The position numbers and the translations under genes are program-made. From the NCBI GenBank assembly GCA_013239625.1, contig MU057102.1, positions 3,739,782 to 3,803,781 of the forward strand: 64,000 bases of DNA, written 5' to 3'. This DNA is from Lama guanicoe (lineage: Eukaryota). The notes beneath the pieces were generated by a model. The model made no database searches and was not told the origin of the DNA. It saw only the letters and a program-made list of their open reading frames with translations. Numbering within the stretch: the first letter of the stretch is position 1; every line of letters starts with the position of its first letter. Below, in pieces: positions 1 to 64,000 of the stretch.

Positions 1-384
1 CCCCTTGGGAGGCTCCTGGTCTGCACCAGAGTAGTGTCCTGGGCCAGGGGGGCCACCAGGCTGCCCTGGGGGGCCACCAGCCTCTTCAGACTCCTGGGGT
101 CGACTAGGCAAACTCTGGAGCCTGCCCCAGGCTTCCCCATATTGGGTAGCCACTCAGCTAGGAAACCTCCGTGGCACCCCAAAACCGCACAGAACCGGCG
201 GACAGAGAGGACCCCCCAATCACATCTGGAGAGATCTGCAGTAGGCGCTCCTCATTTGGTTGGATGCGACGGGGATCCCAGAGGCCTGGGGCGGGGCTCG
301 CGGTGGTGGTCCGGGAAGAGCGCACAGCGGGATAGGTGCGGTATGGGCCGCTCGGACCTCGATTTTCCCTTGCGGAGCGCTCAC

Positions 385-539
385 CAGAAGCCGGTGCTCC
401 TCCAGAAGGGCCGCAGGGGCCGTAGCGCTCGGGCCGCGTCCACGCGCACCAGGTGCGGAGCCTCGGCAGCCGCTGGAGACGCGGCCAGAAGCGCGACCAG
501 GAGCGGAAGCAGCGCGGGTCGGGGGTGCGGGGGGCGCAT
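385..539 (-). CDS. IDUA: Alpha-L-iduronidase, coding exon 1 (signal peptide and N-terminus); rest of gene lies left of the window
   Basis: ATG at 539-537 encodes [51 protein letters not shown](C), the recognisable IDUA N-terminus; donor TG|GTGAGC at 384. Confidence 0.95.
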
Positions 540-642
540 GGCAGGGGCGCCGGGGCACCCCAACCCTATAGACCCACCCGACCTTTGTCGCTCCCGGAGC
601 CGAGGTCCGCGCCCCACGGCCGGTTCCGCCTCCGGGTTGCGC

Positions 643-653
643 GCCACGTGACC
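643..653 (-). promoter_or_regulatory. CLEAR-type E-box (GGTCACGTGGC)
   Basis: GTCACGTG on the - strand about 110 bp upstream of the IDUA ATG; matches the TFEB/TFE3/USF motif typical of lysosomal genes. Confidence 0.6.
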
Positions 654-1599
654 GCCGGCGCCGGGAGGGGCCTCGGCAGGAACGGGCCAGGAGGGGTCTG
701 GCCGGCGGTGGGAGGTGGGAGGGGCCGGGGCGGTGGGCGAGGAAGCGGGTTAGTGGACGTGAGGTCGCGGACCCGGGTCGGTGGGCGTGGGGCGGAGCGG
801 GCCCCCAGAAAGTGGTGGGTGTGCGCGGAGTCGGGCGGAAGGTGGGAGGCGGTGCCGGGGTAGTGAGGAGGTGGGGCTGGAGCCTGGGGCCGTGGACGTG
901 GCGGCGGGGCCGGGGCAGTAGGTGTAGGGGGCGCAGGGTCGGCAGCCCCCAGCAGGTAGCGCCCCTCTGTCCCCTCCCGCGCTGAAGCGCTGAGCGCGCT
1001 GTGGGCACTGGACGACACTTGGAAAGCGCCTGGTTTTTAGCCGCACGGGTGAGAACCGTCATCTGCAACGCTTCGTAAGTAAGGTCGGCCCTCGGAGCAG
1101 GGAGGAGCCTAACGCATGGCTCAGACCTGCGATGGTTGGGCGGTGGGCAGAGGTGGTCAGATGTGGGACACATTTGGAAGGTGGACTGGTGACCCTAAGG
1201 AATTTGACTGCAGCAGCGTGGGGGTGTGCCGTTTTCGGAGAGGGGCGCGGTTGTAAAGCAGCAGGAGTGGTCAGAGAGCTAAGTTGCCTTTAAGAAGCCA
1301 AGTGGACGTCCCTTCAGGACAGCCAGGCAGCCTGGCCTGGGTGTTGGGGAGGTGGCAGTCAGCGGTGTAGATGTTTAAGCTGTCAGCTGCATGCAGATGC
1401 TGCATGTGTGTGTCTGTACACCTGCCTGTCCTGGAGGGCGCACAGCATCTTCCCCACCAACCGAAGGTCTCGGAACCCAGGGGAGGACCACTTCCCTGCA
1501 CGTCCTCCCTCAGTCAGTAAAACCCACCCGGAGGCAGTCACTGTTGCCAGTCCCTTGGGTTGGTGACAGAGACAGCATCTGAAGAGACAGGAACTGATA

Positions 1600-2350
1600 A
1601 TGTTCTTAAAGTGATGGAAGCCATCCAGCCACAGAATCAAGAGGTGCTCTGTAGCCAGAGGAAAAGTAGAAAGAAAGCAGAATCCAAGCTTCTAATGAAA
1701 AGCTGAAACCAAAGACAAAGGGAACACCTTCAAAGCAGCAGGAGGAAAACAGGGCCTGCAACCCTTGAAGTGCGGAACCACAGGGGAGAACACTGACTTC
1801 CAGCCTAGGCGACTGAAACCAGCAGACGAGGAAACAAAAACTTCAAGGCAAGTAACTCATAGCCAGACTTCTACCTCCAGCAAAAAGTCTACTTTGAAAG
1901 CGGAGGTCAAATAAAGACACTCCAGAGAAACAAAGTCTGAACATGTGTCTCCACTGACCCCCTTTACAGAAGCGGTGATTGGTGTCCTTCCAGGAAAAGA
2001 AGGATCCTGTCCCTGGAGAGGCAGGAAGGGATGAGACGCAGCACAAAGAGGCTACTGTACATGAACCTAACGCAGCGACACATACAACAGCAGTTGTGTC
2101 TCATGGGGCTCGAAATACACCCAGAGGCTAAGGCGTATGCAGGGTTGTGAGGGGAACACGGGTGTGGGGGCACTGGCTCCCAGCCACCCCCACGACCCAG
2201 AGTGTGCGCTCTGCAGGTGTGACTAAGTTAAGGGTCTGGAGATGGAAGATTATCCCGGATATTGGTACTGGGTGCTGGGGAGCAGGGTCCTGGTGGTGGG
2301 ACCACAGTGGCATAGTATGGTTTTCCAGGTGAGACACCCTTAACTTTTCC
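1600..2350 (+). mobile_element. Degraded LINE-1-like fragments
   Basis: A-rich purine-biased sequence resembling the old L1 ORF1 region; by-eye similarity only. Confidence 0.35.
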
Positions 2351-2622
2351 AGGTGAAAAACAGGAGAATAGGGGTCTATTTTCTCCCCTCTATGCTCTTA
2401 CATCAGTCTTGTCTTCCATTCTTTTCTCCCTCCTCATTTCTTTATTCATTTATTTTTCTGTTTGGCATTTTGTTGCTGTCTCTGGCTGGAAGAGGACCAG
2501 GCAGCACCACCAACCTTTCTTCTCTTAAACAAAATCCTGATTTTTCTCTTTAAAAAAAATCTGGCCTGTATCTCTAAGCAGGTAAGAATGATTTCCCTTC
2601 TGTCCCCCTGTCTGTCTCTAAC

Positions 2623-3156
2623 TGTACTGGTGATAGTGGCTTATTTTCGGTATTTTGGGTGCTCTGGCACTTGGGGTCTTGGTCCTGGAGAGGCTGCCCT
2701 TCCTGGACCAGCCAGCTCCTGGAACCAACTGAGCCTCCCCACAAATGGATGGGACCAGAGCCCCCACCCCTGCCAGCCCTTCTCCCCCTCTCACATGCCA
2801 TGCTGATGTCCCATCTGCACCAGCTCACCCCAGGGCCATGTACCCAACAGCCAGAGACTGTCCCCAGAGCTCAGACTGCCAAAATTATTCAAAACGTCCA
2901 GTCCTCAATTGACTGTCTGTACCTGGACTGCCTCACCCATCCCTTCCTGCGAAAACCCCAATAAAGGCTCTGGGCCACATTGTCTCCATTCCTGCTTCTG
3001 TTTCCTGACCCAAAGCTGTGCTCCCAGTGTCCCTGCATGTCGTGGGGTCCCTCCTCTTGAGAAATGTCATAAATTCTTTCTTCAAAGGCAGGTGTCTCCG
3101 TGACTGTCACCTCACCCTGTCTGATGAAAACAAACCTGGGTACACATTTTAGAACG
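2623..3156 (+). mobile_element. Solo ERV1-class LTR (MER39/MER34-like)
   Basis: Starts TGTAC, internal AATAAA at 2960-2965, ends ACATTTTAGAAC; resembles recalled MER39-type consensus. Confidence 0.55.
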
Positions 3157-3879
3157 AAGGTTCAGTCCTGCTGGCTTTGATGATGGAGGAGGGGCCACGA
3201 GTTGGGGAGGGCCCAGAACAGGGCTCCAGGAGCAGCCTCTGGAGGGGACATGGCCCTGCCCATGCCTGGAACACATGCAGAGGGCTTCTGCCAGCCTATA
3301 CTGGGACTGTCCGCCAGAACCGTGTGGATGGCGTGGCACAGCAGGGACACGTGGGTCCACACAGTGGCCTGGGTTCATGAGGGCCTGGGTCATATACTCA
3401 CGTGGTTTTGTGACATTTGCTAAACTAGGACAGCATGACCACAGCGGTTCCCACACTATCTTGGGTCCCCATCACACTTCCCCTCTTGCTGGGGTGGGGC
3501 TGGGGTGGCACTTTCGGGGTCTGGCCAAGGGGAAGCTGAGTGGTGGGAATGTCTGTGGGTCGTGGACATGTCTGTCCCTCACTGTCACTTCCTTGCTTAG
3601 CGAAGTCAACAGGTGCAGAAAACAGCTTCCAGGAACACCCCTGGCAGTTAGCCAGGGGAAGGAGCAAGTCATGTGCACTTTGGGGAAAGGATCGGACATC
3701 CTGCTGACTTCACAGGAGACGCTGACACCGACAAGACAGAGCGGACCCCACAGTCAGTGTGACAAGGGCACCATGTAAGAAGGCCCGTCAGAGCACAGGG
3801 CGTTTTGGATGAGTCATGACACAAGAAAAGTGCACTACCCCGAGCCGTCCCAGCTTCCAGATGAAACAGACTCAACAAA

Positions 3880-4235
3880 GTTGTCTCCAGGCTTGACAGC
3901 AGCCTTGACAATGTGCATGACACAACCAGGAAAGAGTTTTTCTCTCTCTTCTCTCCCTGGACAATGATATTACAAAATTGTTATAAAAACAGACAATAAA
4001 AATGTAGATGAAAACAGAATCAATCGTGGAGTAGGAAGCAGTTATGAATGAAAGTTGTAGGGTTTTTTTCCTGGATTTTGTGATGTTTGTGCCATTTGTC
4101 AGTGTTTTTAATGTTCACTTTGTTGTGATTTTCTCTCATTCTGAAAAAATGTGTATCTAATTTTATCATAATAATTTTGCATTTTTCTTAAAGACAGCCC
4201 ATCAACCTCAGGCTGCCCCAAACCTGGACTGGCCC
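3880..4235. mobile_element. Old hAT DNA-transposon fragment (Zaphod/MER115-like)
   Basis: AT-rich block ending TTCTTAAAGACAGCCC...CCCCAAACCTGGA, resembling the recalled terminus. Confidence 0.35.
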
Positions 4236-4504
4236 GCATCACACTGACTGGCCATGTGTCGGCTGAGTGGACATGAGACCCACTTCACACCACACTGCCT
4301 GGGGGCTGGCAGGTGTACACTTGGAGACAGACAGCTCTCTTCCTCAGACAGGAGCATCTTCATAGCCTCAGGGCAGGCAGGTGCTTGAACAGGACTCAAA
4401 GGCCCTTCCCAGAAGGGAAAGGCTGACCAGCTGGCACAGAGGGAAATAAAGAATGCCTTTGACCCAGAACCACCACTGAGAAGGTGATGTGCAGGAGGGT
4501 GTGG

Positions 4505-5075
4505 ATGCAGTCCATCCCAATATTTCTGGGTCCTGTCTTTGCGAAGACCCATTGTCCCCACCATCTACCCTCACGGCACCTTTGAGGTCGCCTGTGGCCG
4601 TGTGCCGAGCATTGGAAACCAAGACCCGGCCTTCCTGCGTCCACTCACCTGTGAGCGTGTCCTCCTCCTGCTGGTTCGGTGCTGCATTTCCACTCTTGTG
4701 CTCTCGGCTGGTGATTTTGCTGCTTACACAGGCCCCAGCCACGTACTCGTTCCACCCAGCGTTCTGTGCAAGAAACTGGGCCGTGCCCGGCAGAGGAGCT
4801 CTGGCATCGGGTGAGCTCCGTTCAGGACAAGGGACAGCACCGCTGGCCGGGGGTCAGTGCTGGTGAGTCAACAGTGTGCCTCCAATAGGCGGCCCTGAAC
4901 GGAAAACACATGCAACGGGGTTCCGTGTTGACCCATTGGTGAACATGTTGTGACCAGAGGCTGGCAGGAAGCAACTCCGAGTTTCCCCAGAGTGGCTGAT
5001 CAGCATTCGAGGACTCAGGGATTCTAAGTTCCTGGCGACTTTATAGAGAGTAAGTTTAAGAAGACAGAATGGGCT
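4505..5075. mobile_element. Tigger-family MITE (MER82-like), strongly GC-shifted
   Basis: Contains ATGTTGTGACCAGAGGCT.GCAGGAA and GCGACTTTATAGA, recalled from this MITE consensus. Confidence 0.45.
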
Positions 5076-5689
5076 GTAATTGACAAAGGAGTCACTTCCA
5101 GAATGCATAAAGAATTCCTATAAATCAATAAGAAAAGAACTCAATAAAAAAGTGACAAAGACACCTAGCATTGTCTCATCAGAACAGCTGCAGATGCAGA
5201 CCGATCTGGGACCAGGTGCTGGCCTCCCTCGCCACTGGGTGGCAAAAGCCACAGCAACGTAGATACCTCTGCACCGTTACCAGAGAGGCTGGGATGTGAG
5301 ACTGCTGGTGTCCAGGGCTGGCAAAAGTGGGCAGCAGAAGAGAGGGAAGTCTCCTGCTGGTAGAAGTGTGAACTTTTACTTTTGGAGAGCTGTTTGGGAT
5401 TGTTTTCTAAGAAGTAAAGGTACACATGTAGACATGTGTGCACAAGGTATCCAAACACATGGACAAGAATGTTTCCAGAAGTGCTTTTTGTAACAGGCAA
5501 GGTCTGGCACCAACATCCAAGCCTGCTGATGTAGGACTGAGAGGCAGCACCTACTGCAGCAGGACACAGACCCACCAGTGGAGCCCAAGACGAAATGTGG
5601 GGTGAGAAGCCAGTCACCAAATAATGCAGGACTGGCCATTTCTGGGCCTTCTGGTCAGGCTGGCAGAGTCTGTGTGAACGTCAGTTTTC

Positions 5690-6010
5690 CTGGGTTCCCA
5701 GAACAAAGCACCACAAACTGGGTGGCTTAAACAACAGTAGATTCTCTCGCTGATTAGTAAATTGAAACTCTAACCCCGTGTGATGATATTTGCAGGTAGG
5801 CCTTTGGGGGTAATTAGGGTCAGATGAGATCATAAGGTGGGGGGGGTCAGTTCCCTCTCTCTCTGTCTGCAGGCCAGGAAGTGGGCCCTCACCAGAAACA
5901 ACCATGCTGGCACCCTGATCTCAGACTTCCAGCGTCTAGAACCGACAGAAGTAAATGTCTGTTGTTTAAGTTGACTGTCTGGAATTTTGTAAAATGTCCC
6001 AAGCAAAGGT
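5690..6010. mobile_element. MaLR LTR (MLT1-type) pieces in opposite orientations
   Basis: GCTGGCACCCTGATCTCAGACTTCCAG...AAATGTCTGTTGTTTAAG on + (about 5755-6010); CCACAAACTGGGTGGCTTAAACAACAG as a reverse 3' end (5700-5745). Confidence 0.7.
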
Positions 6011-7679
6011 TTAAGTTTAAGCTTCACCTAGAAGCTGTTAATTATTTTGGAAGGTTTCTAAGAAATTCATGGGACAGTTTGATGGAAGTAGGTTTGCCAT
6101 TTTAGTTACTATACTGGATCAGAAAGCAGTTTGAGTTCTGCAGAAATTGTCAGATGTGGGTTTTCCTTTTCAAGATGTTTTCCCTGCTCTCCACTTTCTC
6201 ACAGAGGGAGAAAGGTGTGTACTGAAAGCCTGTTTCCTTAGAAGCCAGCTGTGCTTTAGATTATGGGGACTGGGCTTCAGTAGAAACCTCCGCATCTCGC
6301 AGGCGCGTGGCTGGGCCACGGGGGAGGCAGGTTGGCCTGAGACAGGTTGGGGGATGTGCTGAGGAGACAGGGAGGAGTGGGCCCTCAGGCCACATGGATT
6401 GAGGCTGGGAGGGGGAGGTGGGCAGTGAGCCTGCTGCTCCGATGCCCCAGTGCCCAGGGGCCAGCTGAGGAGCCCCACAGGAAGGGGTGTCCTTGCCTTT
6501 TCAACATCACTCTGCCCCAGGGCTCTTTTTCCCCCTCCCTGGATGTCTGTCCTCATGGTCACTCAGTCCTGGCTCCTCCCATCCATGGCTGGCACCAAGA
6601 CACTAAGTGGTGTTTTGGGCTGGTTTTTCAGTGTGGTGTTGTCTATCTGCCCTAGAACTCAGCCCCAGGGGAGCAGGGAAGCCAGCCCAGGACTCCAGGT
6701 GCACAACCAGGCCAAGCTCCCACCCACCTTCTCAGGGGTCTGCCATTCTGCTCTTCAGGCCAGCCCCTGGCACCACCCTCCCTCTCTCAGCCACCCATCT
6801 CATCTCTTCTCTCTGTCCCCTCTCTGCAGCCCCTCACAGCAAGTTCAGCCTCCAGGCATTTTCCTCTATATTATCCTCCCCTGGCTTCCTCCCCTGCCCT
6901 AGTTTTCTCTTCCTCTGGGGCCCTGCTGCCCCTGCTCGCCCTGCTGTGGTGGGGGCCTGGCTCCAGGGTAGCTCACAAAAACAAGGCAGGGACCAGCCAG
7001 GTCCCAGGGAGGCCCCTTGGCCCATGATGCCCAGATTGGTCACTCCCACTGCAATTTGCAGTCAGGGCCACAGGGGCAGGGACCCCGGAGTGGGGCAGGG
7101 TGACCCGCCTGGACACCTCTCCAGCACCAACTGGAAAAGACAACTCTGGGTGGGGGGCAGTTTGGGGGCTGGGATTCACTGCATCCCCTGGGAGTGCGGT
7201 GGAGGAGGTTCTTCCACAACGGGGAAGGGTCCAGGAGGCCTGAGACAGAGCACAGACAAGTCAGCTGCCAGGCCATGCAGGAGGGTGCCAGACCCTCCGG
7301 CTCCCAAGGCAGAGCTGATGGGAGGAGAATCCTCTTGCAAGAAACCATCCGCAAGCAGGCGGGACAACAGCGTCCCGGCGGGCTGCAGGCCCTGGCCATC
7401 GCTGGCCAGGAGTCCGGTCTGTGGTGAGGACAGGGGCCTAGCGCCTGGGGTTGCTCGCGGCTGGGCAAGGTCCACGCCTCCCAAGACCCTGCAGACAAGA
7501 ACCGCCCATGCAAGGCTGGTTGGAGCATGCAGGGGAGGCAGGCCATCTCAGCCCCAGAGCCATCTCCATCGCCCGCCTCCTCCACCATGGACGCCTAGAC
7601 GTGGACCCAGAGGTTCTGGGTCATCTCCAGACCTCAATCTGGGACCCCTACCCTGGGATCTCAGCCCCTTTCCCGCCCC

Positions 7680-8520
7680 ACTGACTCCAGGGGGACCCCG
7701 AGGGCCGAGCCCCACTCTGGGGACCCGGAGCAGGGCGGAGCGCTCTCCGCGTCGCCCTGCGCAACCGCGAGCTACTCGCGGGATCCAGGGGCCGCGTGGG
7801 AGGTGTCCGTCTGCGCAGGCGCAGGCCTGGGCCCCGAGGTGCAAACCCTTCGCTTCGGGGTTTGAAGGCCGTGTGCCAGGAACCGGATTCCGGCTACTGG
7901 CTTGAGTCGTCGGGCCACCAAAAACATAACCTGTCCGCCAGGCCGCACGGTTCAGACCCCAGCCTACTCCGGGATCCGCGGGCCAGCCCGGCAGTGCCCC
8001 GCCAACGCCCCGTCCCCAACAGCAGGCCCCGCCCTGCCATCGCCCCGCCCCTCGCCCCGCCCTGCTGGGCCGCGCCTGCGCAGTGGCGGTGGGCGCAGTC
8101 GGAAGCCCCGTGCCGACCACGGCGGACTGAGGGGGTATCGCAGGGGAGCGCGGTTCCTCTCGCCCTCAGCGCGGACCCGGCACTCGTCCGCCACTGGGGC
8201 TTGGGCCGCCCTGGCCGGGGATGGCGGCGGCAGCTGAGTCCGGGGCCCGCGCCTGGCTTAGCGGTGGCTCCCCGCGCCCGGGCAGCCCAACCTCCAGCCC
8301 GGAGCTGGGCGCCGGAAGCCGCTCGCGACTGGGGCCGGGGTCCGGGCCAGGGTCAGGGATAGAGAGGCCAGGCGCCAGGCCACCCGGCCCCTCCGCGCCC
8401 GGCCACAGCTTCAGGAAAGTGACGCTCACCAAGCCCACCTTCTGCCACCTCTGCTCCGACTTCATCTGGGGGCTGGCCGGCATCCTGTGTGATGGTGAGC
8501 GCCCGCGACCCCATTGTAGA
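7680..8520 (+). promoter_or_regulatory. CpG island / DGKQ promoter
   Basis: CpG dense; NRF1-like TGCGCAGGCGCA at 7812-7823 and GCGCCTGCGCA at 8072-8082; GC boxes near 8043-8062. Confidence 0.8.
8221..8494 (+). CDS. DGKQ: DGK-theta exon 1
   Basis: MAAAAESGARAW...HSFRKVTLTKPTFCHLCSDFIWGLAGILCD; donor GTGAGC. Confidence 0.95.
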
Positions 8521-10333
8521 CCCCAGCCCCTGGCCCAGAACGGGCATCTCACCTCTGACCTCTGCACTGCCAGCAATGGCCTCCCCAGGACAGAGCTCCT
8601 TGCCCCTCTGGGCGGGAGTGTGCCAGGCCCAGACCTTCCCGGGGGAGTGATGAGGACCCGCTCCTCTGGGGTCTGAAGGCGTCAAGTGGCCTTGGCTCCT
8701 CCCCGAGGAAGGTGGAAAGAACGGTTCCCTGGGCTTCCTCACCTGGGTTGGGATCCGATGGGGGAAGGACATCGCAGCTGCACCGTGCAGGTGCAGTGAC
8801 TGGAGAGGGGTGAAGCCAGCCAGCCCTGAGCAGGCCAGGTAGAGTTGGCCTGGACCACTGACTCCTGGGGCCTGGTGCTGGTCAGTCTCCCCTGGGTGCC
8901 TGCTGCTGCCCATAGTGGCCGAGTGCTGGTGCTGCCCAGGCTCAGACTCCCAGAGAGCTGGGTCGGGGCCTGCCGCCGTGAGTGTGACATGTCCCGACAG
9001 GGCTTCCACCCAGCCACCAAGCCAGCCTGGCTGGGCGAGGAGGCCCTCCCTCCTCTGGCTCCCAGGCAGATGACACACATGCTTCCAGTCCTGCTCCCCT
9101 CCACAGGGGACCGGGCTTGTGCCTGCCCTGCTCAGGGAGACAGGCCTTTGGCTCTGGGGGCTAGGGGCCACTCAGGCCAGGGTCTGCAGAGGATGCTTGG
9201 CTGGATCTGGGTACAGGAGGCTGTGCCCCTCACGCATGATGTCCTCCCCCAGGGGAAGTGGCAGGAGAAGGCAGGGTCCCCTCAGGGGTATGACTTCCTG
9301 AAGGTGGGCTTCAAGGGCAGAGGGGGGAAGAAGTTCATGGAAGGGAAGTGGGGGTGATGTGGCAGCTGGTGACCTTGGGGAGCAAAGGGGCCTGACAAGG
9401 GTGTGGGAGGAAGAGTCCCTTCCCGTCGGGGAGCACCCAGGATGTGGAGGAGGGAGCAGGGGCTATCTCTGTGGGCCAGAGGGGGAAGCTGGGCGCCGCC
9501 TGCAGCTGCTGCCTTCCATGCAGAGCCAGTCTGGTGCCTGGAAGGGAGCTGACCTGCTCTGTGCCTCCCCAGGATGGGTACGGTGCCCCCTCGCTGCCCC
9601 GCAGGCCTTGTGAGCATAGCTCACTGCCTTTGGAGCTTCCGGGCCTCCACCCCTCTGGGCAGGGCAGGTGCGACCCTCACTGGGCCAGCCACCTTGCCTG
9701 CCTCAGGTGGTGAGGGGTGGTCCTGGTCTATCACAGGCTGGCTCTAGTCCGAGCAGGCGCGTTATGCATGGGAGGGGTAATTAGGGGTGTATGAAGATGT
9801 ATAGAGTCAGGGAAGAGTGTTCCTGGCCCTGGCGAAGCCGGTCTGGGGGGGTAGGTGGAGATGCAGGAGCTGGCCAGGTGCCCACCTGCCCGCCCACCCT
9901 CAGCAAAGACTGCATGTGGGGGTGGGGGTGGGCAGGGGCCGCTCCCAGGACACCAGAATACACCATCATCCAGGATAGTCTGAGGCACCCAGGGCCGTGC
10001 TTCTGCTCTGGGCTCTCAGAGGTGGGGCAGGGAATCAGGCTGTCGCTGGGCCCTCCCTCTGCTCCTAGGACCAGGGTGAGGGTTAGGAGGGTGGGAATCA
10101 CTCTGCCCATTATTCCTGCAGTGGGACGGGGCTGGGGCACGGCGGTGGCTCACCACTGCGAAACTGCCCCCGTCAGGTCTGGGAGAGCAAGCCTACTGCA
10201 ATGGGCTCTCTGCCCCTCACAGAAGGCTGCAGCCCATCAGTGCCACTGGCTGCGGCCTCCCTCCCAAGATGCCCTGGGGTCTCTTGATTCCTGTGCAGGA
10301 TGGGGGCCAACTCACAGGCTCTCTTTCCTACAG

Positions 10334-10413
10334 TCTGCAACTTCATGTCCCATGAGAAGTGCGTGAAGCACGTGAAGACCCCCTGCACGAGCGTGGCCCC
10401 GAGCCTGGTCCAC
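10334..10413 (+). CDS. DGKQ: DGK-theta exon 2
   Basis: CNFMSHEKCVKHVKTPCTSVAPSLVH; AG/GT flanks. Confidence 0.93.
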
Positions 10414-11150
10414 GTGCGTATGGAGCATGGGCTACTGCACTTGCCAGGGGAGGGTGTGGAGGGTCTGGGGAGGCCAGCTTTTGTGGCAGAGGCTGGGCTG
10501 GGAGTCAGGCTGGTGGGTTGGATGGGGTGGGCAGTGGCACAAGCCCTGAGGGGCTGGGGTGGGAGTGTCCCCTTGTGCTGGTCTGGGCTCCTGAGCCACA
10601 GACTGTATCCCTGCACGTGGGCCCCTCCCTGGGCAGAGGCTGGGCCTCACTTCCTGGTGGTTCTGACCCTGGCCCTGTGGTTCTCCGGGGTCCCAGGTAC
10701 CCAGTACTGCCTCTCCTGCCTGTCATTGGGCCTCCCTTCACCTGTGTTTTAATCCAGGGGGCCAAAATGCATCATGGAAGGCAACAGGCTTGGGGGAGTG
10801 GTCAGGGCCCGCACAGCTGGATCAGGCCTGGGCAGGACCAGCTGGGGTCTGAGCTGCAGAGGGGGCTGTCAGAGATCACAGCCTGGGGCCACCCTGAATT
10901 CGTCCTGCACAGAATGGGGCATGGGCATGCTGGGCAGTCCCCAGCAGGACTCCTTGGGAGCCTGCAGAGGCGAGAGGCACACACAGCACCGTGTTAATAG
11001 TGCTCAGGAAGATTCAGGGGCATATAGTGGTCAGGCAGATGGTGATGGGAGCTCCCTGGGACAGAGAAGAAGTGGGGCTTGGGGGACAGGATCGGGGGTG
11101 TGGCGCCCGGCTGTAGGCCCCAGGCTAAGGCAGTGCTCTGCCCCTTCCAG

Positions 11151-11250
11151 GTCCCTGTGGCCCACTGCTTTGGCCCCCGGGGTCACTACAAGCGCAAGTT
11201 CTGTGCCGTCTGCCGAAAGGGCCTGGAGGCGCCCGCGCTTCGCTGCGAAG
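11151..11250 (+). CDS. DGKQ: DGK-theta exon 3
   Basis: VPVAHCFGPRGHYKRKFCAVCRKGLEAPALRCE. Confidence 0.93.
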
Positions 11251-11683
11251 GTATCTGCCTCGAGCCTGCTTCGCATCCTTGGGGTCTGAGCCCCACGCCC
11301 TCACAGGGACCTGCCCAGGGTGGCCCAGCCCTCCCTGCGATCAGGCAGCTGCTCTGGTTTGGGGAGGGGCGGGGCGGCAGTGTTTGCTGATTCTAGACTT
11401 GCCAGTGCACGGAGGCAGGTGCCGGGGCCGCAGGGGGCACAGAGGCACAGGGGGCGCACGGGCGCCGGCTACTTGCTGAGGTGGGCTGGATGGGGAGAAG
11501 CTGGCTTCCATCCCGCTGAGGGATGGGGGACTGCTCCTGCTGCACACGTTGGGCCCAGGAAGGTTAAAGGAAGTGCGGCCAGGGCCAGGGGCGGACCCGG
11601 CCAGAGCTGAGAGGCTGGCGGGAAGCAGGCAGGCAGGGTCGTTGGGGAGCGGTGAGAGGCCCCTAACCCTGCCCGCCCCCCAG

Positions 11684-11769
11684 TGTGTGAGCTGCACGTT
11701 CACCCCGACTGTGTGCCCTTCGCCTGCAGCGACTGCCGCCAGTGCCACCTGGACGGGCACCGGGACCAC
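11684..11769 (+). CDS. DGKQ: DGK-theta exon 4
   Basis: CELHVHPDCVPFACSDCRQCHLDGHRDH. Confidence 0.93.
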
Positions 11770-11861
11770 GTGAGTGCGCAGGGCCAGGGACGCCTGAGCC
11801 TGGTCGGAGGGCCACTGGGGGACCGGGGCCCTGCCAAGCCCGCTGACAGCCCTCTCCGCAG

Positions 11862-11987
11862 GACACACACCACCACCACTGGCGGGAGGGGAACCTGTCC
11901 TCGGGCGCGCGCTGCGAGGTCTGCCGGAAGACGTGCAGCTCTTCCGACGTGCTGGCCGGTGTACGCTGCGAGTGGTGCGGTGTCCAG
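11862..11987 (+). CDS. DGKQ: DGK-theta exon 5
   Basis: DTHHHHWREGNLSSGARCEVCRKTCSSSDVLAGVRCEWCGVQ. Confidence 0.93.
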
Positions 11988-12258
11988 GTGGGCGGGGCCG
12001 GGGCGGGGCCTGTGGGGGCGGGCTGCACCGCCCAGTGGCAAAGCAGGGTAGGGGTTGTGGGGGCGCCCCTTCTCGCCGAGCTTGTTTGCATCACGCTCTT
12101 TTCTGACTTTGGGGAATAGGGGTTCGGATGTACAGGGGAGAATCAGGGCTTCTTCTGGTTGGCGGGTGGCGCCCAACCCCCCACCAGGGGCACTCAGTGT
12201 GGACCTCTGGGGAGTCACTGAGGGCCCCAGCTCAAGTTTGACCCCAACCCCCACCCAG

Positions 12259-12412
12259 GCCCATTCGGTCTGCTCCGCGGCGCTCACCCCCGAGTGCACT
12301 TTCGGGCGCCTGCGCACCATGGTCCTGCCCCCAGCGTGCGTGCGCTTGCTGTCCCGCAACTTCAGCAAGATGCACTGCTTTCGTATCTCCGAGAGCGCGG
12401 CCCCGGAGCCAG
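12259..12412 (+). CDS. DGKQ: DGK-theta exon 6
   Basis: AHSVCSAALTPECTFGRLRTMVLPPACVRLL... Confidence 0.93.
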
Positions 12413-12489
12413 GTGAGCGACGGGCGGCAAGGACTGGCACTGGGCTGGGGGGGCAGGCCTTGATTGAGGCCAGCTGAGACCTCCCACAG

Positions 12490-12561
12490 GTGATGGGGAC
12501 GACGGTGTGGACGGAAGCGCCCCTGCTGGCCCTGGTAAAGAGGTGGCGGCGCCGGAGTCCA
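12490..12561 (+). CDS. DGKQ: DGK-theta exon 7
   Basis: GDGDDGVDGSAPAGPGKEVAAPES; donor GTAAGT; preserves phase. Confidence 0.85.
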
Positions 12562-12698
12562 GTAAGTGGCCTTTAACTGCTGCCCAGTCCCCCATCCCAT
12601 CTCCTGTTCGCTCATCCCTTATTCTGCCCCCATATTGTCCCCCATTTCCCCTTCCATCCCCGACCCCATGTACTTGCACCCACTTCCCTGTGGCCCAG

Positions 12699-12799
12699 GC
12701 AAGCAAACTCTGAAGATCTTCGATGGCAACGACACAGTGCAGAGAAACCACTTCCGTGTCATCAGCGTCCCCCGCCTGGCCAGGAGCCAGGAGGTGCTG
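12699..12799 (+). CDS. DGKQ: DGK-theta exon 8
   Basis: KQTLKIFDGNDTVQRNHFRVISVPRLARSQEVL. Confidence 0.92.
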
Positions 12800-12891
12800 G
12801 TGAGAAGGAGCTGCCTTGCAGGCCCACTCCTGGGGGGAGCTGCAGGGCGCCCGGCACGGCCTGGCTCCTGTCACACCGGCCCCCACTGCAG

Positions 12892-13133
12892 GAGGCGGCG
12901 CTGCGGGCCTACTACATCACGGAGGACCCCCAGGCCTTCCAGCTGCAGGCGCTCCCCCCACCCACACAGGCTGGTGACGCTGACACCGAGGCCCTGGGGA
13001 AGGTCTGGAGCGGTGGGACTGCCGAGGACGAGGGCAGTAGAGGCCCAGGGTCCCGAGACGTTCCCGAGGCCTGGGTCATTCGTGCTCTGCCCCGCACCCA
13101 GGAGGTCCTGAAGATCTACCCTGCCTGGCTCAA
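12892..13133 (+). CDS. DGKQ: DGK-theta exon 9
   Basis: EAALRAYYITEDPQAFQLQ...WVIRALPRTQEVLKIYPAWLK. Confidence 0.92.
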
Positions 13134-13216
13134 GTGAGGCCCAGGCCTGGGGCAGTGGTGCTGGCAGGAGAGGGTGGGGGCCATGCCACCAGAGCTCCTG
13201 AACTCGTCCCCTGCAG

Positions 13217-13307
13217 GGTCGGTGTGGCCTACGTGTCCCTTCGTGTGACCCCGCAGAGCACGGCCCAGACTGTGGTGCTGGAGGTCCTCCCACTACTTGG
13301 ACGCCAG
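13217..13307 (+). CDS. DGKQ: DGK-theta exon 10
   Basis: VGVAYVSLRVTPQSTAQTVVLEVLPLLGRQ. Confidence 0.92.
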
Positions 13308-13417
13308 GTGTGTACTCGGGCTGCCCTGGTCCCAGACACCCCAGGGTGGTTGCCCCGTGTGGGTCCTGGTGGGGTGGGGGGGATCCAGGTCTGATACTCC
13401 AAAGTCCATCCCTACAG

Positions 13418-13472
13418 GACGAGGGTCCGGAGGGCTTCCAGCTGCTGGAGGTGCTCATGGGCAGCAGGCAAG
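13418..13472 (+). CDS. DGKQ: DGK-theta exon 11
   Basis: DEGPEGFQLLEVLMGSRQ; donor GTGAGT. Confidence 0.9.
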
Positions 13473-13598
13473 GTGAGTAGGCAGCCTGCAGCTGATGCCC
13501 AGGCCAGTTCTGCCCCAGTGCCCTGGGGTCGCCGGGCAGCTGTTTGCAGAGGTGGCTGGGGTTTAGGTGCTGATGGGCGGCGTCTCTCAACCCTGCAG

Positions 13599-13660
13599 TC
13601 CAGCGGATGGTGCTGGCGGACGAGGAGCTCTTGCTTGGCCGGCTTCAAGCTATCCGGCAG
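13599..13660 (+). CDS. DGKQ: DGK-theta exon 12
   Basis: QRMVLADEELLLGRLQAIRQ. Confidence 0.9.
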
Positions 13661-13938
13661 GTCAGTGGGTGTGGACACTGGCCCCAGGCCAGGGCCTCTG
13701 CCTCACAGAGAGGGAGTCTGCCCTTAGGATGCCATATCCACCCTGGCCTGCAGCTAACCTTGGCCAGCAGTGCTTCCCCTCCCCCTGAGTTCCCCAAGGG
13801 AGGAAGCCTGTGTGTCCTGCTTCTTGCATTCAAGGGGAGCTTAGCCTGGGGAATCTTCCCTTCGGCCCCCTTTGTGGACAGGGAGGGTGGCGGGGCTCGT
13901 CCCCTGTGCTCTGCTCAGTGTCCCTCCCCTGCCCACAG

Positions 13939-14089
13939 ACGTCCCTACGGCAGATGAGCCAGACGCGGTTCTATGTGGCTGAGAGAAGAGCAGTGGCCCC
14001 ACGTGTCTCTCTGTTCGTGGGAGGTCTGCCTCCTGGCCTGTCTCCCCAGGAGTACAGCAGTCTTCTGGACGAGGCTATGTCCCTGAAAG
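13939..14089 (+). CDS. DGKQ: DGK-theta exon 13
   Basis: TSLRQMSQTRFYVAE...SLFVGGLPPGLSPQEY... Confidence 0.92.
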
Positions 14090-14436
14090 GTGTGGCTGCC
14101 TGGGCTGGTCTGAGGCTCTTGGTCACAGCGGGTCAGGGCGGGTGTCCTGAGAGCAGGCCTGTGGGCTGCTGTGCAAGGCTGGGTCCTCCTGCTCCCCTGC
14201 TACTCCCAGTCACTGTTGGAGCCTTTGCTGAGCTGGTTTCTGGCCGAGAGGGTCTCTGTCCTCACCTCTGGGGCCCAGACCCCGTCACCTCCTCTGAGGG
14301 GTTTCTGAGATGCCTGCCCTGGGCCCTGGGGGGGGGCCCTGGGCCTGGAGTGGGGGGTGCTGTCTGGGATGGGCAGCCCTGGGAGGCAGGGCCTGGGGCA
14401 GGTGCTGCACTTCCTGACCACAATCCATCTTTGCAG

Positions 14437-14475
14437 CTGGCCTGGTGTCCATGAGCCACATCTACTCCTCTCAAG
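14437..14475 (+). CDS. DGKQ: DGK-theta exon 14
   Basis: GLVSMSHIYSSQ; 39 nt, phase-preserving. Confidence 0.88.
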
Positions 14476-15102
14476 GTGAGATGCCCCACAGGCTGAGATC
14501 AGGTTTGCTCAGAGGCCATTCATGGGCTAGATGTGAGCCCTGCTCTCTTGCTTTGTCCCGCTGGTGACCCGTGGGCCCAGGAAACGTTTGTGTTTAATTT
14601 CCTGGCTCGTGGCTGTAACGCTCTTGCCTAAAAGCGTGACTGAGGTGCAGAGGACGTGTCCCCCGTGACCCGTCTGTGGGTGCACACCTTTTACCACGGA
14701 AAACGTCACATCACCCGAGAAGTGGCAGAGAAGTACCATGAGCCTTGCGTCCCCTCTGTGGGTCCATAGCAGTGACCCATGCCCTCCGTGCCTCTCTTGG
14801 GTCCTGGGAGGCTCGGCGCGGCCGGGAGACTCAGGTGCATGTCTGCTCCCCTTGCCTCCTGGGAGCCTTGCTTGTACCCCTCAGCACGCCCTGTCTCTGA
14901 GCCCAGCTGTCCTTGAAGCCTCCCCCCAGGGGAGAGAGTCACGCACCATGGGGCATCTTGTGATGGGCTGGCTGGAAGCAGGCCGTGGCCAGAGATGAGG
15001 CCATTGGCCCGCTGGAGGAGGCGAGGCAAGGCCCCTGGCCCAGGTACCACAGGGGCTGGAGCTCCAGGACAGACACCTGAGCTCATGGCTGACCTGCCAC
15101 AG

Positions 15103-15218
15103 GTGCCGTGGTGCTGGACGTGGCCTGCTTCGCCGAGGCCGAGCGGCTGTATATGCTGGTCAGGGACACGGCTGTTCACAGCCGGCCGCTGACTGCCCTG
15201 GTGCTCCCGGATGTGCTG
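15103..15218 (+). CDS. DGKQ: DGK-theta exon 15
   Basis: AVVLDVACFAEAERLYMLVRDTAVHSRPLTALVLPDVL. Confidence 0.92.
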
Positions 15219-16532
15219 GTGAGTAGCACCGGGTAGGGGCCTGGGGGGCGTGGCCTCTATGGCTGATTTGTCTAATACTTGGAGCAGTTGGAGCAAAGTC
15301 CGAGTTGGCTATGCCTGGCTGATTCACACCAAGGGAGGGCCCAAGGCCCAGTGGTGAGGCGTGCACACCCGTTGAGTGGCCCTGCAGTGGTTGCCTCCTG
15401 AGGGCTGGCCTGTATTTGTGACTGTGCATGGCCCTTGGTCTCGCTTGAGTCACTGGCCCTGGCCCCACCCTCCCTGCCCAGGAGGCCTCTGGACCCCTGC
15501 TCACACCCTGGGCCTCCTCTGGCCAGACTTTGGAGGCTGTCCTAAAGACCCAGCAGTGCCCTGGACCCCGCCCTGTGCTGGGTATGTGCCTTGGCCCTCA
15601 GCCTTGCTGGCCCCCAAGGAACCCCCACCCAGGTGTCCATGACCCGTGACCCTAGTTCAGGCTGAGCAGAATTAGAGCGGGCTGAGTTTAGGGTCTGTGG
15701 CTGAGTGGGCAACATCCTCAGGTCTCAGTTGCCCTGCCCCAACCCCGAGCGGGGTCAGGACCAGTGGCTCTCCCACTGTCCAGACAGGGATGCAGGCACT
15801 GCAGATCAGGGCCCCTGTGGGCAGACACGGGCGGGTGATGCCAACATGTGCTTTCTCTCTCCTGGCAGCTGCCTGCCCTGGGGTGAGCGGGTAAGTGGTG
15901 ACTGTAGGCAGCTCTGCCCAGTAGGTCACACGTCACCCCAAGTGTGTCCTACCTAGGCCTTGAGCCACGGCTGAGCCCGTGAGCCGCCACTGCCCCCATG
16001 CCTGCGCCTGTCTGTCTCCTGTCACCCAGCATCCCTTGTCGTAGGGTCCCCAGCTCCCTTGCCACCTCTCTTGGACACTTTCTGTGGCTGTGTGTGGGGG
16101 ATGAGCTTTGTCCCAAGGCCGAGAGGCCCCCTCCTGACTGCGGTGTGAGTGGCTCGGGGCCCTGGGAGCCAGGTGGCTCCGAGGGGGCAGGTGGCGTCCT
16201 GCGTAGGCTTCCAGCCTGGGCTTGCAGGCCGCAAGCATCAGGCAGCGAGTGTGGCCTGACGACTCACCTCGTGGCGGGTGCGGCATGGCCTGTGTGCTTG
16301 GAGCTCCCGGCTGGCCAGCACCACCCTGCCCCATCAGCCAGTGGACTGTGCGTGCCCCCTCTGCTGTGGGAGGCGACCCGAGTGGCCACTGGCTAGGTGG
16401 GGCTTGTGTGTGCCTCTGTCAGGAGGGGGCTCTGGCCAGGTGGGCTCAGGGCCAGGGCCGCCGCTGCCCAGGCAGCTCTGCCTCTGGGTGGCAGCCATGG
16501 GAGCCCGCCCTAACGCAGCTCCTGTCTATCAG

Positions 16533-16684
16533 CACACGAAGCTGCCCCCAGACTGCTGCCCCCTCCTTGTGTTTGTGAACCCCAAAAGCGGAGGCCTCAA
16601 GGGCCGCGATCTGCTCTGCAGTTTCCGGAAGCTGCTGAACCCGCACCAGGTCTTCGAGCTGACCAACGGGGGGCCTCTGCCTGG
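16533..16684 (+). CDS. DGKQ: DGK-theta exon 16
   Basis: [28 protein letters not shown]... Confidence 0.95.
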
Positions 16685-16878
16685 GTGAGTCCTGTGGGGC
16701 CCCACTGCTGCAGGAGCAAGAGTGCTCGCATGGCTCACGGGCAGAATCCTCAAGGGCCGTCGTGGACGTGGGAGGAGCTGCGACCCGCTTCTGCCCCAGG
16801 GGTGATTGCCTGTGCCCTCCTGTTGCGTGGCTGTGAATGTGGCTGGTGGTAGGATACACCGTGTCTCCCTGCTGCCAG

Positions 16879-17027
16879 GTTCCACGTGTTCTCCCAGGTA
16901 CCCTGCTTCCGGGTGCTGGTGTGTGGAGGGGACGGCACTGTGGGCTGGGTGCTCGCCACCCTGGAGGAGGTGCGGCACCGTCTGGCCTGCCCAGAGCCTG
17001 CCGTGGCCATCCTGCCCCTGGGCACAG
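16879..17027 (+). CDS. DGKQ: DGK-theta exon 17
   Basis: [15 protein letters not shown]...ILPLGT (ATP-binding GGDG motif). Confidence 0.95.
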
Positions 17028-17151
17028 GTGAGGTCACCCAGGGGGTTGAGGGGGGCTCGGGGGCCTGTCCCTTCTGCCCCGTTTCAGCCGGGGCCTGGGG
17101 TGGTGGGCAGGTGGTTGTGGAGAATCAGTGTGGTTCTTGCCGGTGTCCCAG

Positions 17152-17330
17152 GGAATGACCTGGGCCGGGTCCTCCGCTGGGGGGCGGGCTACAGTGGAGA
17201 GGATCCATTCTCTGTGCTGCTGTCGGTGGACGAGGCTGACGCTGTGCTCATGGACCGCTGGACCATCCTGCTGGACGCTCAGGAGGCTGGTGGAGGGGAG
17301 GGCAGTGTGGTGGACGCAGAGCCGCCCAAG
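17152..17330 (+). CDS. DGKQ: DGK-theta exon 18
   Basis: [19 protein letters not shown]...MDRWTILLD...EPPK. Confidence 0.95.
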
Positions 17331-17616
17331 GTACTGCTGTGCCCAGGTCAGGGTGTGGCACCGTTGGGCCCCTGTGGGCGACTACCACATCTGTCCAGGC
17401 CCTTGTCCTCGTCCCAGCCACACCTTGGTGTCGGCGCCAGTGCTGTCCCCTGAAGCTGAGGCACAGGGTGGGGACTGGCCGTGCTGGGTCATGTGCCACA
17501 CTGCCCCCTCTTGGGTGCAGAAGCAGCTCTGAGACGAGGAGGCAGGACCCACCTGGGGGGGGTGGGGAGCACCTGGTGGGGGTGGACTGGGCCACGGGAG
17601 GATTTCCTGTTCTCAG

Positions 17617-17717
17617 ATCGTACACATGAGTAACTACTGTGGGATTGGCATCGATGCAGAGCTGAGCTTGGACTTCCACCAGGCTCGGGAGGAAGAGCCT
17701 GGCAAGTTCACGAGCAG
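17617..17717 (+). CDS. DGKQ: DGK-theta exon 19
   Basis: IVHMSNYCGIGIDAELSLDFHQAREEEPGKFTSR. Confidence 0.95.
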
Positions 17718-17850
17718 GTGCTGGAGGCGCGGGGGCAGGAGCGGTTACTTCCTGGGGCCCCCGGCAGTGACAGAGGGACAGGGGCTAGGACCCGGGGGCT
17801 GCCGCGGGGGTCGCACCCCACCTTGTGATGCAGGCTGCCCTGCCCCACAG

Positions 17851-17997
17851 GCTCCACAACAAGGGCGTGTACGTGCGGGTGGGGCTGCAGAAGCTCAGCC
17901 AGGCCCGCGGGCTGCACCGGGAGATCCGGCTGCAGGTGGAGCAGCAGGAGGTGGAGCTGCCCAACATCGAGGGCCTCATCTTCATCAATATCCCCAG
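17851..17997 (+). CDS. DGKQ: DGK-theta exon 20
   Basis: LHNKGVYVRVGLQK...IEGLIFINIP. Confidence 0.95.
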
Positions 17998-18094
17998 GTG
18001 CCAGGGAGGCGGGGGGGTGCTCCTGGGCTCTGTCCTCCTCCGGCCTTCTGTCCAGCGGGCACTCTTACCTGTATGCCCCTCCCTCCTGGTGCAG

Positions 18095-18206
18095 CTGGGG
18101 CTCGGGGGCCGACCTGTGGGGCTCTGACAATGACTCCAAGTTCGAGAAGCCACGCATGGATGACGGGCTGCTGGAGGTGGTGGGGGTGACGGGCGTCGTG
18201 CACATG
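18095..18206 (+). CDS. DGKQ: DGK-theta exon 21
   Basis: WGSGADLWG...DDGLLEVVGVTGVVHM. Confidence 0.95.
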
Positions 18207-18291
18207 GTAAGTGTGGGGGCCGGGGCGTGGGGACCAGGGCCGAGGTGTCCATCAGGGCCCGCTGAGTGAGGCTCGCCCTCTTGGCCCCCAG

Positions 18292-18444
18292 GGTCAGGTC
18301 CAGGGTGGGCTGCGCTCTGGTATCCGCATCGCCCAGGGGTCCTACTTCCGTGTCACCCTCCTCAAGGCCACACCTGTGCAGGTGGACGGCGAGCCCTGGG
18401 TCCAGGCTCCCGGGCACATGATCATCGCAGCTGCAGGCCCCAAG
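18292..18444 (+). CDS. DGKQ: DGK-theta exon 22
   Basis: GQVQGGLRSGIRIAQG...PVQVDGEPWVQAPG... Confidence 0.95.
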
Positions 18445-18763
18445 GTGTGTTAAGTGTGGGTTGAGCTGGGTGCGGCCGGAGAGCCAGCAGTCGGGTGGGC
18501 TTGGTACTGGCTGGCCTGGCCAGGTGCCCAGGGAGGTCACAGGGCCCGGAAGAGGCTGGCCAGCCCCTAAGGGGCACCTGTTTCTCATGGAAATGAGCCC
18601 CCTGGTGCCTCAGAGGGGAGGGCATCTCTAGGGCAGCAGGCTTAAGCCTCCTGCTCCTTCCCATCCCGTGAAGTGGGCTGAGGTGGCACCAGCTGTTACA
18701 GGAGCCCCAGGCCAGGCGCCTGCAGTGTTGGGCAGCCGTCTGACCCTGTCTGTCCTGGGACAG

Positions 18764-18865
18764 GTCCACATGCTCAGGAAGGCCAAGCAGAAGCCCAGGA
18801 AGGCTGGGCCCCCCAGGGATGCACGAATGGACGGGGAGCCTGCCCCCGAGGGAGACTCCAAGTAG
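18764..18865 (+). CDS. DGKQ: DGK-theta exon 23 (to TAG stop)
   Basis: VHMLRKAKQKPRKAGPPRDARMDGEPAPEGDSK*. Confidence 0.93.
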   Translation, partial: VHMLRKAKQKPRKAGPPRDARMDGEPAPEGDSK

Positions 18866-20537
18866 AGGCGGGCCCTGGAGTCCTGCAGAAGTGCCTGCGG
18901 TAGAGGGACTCAAACACAGCTCTGACCACAGGTGTCTCCTTGTCCCCATCCCTGTGCCACATGGAAGCTGCAGGGTGGGTGCTGGGCATGGGGCTCCCAC
19001 TGGCCACCCCTCTCACCCCCTGGGGCCCGGGCCACTGTCCTTGGGGGGCAAGCACTCCTCCCTTTGTGTTCCTGTGCCTCCATTGAACCCCTTGAGAGGG
19101 GCAGTGCTGGACTGCACCTCCCACCCCTCTGGCTACGCTCACGGGCCCTGGATGTGCCCAGGACGGACCCAGGACCCCTCAGGCACTATTTCCCCTGGCC
19201 TCACTTCACCACTGGACCTGGGCAGGGTGCCTGCTGTCTGTCTTGGGGGAGGTGTGTCCTCTCCTGGCCTGGGTAGGGCCTGGCTGGGCCTGGCCTTGAG
19301 CTGGGTTGGTGGCCCTGGAGTGACAGGGATGCACCTGGGGAGGCAGGTGCTTGGCTACTCCCTGGAGACCTGGTGTGCTGCCCAGCAGGGAGCAGCAGGC
19401 CTGGCCGGGAGCCCAGAGGGAGTCAGGAGAGTGTGAAGTGGGGAGCAGTGGCTTTAATCACTGAGCTCAGTGTGGGGCCTTTCCTTCCATCTGTCCAGTC
19501 GCCAAGCCAGTTCCATGTCTGCTCGTTGCTTCTCCATGGGGGGGGCTCAGTGCCATGGGACATGGCTGTGGCTGCTGGGTGGGCTGCTCACCACAGCCCT
19601 GCTGCTGAGCCCAGGTCCAGCTGGCTCAGCCCACAGGGGAACCTGATCAAAATGTAACAAGCTGCCTAGCGCGCCCCGCGCCCCAGAAGGCCCGCCTCTC
19701 CTGACTGTCTGGTACCCTCGCCCTTGGCAGTCGGGCCTCCTAGCCTTCACACCTCAGGCGGCAGCATCACCAGGACGTTTGGCCTCAACCTCAGATGTGG
19801 CCCCACCCAGCCCCCCAAGCTTGTGCTGAAACCACCCAGACATGCATCGTAAGGGCTGCAAGTGACGAGCAGCCTTCTTGGGTTCCTCTGGAACACGTGT
19901 GATGTGTGAGACTCTCACGTCTGTGTCCCTGGGGGTGGACTTGGCTTTTGCTTTGCAGGCCCTGTGGGTGGTCAGGTCCTCCGTATTTAAGTGAGTCTGT
20001 GTCCCCAGAGGGGGCTCCGCACTGATGCCCTCCCTCACGTGTAACTTACCACTACCTGAAGGTGACCATAACTTATATCTGGGACAAATACAGTCCGGGA
20101 ATCCAGTCCTGCATGGTCTCCTGCTTCTCTGCGCCTGAGACCAGTCTGTGGCGTGGGGAGGGCTGGCAGGCAGCCCAGCACCACTGGGGCATTCCGTGGG
20201 CGGGGACAGTGGGCCTGGGGAGGGGCTGCTACCTGTCCAGGATGCGGGCCATGTCATACACCCACGGTCGCCTCGGGCTGAGGCTGTGGTCTCCCCGCTG
20301 GTCCCCAGCTGCCCCCTGCCCGCAGCCCATCTTTGCTTGACGGAGGCAGAGACAGAAAAGTAGACCTGGGCGGACAGAAGGATGTGGCAACACAAGTGAA
20401 GCTCCCATGAGACTCTTGACTGCGCAAGCAGATGACAACCTGCGGACTCATGCCACGCAGGCGTCTCACAAGGAAAAGACTCAAGCTGGCCCCGCGCATG
20501 CACCGACCTCAGGCTGGGGTTGGGGGTGCCGGTGGCA

Positions 20538-21216
20538 CTAGCAGGGGGCAGGGTGGAGCAGGGAGCGCGTGTCGTCCCTGGGGTCCCCAGGCGCTGGCGG
20601 GGTGGGTGCCGGCCGCAGGGCAAGGCGCGGCAGGGCCCACAGGATGGCCAGTGCCAGGCGCACGAGGAGCCGCAGCAGCAGAAAGGCGAAGGGCACAGCG
20701 ATCTGCATGAGGTGGAAGATGGCCGTGCTGAACCTGGTCAGGATGCAGGTGGAGGCAAAGGCCAGCAGGCTGGCACAGGGGTACAGTGCGAGCTTGGCAA
20801 ACATGAAGGCGTGCTCCTGGCCGCCAAAGCGTACGGAGGGCTGCAGCGTCTCCCCCTCCTGCAGCAGCGCCGTGGTCCAGATGGCAAACTGGAAGATGCT
20901 GGCAAAGAAGATGATGGCGCAGCTCACGCGCACCCTCTCCAGCTCGTCGTGGGGCTGCCGTGCGAAGGCCGAGGTCTGCTGGTAGGCCAGGGGCAGGCCG
21001 CCCACGAAGGCCAGCGAGAGTGTGTTGAGCAGCCCCATGGGCTGCGTGGCCTTGCGGACGTGCAGGAAGAGCGAGTGGTGAGCGAACCAGAGCAGGCCGA
21101 CTGTGGCGAAGGAGCCGAAGTAGGCCAGGAAGCGAGGCCCCGACTCGCTCAGTGCTGCCACCAGGCTGCCGCTGAACTTCTCCCGCACGTCCTTCGGGTC
21201 CGGGACGTTGTCTTCG
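20538..21216 (-). CDS. TMEM175: TMEM175 last coding exon
   Basis: EDNVPDPKDV...LAYFGSFATVGLLWFAHHSLF...LLHPAPC*. Confidence 0.95.
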
Positions 21217-22377
21217 CTGAGGAGTGAGACACGTGGCATTTGCAGCAGCCGTACTGAGGGCTTCGGCTCAGGGCTGCTGGCCCACCCTGTCCCAGGCCTG
21301 AGGGGCTGCATCCCGCCCTCCCCCCCCAACTTCAGATGAATGACGTGCACTGAGTTTTCCTTGATCTGTGCTCACTGCAGGCAGGATACTAAACAATTCA
21401 GTGCTCACAAGCTCAAATTTAACTGCATCTTGGGTTTCTCTGCTGACTGGCAGCCCTGCCTGCTGGCCCCCAGGGCTGGTGAGCAGCCTGGGCCCTGAGC
21501 CGTCAGCCCCTCTGGCCCACGTGGGTGGGGGCTTGTGAGGTCTGTCCACCCTCCTGCAGCTTCCTGCAGTCCACAGTGGTCCTGCAGATCTGAGGGGGTT
21601 TGCCTCTGAGGTTCTGATTCCTGGGCCGAACTTCACTGTAAGGACCAATGTGAAGGCACGCTGGGCCCAGGCTTCTCCCCTCATGGAGGTGGTGGGTGCT
21701 GTGGAGGGGCTGAAGCAGCCTGGGCCACCTCTGTCCTCACAACAGCAGGGGACAGAGATGGGGGGTTTCCTGAGGGTCTGCACCTGGGCCCCTGGGCCCT
21801 GGGCCCCACAGCCACTCCGTGCTGCCCCCGCTGGGGGGACCTGCAGAATGGCTCTGGCTGCAGGGCAGAGGCAAAGCCAGCTCATTCCAGAACCACAGGT
21901 CTAGGCCTCAGAGACTGGTACCAATGGGCATTTGCTCCCGACTTCTTAAAAATTCACAAATGACGTAAGAAAACACTGCCAAGAGAAAACTGGGAGCGTC
22001 GTGACTGCAGACTGTCAGAAACAGAACAGAAAATCAGGGTGTTTTAACATTGACAAAGTAAGAACAAACTGGAACGTGACCGAGGAATAAAACACTACAA
22101 AAAAGGACGGAAGGCTGGAAAAGCAGCAGGTAGGACAGTTAGAAATAAAAGGCCAGTAACTCAGGCTGGAACTCAGACTGACTGGAGGGCAGGCCAGGCG
22201 GAGCAGAAGAGCTGCAGTGAAGGGTGGGGGCAGGAACTCAGTGGAACTTGGGGACCGACATAGGGAGACGAGAAGCCACCCACACAGTCAGGTGGGTCCT
22301 CAGGGTGGGGCTCCCTCTGGGGAGGGGGGCAGGGAGACCTCAGGGCCTCTGGGGTTGGAGCCTGGGCGGGTCCTCAC

Positions 22378-22513
22378 CAAATGTCCAGGATGAGCAGCGT
22401 GGCCACGATGGCGTAGACCCCGTCGCTGAAGGCGTCCACCCGCTCCTTGCTGAGAGGCCCATGCAGGTCGAAGGTGAAGAACTCCAGGCTGTGAGCTGGG
22501 GGCTCCCTGGGGC
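22378..22513 (-). CDS. TMEM175: TMEM175 coding exon 9
   Basis: PREPPAHSLEFFTFDLHGPLSKERVDAFSDGVYAIVATLLILDI. Confidence 0.94.
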
Positions 22514-22689
22514 CTGCGGGAGTGCAGGGGGAAGAGCAGCCAAGCCCTCAGGGCCTCGGGGCCAGTTGGGGGTCATTGCCCTCTTGCCTGAGGGGCCGGA
22601 GCATGCAGGCCAGGGGAGAGGACCCTGCAGGGACGCCCGGCTGGCAAGGGTGCTCCGAGGCCCCCACTCTAGCCCGCCCAGGCACCTAC

Positions 22690-22768
22690 CCACAAGACTG
22701 CCTCGGCACCAGCTGGCGGCCTTGCTGACGTAGGGGAGGAAGATGACTGTCGCCATCAGCAGGTACGA
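22690..22768 (-). CDS. TMEM175: TMEM175 coding exon 8
   Basis: SYLLMATVIFLPYVSKAASWCRGSLV. Confidence 0.92.
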
Positions 22769-22869
22769 CTGCAGGAGACACGGGTGTGTCAGTGGGGCTT
22801 GGCACCTCCACCGAGGGCCGGACTCAGGAATCCCACCCTGGAGCCATCTGCTCCAGAGGGAGGGCAGCA

Positions 22870-23800
22870 CAAGCAACAGAAGCAAGACCGGCGGCTCGTT
22901 CCCCATCAAGATGCAAACCTGCTGTGCGTCAGGGAGTGTTACCAGGAGGCTGGGAGCATGCGCAAACCTCCTGTCAGAGAAGAACCTCGTGTCCAGCACG
23001 TGTGGGAGCTCCTCCAGCTCCACGTCAGAAAGACAAGTAACCAACTGGAAAATGGGCAGAGGACTTGAACTGACATTTCTCCGAAGAGAGACGTGGCCCC
23101 CACACACGGGGACAGGTGCTCAGCACCACCAGTCCTCGGGGAGACGTGAATCCAAACCACGAGAGAGCACCGCACGCCTGGGGACAGGCGGCAGCGAGGA
23201 CAGGGAGGCTGGAGCCCTCGCACACTGTTGGTGGGACGTAAGATGGCGCTGCTGCTGTGAAAAGCAGAACAGAATGTCCTCAAGAAATTAAAACAGATAA
23301 TTACCATAGGATCCAGCAATTCCACTTCTGGGTATAAACCCCAAAGAACTGAAAGCAGGGTCTCGAAAAGACATTCGCACACCCACGTTCATGCGTCACT
23401 ATTCACAGCAGCTGAGATGCAAGTATCGTGGACGCAGGATGTGGCCCGTCCACCAGTGGCTGATGGAGGGAGGGAGTCCTGACACTGTGACAGCAGGGGT
23501 GATCCTTGAACACACGCTGCGTGAAAGAAGCCACACACACAAGCCTCATATTTTGTGATTGTTTATGTGAAATACCCAGAACAGGCAAGTCTGTATAGAC
23601 AGAAAGTAGATTCGTGGTTTCCTGGGACTGAGGGGAGGAGGAGTCAGGAGTGACCGCTAATGGGTATAGGCTTTCAGTTTGGGGTGATGAAAGTTCTAAG
23701 ATCAGACAGGGGTGATGGGTGCACAGCGATGTGATTGAAATTAATGCTGCTGAGCTGTGCACTTTAAAACAGCCACAGCGGTCAATTCCATGTGATGCAT
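22870..23800 (+). mobile_element. LINE-1 3' fragment (old L1M-type), antisense to TMEM175
   Basis: CCAGCAATTCCACTTCTGGGTATAAACCCAAAAGAACTGAAAGCAGGG plus the typical L1MB-like 3'UTR. Confidence 0.8.
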
Positions 23801-26016
23801 AAACCCAATTATTTGAACAGGGGAGCATGGCAGGCCAGGAGTGTTTCTAATCCGAGGTGGTCCCACCGCCCCACCCTGTGCCCCACCCTCACGGAAGGGC
23901 TCCCGCCCGTCCTTCCTGGCTGTGTGTCCACGTCACCTGGCGTGGCCAGAGGACTCAGGGAGACAAGGGGCACTTTGTAAACAGACAGGGCAGGCTGGCC
24001 TCACAGGCCTGCTTATCACCCAGTTTCCACGTGACAAGTCACACATGTCACTCGGCAGACACACACGGGGTGGGGGGCGGATCCCAGGTGTGAGGCAGGT
24101 AAGAGCAGGGGCTCTGGGAGAAGGCAGGAGGGGATGGGGTGGGAGGTGCTGCGGGACAGGAGGAAACAACACACAACAGGGAACACGAGTACAGTGGAGG
24201 TCGGGGGACCCTGCCCCGGTCTGGAGGGATGTGAGTCCAGGGGGAGCAGGCGCCAGTACCGGCATGAGGGGCTCAGGGCAGAGGCCCTGGGACCTGAGTG
24301 TCACCAGCAGAGGAAGGTGGTCCAGAGGGAGGTCAGAACGACCTGAGTCAGGGCAGTGAGCAGTGGCTGGACCTGGAGGGTGGGTCCAGCAGTGTCCCGG
24401 ATGGGGAAGGGTGGCGAGGACGCCTGGGAGGATAGCCATGGCTTGGCAGGGAGGCTGCGGTAGGTGGGCCTGGGGGTGGGGAGGCTGTGACAAGCTATGT
24501 CACAGGTGATGACGGGCAGGGGCCCAGGCAAGGAGGCCAGGGAAGGGGGACAAAGAGGAAAGTGGGAAGAACGCCGCACAGAGAGATGACTGCTCTCTCT
24601 GAGGCTGCCGCACGCGCTGACCACCCAGGCTCCCTAGCCCCACCGAGGACCCTCCCCTTTCCCAGTGTGTCGGCCCAGGTGTCCCTCCCCGGCTGCCACC
24701 GTCCCGCCAGGGCCTGGTCACCATCCCCCATAGCACGCTGTGCACTGCCAGCCTGGCCCCTGTGGCCCACCCATCCCTTCCTTCCCTGCCCAGCGTCTGG
24801 GTCCTGTTACTGCGCACAGACCCCCGTGTCCTCCACTCTGCTCGCCTCTCCTTGCCAGGCCCCATGTGCCACACCCCAGCTGTCCCTCCGTCCTCCTCAC
24901 CCTAACCCTGACCCTATCCACAGACAGGAGGGGTGTCCCACTGAAACCAGGATGCAGATGCGGCCTCAGACCTGCTGCCCCATAACCCCATCCTTCCATC
25001 CCTCCCTGCTGGCCCTGGCTGGCCCTGCTCTGTCCACAGGGAGCGGCTCTGCTGAAGCCACAGCCAAGGGCACCCTGCCTGACCCTGAGGGCCCCTGCAG
25101 CACGCCTCCCACCAGCGGGAGCTGGGCCCTCCTCTCGCACAGCAATCACGTTCAAGTCTGAGGAAAGCAGGCAGAGGCCCTAGGTCTGCTCCAACCTGGG
25201 GTGTCCACCTTCCCCTCTGCCTGCCCCTGGCCTGACCTGGGTGTGCCGTGGACCCCAGCGCCCAGCCCCATCCTTCAGGGAACAACCCTGCAGCCCTTGC
25301 CAGCCTATTTGTGTTAAACTTGGAATTCTCTTGAAACACTTACTAGAGATTTAAAATAACGTGAACCGTTCATTTTTTCCACAATTCTTCGGACGCTTTA
25401 GGTTTAAACGTTCACTTTACTTCTCTGGTGCTCAAGTAGAGCCAGGAGCCGTGCCTAAAGCTTCTAGGCAGCTCTGAGACAGCGGCTTGTCAGAACTCAC
25501 CTTGGCTCCTGGATGATGGAAGCGTCACTAGAACAATGTTCCTCTTAAATTAGCTGCTGGCCAAGAGGGGGGTCTCAGCCAGCCTTGACCCCTGCGGCTT
25601 GGCTAGGATGTTGCTAAGGCATCTCGTTCCCTTACGCAGAACTGTGCACACTCAGGGGAGCTGGGGACAGAGCCAGACACATCTGCACGGCCATCTCTTC
25701 CCGCACTCGGGCAAGTTGTGCCCGGGCTGGGCTCCACTCACCACTCACCTCCCTCTTCTCCACTCCCTCCATCTTTCCGGCTCTGGAATTTCTCTCTAAC
25801 CCTGCCCCCTCAACAGAGGAGGCAGGCACAGCCCCCTGCGTCCCATCCCCCTTGTCCCCCCATTGTCCCCCTTGTGGGGAGTGGGTGTGAGTCTCCCCCC
25901 CGCCCCAGCTTCCAGGGCACCAGGGGCCCTGGCGCAGCTCAGTGCCTCCCTCCTCTGCGCAGCCTCCCTCCCCATCCTGGGGTGGCCTCCTCACCCACTC
26001 TGCTGCCCCTACTCAC

Positions 26017-26181
26017 CGCAGGGTAGAAAAACAGGGAGAAGCCGGCCGCTGCGAAGCACAGCGCGGGGCCTCGGAGGATGATGCGCAGGATGTGCTGCTT
26101 GTAGAGCGCCCGGTGGGCGGAGCGCTGGATCTGGGGGTTCAGGAGGTGGGGGAAGTGGAACGCATACCCCACGATCAGTGC
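26017..26181 (-). CDS. TMEM175: TMEM175 coding exon 7
   Basis: ALIVGYAFHFPHLLNPQIQRSAHR...FSLFFYPA. Confidence 0.94.
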
Positions 26182-26470
26182 CTGCAGGAGAGATGGGCAG
26201 CAGGGCTGGAGCAGAGGCCTCTGGCCAGTGCCCACCTTCCTCCCACACATACAAGTGGGGACCCTCAGGGACGCAGGGTTCTGCTGTGAGGCTCTGCAGG
26301 ATATCCTGGGGGTGCGGGGGGACAGGAGCCCTTGCTCTGCTCCCGAGACCGTGTGGGGGTCTCAGAGAGCCCTGCTCCCCTCCAGAGCACCCGAAAGTGC
26401 CGGCGGCCCCATCTCACTGTGCTCATCAGCGCAGGGGCCCAGGCCCTGAGCAGACAAGGACATGTCCCAC

Positions 26471-26554
26471 CTGCACAGCCCCGATGGCGATCACACACAT
26501 GCAGAACAGGAAGATGCCCAGCGGCACGTCGGGGAAGGTCACCATCAGGGAGAA
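26471..26554 (-). CDS. TMEM175: TMEM175 coding exon 6
   Basis: FSLMVTFPDVPLGIFLFCMCVIAIGAVQ. Confidence 0.94.
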
Positions 26555-27175
26555 CTGCAGCGACAAAGGCCTCGGGTCAGGGTCTCAGGCCCAGGCCCCG
26601 GAGCCTTCTGTGCGTCAGCTGGGCTGTGCCTGGGCAGCGGCAAAGCTGCCTCGAGTTAAGGCAGCAAGAGCCCTGGAGGTGTGCCTTCCCCAAGAGCGAG
26701 TCCGAGGGCTTTAAGCACTTAGAGCCGAAATGTCATCAGACTCGCGGACAATCCCCGACCTCAGTTCTGTGAGGCACTGAACTCAGAGCACGTCCTCCTT
26801 CAGAATTCAGAGGGAGCTGCTGGCTGAGGAGGCGGTGGGGGTCACACTCCGGGGACGGGCCAAGGTTGGCTGGGAGGCCATGGGCTTCGGGGGGCTGGTG
26901 GGAGCTGGGAGGGCCGGGGAGCACAGAGGGAACACCCCTCCTTGGGCCCTGGAGGCCTCCCCTCTCCATCGAGCCTGGACACCCCAGTTACACCTCTTCC
27001 CCCAGACCCTTCCCTGCAACTCTGTGGTCCACACCCTGGACCACCCAGTGGTCTGAGAGCTTCTGAGGAGGAAGCCTCTTAGGTCTGGGGCCTCTCGCCC
27101 AGTGGAGGACAGGCTGGACCCAGGGTGGTGCTCTGCAGGGCACCAGGGACACCAGGGGTGATCCCTGTGACTCAC

Positions 27176-27211
27176 TGTGAATGGCAGGAAGGTGATGGTC
27201 ATCATGCAGGC
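27176..27211 (-). CDS. TMEM175: TMEM175 coding exon 5
   Basis: ACMMTITFLPFT. Confidence 0.92.
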
Positions 27212-27355
27212 CTGGGGAAGAGGAGGGGAGGGGTCAGGGAGGGCAGGCCACTCCAGGTGGCCGGCCAGCAGATGGGTCCCAGGCCCTGCCACCCAGAGGC
27301 ATCAGGGGGCTGAGCAGGCAGCACCCCCACCCCCACAGTGAAGGGAGAAGCTCAC

Positions 27356-27407
27356 CAGGTTGAGGAGGGCAAGCGTGTCGTCGATTTTCCCAACAACCTG
27401 GAACAAT
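27356..27407 (-). CDS. TMEM175: TMEM175 coding exon 4
   Basis: LFQVVGKIDDTLALLNL. Confidence 0.92.
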
Positions 27408-28760
27408 CTGAACAATGGGAGGGAGACGGGGAAAGTCACACCATCAATAAACGTGGTCCTACCAGCACCTAACATGCTCCTGAGATGAAACGGTGGTCCA
27501 CGGAGGCGGGAAGACGTGACCAGAGACCGGAAAGGGGCCGGGGACAGGCAGAGTCACCAAGGGTCAACTCAGGGCTGGAAACTAGCATCCCTTCTGAAAG
27601 CCGTCCGTGTCCCCCTGAGCATGTGGCCTTCTCCTGGGCTGCGCTCAGCGGCCTCGGTCCGCGACCTAGGAGGTCTGCACCCAGCCAGGGGCCTCCAGGA
27701 CCTCTCGGGGCTGGTACTCAGGGCTGGCTCTGGGGCTGGGCGCTTCTCTAAGTCAGAGGAAGGGGCCCTGTCCCCACTGGCGACCCACTGAGCCCTGGGT
27801 GACAAGGCCCCAGGGTGGACCTGTGCCACTTCTGGAAGCTAGGCCTCAAGCTCTCGGGTGTGGCCTCTGCTGAGCGCGCCCCCACGCGAGGCACCTGTGG
27901 CCCTGTCCACGCTACTCTGCCAGCAGCCTGTACAGCTACCAGCAGGACTAGACAGGGCAGCTGTGGCCCACCTGGCTTTCGCCAGCCCTTGGGCCTCCTT
28001 GCTTTCCGTGAACAAGGGAGGCAGAAGAGAAAAGGCCCCTCAAAGCCTTTAGAGGATCACTTGTCCCCACCAGAAAATCACTTTGCTGAAAGCAAGTACA
28101 TGACATAAAATGTTAAGAGACACTTTTAAGGCACACGCCAGTGCCTCACGGGCTCCTGGGCTTCCGGCACCCCCAGCACCCCCAGTCAGAGAACATATGT
28201 AACCCAGATGTCAGCACCTCCCCTCCCACCCAGAGCCCATCCCTGGGGTTCTCCCTGCCCTGGCCTGGGGCTCAGACGTCCCCTGGGTCCTAAGGAACCT
28301 CTTCCCCCCAAAGAGGAAGCTCAGGCCCGACTCCTGTGTCCTGAGGCCTCCACTCTCCTCCCCGGAGTCTGGACCAGGATGGAGGGGCCTGCAAACGCGA
28401 GGTTGCACAGTGGCTCAGGCAGGCGGCAGCGCCGTGCCCGGCCCAGACACGGGCAGCGTGGGCCTGTGTTCACACGCCACCGCCCTTCACGTCCTGGGCC
28501 TGGGGTGGGAAGCCCCGTCATGGTTGTGAGCAGATGGGAACACAGAGGCCTGAGCAGGAACCTGCGGTGAGGGGGAGGGGCCCACTAACACCCCCTCCTG
28601 GGTGCTCAGCCGCGGCCCACCCCGAGAGTGGGTGGCTCAGGGCCCAGGGCACACGTGCTGCCCCCGGCCCTCAGCAGGCCCAGGCCATACTGGGCACACA
28701 CGCCGAGCCGCCAAAAATGTGGGCGTCAGCCTGGGGAGAGGCCCTGGCCCGGCCCCATAC

Positions 28761-28858
28761 CGCGTGTGTGCTGCCCAGGCCACGGTCACAATGAGGAATG
28801 TCATCAGGTAGACGGCAATTCTGGTTGCTAGAAGCTTCTGTATGCTCTTGTCAAACTC
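28761..28858 (-). CDS. TMEM175: TMEM175 coding exon 3
   Basis: EFDKSIQKLLATRIAVYLMTFLIVTVAWAAHTR. Confidence 0.94.
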
Positions 28859-30530
28859 CTGGAACAGAAGAGCATCACGTCAGAGACAGCTTCACTGCAT
28901 GCACCCAGCAGCCCCGCCACAGGGCACTGAGACCTCAGGGCGGGAGAAGCGCTGAGAGGCTCGGCCTCTGTCCAGGCCCTGGTCACAGATGCACATTCCA
29001 GGGTCCTGGGTGGATCCCCCAGAATGCCAGCTCCCGGGCAGAGAGGTTCCTTCGAGCCACTCCAGGACCATGGCAGGGTCCTGTGGCAGCAAGGCCCGTG
29101 CTGCCACGGGAGCTACAGCGTTGCCAGGTAACAGTCCTCCAGGAGAAGTGTCGCCTGGCGCAGGGTGCTGGGTGGGGCGGTAGGCTGGGCTTCCTCAGTG
29201 AGACCTCCAAGTGTGGCGCTGGTGCCTTTCCCATTCTTGCTGGTTCTCTGCACCCACATGAGCAGCCACTCCTTGCCTCACCGGTGGGTCCTGTGGCCTT
29301 CAGGACTCTCCTGTCATGTCCTGGCAACACCTTCTCTGAAGGAGGCACCCAACCGCTGTGCGGGCCCTTCTGTTCAGAGCTCTCGAGAACTAGTCAGCAG
29401 AGAGAGGGATGACTTCTCAGCAGAACTCATGACCTCCAAGAACATGACCCTGACCGTAGAGAGGCGAGGAGATCTAGCCTCATGTATGTCCCCGTGTCAC
29501 CTCCTGGCATCTCACGTGCACACACCCACAACCCCATTCTGAAACTGGTGGCACCAAGGTCCCCAGAAGGTTCCAGCGCAGCCAGGTGAGTACCATGGCC
29601 CCTTGGGGGGACACGGCTTTCCTGAGCTCGGCCAGCACTCAGCACCAGGCCCCTTCGAGGGGCCCTGGAGCAGAGGGAGCTGCACAGGGCCCTTTACTTA
29701 TTATGCCGGGGGCCGGCTGCCAACATCTGGCTCGACCTGCATTTCCATTCAGTTCGCATCCCAAGCACATGAGAAGCAGCGTCGTCACCTTCCCACAGGT
29801 GCAAAGGCCAAACCCCACACTCCCATGAACCCCAGTGGCCTCCAGGCTGAATGTGCTGGTCGGACCAGAGCCAGACCGGGGCCATGCATACGGGACCCAG
29901 CGCTGTGCACCCAGGTGCCTTGAGGTGACACTCGCTCAGGAGAGGAGGCCCAGGGAGCCACACCTGCACACGCATGCCCAGGGGCTTCTGGAGGACTTCC
30001 ATAACCATGTCAGGCTTCTAAGGTGCTACCTTAATCACCATCTTACTTATAAAACGGAAATACTCCAAGTTGGCTATAAATAGAAACTCTGCTTTAAAAA
30101 ACCTGGTTTGCCACTTGCCTCCATGGCAAAACCACAAGTGTCCGTTTATCACGCAGGCCCAGGTGGGAGCATCTCCTGAGGCTGCCGGCCACTGGGCCCG
30201 CTGGTCAGGCAGGCAGGCCGCCCTCTGCTCCCCGAGCACCCACTCTGAGTGACACTCCAGGAGTGACTGGCAGAGACTCCAGGTGGCACAGGTCCCACAC
30301 CAGCCATCAGCACCCCTTCCCTCCTCAAGCTTCCTCAGGGTTCAGCCGAGGGCACACCTTTGTCTGCAGGCTAGGGTCAGGCTGACCAGCATTGCTGGGG
30401 GAAGTGTCAGTCGGCCTGGCCCCTGGTCCCAGCCAGGAGCGCCCGCACAGAGCCCCACCTCCAGCTCATGGACTGTGAGCCCTCTGGACCCTCACCCACA
30501 TGCCAGGTGCTGCAGACTGCCCCCAAGTAC

Positions 30531-30569
30531 CTGTTCCGGGGAGATGTTCGTGTGGGTCACAGGCAGGAT
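30531..30569 (-). CDS. TMEM175: TMEM175 coding exon 2
   Basis: ILPVTHTNISPEQ. Confidence 0.92.
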
Positions 30570-30762
30570 CTACGGGAACAAGACACAAAATGACGCGAGG
30601 GACAGCTCTCAGGCTGGGCACTGACTGCTTTTTGGATGCCATGGTGTTGGGGACCTGAGCCAGCCCTGGGCTGCTCCTCCCACCCCCTTGGCTGCCTGGG
30701 GCCTGGGGAGCTCAGGAGGCGGTGGGGACCCAGGCTGGGGTCTGGGCGGGGCCCACACGGAC

Positions 30763-30915
30763 CATCACAGTGGCAATGATGGACAACAGTGCGTCACTGA
30801 AGCTGAGCATGCGGTGTGAGTGCTGGGTCCCGTCGGCAGCGTCCTCATCCCCTGGGCCTATGGAGGAGGCTCCCTGCACATTCAGGGCCGGCTCTGGGCT
30901 CTGGGGCCTGGACAT
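30763..30915 (-). CDS. TMEM175: TMEM175 coding exon 1
   Basis: CCACC-ATG Kozak context; MSRPQSPEP...HRMLSFSDALLSIIATVM. Confidence 0.94.
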
Positions 30916-30946
30916 GGTGGGGCCTGGGAGGAAGCACAGGTCTGAG

Positions 30947-32050
30947 CAAGAGCAATATACAAAACTCAACAACACATCTCTGAACTAGCAATAACAAATC
31001 TGACAATAAGCTTAAGATGACAATTACATTTACAATAGCATCAAAATACTTAGGAACACAGTTTAACAAAGAAGTACAAAAAGTTACTAAAGAGATTAAA
31101 GACCCCAATAAGGGGAAAGACAGCCCTTGCTCGTGGATTAAGAAACTTAGCATTGTCACGAATGAGCTACAGGCTCAGCTCAGTCCCTATCAAACTTCCA
31201 ACTGCCTTCCCTTTAGGAGTTTACAAGCTGACCTTAAAATTCATATGGAAATTTAAGGAACCCTTGGCTATTTAAAGAGTAGCCAAAACAATCTTGAAAA
31301 CGGAAAACAAAGGTGAGGACTTGCACTTCCCAATTTCAGAACTTAGTGCAAAGCCATGCTAGTCAAGTCAGTGTGGTACCAGCATAAAGACAGACGGACA
31401 GGCCAGTGGAGAAATCAGAGTCCGGAAGTAAACCTCTACGTTTGTGGTCAACTGATTTGCGTTAAGGGTGTCAAGACCATTTGGTGGAGAAAGAATTCTT
31501 TTCAACAAATGTTGCTGGGACAACTGGATATCAACATACCAAAGACTGAATTTGGAGAGTATCTTACACCACATCCAAAAATTAACTAAAAATGTGGCCC
31601 GGGTCTCAGTAGCCAAAAGGTGGATGACCCAAGTGTCCATCTATGGGTGAACATCTAAACAAAATGTGGCAAATACATCTACAACAGAATGTTAATTCAA
31701 CTCCCTTAAAAAGGAAAGAAATTATCCTGTTACAAGATGGATGAACCCGAGGACACTATGCAGAGTGGAATAAGCCAGCCACAAAAGGACAAATACTGTG
31801 TGATTCCACTTACACGAGGTCCCTAGAGGAGTCAGCCTTGCAGACAGAAAGCAGAATGGCGGCTGGCGGGGCTGGTGGGGAGGAGGGAGTTACTGCTCAG
31901 CAGGAACAGAGTTTCAGTTTTGTAGGATGAAGAGTTCTGGGGACGGGTGGTGGCGACGGCCGCACAGCGGTGTGAAAGTACTCATGCCCCTGAGCTGTGC
32001 GCTTAGAGGGTTAAGATGGCAGATTTTGTTATGTGTACTTTACTATGGGC
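30947..32050 (+). mobile_element. LINE-1 ORF2 3' part and 3'UTR fragment
   Basis: TTTACAATAGCATCAAAATACTTAGGAA, TTCAACAAATGTTGCTGGGACAACTGGATA, AAAGGACAAATACTGTGTGATTCCACTTA; degenerate ORF2 peptide (VWYQHKDR, LFNKCCWDNW). Confidence 0.85.
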
Positions 32051-32529
32051 AAATACATCCCAGGGCCTGGCACAATACATGTTCAAAAACATGTCAGCTG
32101 CACGTAACCTGCGTCACACACAAGTCCTAAGACTCGTGGTGACGAAGGAAGAAAACAGGACTGACAGTAGAGGAGGGCGGAGTTGAGAAATGATTTTTCT
32201 TTAATGAGAGAAGAGACAGGAGACTTTTAAAGTTCCAATGACAATAGGAGGAAAAGCTGAAAACTTGTACAACACGAAGTAACGAAGTACTTCGTTAGTA
32301 ACGTACTTCGGCAGTAACGAAGGCTTGTGACCCTGGAGAGCACCACGCCCTGCGCCGGGCGTCAGCGGCAGACTGGGGCTGGACAGCCCCCCACAGCAAG
32401 TCAGCGCTGTCCCAGAGACGCCTCAGGGCACCGTGGAGCACAGAGCTTCCCTGGGTGGACTGAGTCTGGCGAAGCCCTCAGAACAAGGGGCGTCTGCAAA
32501 TATTTATGACAAAGTGACGAGAACATGAG

Positions 32530-32700
32530 AGACATTTATCAAGTATTCACTGAGTGCCAAGCACCGTTCCGAGTACTTCATGCAAACTGCCTCTTCTCAT
32601 TTTCAATGCTGTGAGGGTTACTGAAGACAAAGAGGAACTGGCTGTGCGTGTGTGTGACAGAGAGCGTGGTGTGACCACAGCACGAGGGCTGGAGCCTGGG
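32530..32700. mobile_element. MIR-like SINE remnant
   Basis: ACATTTATCAAGTATTCACTGAGTGCCAAGCACCGTT resembles a MIR terminus. Confidence 0.4.
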
Positions 32701-32929
32701 CACAGCCTGCGAGGGGCACCTGAGGTGGGCTGGGGCTCACTCGTAGAGCCTCGTGTGCTCACTCAGGGGCCCGGACCTCACTGCAGGGACGGCGCAGGGA
32801 CTGCGGGCTTCCCTTGCTGTGTCCGTGCAAGCTTGTTCACGTGTGTGTGGTTTATACATTCCGTACATTCCACTATCAGCTATCTTCTCCCATTCTGGGC
32901 TGTGTTTTCATTTCCTCAACAATACACAC

Positions 32930-34400
32930 GTATAGATTTTTTAAATCGGTAACTACTTTTTGAGCAGTTTCAGGTCTGCAGGAAACCTGAGGGAAAGTAT
33001 AGTTCCCATACCGTCAGCTCCCTGCCACGGTGTGGCACAGCTGGACACCGGACGGCCAGGCCACACTGCGTGCTCTGGTCCCATGGGTGGTTCTGACAAG
33101 TGGGCGACTTGCCCTCGCCATTAGAGGCACACGGGACACTTCCACAGCCCTAAGATCCCGTGCCCCCAGCTGCCTCTGCCTCCCCTGAAGCCCCTGGCAC
33201 CTGTCACATCTTCCCTTTTCCAAGGTGTCACGCAGCCAGAATCAAACAGTAGGTAGTGTTTTCGGACTGGCTTCTCCTGCTCAGTAAGTGACTTTAAGGT
33301 CCCCGTCTTTTGGGGGCTTGGCAGCTCGTCTCTTCTCATCACTGAGTAAGATCCCACGTCACAGAGCACCACAGTGTGTCCACCAACCTAGGAAGCGCAT
33401 CATCACAATGCACTTTGAAGCTCTCAACGCTGACGAGTCCTGGCTCTCTGTTCTTTTGTGGGTTGCTCTCTGCTGCTACAGTGAAAACCCTCACAGACTG
33501 TTTTCTAGAAGCTTTAGGTTTCACGTTTAGATTTATGATCTATTTTGATGCAAAGTACGGATGAGCATTTTTTAAACGCATGGATATCCAATGTTTCAAA
33601 CATCATTTGTTAAAAAGACTACCCTTTCTCCAATTACCTTTACTCCTTATCCAAAGTCAACTGACCATACGTTTACTTGGGGGCCAGTTTCTGGGCTTGG
33701 TATCCTGTTCCATTGATCTACTTCTGTCATCTTCATACCAGTGTCACACCACCTGGATTACTGCGGCTTTGTAAGTACAGAAGTCAGAAAATAAAGGCAC
33801 ACCAATTTGTTCTTGTTCAGACTTATTCTAGTTTCTTTGCAGTTCCAAGTGAATTTTAAAACCAGTGTTGATTTTTATTTTTATTTTAAAATTTATTGTT
33901 TTTTTTTGGGGGGGGTAATTAGGTTTATTATTATTTTTTAACTGAGGTCCTGGGGATTGAGCCCAGGACCATGCTAAGCACACGCTCTACCACTGAGCTA
34001 TATGCCTTCCCCCCGACAGTGTGTCAATTTTTACAAAAAAAAGTCTGCTGGGATTTTAACTGGAATGGCATTGACTGATTAATTTGATTTCCAACACTGA
34101 ATCTTCTAAGTTAACGAATACTGTGTATCTTTCCACTTATTAAGGTCTTTAGTTTCTCTAAAAGTTTTTCATTTTTCAGTTTATAAGTCTTGCACATCTT
34201 TTTTTTTCAGATTTATCCCAAGTATTTATTATTTTTGATGCTGTTTTAAGTGGTGTCTTTTTCTTAATTTCCACTTCCAGTATTTGTTGCCAGTTATTTA
34301 AAATTAACATGTATTTTTTACGTATTAACCATGTACCCTGCAGCCTGACTAAGCTCACCTGCCAGTTCTAGGAACTTTTCTTTCTTCTTTGTTTTTAAAT
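32930..34400 (-). mobile_element. LINE-1 fragments (reverse), interrupted by a SINE
   Basis: T-rich reverse L1 motifs such as CATCATTTGTTAAAAAGACT and CTGCTGGGATTTTAACTGGAATGGCATTGA. Confidence 0.7.
33878..34014 (-). mobile_element. tRNA-derived SINE, camelid (vic-1-like) type
   Basis: Reverse strand reads A-box TAGCTCAGTGGTAGAGCG, B-box-like GGGCTCAATCCCC and an A-rich tail; degenerate TSD CAGTGT..ATTTTTA on both sides. Confidence 0.75.
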
Positions 34401-34406
34401 CTAGAG

Positions 34407-34608
34407 CAGTGATTCTTAACTGAGAACCGAGAATTTTGCCCCTCAAGGGACATGTGCAATGCCTGGAGACCCTCTGGTTATGACAAGTGGTGTGTGTTCC
34501 TGGTACCTTGGAGCTGCCAAACATCCTACAGTGCACTGGACACCTCTCCACCCTGGCAAGGAATTACCTGGTCCACAATGTCAGTGGTGCCAAGGCTGGG
34601 AAACACTG
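34407..34608. mobile_element. MER20-like hAT MITE
   Basis: Termini CAGTG...CACTG; internal TTTTGCCCCTCAAGGGACATGTGCAATG and CTGCCAAACATCCTACAGTGCAC. Confidence 0.75.
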
Positions 34609-35069
34609 TCATGGATGATCACGTGGGTGATTTTCCATATATCTGCGGTTGATTTCTACCTTAACTCCACTGTGGTCAGAGCGCATGTGCCCAGAGCGTG
34701 CCCCATCTTGGTCAGTGTTCTTTACGTGTTCGACTCTGTGTGTGCCACTGTCACCATGTAGAGCATTCCACACATGTCCAGTCAGGCTGGTCAGTGGTGT
34801 CACTCACCTCTACCACGTCCCTGGTGATTCGGGGTACTTGCTCATCTTTTGTTGAGAAAGACGTATTGAAGTGTCCACCTCAACAGTGGGTGTGTCTATC
34901 TCTCCTTGCTTAGTTTTATTTTAGTTTATTAGTTTTGCTTCATGTATTTCAAAGCTTTATTATTAGGTGCAAAGCTGTTTAGTATTGTCATGTCTTTTAT
35001 GAATTTACCCCTTCAACATTATATAATGATCTTAATTTTTGGTAATAGTCTTTGTTATGAAATCTACTA

Positions 35070-36200
35070 CAGAGGGAACAAGTTTGGGGGTGAAGACTAT
35101 AAATTCAGTTTCAGACACATATATATGAGGTGTGCTGTCTAAGACTAAATGTCTAAGAGCTCAGGAGGGAAGTGTGGTCTGGAGACAGATATGTTTTTGA
35201 TTTTTTTATGGAGGTAGTGGGGATTGAATCCATGTCCTCATGCATGCTAAGCACGCACTCTACCCACCCCAGAAAAAGATCTGGCTTAGGACAGTGTTAC
35301 CAGAGCACCTAGGACAGGGCCAGTATAGACAGGTGCTCCACAGGCATGAAACACCAAGTCTGAACAGACTCTCACTTCAAAGTAATCGCACTGTTTAGAA
35401 ATCTCCACCTGACCCTAGGTCCTGCCAGAATGAATTCACAGCCTCAAACTCAAATGAACCCTCAGACTATATCATACTTTCCACTGAGTTATTCACTAGG
35501 TTTTCTGCAACAGCTATTTTGGATTTCTTTCCACACTGCTCAACTCTCAGCTCCTACTTTCCTTCTAATTCTCAGTAGATGTTTTCTTTTCCTTATTCAC
35601 AGTGAAAATAGAAGTTATCAGAGAATCCCTTTGCTTTCATCCCAGTAAACACAAGTTACTTGCAACGGCAACCCATCTTCCTTTCTGTGACACTTAAAAG
35701 TGGTTTTCCTGTGTTCAAAGAGAACTTCGCTGCATGTCACTCCCTCCTACCTTGCAGAGGACCTCGCTTCACACCTGCCTCTTCTGCCCTAGCAAACCTC
35801 TCTCACTGGCTCCCTTCCACCAGCTTTAGGCTGCTCCAGAACCTCCCATCTTAAATCATCTCTGCACCATCATCACTCAAGCTCCCACACTTCCTCCTCC
35901 ACAGCCAAACACCCAGTTACCTACATCTCCATTTCTGTATCCTTCGACTTCTGGTCAGCCCACCATGCCAATGAAACAGTATTACTCTTAGCAAGGTCAT
36001 CAAAAGTCTCACTGTTGCTAAATCCAACATACACCTTTTACTCCTTTTCCTATTTGACTTTCAAATGGCATTTGACACGCTTAAGTATCTTTTCTCTCCT
36101 AGAAACATCTTCTCTCTTTGGCCCCATGACATAACGTTCCCTTGGTCTTATTCCTGCTTCCCTGGCCACTCTTCGCTCTGAAGACTGTAACCTCTTTTAG
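35070..36200. mobile_element. LINE-2 remnants
   Basis: TTGCTAAATCCAA...ATTTGACTTTCAAATGGCATTTGACAC and GAGCTCAGGAGGGAAGTGTGGTCTGGAGA resemble L2. Confidence 0.5.
35191..35270 (-). mobile_element. Truncated second copy of the same tRNA-derived SINE
   Basis: GGGGATTGAATCC...CATGCTAAGCACGCACTCTACC, similar to 33950-33990. Confidence 0.7.
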
Positions 36201-37052
36201 TCCAACCTCGTTGTCGCCACTGGTGCTCCCTTCAAGTCAACTGCCACCCATATGCTAGGGACCAACAAACATCTGTCTCTCTCCTTCCCGAGCCCCAGTC
36301 TCTGTATTCCATTGACCAGACAGGCAAGCTGGTGGAAAGGCCGCCTGACTTGGGTGGACCCTGGCCACTTGGCTGAGGAATGACACTGCTGAGCATGTGT
36401 CACGCCCAAAGCGGAGGGTGGGCGGGAATTAACTGTACTGTGACTTCTTCTCCAAGGTATGCTAGGCTCACTAAACTGGACACTTAGAAAGCACTGTATG
36501 GACTAAGGTACTTTATTATAAGAATAACACGTGTTAACCTGTCTGGAAAGAGATTTTTAATAGCTTGAAATTCTAGGAGGCTTAGGCCGCCGACTGGGGC
36601 TTTCGGCTGCCTCTTCCAGTTTGGGAACGAACACTCCATACAGGTACCTGCAGGAAGCAGCCAGGTAACTTAAGTGAGCCAAGTGGGTCAGGCGAGTGGT
36701 CGTGTCTTACCTGAGGGGCAGCTCTAGGTGATTGGTGACACTCGGGATTCTGGATCCAATGTTGCCAGATCTGATTTTCCTACGGAAGCTGCAGGACTGG
36801 GTATTTAAAGCGTAAGTCTTTTATTAACAACCAACTAATCAAAAAAAAAAAAACAGACACCGCGGACCCCACCAAACCGACGGGCGAGGAGCTCCCCGCT
36901 GCCCGGCGTCGCGGGAGTTCGATCGCTCGGGGACGTCCCCCGACCCGCTCCTCCGCCGCGCGGCCCGGCACACGCCGCCCTCCGTACGGCGAGCCCCTGA
37001 GCAGCAGTCTCCGCAGAAACAGCCACGTGGGGACGGTTGGGAGCCGGGCTAC

Positions 37053-37130
37053 CTGGGCGGGAGCCGCCGCAAACACCTCCCGCGAGCTCGACGGCGGAAG
37101 TCCGTCTCGAGGCCGGCGCGCCGCGCACGC
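37053..37130 (-). other. TMEM175: Putative non-coding first exon of TMEM175
   Basis: Inferred from the CpG island position and a - strand donor CAG|GTAGCC at 37052; TSS not determinable. Confidence 0.4.
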
Positions 37131-37336
37131 GCGAACCGCGAGCAGCGCTCTGCGCACGCGCAGCCGCCGCGAAGCGGAAGTGAGGCGCTACGCTCTTCCG
37201 GGCGGCGCCGCGGCCCCGCGCCTGCGTCGCGCCGTCGGGCGGAAGCTGGGGCGGCTCGCGGCCGGCGGTTGCCCAGCGGACCCGGACGCCGCTGGACCCC
37301 GAGCCCTCCGCCCGGCGCCCGCTGCCGGCCGCCGCC

Positions 37337-37481
37337 ATGTCGCTGCTGCAGTCTGCGCTCGACTTCCTGGCGGGCCCGGGCTCCCTGGGTGGCGCTGCCG
37401 GCCGCGACCAGACTGACTTCGTGGGGCAGACGGTGGAGATGGGCGAGCTGCGGCTGCGGGTGCGGCGCGTCCTGGCCGAGG
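37337..37481 (+). CDS. GAK: GAK exon 1
   Basis: MSLLQSALDFLAGPGSLGGAAGRDQTDFVGQTVEMGELRLRVRRVLAE; GCCGCCATG Kozak. Confidence 0.96.
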
Positions 37482-40400
37482 GTGAGGCCGGGGCCGGGGG
37501 CGCGAGCCGGTCGCGGGGAGGGTCGCCGCGGGGCCGAGGGTCACGGCCGGCCGGGAGGTGGCTGCTGAGGGTGAGGCCGGTGTCGGGCTGGGCACTTCCT
37601 TGTCGGAGGCCTGGGGTCAGGCTGGGGCAGGGGAGTGGAAGCAGCAGGCGTGGGGCCGACCGCGCCTGGGGGAGGGGCTGTGGCGGTGGGAAGGACGTTG
37701 GGCAGGCGGGGAGCGTGAGTGCGGGGCCACAGTGCAGGCGGTGGCGGGGCGGAAGGGTGCTGCAGGGCTGCAGGCTGGAGTCTGGGGGCAGGCAGTGGGG
37801 CTGGGTGGGTATAAGCCACGGCCCTTCCCTCGCATCTAGGGCAGTAGTAGGGGAGTGGGACGCGACTGGACCTCTGGACAGAGGTAGGGCTGGCTCTCCT
37901 CAGGTGCCGGGAACTTGGGCGTGGGTGATTGCAGTTCCGCTCTCCTGGAGCGTTGGACAGACGGCGCAGTGTCCTTTAACCAGGCTTTCCCGTCTTACCA
38001 TCCGAGCGTTCCCCTTGCCTCGAACGTCTGTCTGTGAGTCCATGGAACTTACGGAGAGCTGAGCTAACAGCTGTTATCTGTACCGAACATTGCAGGTTGG
38101 GCTGGTCCGTCGGGGAGGAATTTCCGGGTAGAGCTTTAGTCGGCTGTGTTTCTGCTGCTGTTTCTAGCTTCCTGAACGCCCTCTCCCTTCCCTTCCTCGC
38201 ACTAGAATTTATCACCAGTGTTGCCGCGGTCCTGTTTTCTCCTCTGGGTTTTTCTTTGTTGTCCAGTGGCGCGTACAAGGGTATGTTGGATTCCGCTAGC
38301 TGTAGCGCTCGCCAGCTAAATACAGACGGCTTTGGGGCTGGTGCTGAAACAGAACTATATCCCCTGTGTTAGGATGGGGCGGGGGAGCGGTAGAGTGAAC
38401 CACCAAGCCTGTCTCTGGTGGCTCTCAGACCTGTAGGCTCACCCTGTCAACGGCGGGCACCCCTGCTGCCATTTGAGCTCAACCAGCTGACCATTTTGAT
38501 GCCCGTCTCCTGAAGGCCTGAGGCACTACTCTGGCCTTAGCATCATCACACACTTTTTCTCCAGGGTCAGAAGCAAAGAGATTTGGGTTGATTTGGTGAA
38601 GAAATTTTAGGCTCTTTTGGGAATGGGGGTGTGGTGGGACCGTATCTCTAGTAACATTATGAAGTGTGATATTTTGGCATATCTGCTAGAGCGAGAGTTT
38701 CCCCAGATCAGTTCATTTATTCTGAAGACAGCAGGCAAGTATTTTGTTTCTTCCGAAAGTTTATAGTGGAGAGTACATGGTTTCTGCCTTGTGGAACCTA
38801 AAGTAAGACACATGCTCTAAAAAGACAGCTCACTGCAGGGGCCCAGCTGAGGTGCAAGGGGTGAGAATGAACCCCTGCCAGGTGCAGGGGCAGGCCAGGG
38901 GTAGGAGAGTGGGAGGGGAAGCGGGTCATGGAAAGAAGGAAGCTCATGCCCGTGGCTTAACACCTAGAATGAAGAACAAGGAAACGGGGCAGCTGCTGTG
39001 GTTGTGCCACAGAGTGCGCTCCCCTGGCTGTCTAGGCAGGTCAGGAGCCACAGTCACAGTGCGGCTGTGAGCTGTGGACTTCCTCCTCTTAAACTTCACC
39101 GGTGGTTCACAGCCTCCAAAGCTCGTAGACTGGGAATTCAAGGTGCTTGTATAAGCATGAGCAAGGGCCCAAACCCAAAACCCTTGGGTACCTACCTGTG
39201 TGTCAGAGTTCTTCAGAACTTAGAAAAACAGTGCGTTCCTGTGTGTCCTGGGATACTGCCCCGGGACTTGGGGAAGTGTTGTACGGTCAAATGCATGAAT
39301 GTGTTTGTCACTGAATGAGTGAGTATCCTCTCTGTGGGATAGTTAAGTCTTCTGACAGCTTCACCGCACTTCATGTCAGGTGTTGCCCCACGTGAGTTTG
39401 TAATAGATCAGGTTTCGCTATCACATGTCTTAGGGAAAAAACATTGGTCTTTGTAGCTTTTTGGAATTTGCACTTGTCACCTGAAGTGAGTTGTAGGGCA
39501 GAACTGTGGAGCCAGATAGGTTTCTAATCTTTCCAGAATTTGTTCAAAATTTTCACTTTTTTAAAGCAGGTTATCGGGAGTACCCACAGCTCTGAGATGC
39601 CCAGTCCTGGTGGACTTCAAGTACATTCTGTGTCCTCTTGTCTTGGAAGCTGTGCTCCTGCTTCCTCTGCTAGAAAGGATAACAGGGGTGGGTCGCTATG
39701 CCCAGGCTAGGGTCTCGCCACTCAGGCCGCCACCTCTGTGCGGCTGCTTTGTCCTCTGGACTCGCGGCAGGTGAGGCGGACGACGTGGTGTGTGGCCACT
39801 GCGGTGTAGCTAGAGCAAGGCCTGCAGCCGTTGTGTAGTCTGTGTGGCAGGTGGTATGTGAACCTGAGGCATCAGCACCCGTTTACTGGAACGCTTGTGT
39901 GCCACGCGTGGTGTGGTTCCTGTTCAAGGGTGTGTGTTCTCTCTGGGGTCAGGGCTCACCTGAGAAGCCATGAGGACACCCCCATGTCACCTCCCAAGCC
40001 CTGGACGTCCGCCTGCTGCCTTCTGGCCACAGCTCTCAGCGGGCTCCTCCGTTGTGATCGGGTGAGGGCGCAGGGAGTGCACGGTGTGGCTGGAGCGGCA
40101 GTCGCGGGACCCTGTGGTAGTCAGGACTCTTGGCCGCAGGTTTCAGAAACCACTGAGGTTGGTGTCGTGGAGGCAGAGGACCCAGACCCTCCTGTAGGGG
40201 TGCTCAGCGCTTGCTCGGGTGGGTTTTGAAGATGGCTGGGCTGCCGTGGCACATCTCCCACTGAGGAAGCGCAGCTGGGCCCTTAGTGTCTCCTCCTCCA
40301 GGACCCAGAGGCCTGAGGGCGAGGGCAGTCTCTCCCAGGGAGGGCTCTGAGTGGACGTTTCTTCTTTGGATACCACAGAGCACAGATAGGCAGGGTCTTT

Positions 40401-41199
40401 GCAGCAGGGGCATGGGGCTTGGGCAGCTGGTTGATACCATCGGGATGCGACAGCCCCCATCTGGTCCCGAATGCTCGCTGTGCCCCTCCCCGCCCCGGCA
40501 AATGGGCAGCTTTGAGGTCAGCCATTAACTACGGTGACAGCGCCCAGCCCGGGATAGAAACGTTCACCACAGCAGCACTTGTGGGGTCCTGACTACTCGC
40601 AGAGCGCAGTCCCTGGTGTCAGGGCCATGATGCTCCTGACAGTGCTGAGGTCTGGGTGTCTGTAGCTTCCCAGAGTTGCAGGGGATTGGGGGGTGATGGT
40701 GGAGTTGGGGTGGGAGCCCAGGGGATGCTCTGGCCTGGGGGAACGGCTGGGTCCATCTTAGGTGTGTCCTGGAGAAAGATGTGTCCAGAGGACGTGAAGG
40801 TAAAAGCAGCTGCTGGAGCGGCTCCCAGTGGGCATGGCTGGGGGGCCGGAGTGGGGCGTCCATGGGCGTGTAAGTGCCGGAGCGGGACACAGTAGGGGGA
40901 GATCTCCATGGCAGGTGGCCACCCTGGGGAGGGGCTCTCCTCCCTCCTCTCATGGCCCCGCCGTCTGCGTGGGGCCGTGTCTCCCTGTCAGGTAGGTAGC
41001 AGGCTGTGATCTTGGGCGCACAGGGGGGATAACGGAACTCTGCTCCCGGGAGAGTCCGGTTCTTAGAAACAGCGCTGATGGAGGAAGCTCGTGGAGATCC
41101 CCCAGCTGCCTCCCGTGCTGCTGCCCCAGCCAGCGGTGCCCCTCACCCTATGGTCCGGGACCCTGTGCCATGGGAGGACAGGCAGCAGCCAGTCTCCCC

Positions 41200-44100
41200 G
41201 CATCCGCCTCACTTGGGCGCGCACGAGTGGCGTCTGGTGCTGTTGATCGATGCTTCTTTGGCTCATGAGTTGGAGAGTATTTCAGTGCCTGTTGGTCATT
41301 CAGGCCCGCTCTGTAGTTGCATGTTCACATGCTGTGCCTCTGTCTTTTAATTAAAAGTGATTTAAATTGAGTCATTTACATGGGGCGGTGTGGAGTTGAA
41401 GTGCTTTGACAGAGGCAAGCGTGGTGACGCAAACACCGTGCAGAAAGGACAGACGGGGCGCCCCAGGGAAACTTGTGCCCCAGACGCCCCGCCCTGCCGC
41501 CTGCCTGGTTTCCTCTTTTAGAAGGTCACGAGTGTGGCGCACGGAGCCCTGCGTGTTCACCACCGGCTTTAGGGGTTCCGGGCTCGCTGCCCTGATGCCT
41601 GCGGCCTGCGTGTGCACCCCGGCCGTGGGCCTGCGTGTTTCTGTTTTGGACTGTCAGCAGTGAAGCTGCCAAGGACGTTTTCACAGGGTTTCTTGTGTGT
41701 GTGGACATGTGTGTGTTTCACTCTTAGGTGAAATACCCAGGAGTGGACCGCTGGCCTTTAGGCCAGGTGTAGGTTTCACTTTACATGAAACAGCCAAACC
41801 CCTCGGATTTGGGCCGCGCCAGGTACCTCTGCCCCAGCGCGGCGCCTCGGTCGCCCACTGTCCTTGTGACAGCGGCTGGGTGTGTTCTTGAGCATGCACA
41901 GTGGCTGAATTTGTGCCTCCTTGGTGGTACAGCATGGAACACGAACACCTTTTCACCTGCTGACTCTCCAGTCGTGTGTCTTTTGTGTGTGTGAAATGTT
42001 TGTCCAGGTCGTTTCTCCACTTTTTATTGGGCAGCAGCTGTGGGAGTTCTCTGTTACTCCAGACGTTGAGTCCTGTCCTCATATAACATGTGACACGTGT
42101 GTGAGGAGGAGGAGATGAGACTGCCCCGATTCCGCAAGGCGCGCGGGAATGGCTGCCTAGGACAGGGTCTCGGCAGTGCCCGGTGTGGCCTTCCTTCCTG
42201 GGTGTTACGTGCTGGTGTTACTGTTTTCATTTGAGCTCTTCGTTTTGAGGTAGTTGTAGATTGACGTGCAGTTATAAGCAGTGATGCAGAGAGGTCCAGG
42301 CGCACCACCTGCTTCCCTATGGCAGCGTCCTGAGAAGCTGGCATTGCTGTCACAGCTGGGAGCAGGTGTTCGCATCCCCATGAGGGCCCCTCGTGCCTTT
42401 CGTGGCCACACCCACCTCCTGGACCCCTGGGAAGCACCTCTCTGTTCCCCTTCTCTGAAACTTTGTCATTGAAGAATGCTGTGGAAATGGAATCATGTCG
42501 TGTGGGCTTTCGGAATTGGCTTTTTTGCCTAGCATGACTCCCTGGGGACCTGTCAGGTTGTGTGGCATCGTTTGTCCCCTTCTGTTGCTGCAGAGCATGC
42601 AGGGTGTAGATGTACAGTATTTTACTCAACTGTTCGCTCCCTGGAGGACATCTGGGCTGTTTCCTGATTTTTTTGGGCAATAGAAATAAAGCTGCTCTAA
42701 ACGTTGGCGTGTGGGTTTCCGTGTGGACCCATGTCTCCGTTTCTCTGGAGCAAATGCCCAGGAGCACAGGCGCGGTGCCATGTGGCGGCTGCACGTTTGG
42801 TTGTGGAGAAAGTGGCCAGCCTGTTTTTTTTCTGGAGGAGCCACCCTGTTTCCCGTTTCCCACTGGCAGCGGGTGGGTCTCTTCATCTGCTCAGGCTGCT
42901 GAATGGGCCACAGACTCTGTAGTGTAAACAGCAGGTGGATTTTCCGGTCCTGGAGGCTTGGAGTCTGAGGTCAGGTGCCGGCAGGGTGGTCTCTGGTGAG
43001 GCCCCTCCCCTCAGTGGGCGCTCGGCACCTTCTTTGTAGACCAGTGGAGGGGCTGTCCTGGGGTCTCCCCTCTTCCTCCAGGCCTGTTGGATCAGGTCCC
43101 CGTCCTAGGATCTCAGTTAACTTAATCACCTCCCTGAATGCCCTGCCTCCAGATGCGGCACACTGGGGGCTGGGGCTTCAACATGTGATGTGCAGGGGGC
43201 ACATCTGTGTCGACACGGGGTGATCCGGTCTGTCTGCGTCCTGACCGGCGCTCTGTTGCATGTTGCCTTCGCCCTGACAGCTGTGCAGTGAGCGCTCACG
43301 GAGGCTGTCGGGGCGTCTGCCTCCAGGATGGCGGTGTGCTTGCTTCCACCCGCCATCCTTGCAGGGGAAGTGTCTCTGTGTCTTTTGCCTGTTTTCGAAT
43401 TGTGTTTTTGTTCTGAGTTTGAGAGCTTGTCATGTGTTGTGATGCGAGTCCTCCATCAGAAGCGCTTGCAGGCTTCTCTGGCAGCTGCAGCTGGGCGCTC
43501 TGTCCTCTGAACAGGGTCTGCCAGTGTCTCCTGTGTGAGCCCTGCTCTTGCTTTTGGGTCTGAGGCCTCTGCAGGGATCTGGGTCTCCAGGGCTTCCCTC
43601 CTGGTTTTTTCTAAAAGGCTCATAGCCTCCCATTTGCGTACTCTGTGTTAGTTACTGTGCAAGGTGTCAAGTTTAGATGGAAGCTCTTTTTGTTTGGCCT
43701 GTGGATGTCCGGTTGCTCCAGCACCGTTGGTGGAAACACAGTCCTTCCTCCACGGAGTTGCTTTGGAGCCTCTGTCGGAAATCACTTGGGCATATTTGTC
43801 TGGCTCTTTTTCTGGATTTTTCTCCGTTGTTCCATTGATCTATGACTCTGTCCCTCCCCCAGTGCCACATGGGCTTAATTGCTGTAGCTGTGTAACAGAA
43901 TTTGAAATGGGGCATTTTTTTTTAAGTTAGGAAAAATTTCAGAAATGCTGAAAAGTATAAAGAGTAACAGAACACACAATTTTGTCTCTGCTATCTAGAG
44001 TTAATAAATGTTAGCTTTTTCAGAAAGAAAAGTCACGTTTGGCTCCGGAACCTTTGTAAAAACTCAGGCGTCACAGGTGCTGTTGCAGGTCCCTCTGCCT

Positions 44101-47050
44101 CCTGGTTGCCCCCCCCCCCTCTCTCCAGAGGCAGCCACACCGTGAGTTAGTGCACATGCTTCCTGTTGGTGTTTTATACCTCGTCTGCGTGTTCTTGTAC
44201 ACACAGACAGCGCCTGATATGCTTTTGGGGCGTTAAATGTAATTTAAATGATGCTGTGTTTTAATATCTTAAAAGTGCTTTCACTTGGGACTTTTGCTCA
44301 GTACACATTTCTGATCGCCCGCCCGCTGTGTGTCAGGCACTGTTCTAGCTGCTGGCAACACAAATGTGAACGACCTGGGTGGCGTTTCTGCCTTCTGTGT
44401 CTACAGCCTGGTGGGAGAGACGGCAGACAGGTATCCCAGTGAGTGTAGTGCAGCACCAGGTATCAGGAAGTGCTGGGGCGCGCTGGGGAGGGGTGAGTCA
44501 GGCTGGGGTGCCCCCGCGGGGCTGTGGGGGTGGTCGTGGGCTTGGTGAGTCTGAGGAAGTGCAGCCGTGTCCGTGTGGCTGCAGCTGGGAGAGAGGCCAG
44601 AGAAGGGTCCCCAGGACTGTGTCACCTTGCTAAGGTCCCTTTTTAGTCCTGGAGACTTTCGGTAGAGTCCTGGAGGTTGTGTGCTTTACAACCTATCACC
44701 TGTAAGTAAGCACTGTTTTAGTCCTTCCTTTCTGATCTTCCTGCTCCTTGTTGGTTTTTCTAGCCTTCTTGCGCTGACGGGGCTCGCCAGTCGAGCGTAC
44801 TAGAGCTGAGAGCAGGCATCCCTGTGTCGTTCTTGGTCCTAGAAAGAAAACACCTGGAAGTCTTCTGTTAGCTGTGGGTTTTCCGTGGTTGCTGTTTCTC
44901 AGATTGAAGAAGTTTCCTTTGATTCCGAGTTTGTCGAACGTTTGTTTTTACTTCACTACTTAAAAAATCACGAGTGGATTTTACACGCGGACAGATGTTT
45001 CCTCTGTGTCTACTCGGGCTCCTCCGTCCCTGGTGGTTAATGGTGTGTGTACACTGATTGCTGTTCAGTGTTGAGCCAGTGTTGCCAACACTCCTGGGGT
45101 GGAGCCCACGTGGTCACAGCGTTCTGTCCTCACTGCATATCACCAGAATCACTTTGCTGGTCTTCTCCCAAGGATCGTTTATTTCCACACTGATGAGTGA
45201 TTTTGGTCTGTAATTGTATCTTTATTGTCTTCTCTGCCTCAGAAAATAGGCAGGGAACTGTTTTCTCCTCTTATCTTGGCAAAGACTTTGTGCAAAGATC
45301 GTTGTGCTTTCTTCGCTTCAGTGCTTGATAGAACTCACCAGCGAAGCCATCTGTTTCCTATTTCTACTATCTATTTTATGGATTTTCATCTATTTCCTTT
45401 CATCTGTTTTTCATGTGGATTTTTTTATTACTTAAATTTTCTCATGTCTGTCTTGAGATAAAAATGACATACAGGAACTTGGCACATACGTGTCAGAACA
45501 CTTTGAACATGTGCAGCCGAGTGCGCATCAGCGGAGCCACCGCTGTGATCAGGGTGGGAGCCATCTGGAGCCCGCGCAGTACCCCCCTCCCACCCCCGTC
45601 AGCCCCACCTCCCCCCCCACCGTGGGCCCCTGGCCTGCTGCGGGCCAGCCTCTGTCGCCGCACATCGTGTGTGTGTTCTGGGGCTTTCTGTGTGGGCACG
45701 TGTACTTCTTCCTGGCCCTTTCTTTCCAGCAGCTGTCTTTGCGTCCCGTGCCATGTGCTGGCGGTACCCGTCTGACCTGGGGGTGAGTGTGCTCCCTGTA
45801 GGGGCAGCTGGCTCCTGCCTCATTGCTGGCGTACGGTGGGTTGTTTCCAGCTTGGGCAGTTCCGCACAAGGCTGCTGTGAACGCTCGTGTACAGGTCTTT
45901 GTGTGGGTGTGTGCTTCCATTCTTCCCCGGGAAATACCTGGCAGTGATGACTGGGCTGTGGAGGGGCTGTGTGCTTAACTTGTCAAGAAGGCCAGACTGT
46001 TTTCCAAACTGATCGTGCCATTCGGTGTCCCCCGAGCAGGGTCAGCAGGGTGCACGGCACGAGGGGTGAGCAGCAGGCCCTTGTGGTGTAAGTGTGCCTT
46101 CCCGCAACGCGCAGGGACATGGAGCGCTTTGTCACGTGCCTGTGTGCCAGCTGTTTATCTTGGCCACGTGTCTTTTCATGTATTTTGCCCATTAAAATGT
46201 TGTTGAACTGAGCTTTCTTCACATTTTGTGGGTAGAAGACCATTACTGGGTGTGTGATTGGCAAAGTCCACACCCAGGGGCTTATCTTTTCACCCTCTCA
46301 ATGGTATAGTTCAAAAACCAGAAGTTCTTCACTTTGAAGAAGTCCATTTATCATATTTTTCATTTATGGATCATATTTTTGTTTTCATATCTAAGAAGTG
46401 TTTGCCTGACCTAGGGTCTGTAGAAATAAAGTTGACTTTTCACGTGTGACTGCCATCCCTCAACCTTCCTGAACTCATTTACTACTTTTGGGGGGTGGGT
46501 ACAAGGTTGTCTACGTAGACAATCACGTTGCCTGCAAAAAGAACTTTTTTCTTCTTCCTTTTCAATCTGGTTCCTTCTATTTCTTTTCTTGCCTGATTGT
46601 ACTGGCCAGGACTTCCAGTAAGGTGCTGAGCGTTTGCCTTGGCCCTGATCTTAGAGGGAGGCCTCTGGTCTCCACCGCCGAGCGTGGGGTCCCTGTGCGT
46701 CTCTCAGAGCTGCCCTTCACCTTCTCTCCCGCCTTTGCTGAGAGTTGTGGGTTTCATGATGTCATTCCCCACTATAGGGAGCTAGGAAAAGCGAAGCAAA
46801 TGGAATCAACAGAATTACACTGATTTTCGCTGTTAAACTAACTCCACCAAGTTGTGATGTTTTGTGCGTTTCTATGTGCTGTTGGCTTTGATTTGCCAAC
46901 GCTGAATTTTATTTAGAATTAACGCTTTAAGGATTCTTCCGTCCATGTGCATGTGTGATATTGGTCATTGATTTGTTTTTGGAGAACTGCTTTTGGTTTT
47001 GTTGATTTTTCCCTCATTAATCTCGTTCTTATGTTCATTTCCTTCCTGCC
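41200..47050 (-). mobile_element. Cluster of degraded, mostly antisense LINE-1 fragments in GAK intron 1
   Basis: Recurrent reverse L1 3' motifs (GGACATCTGGGCTGTTTCC, GCCAGACTGTTTTCCAAA, GATTGAAGAAGTTTCCTTTGATTCC); individual boundaries not resolved. Confidence 0.6.
42900..43200 (-). mobile_element. MLT1-type MaLR LTR
   Basis: GGAGGCTTGGAGTCTGAGGTCAGGTGCCGGCAGGG...TAACTTAATCACCTCC...GGGCTTCAACATGTGA. Confidence 0.7.
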
Positions 47051-47224
47051 TCAAAGCAAGATGTTTAAAGGGCAATATTACACCAATTGGGGCTATTACT
47101 GTTGCAGAAAACAAACTGCGGCCACAAGCCCAGCCTGTATTTTACTTAGTAAAGACATTTTTGAAGCTCATTTTTGAGTAAAATCACAGCACTGAACTGA
47201 CACATGTATTTTTCTAACTTTCAG

Positions 47225-47286
47225 GAGGGTTTGCATTTGTATATGAAGCTCAGGATCTGGGAAGTGGCAGAGAGTATGCACTGAAG
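47225..47286 (+). CDS. GAK: GAK exon 2
   Basis: GFAFVYEAQDLGSGREYALK. Confidence 0.95.
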
Positions 47287-47966
47287 GTAAAAAGGGTGAC
47301 AGCATTTTTATGGGGTTTTAGTTCGTTTTAAAGGAAATCGCTAAGTGACATTTTCAGAGGTTTGTTCCTTCTTTATTTTATGTTTCTTTCTTACAGTCTG
47401 TGTCTGTTTGTCTTATTTGTTATTTCAGTGTGAAGCCATCAGCAGGTCTGAGGACTTTAAAGCTGTGGCTTCCAGCTTTGGGGCGGGGACCCAGTGGAGG
47501 GTGGAGGGTGACCTCACAGTGTTGATACTGCCAAAATAAGGGCTCCACAGATGCCAGGAGTTTGAAAGCCACTCATGTGCAACAACGTGTCACAGTGTAC
47601 CTGTAAATGGGCGGCGGGGTCATCCGGCCCATGTCGGGTGCTGGGCGCACAGGCTGGTTTGTCTTGAGACTCGCCGAGGGCTGGTCTTGGTGCACAGCTG
47701 AGCTGGGGGCGTACTTGGACTGTGCGGTCCAGAGCCAGACCCATGTCTCCCCTCCCTTCCCTCTAGCCTGTTTGAAGAAAACCCTCCTGTTTTTAGTTTT
47801 TCTTGCATCCTTGGATCGTGACCATTTCCTAGGGTCTTTAAACTCTGTCACGTTTCTACGTGAGTTAGGCAGGGTGAGCTCTTAGATGCGTTGTGTTTGT
47901 TCTCTTGGATGCAGCATGGAAAGAGCAAATCTTTCATTTTCTCTCGTGTGTTCTTTCCCGATACAG

Positions 47967-48026
47967 AGATTACTGTCTGACGAAGAGGAGAAGAACAGAG
48001 CCATCATTCAGGAAGTTTGTTTCATG
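47967..48026 (+). CDS. GAK: GAK exon 3
   Basis: RLLSDEEEKNRAIIQEVCFM. Confidence 0.95.
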
Positions 48027-48876
48027 GTATCCTTTCTGGGGACTGAGTGCAGACCTGGTCGCGTGGCGGGGCCCGCGCCCGGCTCCTGACGGCACCCTTC
48101 TCGATGTGCTTTCACTGGGCTTCCCTGTGGCGTGTCTCGCACAAGGGACTTTTCTTCTTGTTCTTCACTCTCAGGGTGATAAACAGGGAGGGTCTGTAGC
48201 TTTGGGAGTGGAGGTGGGTGTCCCTGACAAGAGGTCTACAGGCCCTGGGGGTGGGCCGACCCGTGCCTCTGCCCTATGTCTGCCCCTCGTTCCCTGATGT
48301 GGCCCACGGCACCCGGCAAGTGGCTGTGCCCCCAGCCCCTCACCAGGCCTGGCTCCATATTGATTCTGCTCAGGGCTGGGGTCTGTCTCACGTCTCACCC
48401 TGGCTGGAGCGCTTGGGGCCTGGGTGTCCGTGCACAGAGGGCCCGTCTTGCTTGCTCCCCACTCCTGCACACATTCTCCCCAAACTGGGGCTTTGCCCTT
48501 TGCTGTCAGAATCAGTTCTCTTCCGTCCTGAAGCACTGTCCACTGCGAGCCTGCCAGCCGCTTGGGCTGAGGGTGCTCACCTCGCTGGGCTTGAGTGGCT
48601 GCGTGTCCCGTCACACCTCAGCCCTGCCGCGCCCTGTGCTGCTGCCTTGCTTGGCTGGGGCTGGGTGTGGCCAGCCCACTGGGGTCTTCACCCTAGCCTG
48701 TCCTTCTCCTGCTCACACCCCCTGCATCCTGGCTGCCCCCACCCCCTTGCATCTTTCTGCTCTGACACCCTGCCATGGTGCACTCTTTGGATTCGGTGTT
48801 TTGACTTTAGAATTGTGTACATGTTTGTTCTCAAACATGCAGGCTTATACCTTCTCCTTTAACAAGATCCCCACAG

Positions 48877-48991
48877 AAAAAACTTTCAGGTCACCCCAAT
48901 ATCGTCCAGTTTTGTTCTGCAGCATCAATAGGAAAAGAGGAGTCGGACACGGGGCAGGCCGAGTTCCTGCTGCTCATGGAGCTCTGCAAAG
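48877..48991 (+). CDS. GAK: GAK exon 4
   Basis: KKLSGHPNIVQFCSAASIGKEESDTGQAEFLLLMELCK. Confidence 0.95.
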
Positions 48992-51151
48992 GTCAGGTTC
49001 CAGCAGGTCTGAGCCCCGACAGCAGGGTGCGCCCGGGGCCTTCGCTCCTGAGACCCACTGGTCCTAGTGGAAGAGCGTGGCTAGCTGCCTGGCGGGAGCT
49101 CTTGCACCCCCACCCTGCCCATGGCCTGTCCCAGCCCTGGGGGGAGAGTTCCCCTGGGTCCCCGCCCTGGGGGCGAGAGCAGAGCTGGCGCTGGGAGGAA
49201 GGGTGAGCGCTGGCATCCTCGTGCGCTCTGGGGCAGCAGGAAATAGTCAGGCAAGGCTGGGAGCTGGGCCTGTGGGAGCTAGGCAGCTGCCTCGGCCCTC
49301 AGGGCTGGGCCCTGTCTGCAGTGCAGCAGGACCCACACTGGGAGGTCCCTGAGCTGCCCCCGTTCCTGTGGTTGGGCAGCATGTTCCCCTTGGAGGCCCT
49401 GCCCACTGGGTCCCCGTCTGCCTCGTGCTCTGCTGCTGGCAGTGGACGTGTGTCTTTGTGTTTTCGGCTGTTTGTGTCTCTGGTTCGTGTGCTGTGTTCC
49501 CCGTTCACCATCCAGGATGCTTTGGCTTTGATGTTCGGTTTTAGAGGCTGTGGCTGCCCTTCTGCAGGTGCGTGCGGGCCTGGGGTGCAGGAGGCGCCAG
49601 GAGGGGGGCCTGGTTGCCCACGTGTGTCAGGGGCATCCTTGATGCTGCGATCTCGTGAAGCCCACCACTGCGTGTGGCGTGGGCAGGACCGCCTGCCTGG
49701 GCTGGTGCGCGAGGCCCAGGCTGAACCCTCAGGGTGCTCGCAGAGCAGGTGTGGTAGTGCCTGACAGGCGGCAGGTCTTTGGAAGTCGACCGTGGGTATG
49801 CTCCGTGGAGCCTGCACCCTCCTGATTCCCCAAGGCTTCGCCCTCCACAGTGCTCTCTCTGGCTGCTCTGCCACTGATGGAATTAATTTAAAAAGAGCTC
49901 TCTTAACTCTGGTTGAACGTCAGGCCAGTGAACCCTGATGTTGCGGTGCCCCGCCCTGCACCAGCGCATCACGTCCCCAGCCAGCCTGGCAGTTAGTCTG
50001 TCACCCTTGCTCCAGACCCTCAACAACACCTCATGAGGCCTGTGCTCCATCCGCATCCTGGGGGACCCACCTACTCTTAGGACCCCTGTCCCCCTGGGGC
50101 CCCCGCCCCGCTGAGGATTAGGGCTAGGGCACAGCACAGAGCCCAACCCAAGTCCAGAGTTGGAGGGCGGGCAGCTCCACATGTTGGGGAAAGGGGTGCA
50201 CATCAGCCAGGCTGAGCAGAGGGCTCCCTGGAGGGCGACGGTCGGGTCAGGAGCTTCGGGAGCCCAGGAGCTGCAGGTGTGAGGGTCCTGAGGCACGGAC
50301 AGAAAGGAGGCTTGTGGCTCGAGGGGAATGAGCACAGGGGATGATGGGAGGTGAGGTTGGAGAGAACGAGTGAGTGCCGATCGTGGGCCCTTAGGTGTGG
50401 TGACCCTGGCTCTGCATCGAGCAGGACGGGCACGGGCCCTTAGTGTGTGAAGTGGGCCTTGGGAGCAAGGGAGCCGAGGTGGCCTGGGCCCTGGACCAGG
50501 GTGAGGGCAGCGTGGGGCTGGGGAGAGGCTGGACTCTAGGAAGATGCTTTGAGACGTCCAGGGCAAGAACAGGGTTGGGGGTCCGGGGCCCGGGGGTGGT
50601 GGGAGCCTGTGGAGGCTGGGACCATGCATAGTCATGGAGGGGGCCGGCCACCCTATACCTGAGGTGCCCGGCTTCAAGGTCTGGGCTGTGGCCGGTTACA
50701 GCAGGCCTCGGGGTTCCTGGGCTACAGAGATGGGGAGGCACAGCCTTGAGGTGGGGAGCCCCTGAGAACAGCGTCCTGGTGCCCAGAGCCTCGCTGTCTG
50801 GTCGTGCTCTCCCTGCACGCTCCGTTCCGCATCTGTGTGCACGTGGAGGATGTGATGACGGAGGTGCTACATTGATTTAAGAGTTAGCAGAGGATGCAGT
50901 GATTGTTCCCTAGAGGTACTTGGAGAGTTGGGCATGTTTGTCATCCTTTCCCACGTAGCTGCCACGTTGCGTGGACTCTGCAGGGAGGGGCGTGCCGATG
51001 GTAGGCAGGCGTTCGCACAGGGCGCCCCAGCGCTGGCCCGCGCCCTGGTGGGGGCTGCACACCCCCCAGCGGGCTCAGGAGGGTGCGGCTGGCGGGCGCA
51101 TGCCCGAGGCGGGCGGAGCACTCACAGCTCCCTGGTGATTGTCTCTTGTAG

Positions 51152-51294
51152 GGCAGCTGGTGGAATTTTTAAAGAAAGTTGAGTCTAAAGGTCCGCTCTC
51201 GTGCGATACTGTTCTGAAGATATTTTATCAGACATGCAGAGCGGTGCAGCACATGCACAAGCAGAAGCCACCCATCATCCACAGAGACCTCAAG
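51152..51294 (+). CDS. GAK: GAK exon 5
   Basis: QLVEFLKKVESKGPLSCDTVLKIFYQTCRAVQHMHKQKPPIIHRDLK. Confidence 0.95.
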
Positions 51295-52167
51295 GTACGG
51301 CCCCCCTGCCCTCCCTCCACGCCATGCCCGCCCAGCCCCTGCACCTGTCGGGCCTGCTAGCCGAGAGCAGAGCCCTCCCCGAGTCCTCCCACTTGGCTGG
51401 AGCACACAGGGCCCCCTCCCCATGCCCAGCAGGCCTCCACGGGGTGCTCCTCTCCTGCGGGTGCCGGTGTGGGCGCGGGCGGGGGCCCTGATGCTAGGGT
51501 AGGACTGGGCCCTGGCGTGGAACCAGGAGGAAGGTGACTGCTCTTCTGTGCTGCGCTGGCCACCACCCTTCCGTCACCCCACTGGGGCCCAGCCTGGCCC
51601 GCCCTGCTGCCTAGTGCCAGGGCCTGCGTTTCACCACAGACGCTGCCTCCTGCAGTGATGCCACACGTCCTAGGCCTGGGGCTTTGTCCGTGTGGGGAGC
51701 TGCCCTTTGTCATTTTGCCGCCTGGTTGGGGGCATCTGAGTAGTGATTTTGCCTTTTCCTGATTAATGAAGAAGTCGAGCGTTTCTGCTGTTTATGCTCT
51801 TTGGTGCCTTCGATCTTCGCTTACCTGCCTAGTTTTCCCCTGTTTTATTGTCTGTTGGTTTGATTTTGTACATCCTTACAACAGTCATTTTTAAGTTACA
51901 CGTGTTGCAAATATCTTCTCCCGGTTTCTGGCCTCGTTTTATTAATTATCCAGTGTCCACGAAGCTAGTGCCCCAGCTTTGACCACGTCTCAGGGTGGCC
52001 GCGGCCCCCTGGTCCTCCCCGCTAAAGAATTTTAAAGCAGACCCCAGACATGCTGTTTCTCTCCAGGTGCTTTCATGCAAATAAGGATGTTTCTAATGCA
52101 GCGGAAACACGCGGCGGCCTCAGCGGGACTAAAACCCCTCAGTGCAACCTCAGATGCAGTCTGGCCA

Positions 52168-52209
52168 GCCCTCCCCGGGTTGCCCTCCCCGGGTTGCCCT
52201 CCCCGGGTT
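52168..52209 (+). repeat. Tandem repeat (GCCCTCCCCGGGTT) x3
   Basis: Three perfect 14-bp copies read directly. Confidence 0.9.
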
Positions 52210-52573
52210 TTCCCTGTGGTGGGCTCTTCTTAGGCACAGCGCACCCCACGGCCTGGTGGCTGAGTAGGGGTCAGATGGGCATTGACAGCCCTGTCCGTGG
52301 GCATGGCGCCTTCCTATGGATGTGAACCTCGGACGAATCTGGCCTTTCTTGTTTGTTCCTGGACCCGAGGGGCCTGGTGTAAGGTGACAAGTCAACTTGG
52401 CTGCAGAAACCTGTGGGATGGGAGCCACCTCCCAGGCCCCGGGCCTGCAGAAGGGCTGTCAGGGACACCTGGGCGGCGGTGGTCTTGGAGGGAGAAGGCC
52501 TTCTCTGCCCTCGGCCGTGCGGCTGGTGGCTTCCTCGTGCCATCGAGACTCTTGTGCTTCATGTGCTGTGCAC

Positions 52574-52603
52574 GTGTGTGCGTGTGTGTGTGTGTGTGTG
52601 TGT
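52574..52603 (+). repeat. (TG)n microsatellite
   Basis: GTGTGTGCGTGTGTGTGTGTGTGTGTGTGT. Confidence 0.85.
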
Positions 52604-53611
52604 ATTTTTCTCCTTAAAGGAAAGTGAAAGACTAGAAGGATGGCGTTAGTGAAGACGTGGTGTTTGTGAGCTTGGCCTGGGTTTGACTCCTCTCCTCGGT
52701 GCTGCGTGTGTGCGGCGGCCCAGTGCTGGGACTCCCTCCAGGCCTCCCAGGTGGTGCTCTGGAAGGGCAGGCAGGACACGGGGGCCGGGGCTCCCCCAGG
52801 CTGGCCCCCTCCGTGCTCTGCAGCCGTGCCTGGCTCCCCCGGATGCCGCGGTCTGTGGACTGGCATCCGTATGTTCTAGACACAAGTGTCAGCCCTGGGG
52901 CCCCACGTCCCTCTTGCTGTTAGTGACAGCTGTTTGCTTTACTTTTTGCTGTGTGCCCTGCTCCTTCCTCATGCCCTTTTGCCTTTTGCTCTTTGGGGTC
53001 ATCACGTGAGGGACCCACAGTGCAGGGTCTCATGTGTCAAGCTGTTGCTCAGGGTTGTGACTTTGAGGCTTATCCACCTTGGGTCGTCCATGCTTGGCAG
53101 GACGAGTGCGCTGCACCTGGTGGCTCCCCACTCTGTGCCTGTAGCCAGCAGCGCTGCTCTGAGCCTCAGGACGCCCGTGTCCCGGGCGTGGCCCCTGGAT
53201 GCTGTGGGGCGTGGCTGGGAATGTTCCCACCGCAGCACTTGGTCGCCCTGTGCCCGTGCTTGGCTGGCCCTTGGTGGTCAGCCTCAGCTGATGCGTGGAT
53301 TCAGTGGGCTTTCTTCTGAGAACACGGCTCGTCCTGTCTCGTCCTGCTCGTGGGCATGTGGGTGTCCCCTCGGGCAGTGCTGTGCCCCTCACGGCAGCAG
53401 CAGCCCGCTCAGTGCATGAGGGCAGACCTTGCTCCCCCCGCTGCATTCTCACTCGGTCGTTCCTTCGCGCTTGGGGGGCAGGTCTTCCTGGGTGCATCGT
53501 TGGGGGTCCTAGGCAGCCTCTCTCTGCCTTCTGTACCATGGCTTCACGGTGGGCTTACGTCTGGTTCTCTGGGACCGTGTGGCTCTTTTTGGCCCTTGGT
53601 GTCTCCACACG

Positions 53612-54046
53612 CAGGCATCTTGGTGATGCTGCGCATTCTATCCAGACCAGTAAAGCAGATGCAGCAGCAGAGTGAGTCCCGTGGCGTCTGTCTCCCGGTG
53701 CCTCTGGAAGTTGTGTTCACATGGTGCTGTGCTTTGTTAGTGGGCAATGGCCTGTGTCTAAGGAACAGCGTCTGTACTTCAGTGAGAAGATACCGTATTG
53801 CTAAAAGTGCTGACCGTCGTCCGCGCCTTCAGTGAGTCGCAGCAGTGACATCACAGGTCACTGGTCACAGACACCACAACAAGTACAGTGATGGTGACAA
53901 AGTTTGAAATATTGCAAGATTTTCCAGAGCGTGACGTGGAGACAGAAAGTGCGTGGTGCTGTTGGAGAAACGGTGCCGACAGACTCTCGAGGCTGGGCTG
54001 CTGCGACCTCTGTATATGAAAGGCTCAGGAACATGAGGTCTGCCTG
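53612..54046. mobile_element. Internally deleted Tigger1-type DNA transposon
   Basis: Ends CAGGCAT... and ...GAGGTCTGCCTG|TA; internal AAAGTTTGAAATATTGC and TGCTGTTGGAGAAACGGTGCCGA match recalled Tigger1 ends. Confidence 0.7.
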
Positions 54047-54766
54047 TAAATTTTGGATCAGTTTGTCAGCTCCCACCCAGAAAAGTTTTGGGAATCTGGC
54101 TGAAGTTGCCTCAAATCTCCCGACCGAGCGGCTCAGAAGCAGCCACAGGCTGTCTGGTTGAGCAGGCGTGGCCGGGTCAGCAGAACTGCTCCCCCACTGT
54201 GTCTTGAAACACTGGTCTTTTGATTCTTCTTTTTTTTTCTGTTTAAAAAATAAAAGCCATTCTGAGTGTGGGCCTGCGGAGGCCACAGTGCTGGGCTGGC
54301 TTCCAGGGCGTTGGGGCGGGCTTGTGTCTTTCCTCTTAGGAATACAGTCTCGCTCCCTCTTCATTTTGGATTTTTAAATTCATCACAGCTCATTTCTGAA
54401 CAGGGGGTCTTCTGTGTGTCTGTTGTTGGATACCTTCCTGTTATGGGTGCACTTGATGATTTCAAGTGGTGTTTTTTTCGCCTTCTGAGGTTTATGAAGG
54501 CTTTCATTGTAGATACCACCTTATTAGTTTATCTTTCTTTGATTTGTGGTTGGTTTTAGCTTTTATTTTTCTGAAGTCCTCATTTTAAAGGTACATATAC
54601 CAGTTTTGATCAGAGAGGTTTCCTGTTTGCCCAGGAAAACGCCGGCTACTCTACCCTCTGAGCCCCTCCCCTCGGGGCACCCTGCCCTGTGCTGGAGCCC
54701 TGGGTGTTTTTCCACCGTCCAGCTTGCTCCCCAAGCTCACGAAGACTGTCTTCTGGAATTTTGCAG

Positions 54767-54892
54767 GTTGAAAACTTACTACTCAGTAACCAGGGGACCA
54801 TTAAGCTGTGTGACTTTGGCAGTGCCACGACCATATCCCACTACCCCGACTACAGCTGGAGCGCCCAGCGGCGGGCCCTCGTGGAGGAGGAG
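54767..54892 (+). CDS. GAK: GAK exon 6
   Basis: VENLLLSNQGTIKLCDFGSATTISHYPDYSWSAQRRALVEEE. Confidence 0.95.
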
Positions 54893-54999
54893 GTGAGCAG
54901 GGTTGCTGGGCTGGCCGGGCTGGCGGGCTACCGGGACACCAAACCCTGTGTCGCCATCACTGTTCTCATCCCAGACTTGCCTCTGAGTGTCCTATTGCT

Positions 55000-55150
55000 T
55001 TTTTTTTTTTTTGTGCACCTTTTTTTGTTGTAGTAAAGCACATAACATAAAATTTACTGTCTTAACCATTTTTAAGCTTGCAGTTCACTGGCGTTAAGTA
55101 CGTTCACATCCTTGTGCAACTGCCCCACCATCCGTCTCCAGAACTTTCGT
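55000..55150 (-). mobile_element. LINE-1 extreme 3' end (L1MB-like)
   Basis: ACATAACATAAAATTTACTGTCTTAACCATTTTTAAG preceded by poly-T. Confidence 0.7.
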
Positions 55151-57371
55151 TTAAAATAAATCATTAAAAAATATAACTTCAAGGAGATTTGGCAGCTCCC
55201 ACAGGTGACCCCAAAGGAGGTTTGGAGGGTGTGCTCGGAGCACATGTGCGTGGAAAGCAGCACTGAGTGGGAGCAGACACACCCTGGTGTCGGGATCGTC
55301 CGGGAGGGTGGGCGCTGTCCACACACTCGCCACTGCACCCTCCTGCTGCTAACTTGGACTTCGGTAAACGGCCGCAGGAACTGCACAATCAAAACCATGT
55401 GAGACAGAAAAACAGCAATGAGCGGAGAGGGCAGGGGTCCCGGGGAAGACATGTTCCGAAAAGGAGTGCGGAGACGAGTGATTCTGCTATAGGCGGTGCC
55501 CTGTTCCCGGAGGCTGGGGTGCGAGCCTGTGCTTGCTCTGTCTGTCTGTCCCTCGGGACCTGCCCTGTCGGAAGCATTTATAGGAAAGTCGGTCCCAGCA
55601 AAGTGCCCACGTCTCAGTGCTGCAAACCGCGTTCTCCTCAGGTTGGCTGGCAGGGATGGGGGTGAAAGGAGGCCTTGGCCGGGCATGCTGGGGCCGGGCT
55701 GGGGCCCAGGAAGACCTGGTTTTGTGATCACCTCGCGGGGCTCTGAGTCGTGTGCCCTGAACAGACCCCCACCATCGAGTGCACCGCGTATCAGGGACTG
55801 GTCACTCTGACCTCGAGGCCAAGGTGTAGTGTCTTGCTCTGCGGCTGCGTGACCACCACGGCTGCTCCACGCCTGCCGTGCCCAGGGACCGGAACCCTGC
55901 GCCTTGCCTGTTGTTCGCGGGGCCTGGTGGATATGGTTCTTCGTTGCTCGGGCCTCTGCGGCTCAGTGGTTATTTTGGTGCTGAAATGTGTGGGTGTGCT
56001 TCGTGCTGGTTCCTGTATTCCTTGACATCGTCGCTTTGGAGTGTTTACCTCTTTTCTGCAGCGGCAGGATGCACCTACCTGGCCCACCTCGTCGTCCCTG
56101 ATCCTGCAGGAGCGCTGCCCTCTGTGTGGGGGCAGGGCCTGTGCGTGAATGGCGCGGAGATCCCCTGCCCTCAGGAACACACATGCCTGACCCCCCGCCC
56201 CACCCTGCGTGCATGTCCGTCCCAGCGGGAGCCTGGCCCCGCTGCAGCCTGTGCTGGAGCTGGGAGCTCCAGGGTCGCTAGGAAAACCAAACCTCTCAGA
56301 AGAGCTCAGGGTTTGCCTGTGGTTCTTTTCACGGCCTCGTGTGCGGCCCAGACCCAGGGTGGGTCTGTTAGGCTGCTCGACCGAAACACATCTGGGTTTA
56401 TTTATCTTGTATCTTTCATCTTATTTTCAAGTTAACAGACTCTATCTTGCGAGCGGTTTCGGGTTCCCCGAAGAACTGATATGCAGGCAGAGCCTGGCCC
56501 GCATCCCCTGCCCATGTCCCCCAGTCGCCCTCGCTGCGTCCTGCTTCACCTTCCGAGTTTCCTTCTCCTGAGGAGCAGGCAGATGTGTCCGCTCTCGTGC
56601 CTTCTGTCTGCTTTCTCTCTTCTGAGTCAGTGCTGAGTTGAGTGGGACCGTCTTTGTCCCTTCGTGTGCACGCGTCTCCGTGTGGCACCGTCTGGGACGT
56701 CGGCTGTGTGCAGCATCACCGCTGCAGAGGACAGTTTCCTGCGTGTCAGGACGTGTGTTCAGGGCGCGATCCTGGAAGCGTGATCGCTGGGTTGAAAGGT
56801 TCGGGCCATACGTACGGCTGCTCAGTGTAGGTGTGTCGCCCGCGTGCTCCTGGTGCTCACGGGAGCCTGCCCTGCCCAGCGGGGGCCGGTTGTGGTGGGC
56901 TGCTCTGGGCTCTTGTACACCTCTGTCCATGCAGGCACGTGTCGGCGAGGGGCTGGCATCCCGCGTGCTTTCTCTTGCAAAGCGCATGTTGCCGTGGGGA
57001 GCAGTGGCCCCTGCTCGCCCGGGCCTGTCCCCTTCCTCTGCCTGGGCCAGTGTGTCTGCCGTCTGTCAGGCGCGCTTGGTCGTGGCTGGGCGTCCTGCAG
57101 GCGTGGGTGGCGGGCGTTCCATGGAAGCCCTGCGGCAGCAGGCGGGTTTGGCTTCCGTGCGTTTCCGTCAGGGGTTTCTCTGTCGAGAGGGGCTTGTTGG
57201 GAAGCTCCTTCAAGGACACCGCTGCCTTCACAGGCGCCGAGCCGGCTTGCACGCCTGGCTCACCGTGCCACCCTGGGCCTGGTCTCCGGACTGGCGCGGG
57301 ACCGCGGTGCTGCGTAACTGGTGTTGCTTGCACGTGGCTTTCCCTTTGACGTGTCTGTGTCCTCCCTTCAG

Positions 57372-57461
57372 ATCACCAGGAACACGACCCCCATGTACCG
57401 GACACCGGAGATTGTGGACTTGTACTCCAACTTCCCGATCGGCGAGAAACAGGACGTCTGG
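57372..57461 (+). CDS. GAK: GAK exon 7
   Basis: ITRNTTPMYRTPEIVDLYSNFPIGEKQDVW. Confidence 0.95.
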
Positions 57462-58707
57462 GTGAGGCTGCTCGCCCGCGGAGCCGGGGCAGCCCTGCGC
57501 GGGGGAGGGCTGGTGTGAGGCCCTGGGGTGCAGCCTCCATCTGCTGTCCCCTTGGCTTCCTCCTTTCTTTTCCTCCTCCTTTTCCTTAGTCTTTTTTAGT
57601 GGCACTTGTGACTGCTGTTGGCGGAGCCTAGCTGGCTAGGAGCTGGGTTGGGGGTCAGCGCGAGGCAGTGTGGGCAGAAGTCCTGGCCCAAGAATGTCTG
57701 CTCTCCTGGTTGGAGCCTCTCAGGGGGCTGGAGGGTCACAAAGCCACTGGCCACAGGGCCAGATGCCAGACGTCCCAAGCGGCCTTGCAGCTTAAGCTGA
57801 CCTGGGCGTAGCCAAAGCGAGGGCTAAGCCCAATGCCTTGGGAAGAGATCTCAGAGAGGCTGGGCCGGACGCTGGGGCAACCTTTCCCTGCCCCTCTCCT
57901 GGGACATGTCCCAGCAATGCCAACGTGGGGTGAGTGTGATGTCTGCTCCGCCTCTGTTCAGCGTCAGAGCACAGAGCTTGGGGAGCACAGTGCTGAGCAC
58001 ACAGTGCTTCCCCTCCCCGTCTGGGGGTCTTGCAGCCTCCCCAGTGTCCCTAAGAGCAGGGACAGGTGACCCTGAATCCCCGCACCTCGGGGCTCATGGT
58101 CTAGGCCCGACGGGGCCATGTCCAGTGCCAGCCCCACCGTGAACGTGAGAGTCCCCGTCCTGGGAGTAGATGGAGACTAAGATGTGAGCTGGTTGGCTCC
58201 AAGTGGACGCCGTCAGCCTGCCCCTGGTGAGGGCACACGCGCACACACGGCAGTGAAAGGTGGACCTGGAACCGTGCACTTCGGGCTTGGCCTGTCTGGG
58301 CCCAGCATGTGCTGCTCAGCCTGAGATGCAGGGTGGGCTCCGGTGCCTCCAGCATCCCCCGTGGCCAGGTGCTGGGATAGGAGAAGCCGGGAGAAGACAC
58401 GTCTGGGTTCAGGGCCAGTTCTGCGGAGCCCCAACCTGCCCTGGGTGTGCCCTGTGCATCTTCTTAACACTGAGGAGCGCGGCCGGGCATCTCCTCGTGG
58501 TTGCCCGGCCCGCAGATCCCCACACATGACCGTGGGAGCTTTCCGTTTCGAAAGGATTTTTTTATCAGAAAACAAGAGTTCGGTGTTTGTTGACTGCTCT
58601 GACCTTGATGAGCAGTGGCTGGCGTGGGTGGACGCGGCCAGACGAGGGGGAGCCTTGGTCATGCCAGGGGGCCTGGCTGTGACCGCCCCTCGCCCTGTTC
58701 CCTGCAG

Positions 58708-58843
58708 GCCCTGGGCTGCATCCTGTACCTGCTGTGCTTCCGGCAGCACCCCTTCGAGGATGGAGCGAAGCTCCGCATAGTCAACGGGAAGTACTCCATC
58801 CCTGCCGGCGATACACGCTACTCCGTGTTCCATGACCTCATCC
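58708..58843 (+). CDS. GAK: GAK exon 8
   Basis: ALGCILYLLCFRQHPFEDGAKLRIVNGKYSIP...HDLI. Confidence 0.95.
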
Positions 58844-59089
58844 GTAAGTCGTGTGCAGGGCCTGCAGGGCACGCCTCCTGGCAGGTCCAGGCAGCTGCCC
58901 TGCTCAGCCCCGAGTGGTTGGTTTTGGTGATTTTGTTCCATCACACCTGCTTGCTTGTAAAACCGGTAACGAAAACAAAGCTCAGGGCCTCGGGGGTCCA
59001 TAGCCCCTGCAAAGCCAGCCATGCTGCTCGCCCACTCGGGACCCCGGCTCCAGTGGCCTGGGGACAAGCATGCGCTGTCTCTGCCACAG

Positions 59090-59202
59090 GCGCCACCCTC
59101 AAGGTCAACCCCGAGGAGCGTCTGTCCATCAGCGAGCTGGTGAACCAGCTCCAGGAGATCGCGGCTGCCCGGAACGTGAACCCCAAGGCACCCATCACTG
59201 AG
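59090..59202 (+). CDS. GAK: GAK exon 9
   Basis: ATLKVNPEERLSISELVNQLQEIAAARNVNPKAPITE. Confidence 0.95.
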
Positions 59203-60646
59203 GTAGGCCCTCTGTGTTGCTGGTGGTTGCACAGTCTTCATGCTGCCCTAGCGTTGGGTGACCCAGCCCTCGAGGGGCTCGCAGCCATCAGGCAGGCAGG
59301 AGCCCCGAGGACGGGGTCCCCGGAGTCGGGAGTAAAGCGGGGGTGGGGCTCCCGGGGCGCAGGGCGTTTCTGCGCCCCGTGGGCACCGGTGCAGGGCCAG
59401 GGCAGGACGTGGAGACAGTCCTGGCGCGTCAGGCAGCAGCTGTCACGTGAGGAGGAGGGGGCGAAGTGGGCATGGCTCAGGTGGGACTCGGGTCTAGGAG
59501 GGCAGTGAGCACCATGGGGGTGGGCCTGGGGCTCCCGTGGCATCTTACAGAGGGTATGTGCTCCCAGGGCTCAGCAGAGGGTCAGGTGGTGGTGCGGGGG
59601 ACGCAGTTGGGGCGGTCAGCCGGCACATGTGCTCGGGGTTGCTGTGTGCAGCGGGCGGAGGTGCCGATAGCTGGATGCAGGCCGCTGGTCAGCAGGCTCC
59701 TGAGTGTATCCTGCTCTGAGCACCCCCAGGGTCTGGGACCTGCGGCGCAGAAATTAAGCGCCTGTAGTGGGCAGCGCCCAAGGGTGGGAGCATGGAGAAG
59801 GCTGAGGCATGGGGATGAAGAGTGTGTGGGAGGGAGAGGGCGGGACGAGGGGCTGGGGCGCAGTGCGGGGAGAAGGTGTGTGCCTTTGAGGAGCTGATGA
59901 AACAGCTAGACGGAAGTGGGAGTTGGTGTGAAATGAGACGGTCGATCTGGTAGACACGTGTCTCCCGCAGGCGAACCTGTTCTCTTTAAGAGCCCAGGGG
60001 GCGTTAGCATTAACGTCTGCCTGCTGGTCACAAGGAAAGACAGCATTTCATCATACTCCACAGAATCAGTAACACATACATCTCACTTTTTGAGCTTAAC
60101 GTGATAAAACATAAACCCGATGAGAACATTTCGTAAAATCCTACGGGAAACCGTAAAGTGATTTCCGAATATCTGATAAAAATTGTAGCCTCGGGAACTG
60201 TGGCCTGCTTACGACAGAGTGAGTTTGCGGCTGACACTCCAGTGGGCTGGGTGGGGGCTACAGCCCGGCTTCCAGACTGCTGCTGACACCCGGGGCTCCA
60301 AAGAAGGTTTTCATGTCATGGCTGCCGCCAGCGCCTGCCTTGGGCTGTGTCTCCCGCGTTCCTGCTTGCGGCCAGGCCTGGGGTGCAGACCACCGGGCCC
60401 CACGCGGCATTGTTGACAGCAGAGACAGCCTATGTCGGGAACGTGCGCCTGATTGGTCCCAGGTGTCAGCCCTGTTGTCCAACCTGTGGGAGGTTCCTTC
60501 ATGATTTTGTCTTAAACCAGGTGGAGAGAGAAGGGTTGATGTGGGCCGCGTGCCCGAAGTGCATGGCGCCCTGTGCTGGCGTCTGAGGATTCTCCGCAGC
60601 GAGAAGCGGTGTGCACTGTGCCCTGACTGGTGTTTGATCGTTGCAG

Positions 60647-60719
60647 CTCCTGGAGCAGAGTGGAGGCTATGGGAACGTGGCCCCTCCTGGGGGCCCCACA
60701 AGCAGCAGCTACAGTGGAG
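60647..60719 (+). CDS. GAK: GAK exon 10
   Basis: LLEQSGGYGNVAPPGGPTSSSYSG; TTGCAG acceptor, GTGAGC donor, phase fits exon 11. Confidence 0.88.
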
Positions 60720-62345
60720 GTGAGCACCCCACGCGCCTGCGATTGGCAGGCCCCAGGTCCTGCTCTTGAGCCTTGTGGCCTGATGGTGCGAGGCTGCACC
60801 TTCAGGGTCCTTAGGGCCAGCCCCACATCCATGGCTCCCGCGCACCCCAGAACTTCAGGCCGTGGTTTAGGATGGGGAAGGAGGGCAGAGCCCGAGCACC
60901 AGCTGCCCCTCCCCATGTGGTCGGGGCAGCCCTGGTCCTCTGAGCCCTCTGAGCCCTCTGACCTGCAAGATGACTTGCAGGTCTGGGGTGACCATGGGCA
61001 CTGCCACCTACCCCTGTGGCTGATTTGGCCAACGGCTCCCACGAGCCACTGGAAAGTGTGGCCCCTGCCCAGGCAGGTGAGGATCCACCTTCCAGGGCTC
61101 GCCAGCTGCGAGCACGAGGCTGGGGGTCTCATAAGGGGTGCCAGGAAACCGTGTGGTCAGATCAGGGGCCAAGGGGCCAGTTCTGCTGGTCTGAAAGTGC
61201 AGGCTCTGGCAGGGAGAGGAGGTGGGGCTGGTGGGCTTTCCTCATGACGCATGTCACCTTAGCTGAGCGGTTTGCGCACTGATTGTGTGGCGTGTGCCAG
61301 GGCAGGTCTGGTTGCCCAGGGCCAGTGTAACATAGCACGTCCTGGGAGGGCCTGGGCTGGAGCTTCGTGCTGCCGTCCTGCCCAGAGGTTCTGAGAGCTG
61401 TGCCAGGGCGCGCTTCTCTGCCCTGTGCCCCCAGGCCGTTGCCACCTCGCTGTCAGGCTGCGAGTCCAGCCCCCGTGTCCTCCTGCCGCTCTTCCTTTCC
61501 AGGGAGGGTCATCTTGGCAGGTGGCCAGCCTGAGTCCTGGCCCCATATCCTGGCTCTGTGTTCATGCGTTGTGGGTCCAGCACGGCCAGGGCCCACTGGT
61601 TACTGCCTTGAGAAGGGCCAGCATGGACACACACACAAGGTTCATCAGCCATGTCTCAGAGCTGACTGACAGCCCGAAGGCCCCTTGTGTCAGGTTCCGC
61701 CCAGTTCTCTGACATCCACTGTTGCCGCCTGGTCATAGAGGCCCTGAAGAGGCCACAGATGACCGCGTGGCACGGGTATGCGTGTAGCCCTGCCTCCTCT
61801 CTTCGCGCTGACTTTTAGCACCATCACTACCTCTGCAGACCACACCCCTGGGGACCCTGACATTTCGGGGCCCACCTTTGGGTGTCACCACTCTGGTCAC
61901 ATCTGGACTGTGGCCAGGAGGCCCCTGCCTGCAGACTGAGCTGTAGCTCACGTGGCCTTTCTGTGCCTGGCTGGGACCACCCACCCACATATCCCCGCTC
62001 CCACACCCTTCTCTCCCTGATCATCTGTGGCCTCTGTGTCTGCCGGTGTCCCCGTACCTTGGGGACTAGCTGATTGCCTGCCTGGGCTGTGGCATGCGGC
62101 TGTCAGTGCCGGAGTCCATGCTGGTGTCCAGCAGATTCTGGGAGTGAGCTGAGTGAACATCCTGCAGATGGGGACGGAGGGCTGTGTGTGCCAAGAGGCT
62201 CCAGCCCGCTGATGGCGGCCAGTTTCTTCCCTTGCTGGGGTGCCGGGCGCTGGACAGTTCTCCTGGAGTGCTGGCGGTGGTGGCAGGATGTGCAGCCTAT
62301 GGGTTTTGGACGTGCCCCGCCCACCAAAGCCTGTCTCTCTTGCAG

Positions 62346-62469
62346 GCCTGGCAGTGGCAGAGTACGACCAACCCTACGGCGGGCTCCTGGACATTCTGCG
62401 GGGGGGCACCGAGCGCCTCTTCACCAACATCAAGGACACCTCCTCCAAGGTCATCCAGTCGGTCGCCAA
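62346..62469 (+). CDS. GAK: GAK exon 11
   Basis: LAVAEYDQPYGGLLDILRGGTERLFTNIKDTSSKVIQSVA. Confidence 0.95.
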
Positions 62470-63026
62470 GTGAGTCAGGGGCGTACAGGCATGTGGCGTC
62501 TCTGCAGTGAGATTTCCGAGCCCCGGGCACAGCCCTGTCTCCAAAGTTGGGAGAACCCATGCTTGCGGCCACGGGTGAGCGTGCTGAGCTCAGTGCCTGC
62601 GTGGCCTCAGCTGTCGGGCCCAGACCTGGGGCTGGGCTTGATGCTGCTGGTGGGGGTGGCCCCGTGTCCGCCCCCGCCATGGAGGATGTGTGGTGGGCAA
62701 GCGGGTGTGCAGGCGCTGGCGGTGTCACTCTCCTTGAGGGAGGCCCCGGCCTCGGCACCCCTCACGTCTGCGCTGCCCCTTCCTCCGGGGCCACAGCACA
62801 CAGCCTGCCTGACCGTGCTGCTGAGCTTCAACCAGGGAGCTCTCAGGAGTGCCACCTACCTTGTCCAGGGTGGCACTTTGTCTGCGTTTGTGAGACCCAC
62901 GGTCCTGCAGTGCCCACAGGCACCTGTTGGCTGCATTTCCCTTGTCCATCCTTTGTGCCATGGTTGCTTTGTGTCCATAGCTGTTGGCAGCACAGGCGAA
63001 GGCAGATGTGCACACGTGAGCGAGTA

Positions 63027-63092
63027 CGTGTGTGTGTGTGTGTATTGTACGTGAGGGCTGGTGTGCGGGCATGCGTGCGTGTGTGTGTGTGT
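63027..63092 (+). repeat. Imperfect (TG)n tracts
   Basis: Two TG runs read directly. Confidence 0.7.
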
Positions 63093-64000
63093 CATGCAGT
63101 TGGTGGGCTCCGTGGCTCTCACAGGCTCTATCTCCTACACGGTCTATCTGACGAGAAGGACCTTGCTTCCCGCTGCAGGCTGGGTGTCCAGCAGGGCAGG
63201 GCAGCTGCGTCATATGGCCCTTGGTGGCATCCCAGGCCTCGCCTCGTGGCTGGCAGAAGGGGCAGAGGAAACATTTATCCATCTGTGGGGGCTGGCTCCC
63301 TGGAGTGCTGGCTACGGAGACGGCAGCCATTGTGCAGCCTGAGGCGCGAGTTCTGGGGGTGGAAGCCAGCAGGGCCCGGGCGGGGCGTGGACGGGCAGAG
63401 GTGACCACTCAGCCTCATCTGTCACCTGCCAGTGCTTCTCACAGCAGGTGACCTCGCATGACGGCTCCATGCCTGGCTGCCTGGCGTGTGAGTGCCGCCC
63501 ACCCTCAGGGATGGGCGTGGGGTGCCGTGGGTTCTTGGGGTGGACCCGACTGAACGGCAGGCCCCAGTGACAACAAACGGGCTGTGAGGGAGTCTGGTCT
63601 GCCGCCTGAGGCTAGAGAAACGAGAGTCAGCGCGAGGCCGAGGTGCTTTCCCGCCGTGTCTGCAGTGGGCCCAGCAGGGCGGAGCGTGGATGCCGGGGCT
63701 GCGTCTGTGCGGTGCTGGAGTTCCAGAACCGTGGTGACCGCCCCGTGTGCACGTCCACGGATGTTCTGCATGTCCGTGTGTTCCGAAAAGCAGTTCTGGT
63801 GAGTAACTGCTTGGGACGGCTACTCACGAGGGCGGGGGTGGTGGCCGCTCATGCCTGCTGTAGCTGATTTCACACTCCACGCGACTCACGTGAGCATCTC
63901 AATGAGCCCAATTGCACCTCGGGCTGCGGCAGGACCAGGCCACACAGTGACGGGGCACCACGCGCACCCAAGGGCAGGTCCTTGTTGGGAACGGGGTTCC

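What the first reader, a model, noticed from the sequence alone, without database searches (positions are those of the whole stretch)
48976..48978. GAK kinase gatekeeper is Met instead of Thr (T123M equivalent)
Seen: exon 4 reads GAG TTC CTG CTG CTC ATG GAG CTC TGC = EFLLL-M-ELC, and the exon join (145+62+60 nt) makes this residue 123, followed by E124 and C126. Recalled: human GAK has Thr123 as gatekeeper with hinge E124/C126, whereas the NAK paralogues AAK1 and BMP2K have Met. The small Thr gatekeeper contributes to GAK binding by anilinoquinazolines/quinolines such as gefitinib and erlotinib. Thr-to-Met is the classic resistance substitution (EGFR T790M) and would need only a CpG transition if the ancestral codon was ACG. 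Inference: a natural GAK with altered inhibitor sensitivity and possibly ATP affinity, relevant because GAK is a host-directed antiviral target. It could be a fixed lineage change, a private SNP or a base-call error.
Basis: partly seen in the sequence, partly recalled or inferred. Interest (0 to 1): 0.7.

Follow-up and report, generated by a model that had tools for sequence, protein, structure and literature searches.

The report
Methionine gatekeeper in hoofed-mammal GAK
Camels, llamas' kin, cattle, sheep, deer and whales carry methionine instead of the usual threonine at the drug-pocket 'gatekeeper' of the kinase GAK, while pigs and nearly all other mammals keep threonine, so GAK-blocking drugs would likely bind differently in these animals, though nobody appears to have measured it.

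Summary
ATG at 48976-48978 is codon 123 of GAK in a South American camelid, and Thr123 is the published gatekeeper. It is neither a base-call error nor private. Met123 is in 39 of 39 camelid, ruminant and whale rows, 0 of 3 pigs/peccary, and 1 of 122 other mammal rows (an unnamed record that groups with free-tailed bats). Four DNA runs and two spliced RNA contigs agree. Catalytic residues are intact and no other ATP-pocket change goes with it. Met is the residue of the paralogues AAK1/BIKE and recurs in 8 of 45 distant GAK-like proteins. So this is an old, tolerated, repeatedly gained return to the family's common gatekeeper. A CpG transition is likely, but the ancestral codon was not read. 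Published structures put Thr123 at the back pocket used by gefitinib and SGC-GAK-1, so weaker binding is a fair prediction (about 60%), untested. Ten literature searches found no report. Value: a practical species caveat and a natural inhibitor-resistance candidate allele, not new biology.

The parts
48976..48978 (+). GAK codon 123 (ATG, Met): kinase gatekeeper
   Evidence: Thr in human PDB chains; gatekeeper per PMC6312924
48877..48991 (+). GAK exon 4 (residues 90-127, with gatekeeper and hinge E124-C126)
   Evidence: spanned by RNA contigs with 0 differences and joined to exon 3
37337..37481 (+). GAK exon 1 coding part (start codon, residues 1-49)
47225..47286 (+). GAK exon 2 (Gly loop to K69)
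   Evidence: join to exon 3 in RNA run X15
47967..48026 (+). GAK exon 3 (alphaC helix, E85, M89)
51152..51294 (+). GAK exon 5 (to the HRD motif)
54767..54892 (+). GAK exon 6 (C190, DFG)
57372..57461 (+). GAK exon 7
58708..58843 (+). GAK exon 8; three more exon matches follow at about 59092, 60644 and 62345, and the gene runs out of the window

Best explanation
This is the normal GAK gene of a South American camelid, whose gatekeeper Met123 is shared with all camelids, ruminants and whales sampled but not pigs; it is likely a tolerated, nearly neutral change that would fill the small back pocket beside Thr123 and so likely weaken binding of GAK-selective anilinoquin(az)olines while leaving catalysis intact. 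Shown: the residue, its spread across species, expression in spliced RNA of a related camelid, intact catalytic motifs, and no companion pocket change. Inferred: origin by an ACG-to-ATG CpG transition, gained two or three times in mammals (or once in artiodactyls with loss or lineage sorting in pigs). Predicted by analogy with AAK1/BIKE: the Met side chain removes the Thr123-Glu124 hydrogen bond and the 'dry' pit that SGC-GAK-1 fills, and may favour Met-pocket binders such as SP600125.
For: One row per species, 171 rows: Met in Tylopoda 2/2, ruminants 15/15 and whales 22/22; Thr in Suina 3/3 (Sus, Phacochoerus, Catagonus), in 121 of 122 other mammal rows and in 7/7 non-mammals. Of 478 stored GAK-like records, 94 have Met, 290 Thr and 94 lack the exon-4 motif. 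The 94 Met records are 93 artiodactyl-like plus P0018; no Thr record that could be placed falls in the Met clades (20 short ones were not placed). P0018 sits inside a starred free-tailed-bat clade and differs from its Thr neighbour P0296 at 3 of the first 340 positions, so it is an independent gain. Of 41 pocket positions checked, only 123 separates the Met clades; 127 (K/R) and 89 (M/L) vary without regard to it. Among distant GAK-like proteins with a J or PTEN motif, 35 of 45 have Thr and 8 Met. Four ACG-Thr codons of this gene (32, 114, 196, 222) stay Thr in 134 of 134 mammal rows, so Met is permitted specifically at 123 (their codons in other species were not read). Structure papers: T123 deepens the GAK pocket where AAK1/BIKE have Met (PMC4780864); in AAK1 Met fills the site that SGC-GAK-1 occupies (bioRxiv 2020.03.06.976563, modelling); Thr123 is part of a water network with gefitinib (PMC6129943).
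Against: No binding or kinetic data exist here. The Thr123 contact with gefitinib is water-mediated and described for one of two crystal forms. In EGFR T790M much of the resistance comes from tighter ATP binding rather than a clash (recalled, paper not held). The mammalian Thr codon was not read directly: the metagenome scan gave only non-mammal-like loci (ACT 4, ACA 1, ACG 1, ATG 1 in 7 of 12 loci). The only mammalian hint is a mouse T123A primer reading GCG, one base from ACG. Position 123 changes 3 times on the tree against 13 for the Thr/Met site 295, so it is constrained, and neutrality is not shown. Hippo, giraffe, chevrotain, musk deer and pronghorn were not found in the searches.
Confidence: 0.6

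Rival explanations
1. The change is real and fixed but pharmacologically near-silent: flexible Met123 moves aside and inhibitors bind about as well.
For: The hinge bond to C126 is the main anchor and is unchanged. Other GAK-specific pocket residues (L125, F133, C190) are kept. Gefitinib still binds EGFR T790M in vitro (recalled).
Against: SGC-GAK-1 is over 16000-fold selective against the other three NAK kinases, two of which have Met (bioRxiv 376772), and the modelling paper ties this to the pit beside Thr123.
Confidence: 0.27
2. Met123 was selected: it tightens the regulatory spine or ATP binding and raises GAK activity, changing clathrin traffic in camelids, ruminants and whales; repeated gains reflect selection.
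For: It is kept in 39 of 39 rows across camelids and Cetruminantia, at a site where about two thirds of kinase positions (169 of 253) never change. It was gained again in a bat record. GAK activity is sensitive to this residue: T123A is poorly active until rescued (PMC6312924). Thr-to-Met gatekeepers activate some kinases (recalled).
Against: No companion substitutions. Pigs do without it. CpG mutation alone could give repeats. No codon data, so no dN/dS test was possible.
Confidence: 0.12
3. Base-call error or private variant of the sequenced animal.
For: None found. Logan contigs drop rare variants, so low-frequency Thr alleles cannot be excluded.
Against: Identical to RefSeq alpaca; the same residue in Camelus, ruminants and whales; 4 of 4 DNA runs and 2 spliced RNA contigs read ATG.
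Confidence: 0.01

Closest known systems
Human/mouse GAK (NAK family; PDB 4O38, 4C57, 5Y7Z/5Y80)
   Same: Orthologue: 16 differences from human in residues 1-292, the DGKQ-TMEM175-GAK neighbourhood (this order in human is recalled), and all catalytic and hinge residues.
   Different: Gatekeeper Met123 instead of Thr123; the only pocket difference that follows the lineage.
AAK1 and BMP2K/BIKE (NAK paralogues)
   Same: Met gatekeeper (M126, M130; PMC4780864).
   Different: They have an aromatic hinge residue, a hinge one residue longer, and no PTEN-like/J domains; artiodactyl GAK is a natural hybrid, a GAK pocket with an AAK1 gatekeeper.
EGFR T790M acquired resistance mutation
   Same: The same Thr-to-Met swap at the same structural position, with overlapping drugs (gefitinib; PMC6129943).
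   Different: Germline, fixed for tens of millions of years (dating recalled), not selected by a drug; effect on binding not measured.
Engineered GAK T123A/T123G analogue-sensitive alleles (PMC6312924)
   Same: The same residue changed.
   Different: Those enlarge the pocket and cripple activity until rescued; Met enlarges the side chain and is carried by healthy animals.

Membership tests
GAK (cyclin G-associated kinase / auxilin 2) | N-terminal NAK kinase domain followed by PTEN-like/C2 and J domains | tested here: met
   Window residues 1-292 are identical to P0126, which has Pkinase and PTEN_C2 above cut-off and DnaJ at 24.7 bits, just below its 27.8 cut-off. The later domains lie outside the window.
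GAK (cyclin G-associated kinase / auxilin 2) | Orthologous locus, single copy | tested here: met
   DGK-theta (+) and TMEM175 (-) upstream; one exon-4 match in G000 (match counts are lower bounds).
Active protein kinase | Intact VAIK-Lys69, Glu85, HRD (171-173), Asn178, DFG (191-193) | tested here: met
Active protein kinase | Measured phosphotransfer with Met123 | not testable with these tools
   needs an enzyme assay
Gatekeeper residue | Residue just before the hinge, with the hinge Cys at gatekeeper+3 | tested here: met
   M123-E124-L125-C126; T123 named gatekeeper in PMC6312924; Cys as GK+3 in bioRxiv 117630
T790M-type resistance substitution | Lowers inhibitor potency by steric fill or higher ATP affinity | not testable with these tools
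   only analogy with AAK1/BIKE
CpG-driven Thr-to-Met change | Ancestral codon ACG | tested here: inconclusive
   no mammalian Thr codon retrieved; mouse T123A primer has GCG

The most novel reading that the evidence does not exclude
Camelids, ruminants and whales, and independently a free-tailed bat, carry a natural, viable gatekeeper-resistant GAK that is largely blind to SGC-GAK-1, gefitinib and erlotinib and has a shifted ATP affinity. Cattle or sheep cells versus pig cells, or a T123M knock-in, would then be a ready control for the open question of which effects of these drugs (antiviral, anti-tumour, toxic) really run through GAK.
Probability: 0.4. Interest if true: 0.55.

Novelty: new variant of a known kind. 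Interest (0 to 1): 0.36.

Why it matters
GAK is pursued as a host-directed antiviral and cancer target and is a frequent off-target of quinazoline drugs. If Met123 blunts these compounds, results in cattle, sheep, goat, camelid or whale cells cannot be carried over from human, mouse, dog or pig, and veterinary use would need re-testing. It would also supply an inhibitor-resistant allele already shown by nature to be viable; the lymphoma target-validation preprint I searched has no passage on a gatekeeper or resistant mutant. For evolution it is one more case of a recurrent Thr/Met swap at a constrained site. It does not point to a new mechanism.

Tried and rejected
Error or private SNP: rejected. 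Camelid-specific change: rejected, it is shared with ruminants and whales. All-artiodactyl change: rejected, three Suina have Thr. Compensating pocket changes: none found; L35M is shared with pigs and lies outside the pocket. Number of origins in artiodactyls: unresolved. The GAK tree leaves camelids, pigs and Cetruminantia as an open fork; a camelid+Cetruminantia clade is not rejected (p-AU 0.224), nor camelid+Suina (0.352), on a quick 17-row tree; the careful tree did not finish. Six short or partial rows were left out of the 165-row tree, and 27 of 161 mammal rows with damaged exons were left out of the per-site count. Reading the mammalian ancestral codon from metagenome contigs failed. 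RNA runs X19 and X20 cover the codon only with low-depth unspliced contigs whose differences were partly not shown, so they were not counted. Hippo and other missing artiodactyls did not turn up in three protein searches and three cluster look-ups, which list at most 15 members per cluster. No structure was predicted: at about 94% identity to solved GAK it would not decide the question. Earlier findings of the scan: none in four look-ups.

Full report
Observation. The window reads GAG TTC CTG CTG CTC ATG GAG CTC TGC AAA G|GT, with ATG at 48976-48978. Joining exons 37337-37481, 47225-47286, 47967-48026 and 48877-48991 makes it residue 123, with E124 and C126 behind it (exon 5 was one base off there and was corrected). 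Human GAK chains in the PDB match exon 4 at 37 of 38 residues and have Thr here. Residues 1-292 are identical to RefSeq Vicugna pacos GAK, P0126, and differ from the Camelus protein at 137 and 246, so the window is a South American camelid. DGK-theta and TMEM175 lie upstream and exon 4 has one match in the genome.

Not an error. Four of four DNA runs laid (coded organisms A-D, three studies) show no other letter at the codon. Two are flagged as possible sources of this DNA and a third is near-identical, but X13 differs at four intron places and agrees. In two of four RNA runs, from a camelid about 3% different in introns, one contig spans all of exon 4 with no difference, at depth 95 and 415 against about 16 for the neighbouring intron contig, and the exon 3-4 join is seen in both. 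These are contigs, so rare alleles would be missed.

Spread. From three protein searches and three cluster look-ups I took one row per species, 171 rows. Met: camelids 2 of 2 (alpaca, and one sequence listed for Camelus dromedarius and ferus), ruminants 15 of 15, whales 22 of 22. Thr: pig, warthog and peccary (3 of 3), 121 of 122 other mammal rows (horses, rhinos, carnivores, pangolins, bats, insectivores, primates, rodents, rabbits, afrotherians, marsupials, platypus) and 7 of 7 reptiles, birds and frog. Across all 478 stored GAK-like records, 94 have Met, 290 Thr and 94 lack the motif; 93 of the Met records are artiodactyl-like. The exception, P0018, is an unnamed Logan record, 95.1% identical to Molossus GAK, inside a starred clade of free-tailed bats whose other three rows have Thr. 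It is a single record and could be a polymorphism. Hippo, giraffe, chevrotain and musk deer were not found.

History. The tree needs three changes at this site: the bat, plus either two gains (camelids; ruminants and whales) or one gain and a return in pigs. GAK does not resolve the split among camelids, pigs and Cetruminantia: a camelid+Cetruminantia clade is not rejected (p-AU 0.224), so one gain with lineage sorting is also open. My weights are parallel gains 45%, gain plus reversion 30%, sorting 25% (judgement). The change is tens of millions of years old in either case (dating recalled). The CpG route is plausible but not shown. The mouse T123A primer reads GCG, one base from ACG (PMC6312924, section 22). 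The metagenome scan returned only distant loci.

Constraint and tolerance. Of positions 40-292, 169 of 253 never change among 134 mammal rows with intact exons; 123 changes three times, against 13 for the Thr/Met site 295 on the 165-row tree. Four Thr residues coded ACG in this gene stay Thr in 134 of 134 rows. Among 149 distant relatives from the 50% library, those with a crude J or PTEN motif have Thr in 35, Met in 8, Leu in 1 and Ser in 1 of 45; those without have Met in 53 and Thr in 26 of 104. Met is thus the commonest gatekeeper among those without these motifs and recurs within GAK. K69, E85, HRD, N178, C190 and DFG are intact, and of 41 pocket positions that I chose (from the papers and from recall) none but 123 tracks the Met lineages.

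Mechanism. Shown in print: T123 is the gatekeeper, and shrinking it to Ala cripples mouse GAK until rescued (PMC6312924, passages). T123 replaces Met or Leu of other NAKs and deepens the pocket, and the Met of AAK1/BIKE is thought to favour SP600125 (PMC4780864, passages and section 12). Modelling places a Thr123-Glu124 hydrogen bond beside a dry pit that SGC-GAK-1 fills and that Met fills in AAK1 (bioRxiv 2020.03.06.976563, passages). Thr123 joins a water network with gefitinib in one crystal form (PMC6129943, passages and section 8). SGC-GAK-1 is over 16000-fold selective within the family (bioRxiv 376772, passages). Inferred: Met123 fills that pit, so trimethoxyanilino-quinolines should lose most, gefitinib and erlotinib less, and Met-pocket binders might gain. 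Against: GAK also differs from AAK1/BIKE at L125, hinge length and F133, all kept here, and EGFR T790M acts largely through ATP affinity (recalled). I put a clear loss of binding at about 60%, a near-silent effect at about 27%, and a selected change in activity at about 12%.

Novelty. Ten full-text searches found no paper with GAK T123M and, from titles and abstracts listed, none on a species difference at this residue. I saw passages or sections of seven papers (also bioRxiv 117630, and bioRxiv 2024.10.21.619489, which has no passage on a gatekeeper or T123), no supplements and no figures. Alignments in figures or supplements, and subscription journals, could hold it. The residue is plainly in public RefSeq/UniProt proteins. 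It is a new variant of a known kind.

Verdict. The feature is real, old and shared by most even-toed ungulates. Its worth is practical: a species caveat for GAK pharmacology and a viable candidate resistance allele, testable in one binding experiment. Interest 0.36.

Noticed in passing
protein P0018 (unnamed Logan record): A GAK grouping with free-tailed bats also has Met123, while its nearest row P0296 and two Molossus species have Thr: an independent gain or a polymorphism.
   Followed up: partly
window 48976-48978 and database isoforms P0144, P0169, P0186: Met123 adds an in-frame ATG (ctcATGg); some predicted Bos, Capra and Monodon isoforms start there. The product would lack the kinase N-lobe, and these are probably annotation artefacts.
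   Followed up: no
GAK residue 96 (exon 4, window about 48895-48897): All 16 toothed-whale rows have Ala instead of the otherwise invariant Pro in HPN (122 of 122 other non-artiodactyl mammal rows have Pro).
   Followed up: no
GAK residue 89 (exon 3, about 48024-48026): The regulatory-spine residue is Met in most mammals but Leu in 39 of 120 non-artiodactyl rows, including mouse and rat, as noted in PMC6312924.
   Followed up: no
GAK residue 295 (exon 9, about 59095): A Thr/Met site that flips at least 13 times among 165 rows; used as a contrast for site 123.
   Followed up: partly
window about 13800-18200 (+) and about 20500-21400 (-): Exons of diacylglycerol kinase theta and TMEM175, the usual neighbours of GAK (52 of 141 long frames or GAK-side frames were scanned).
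   Followed up: partly
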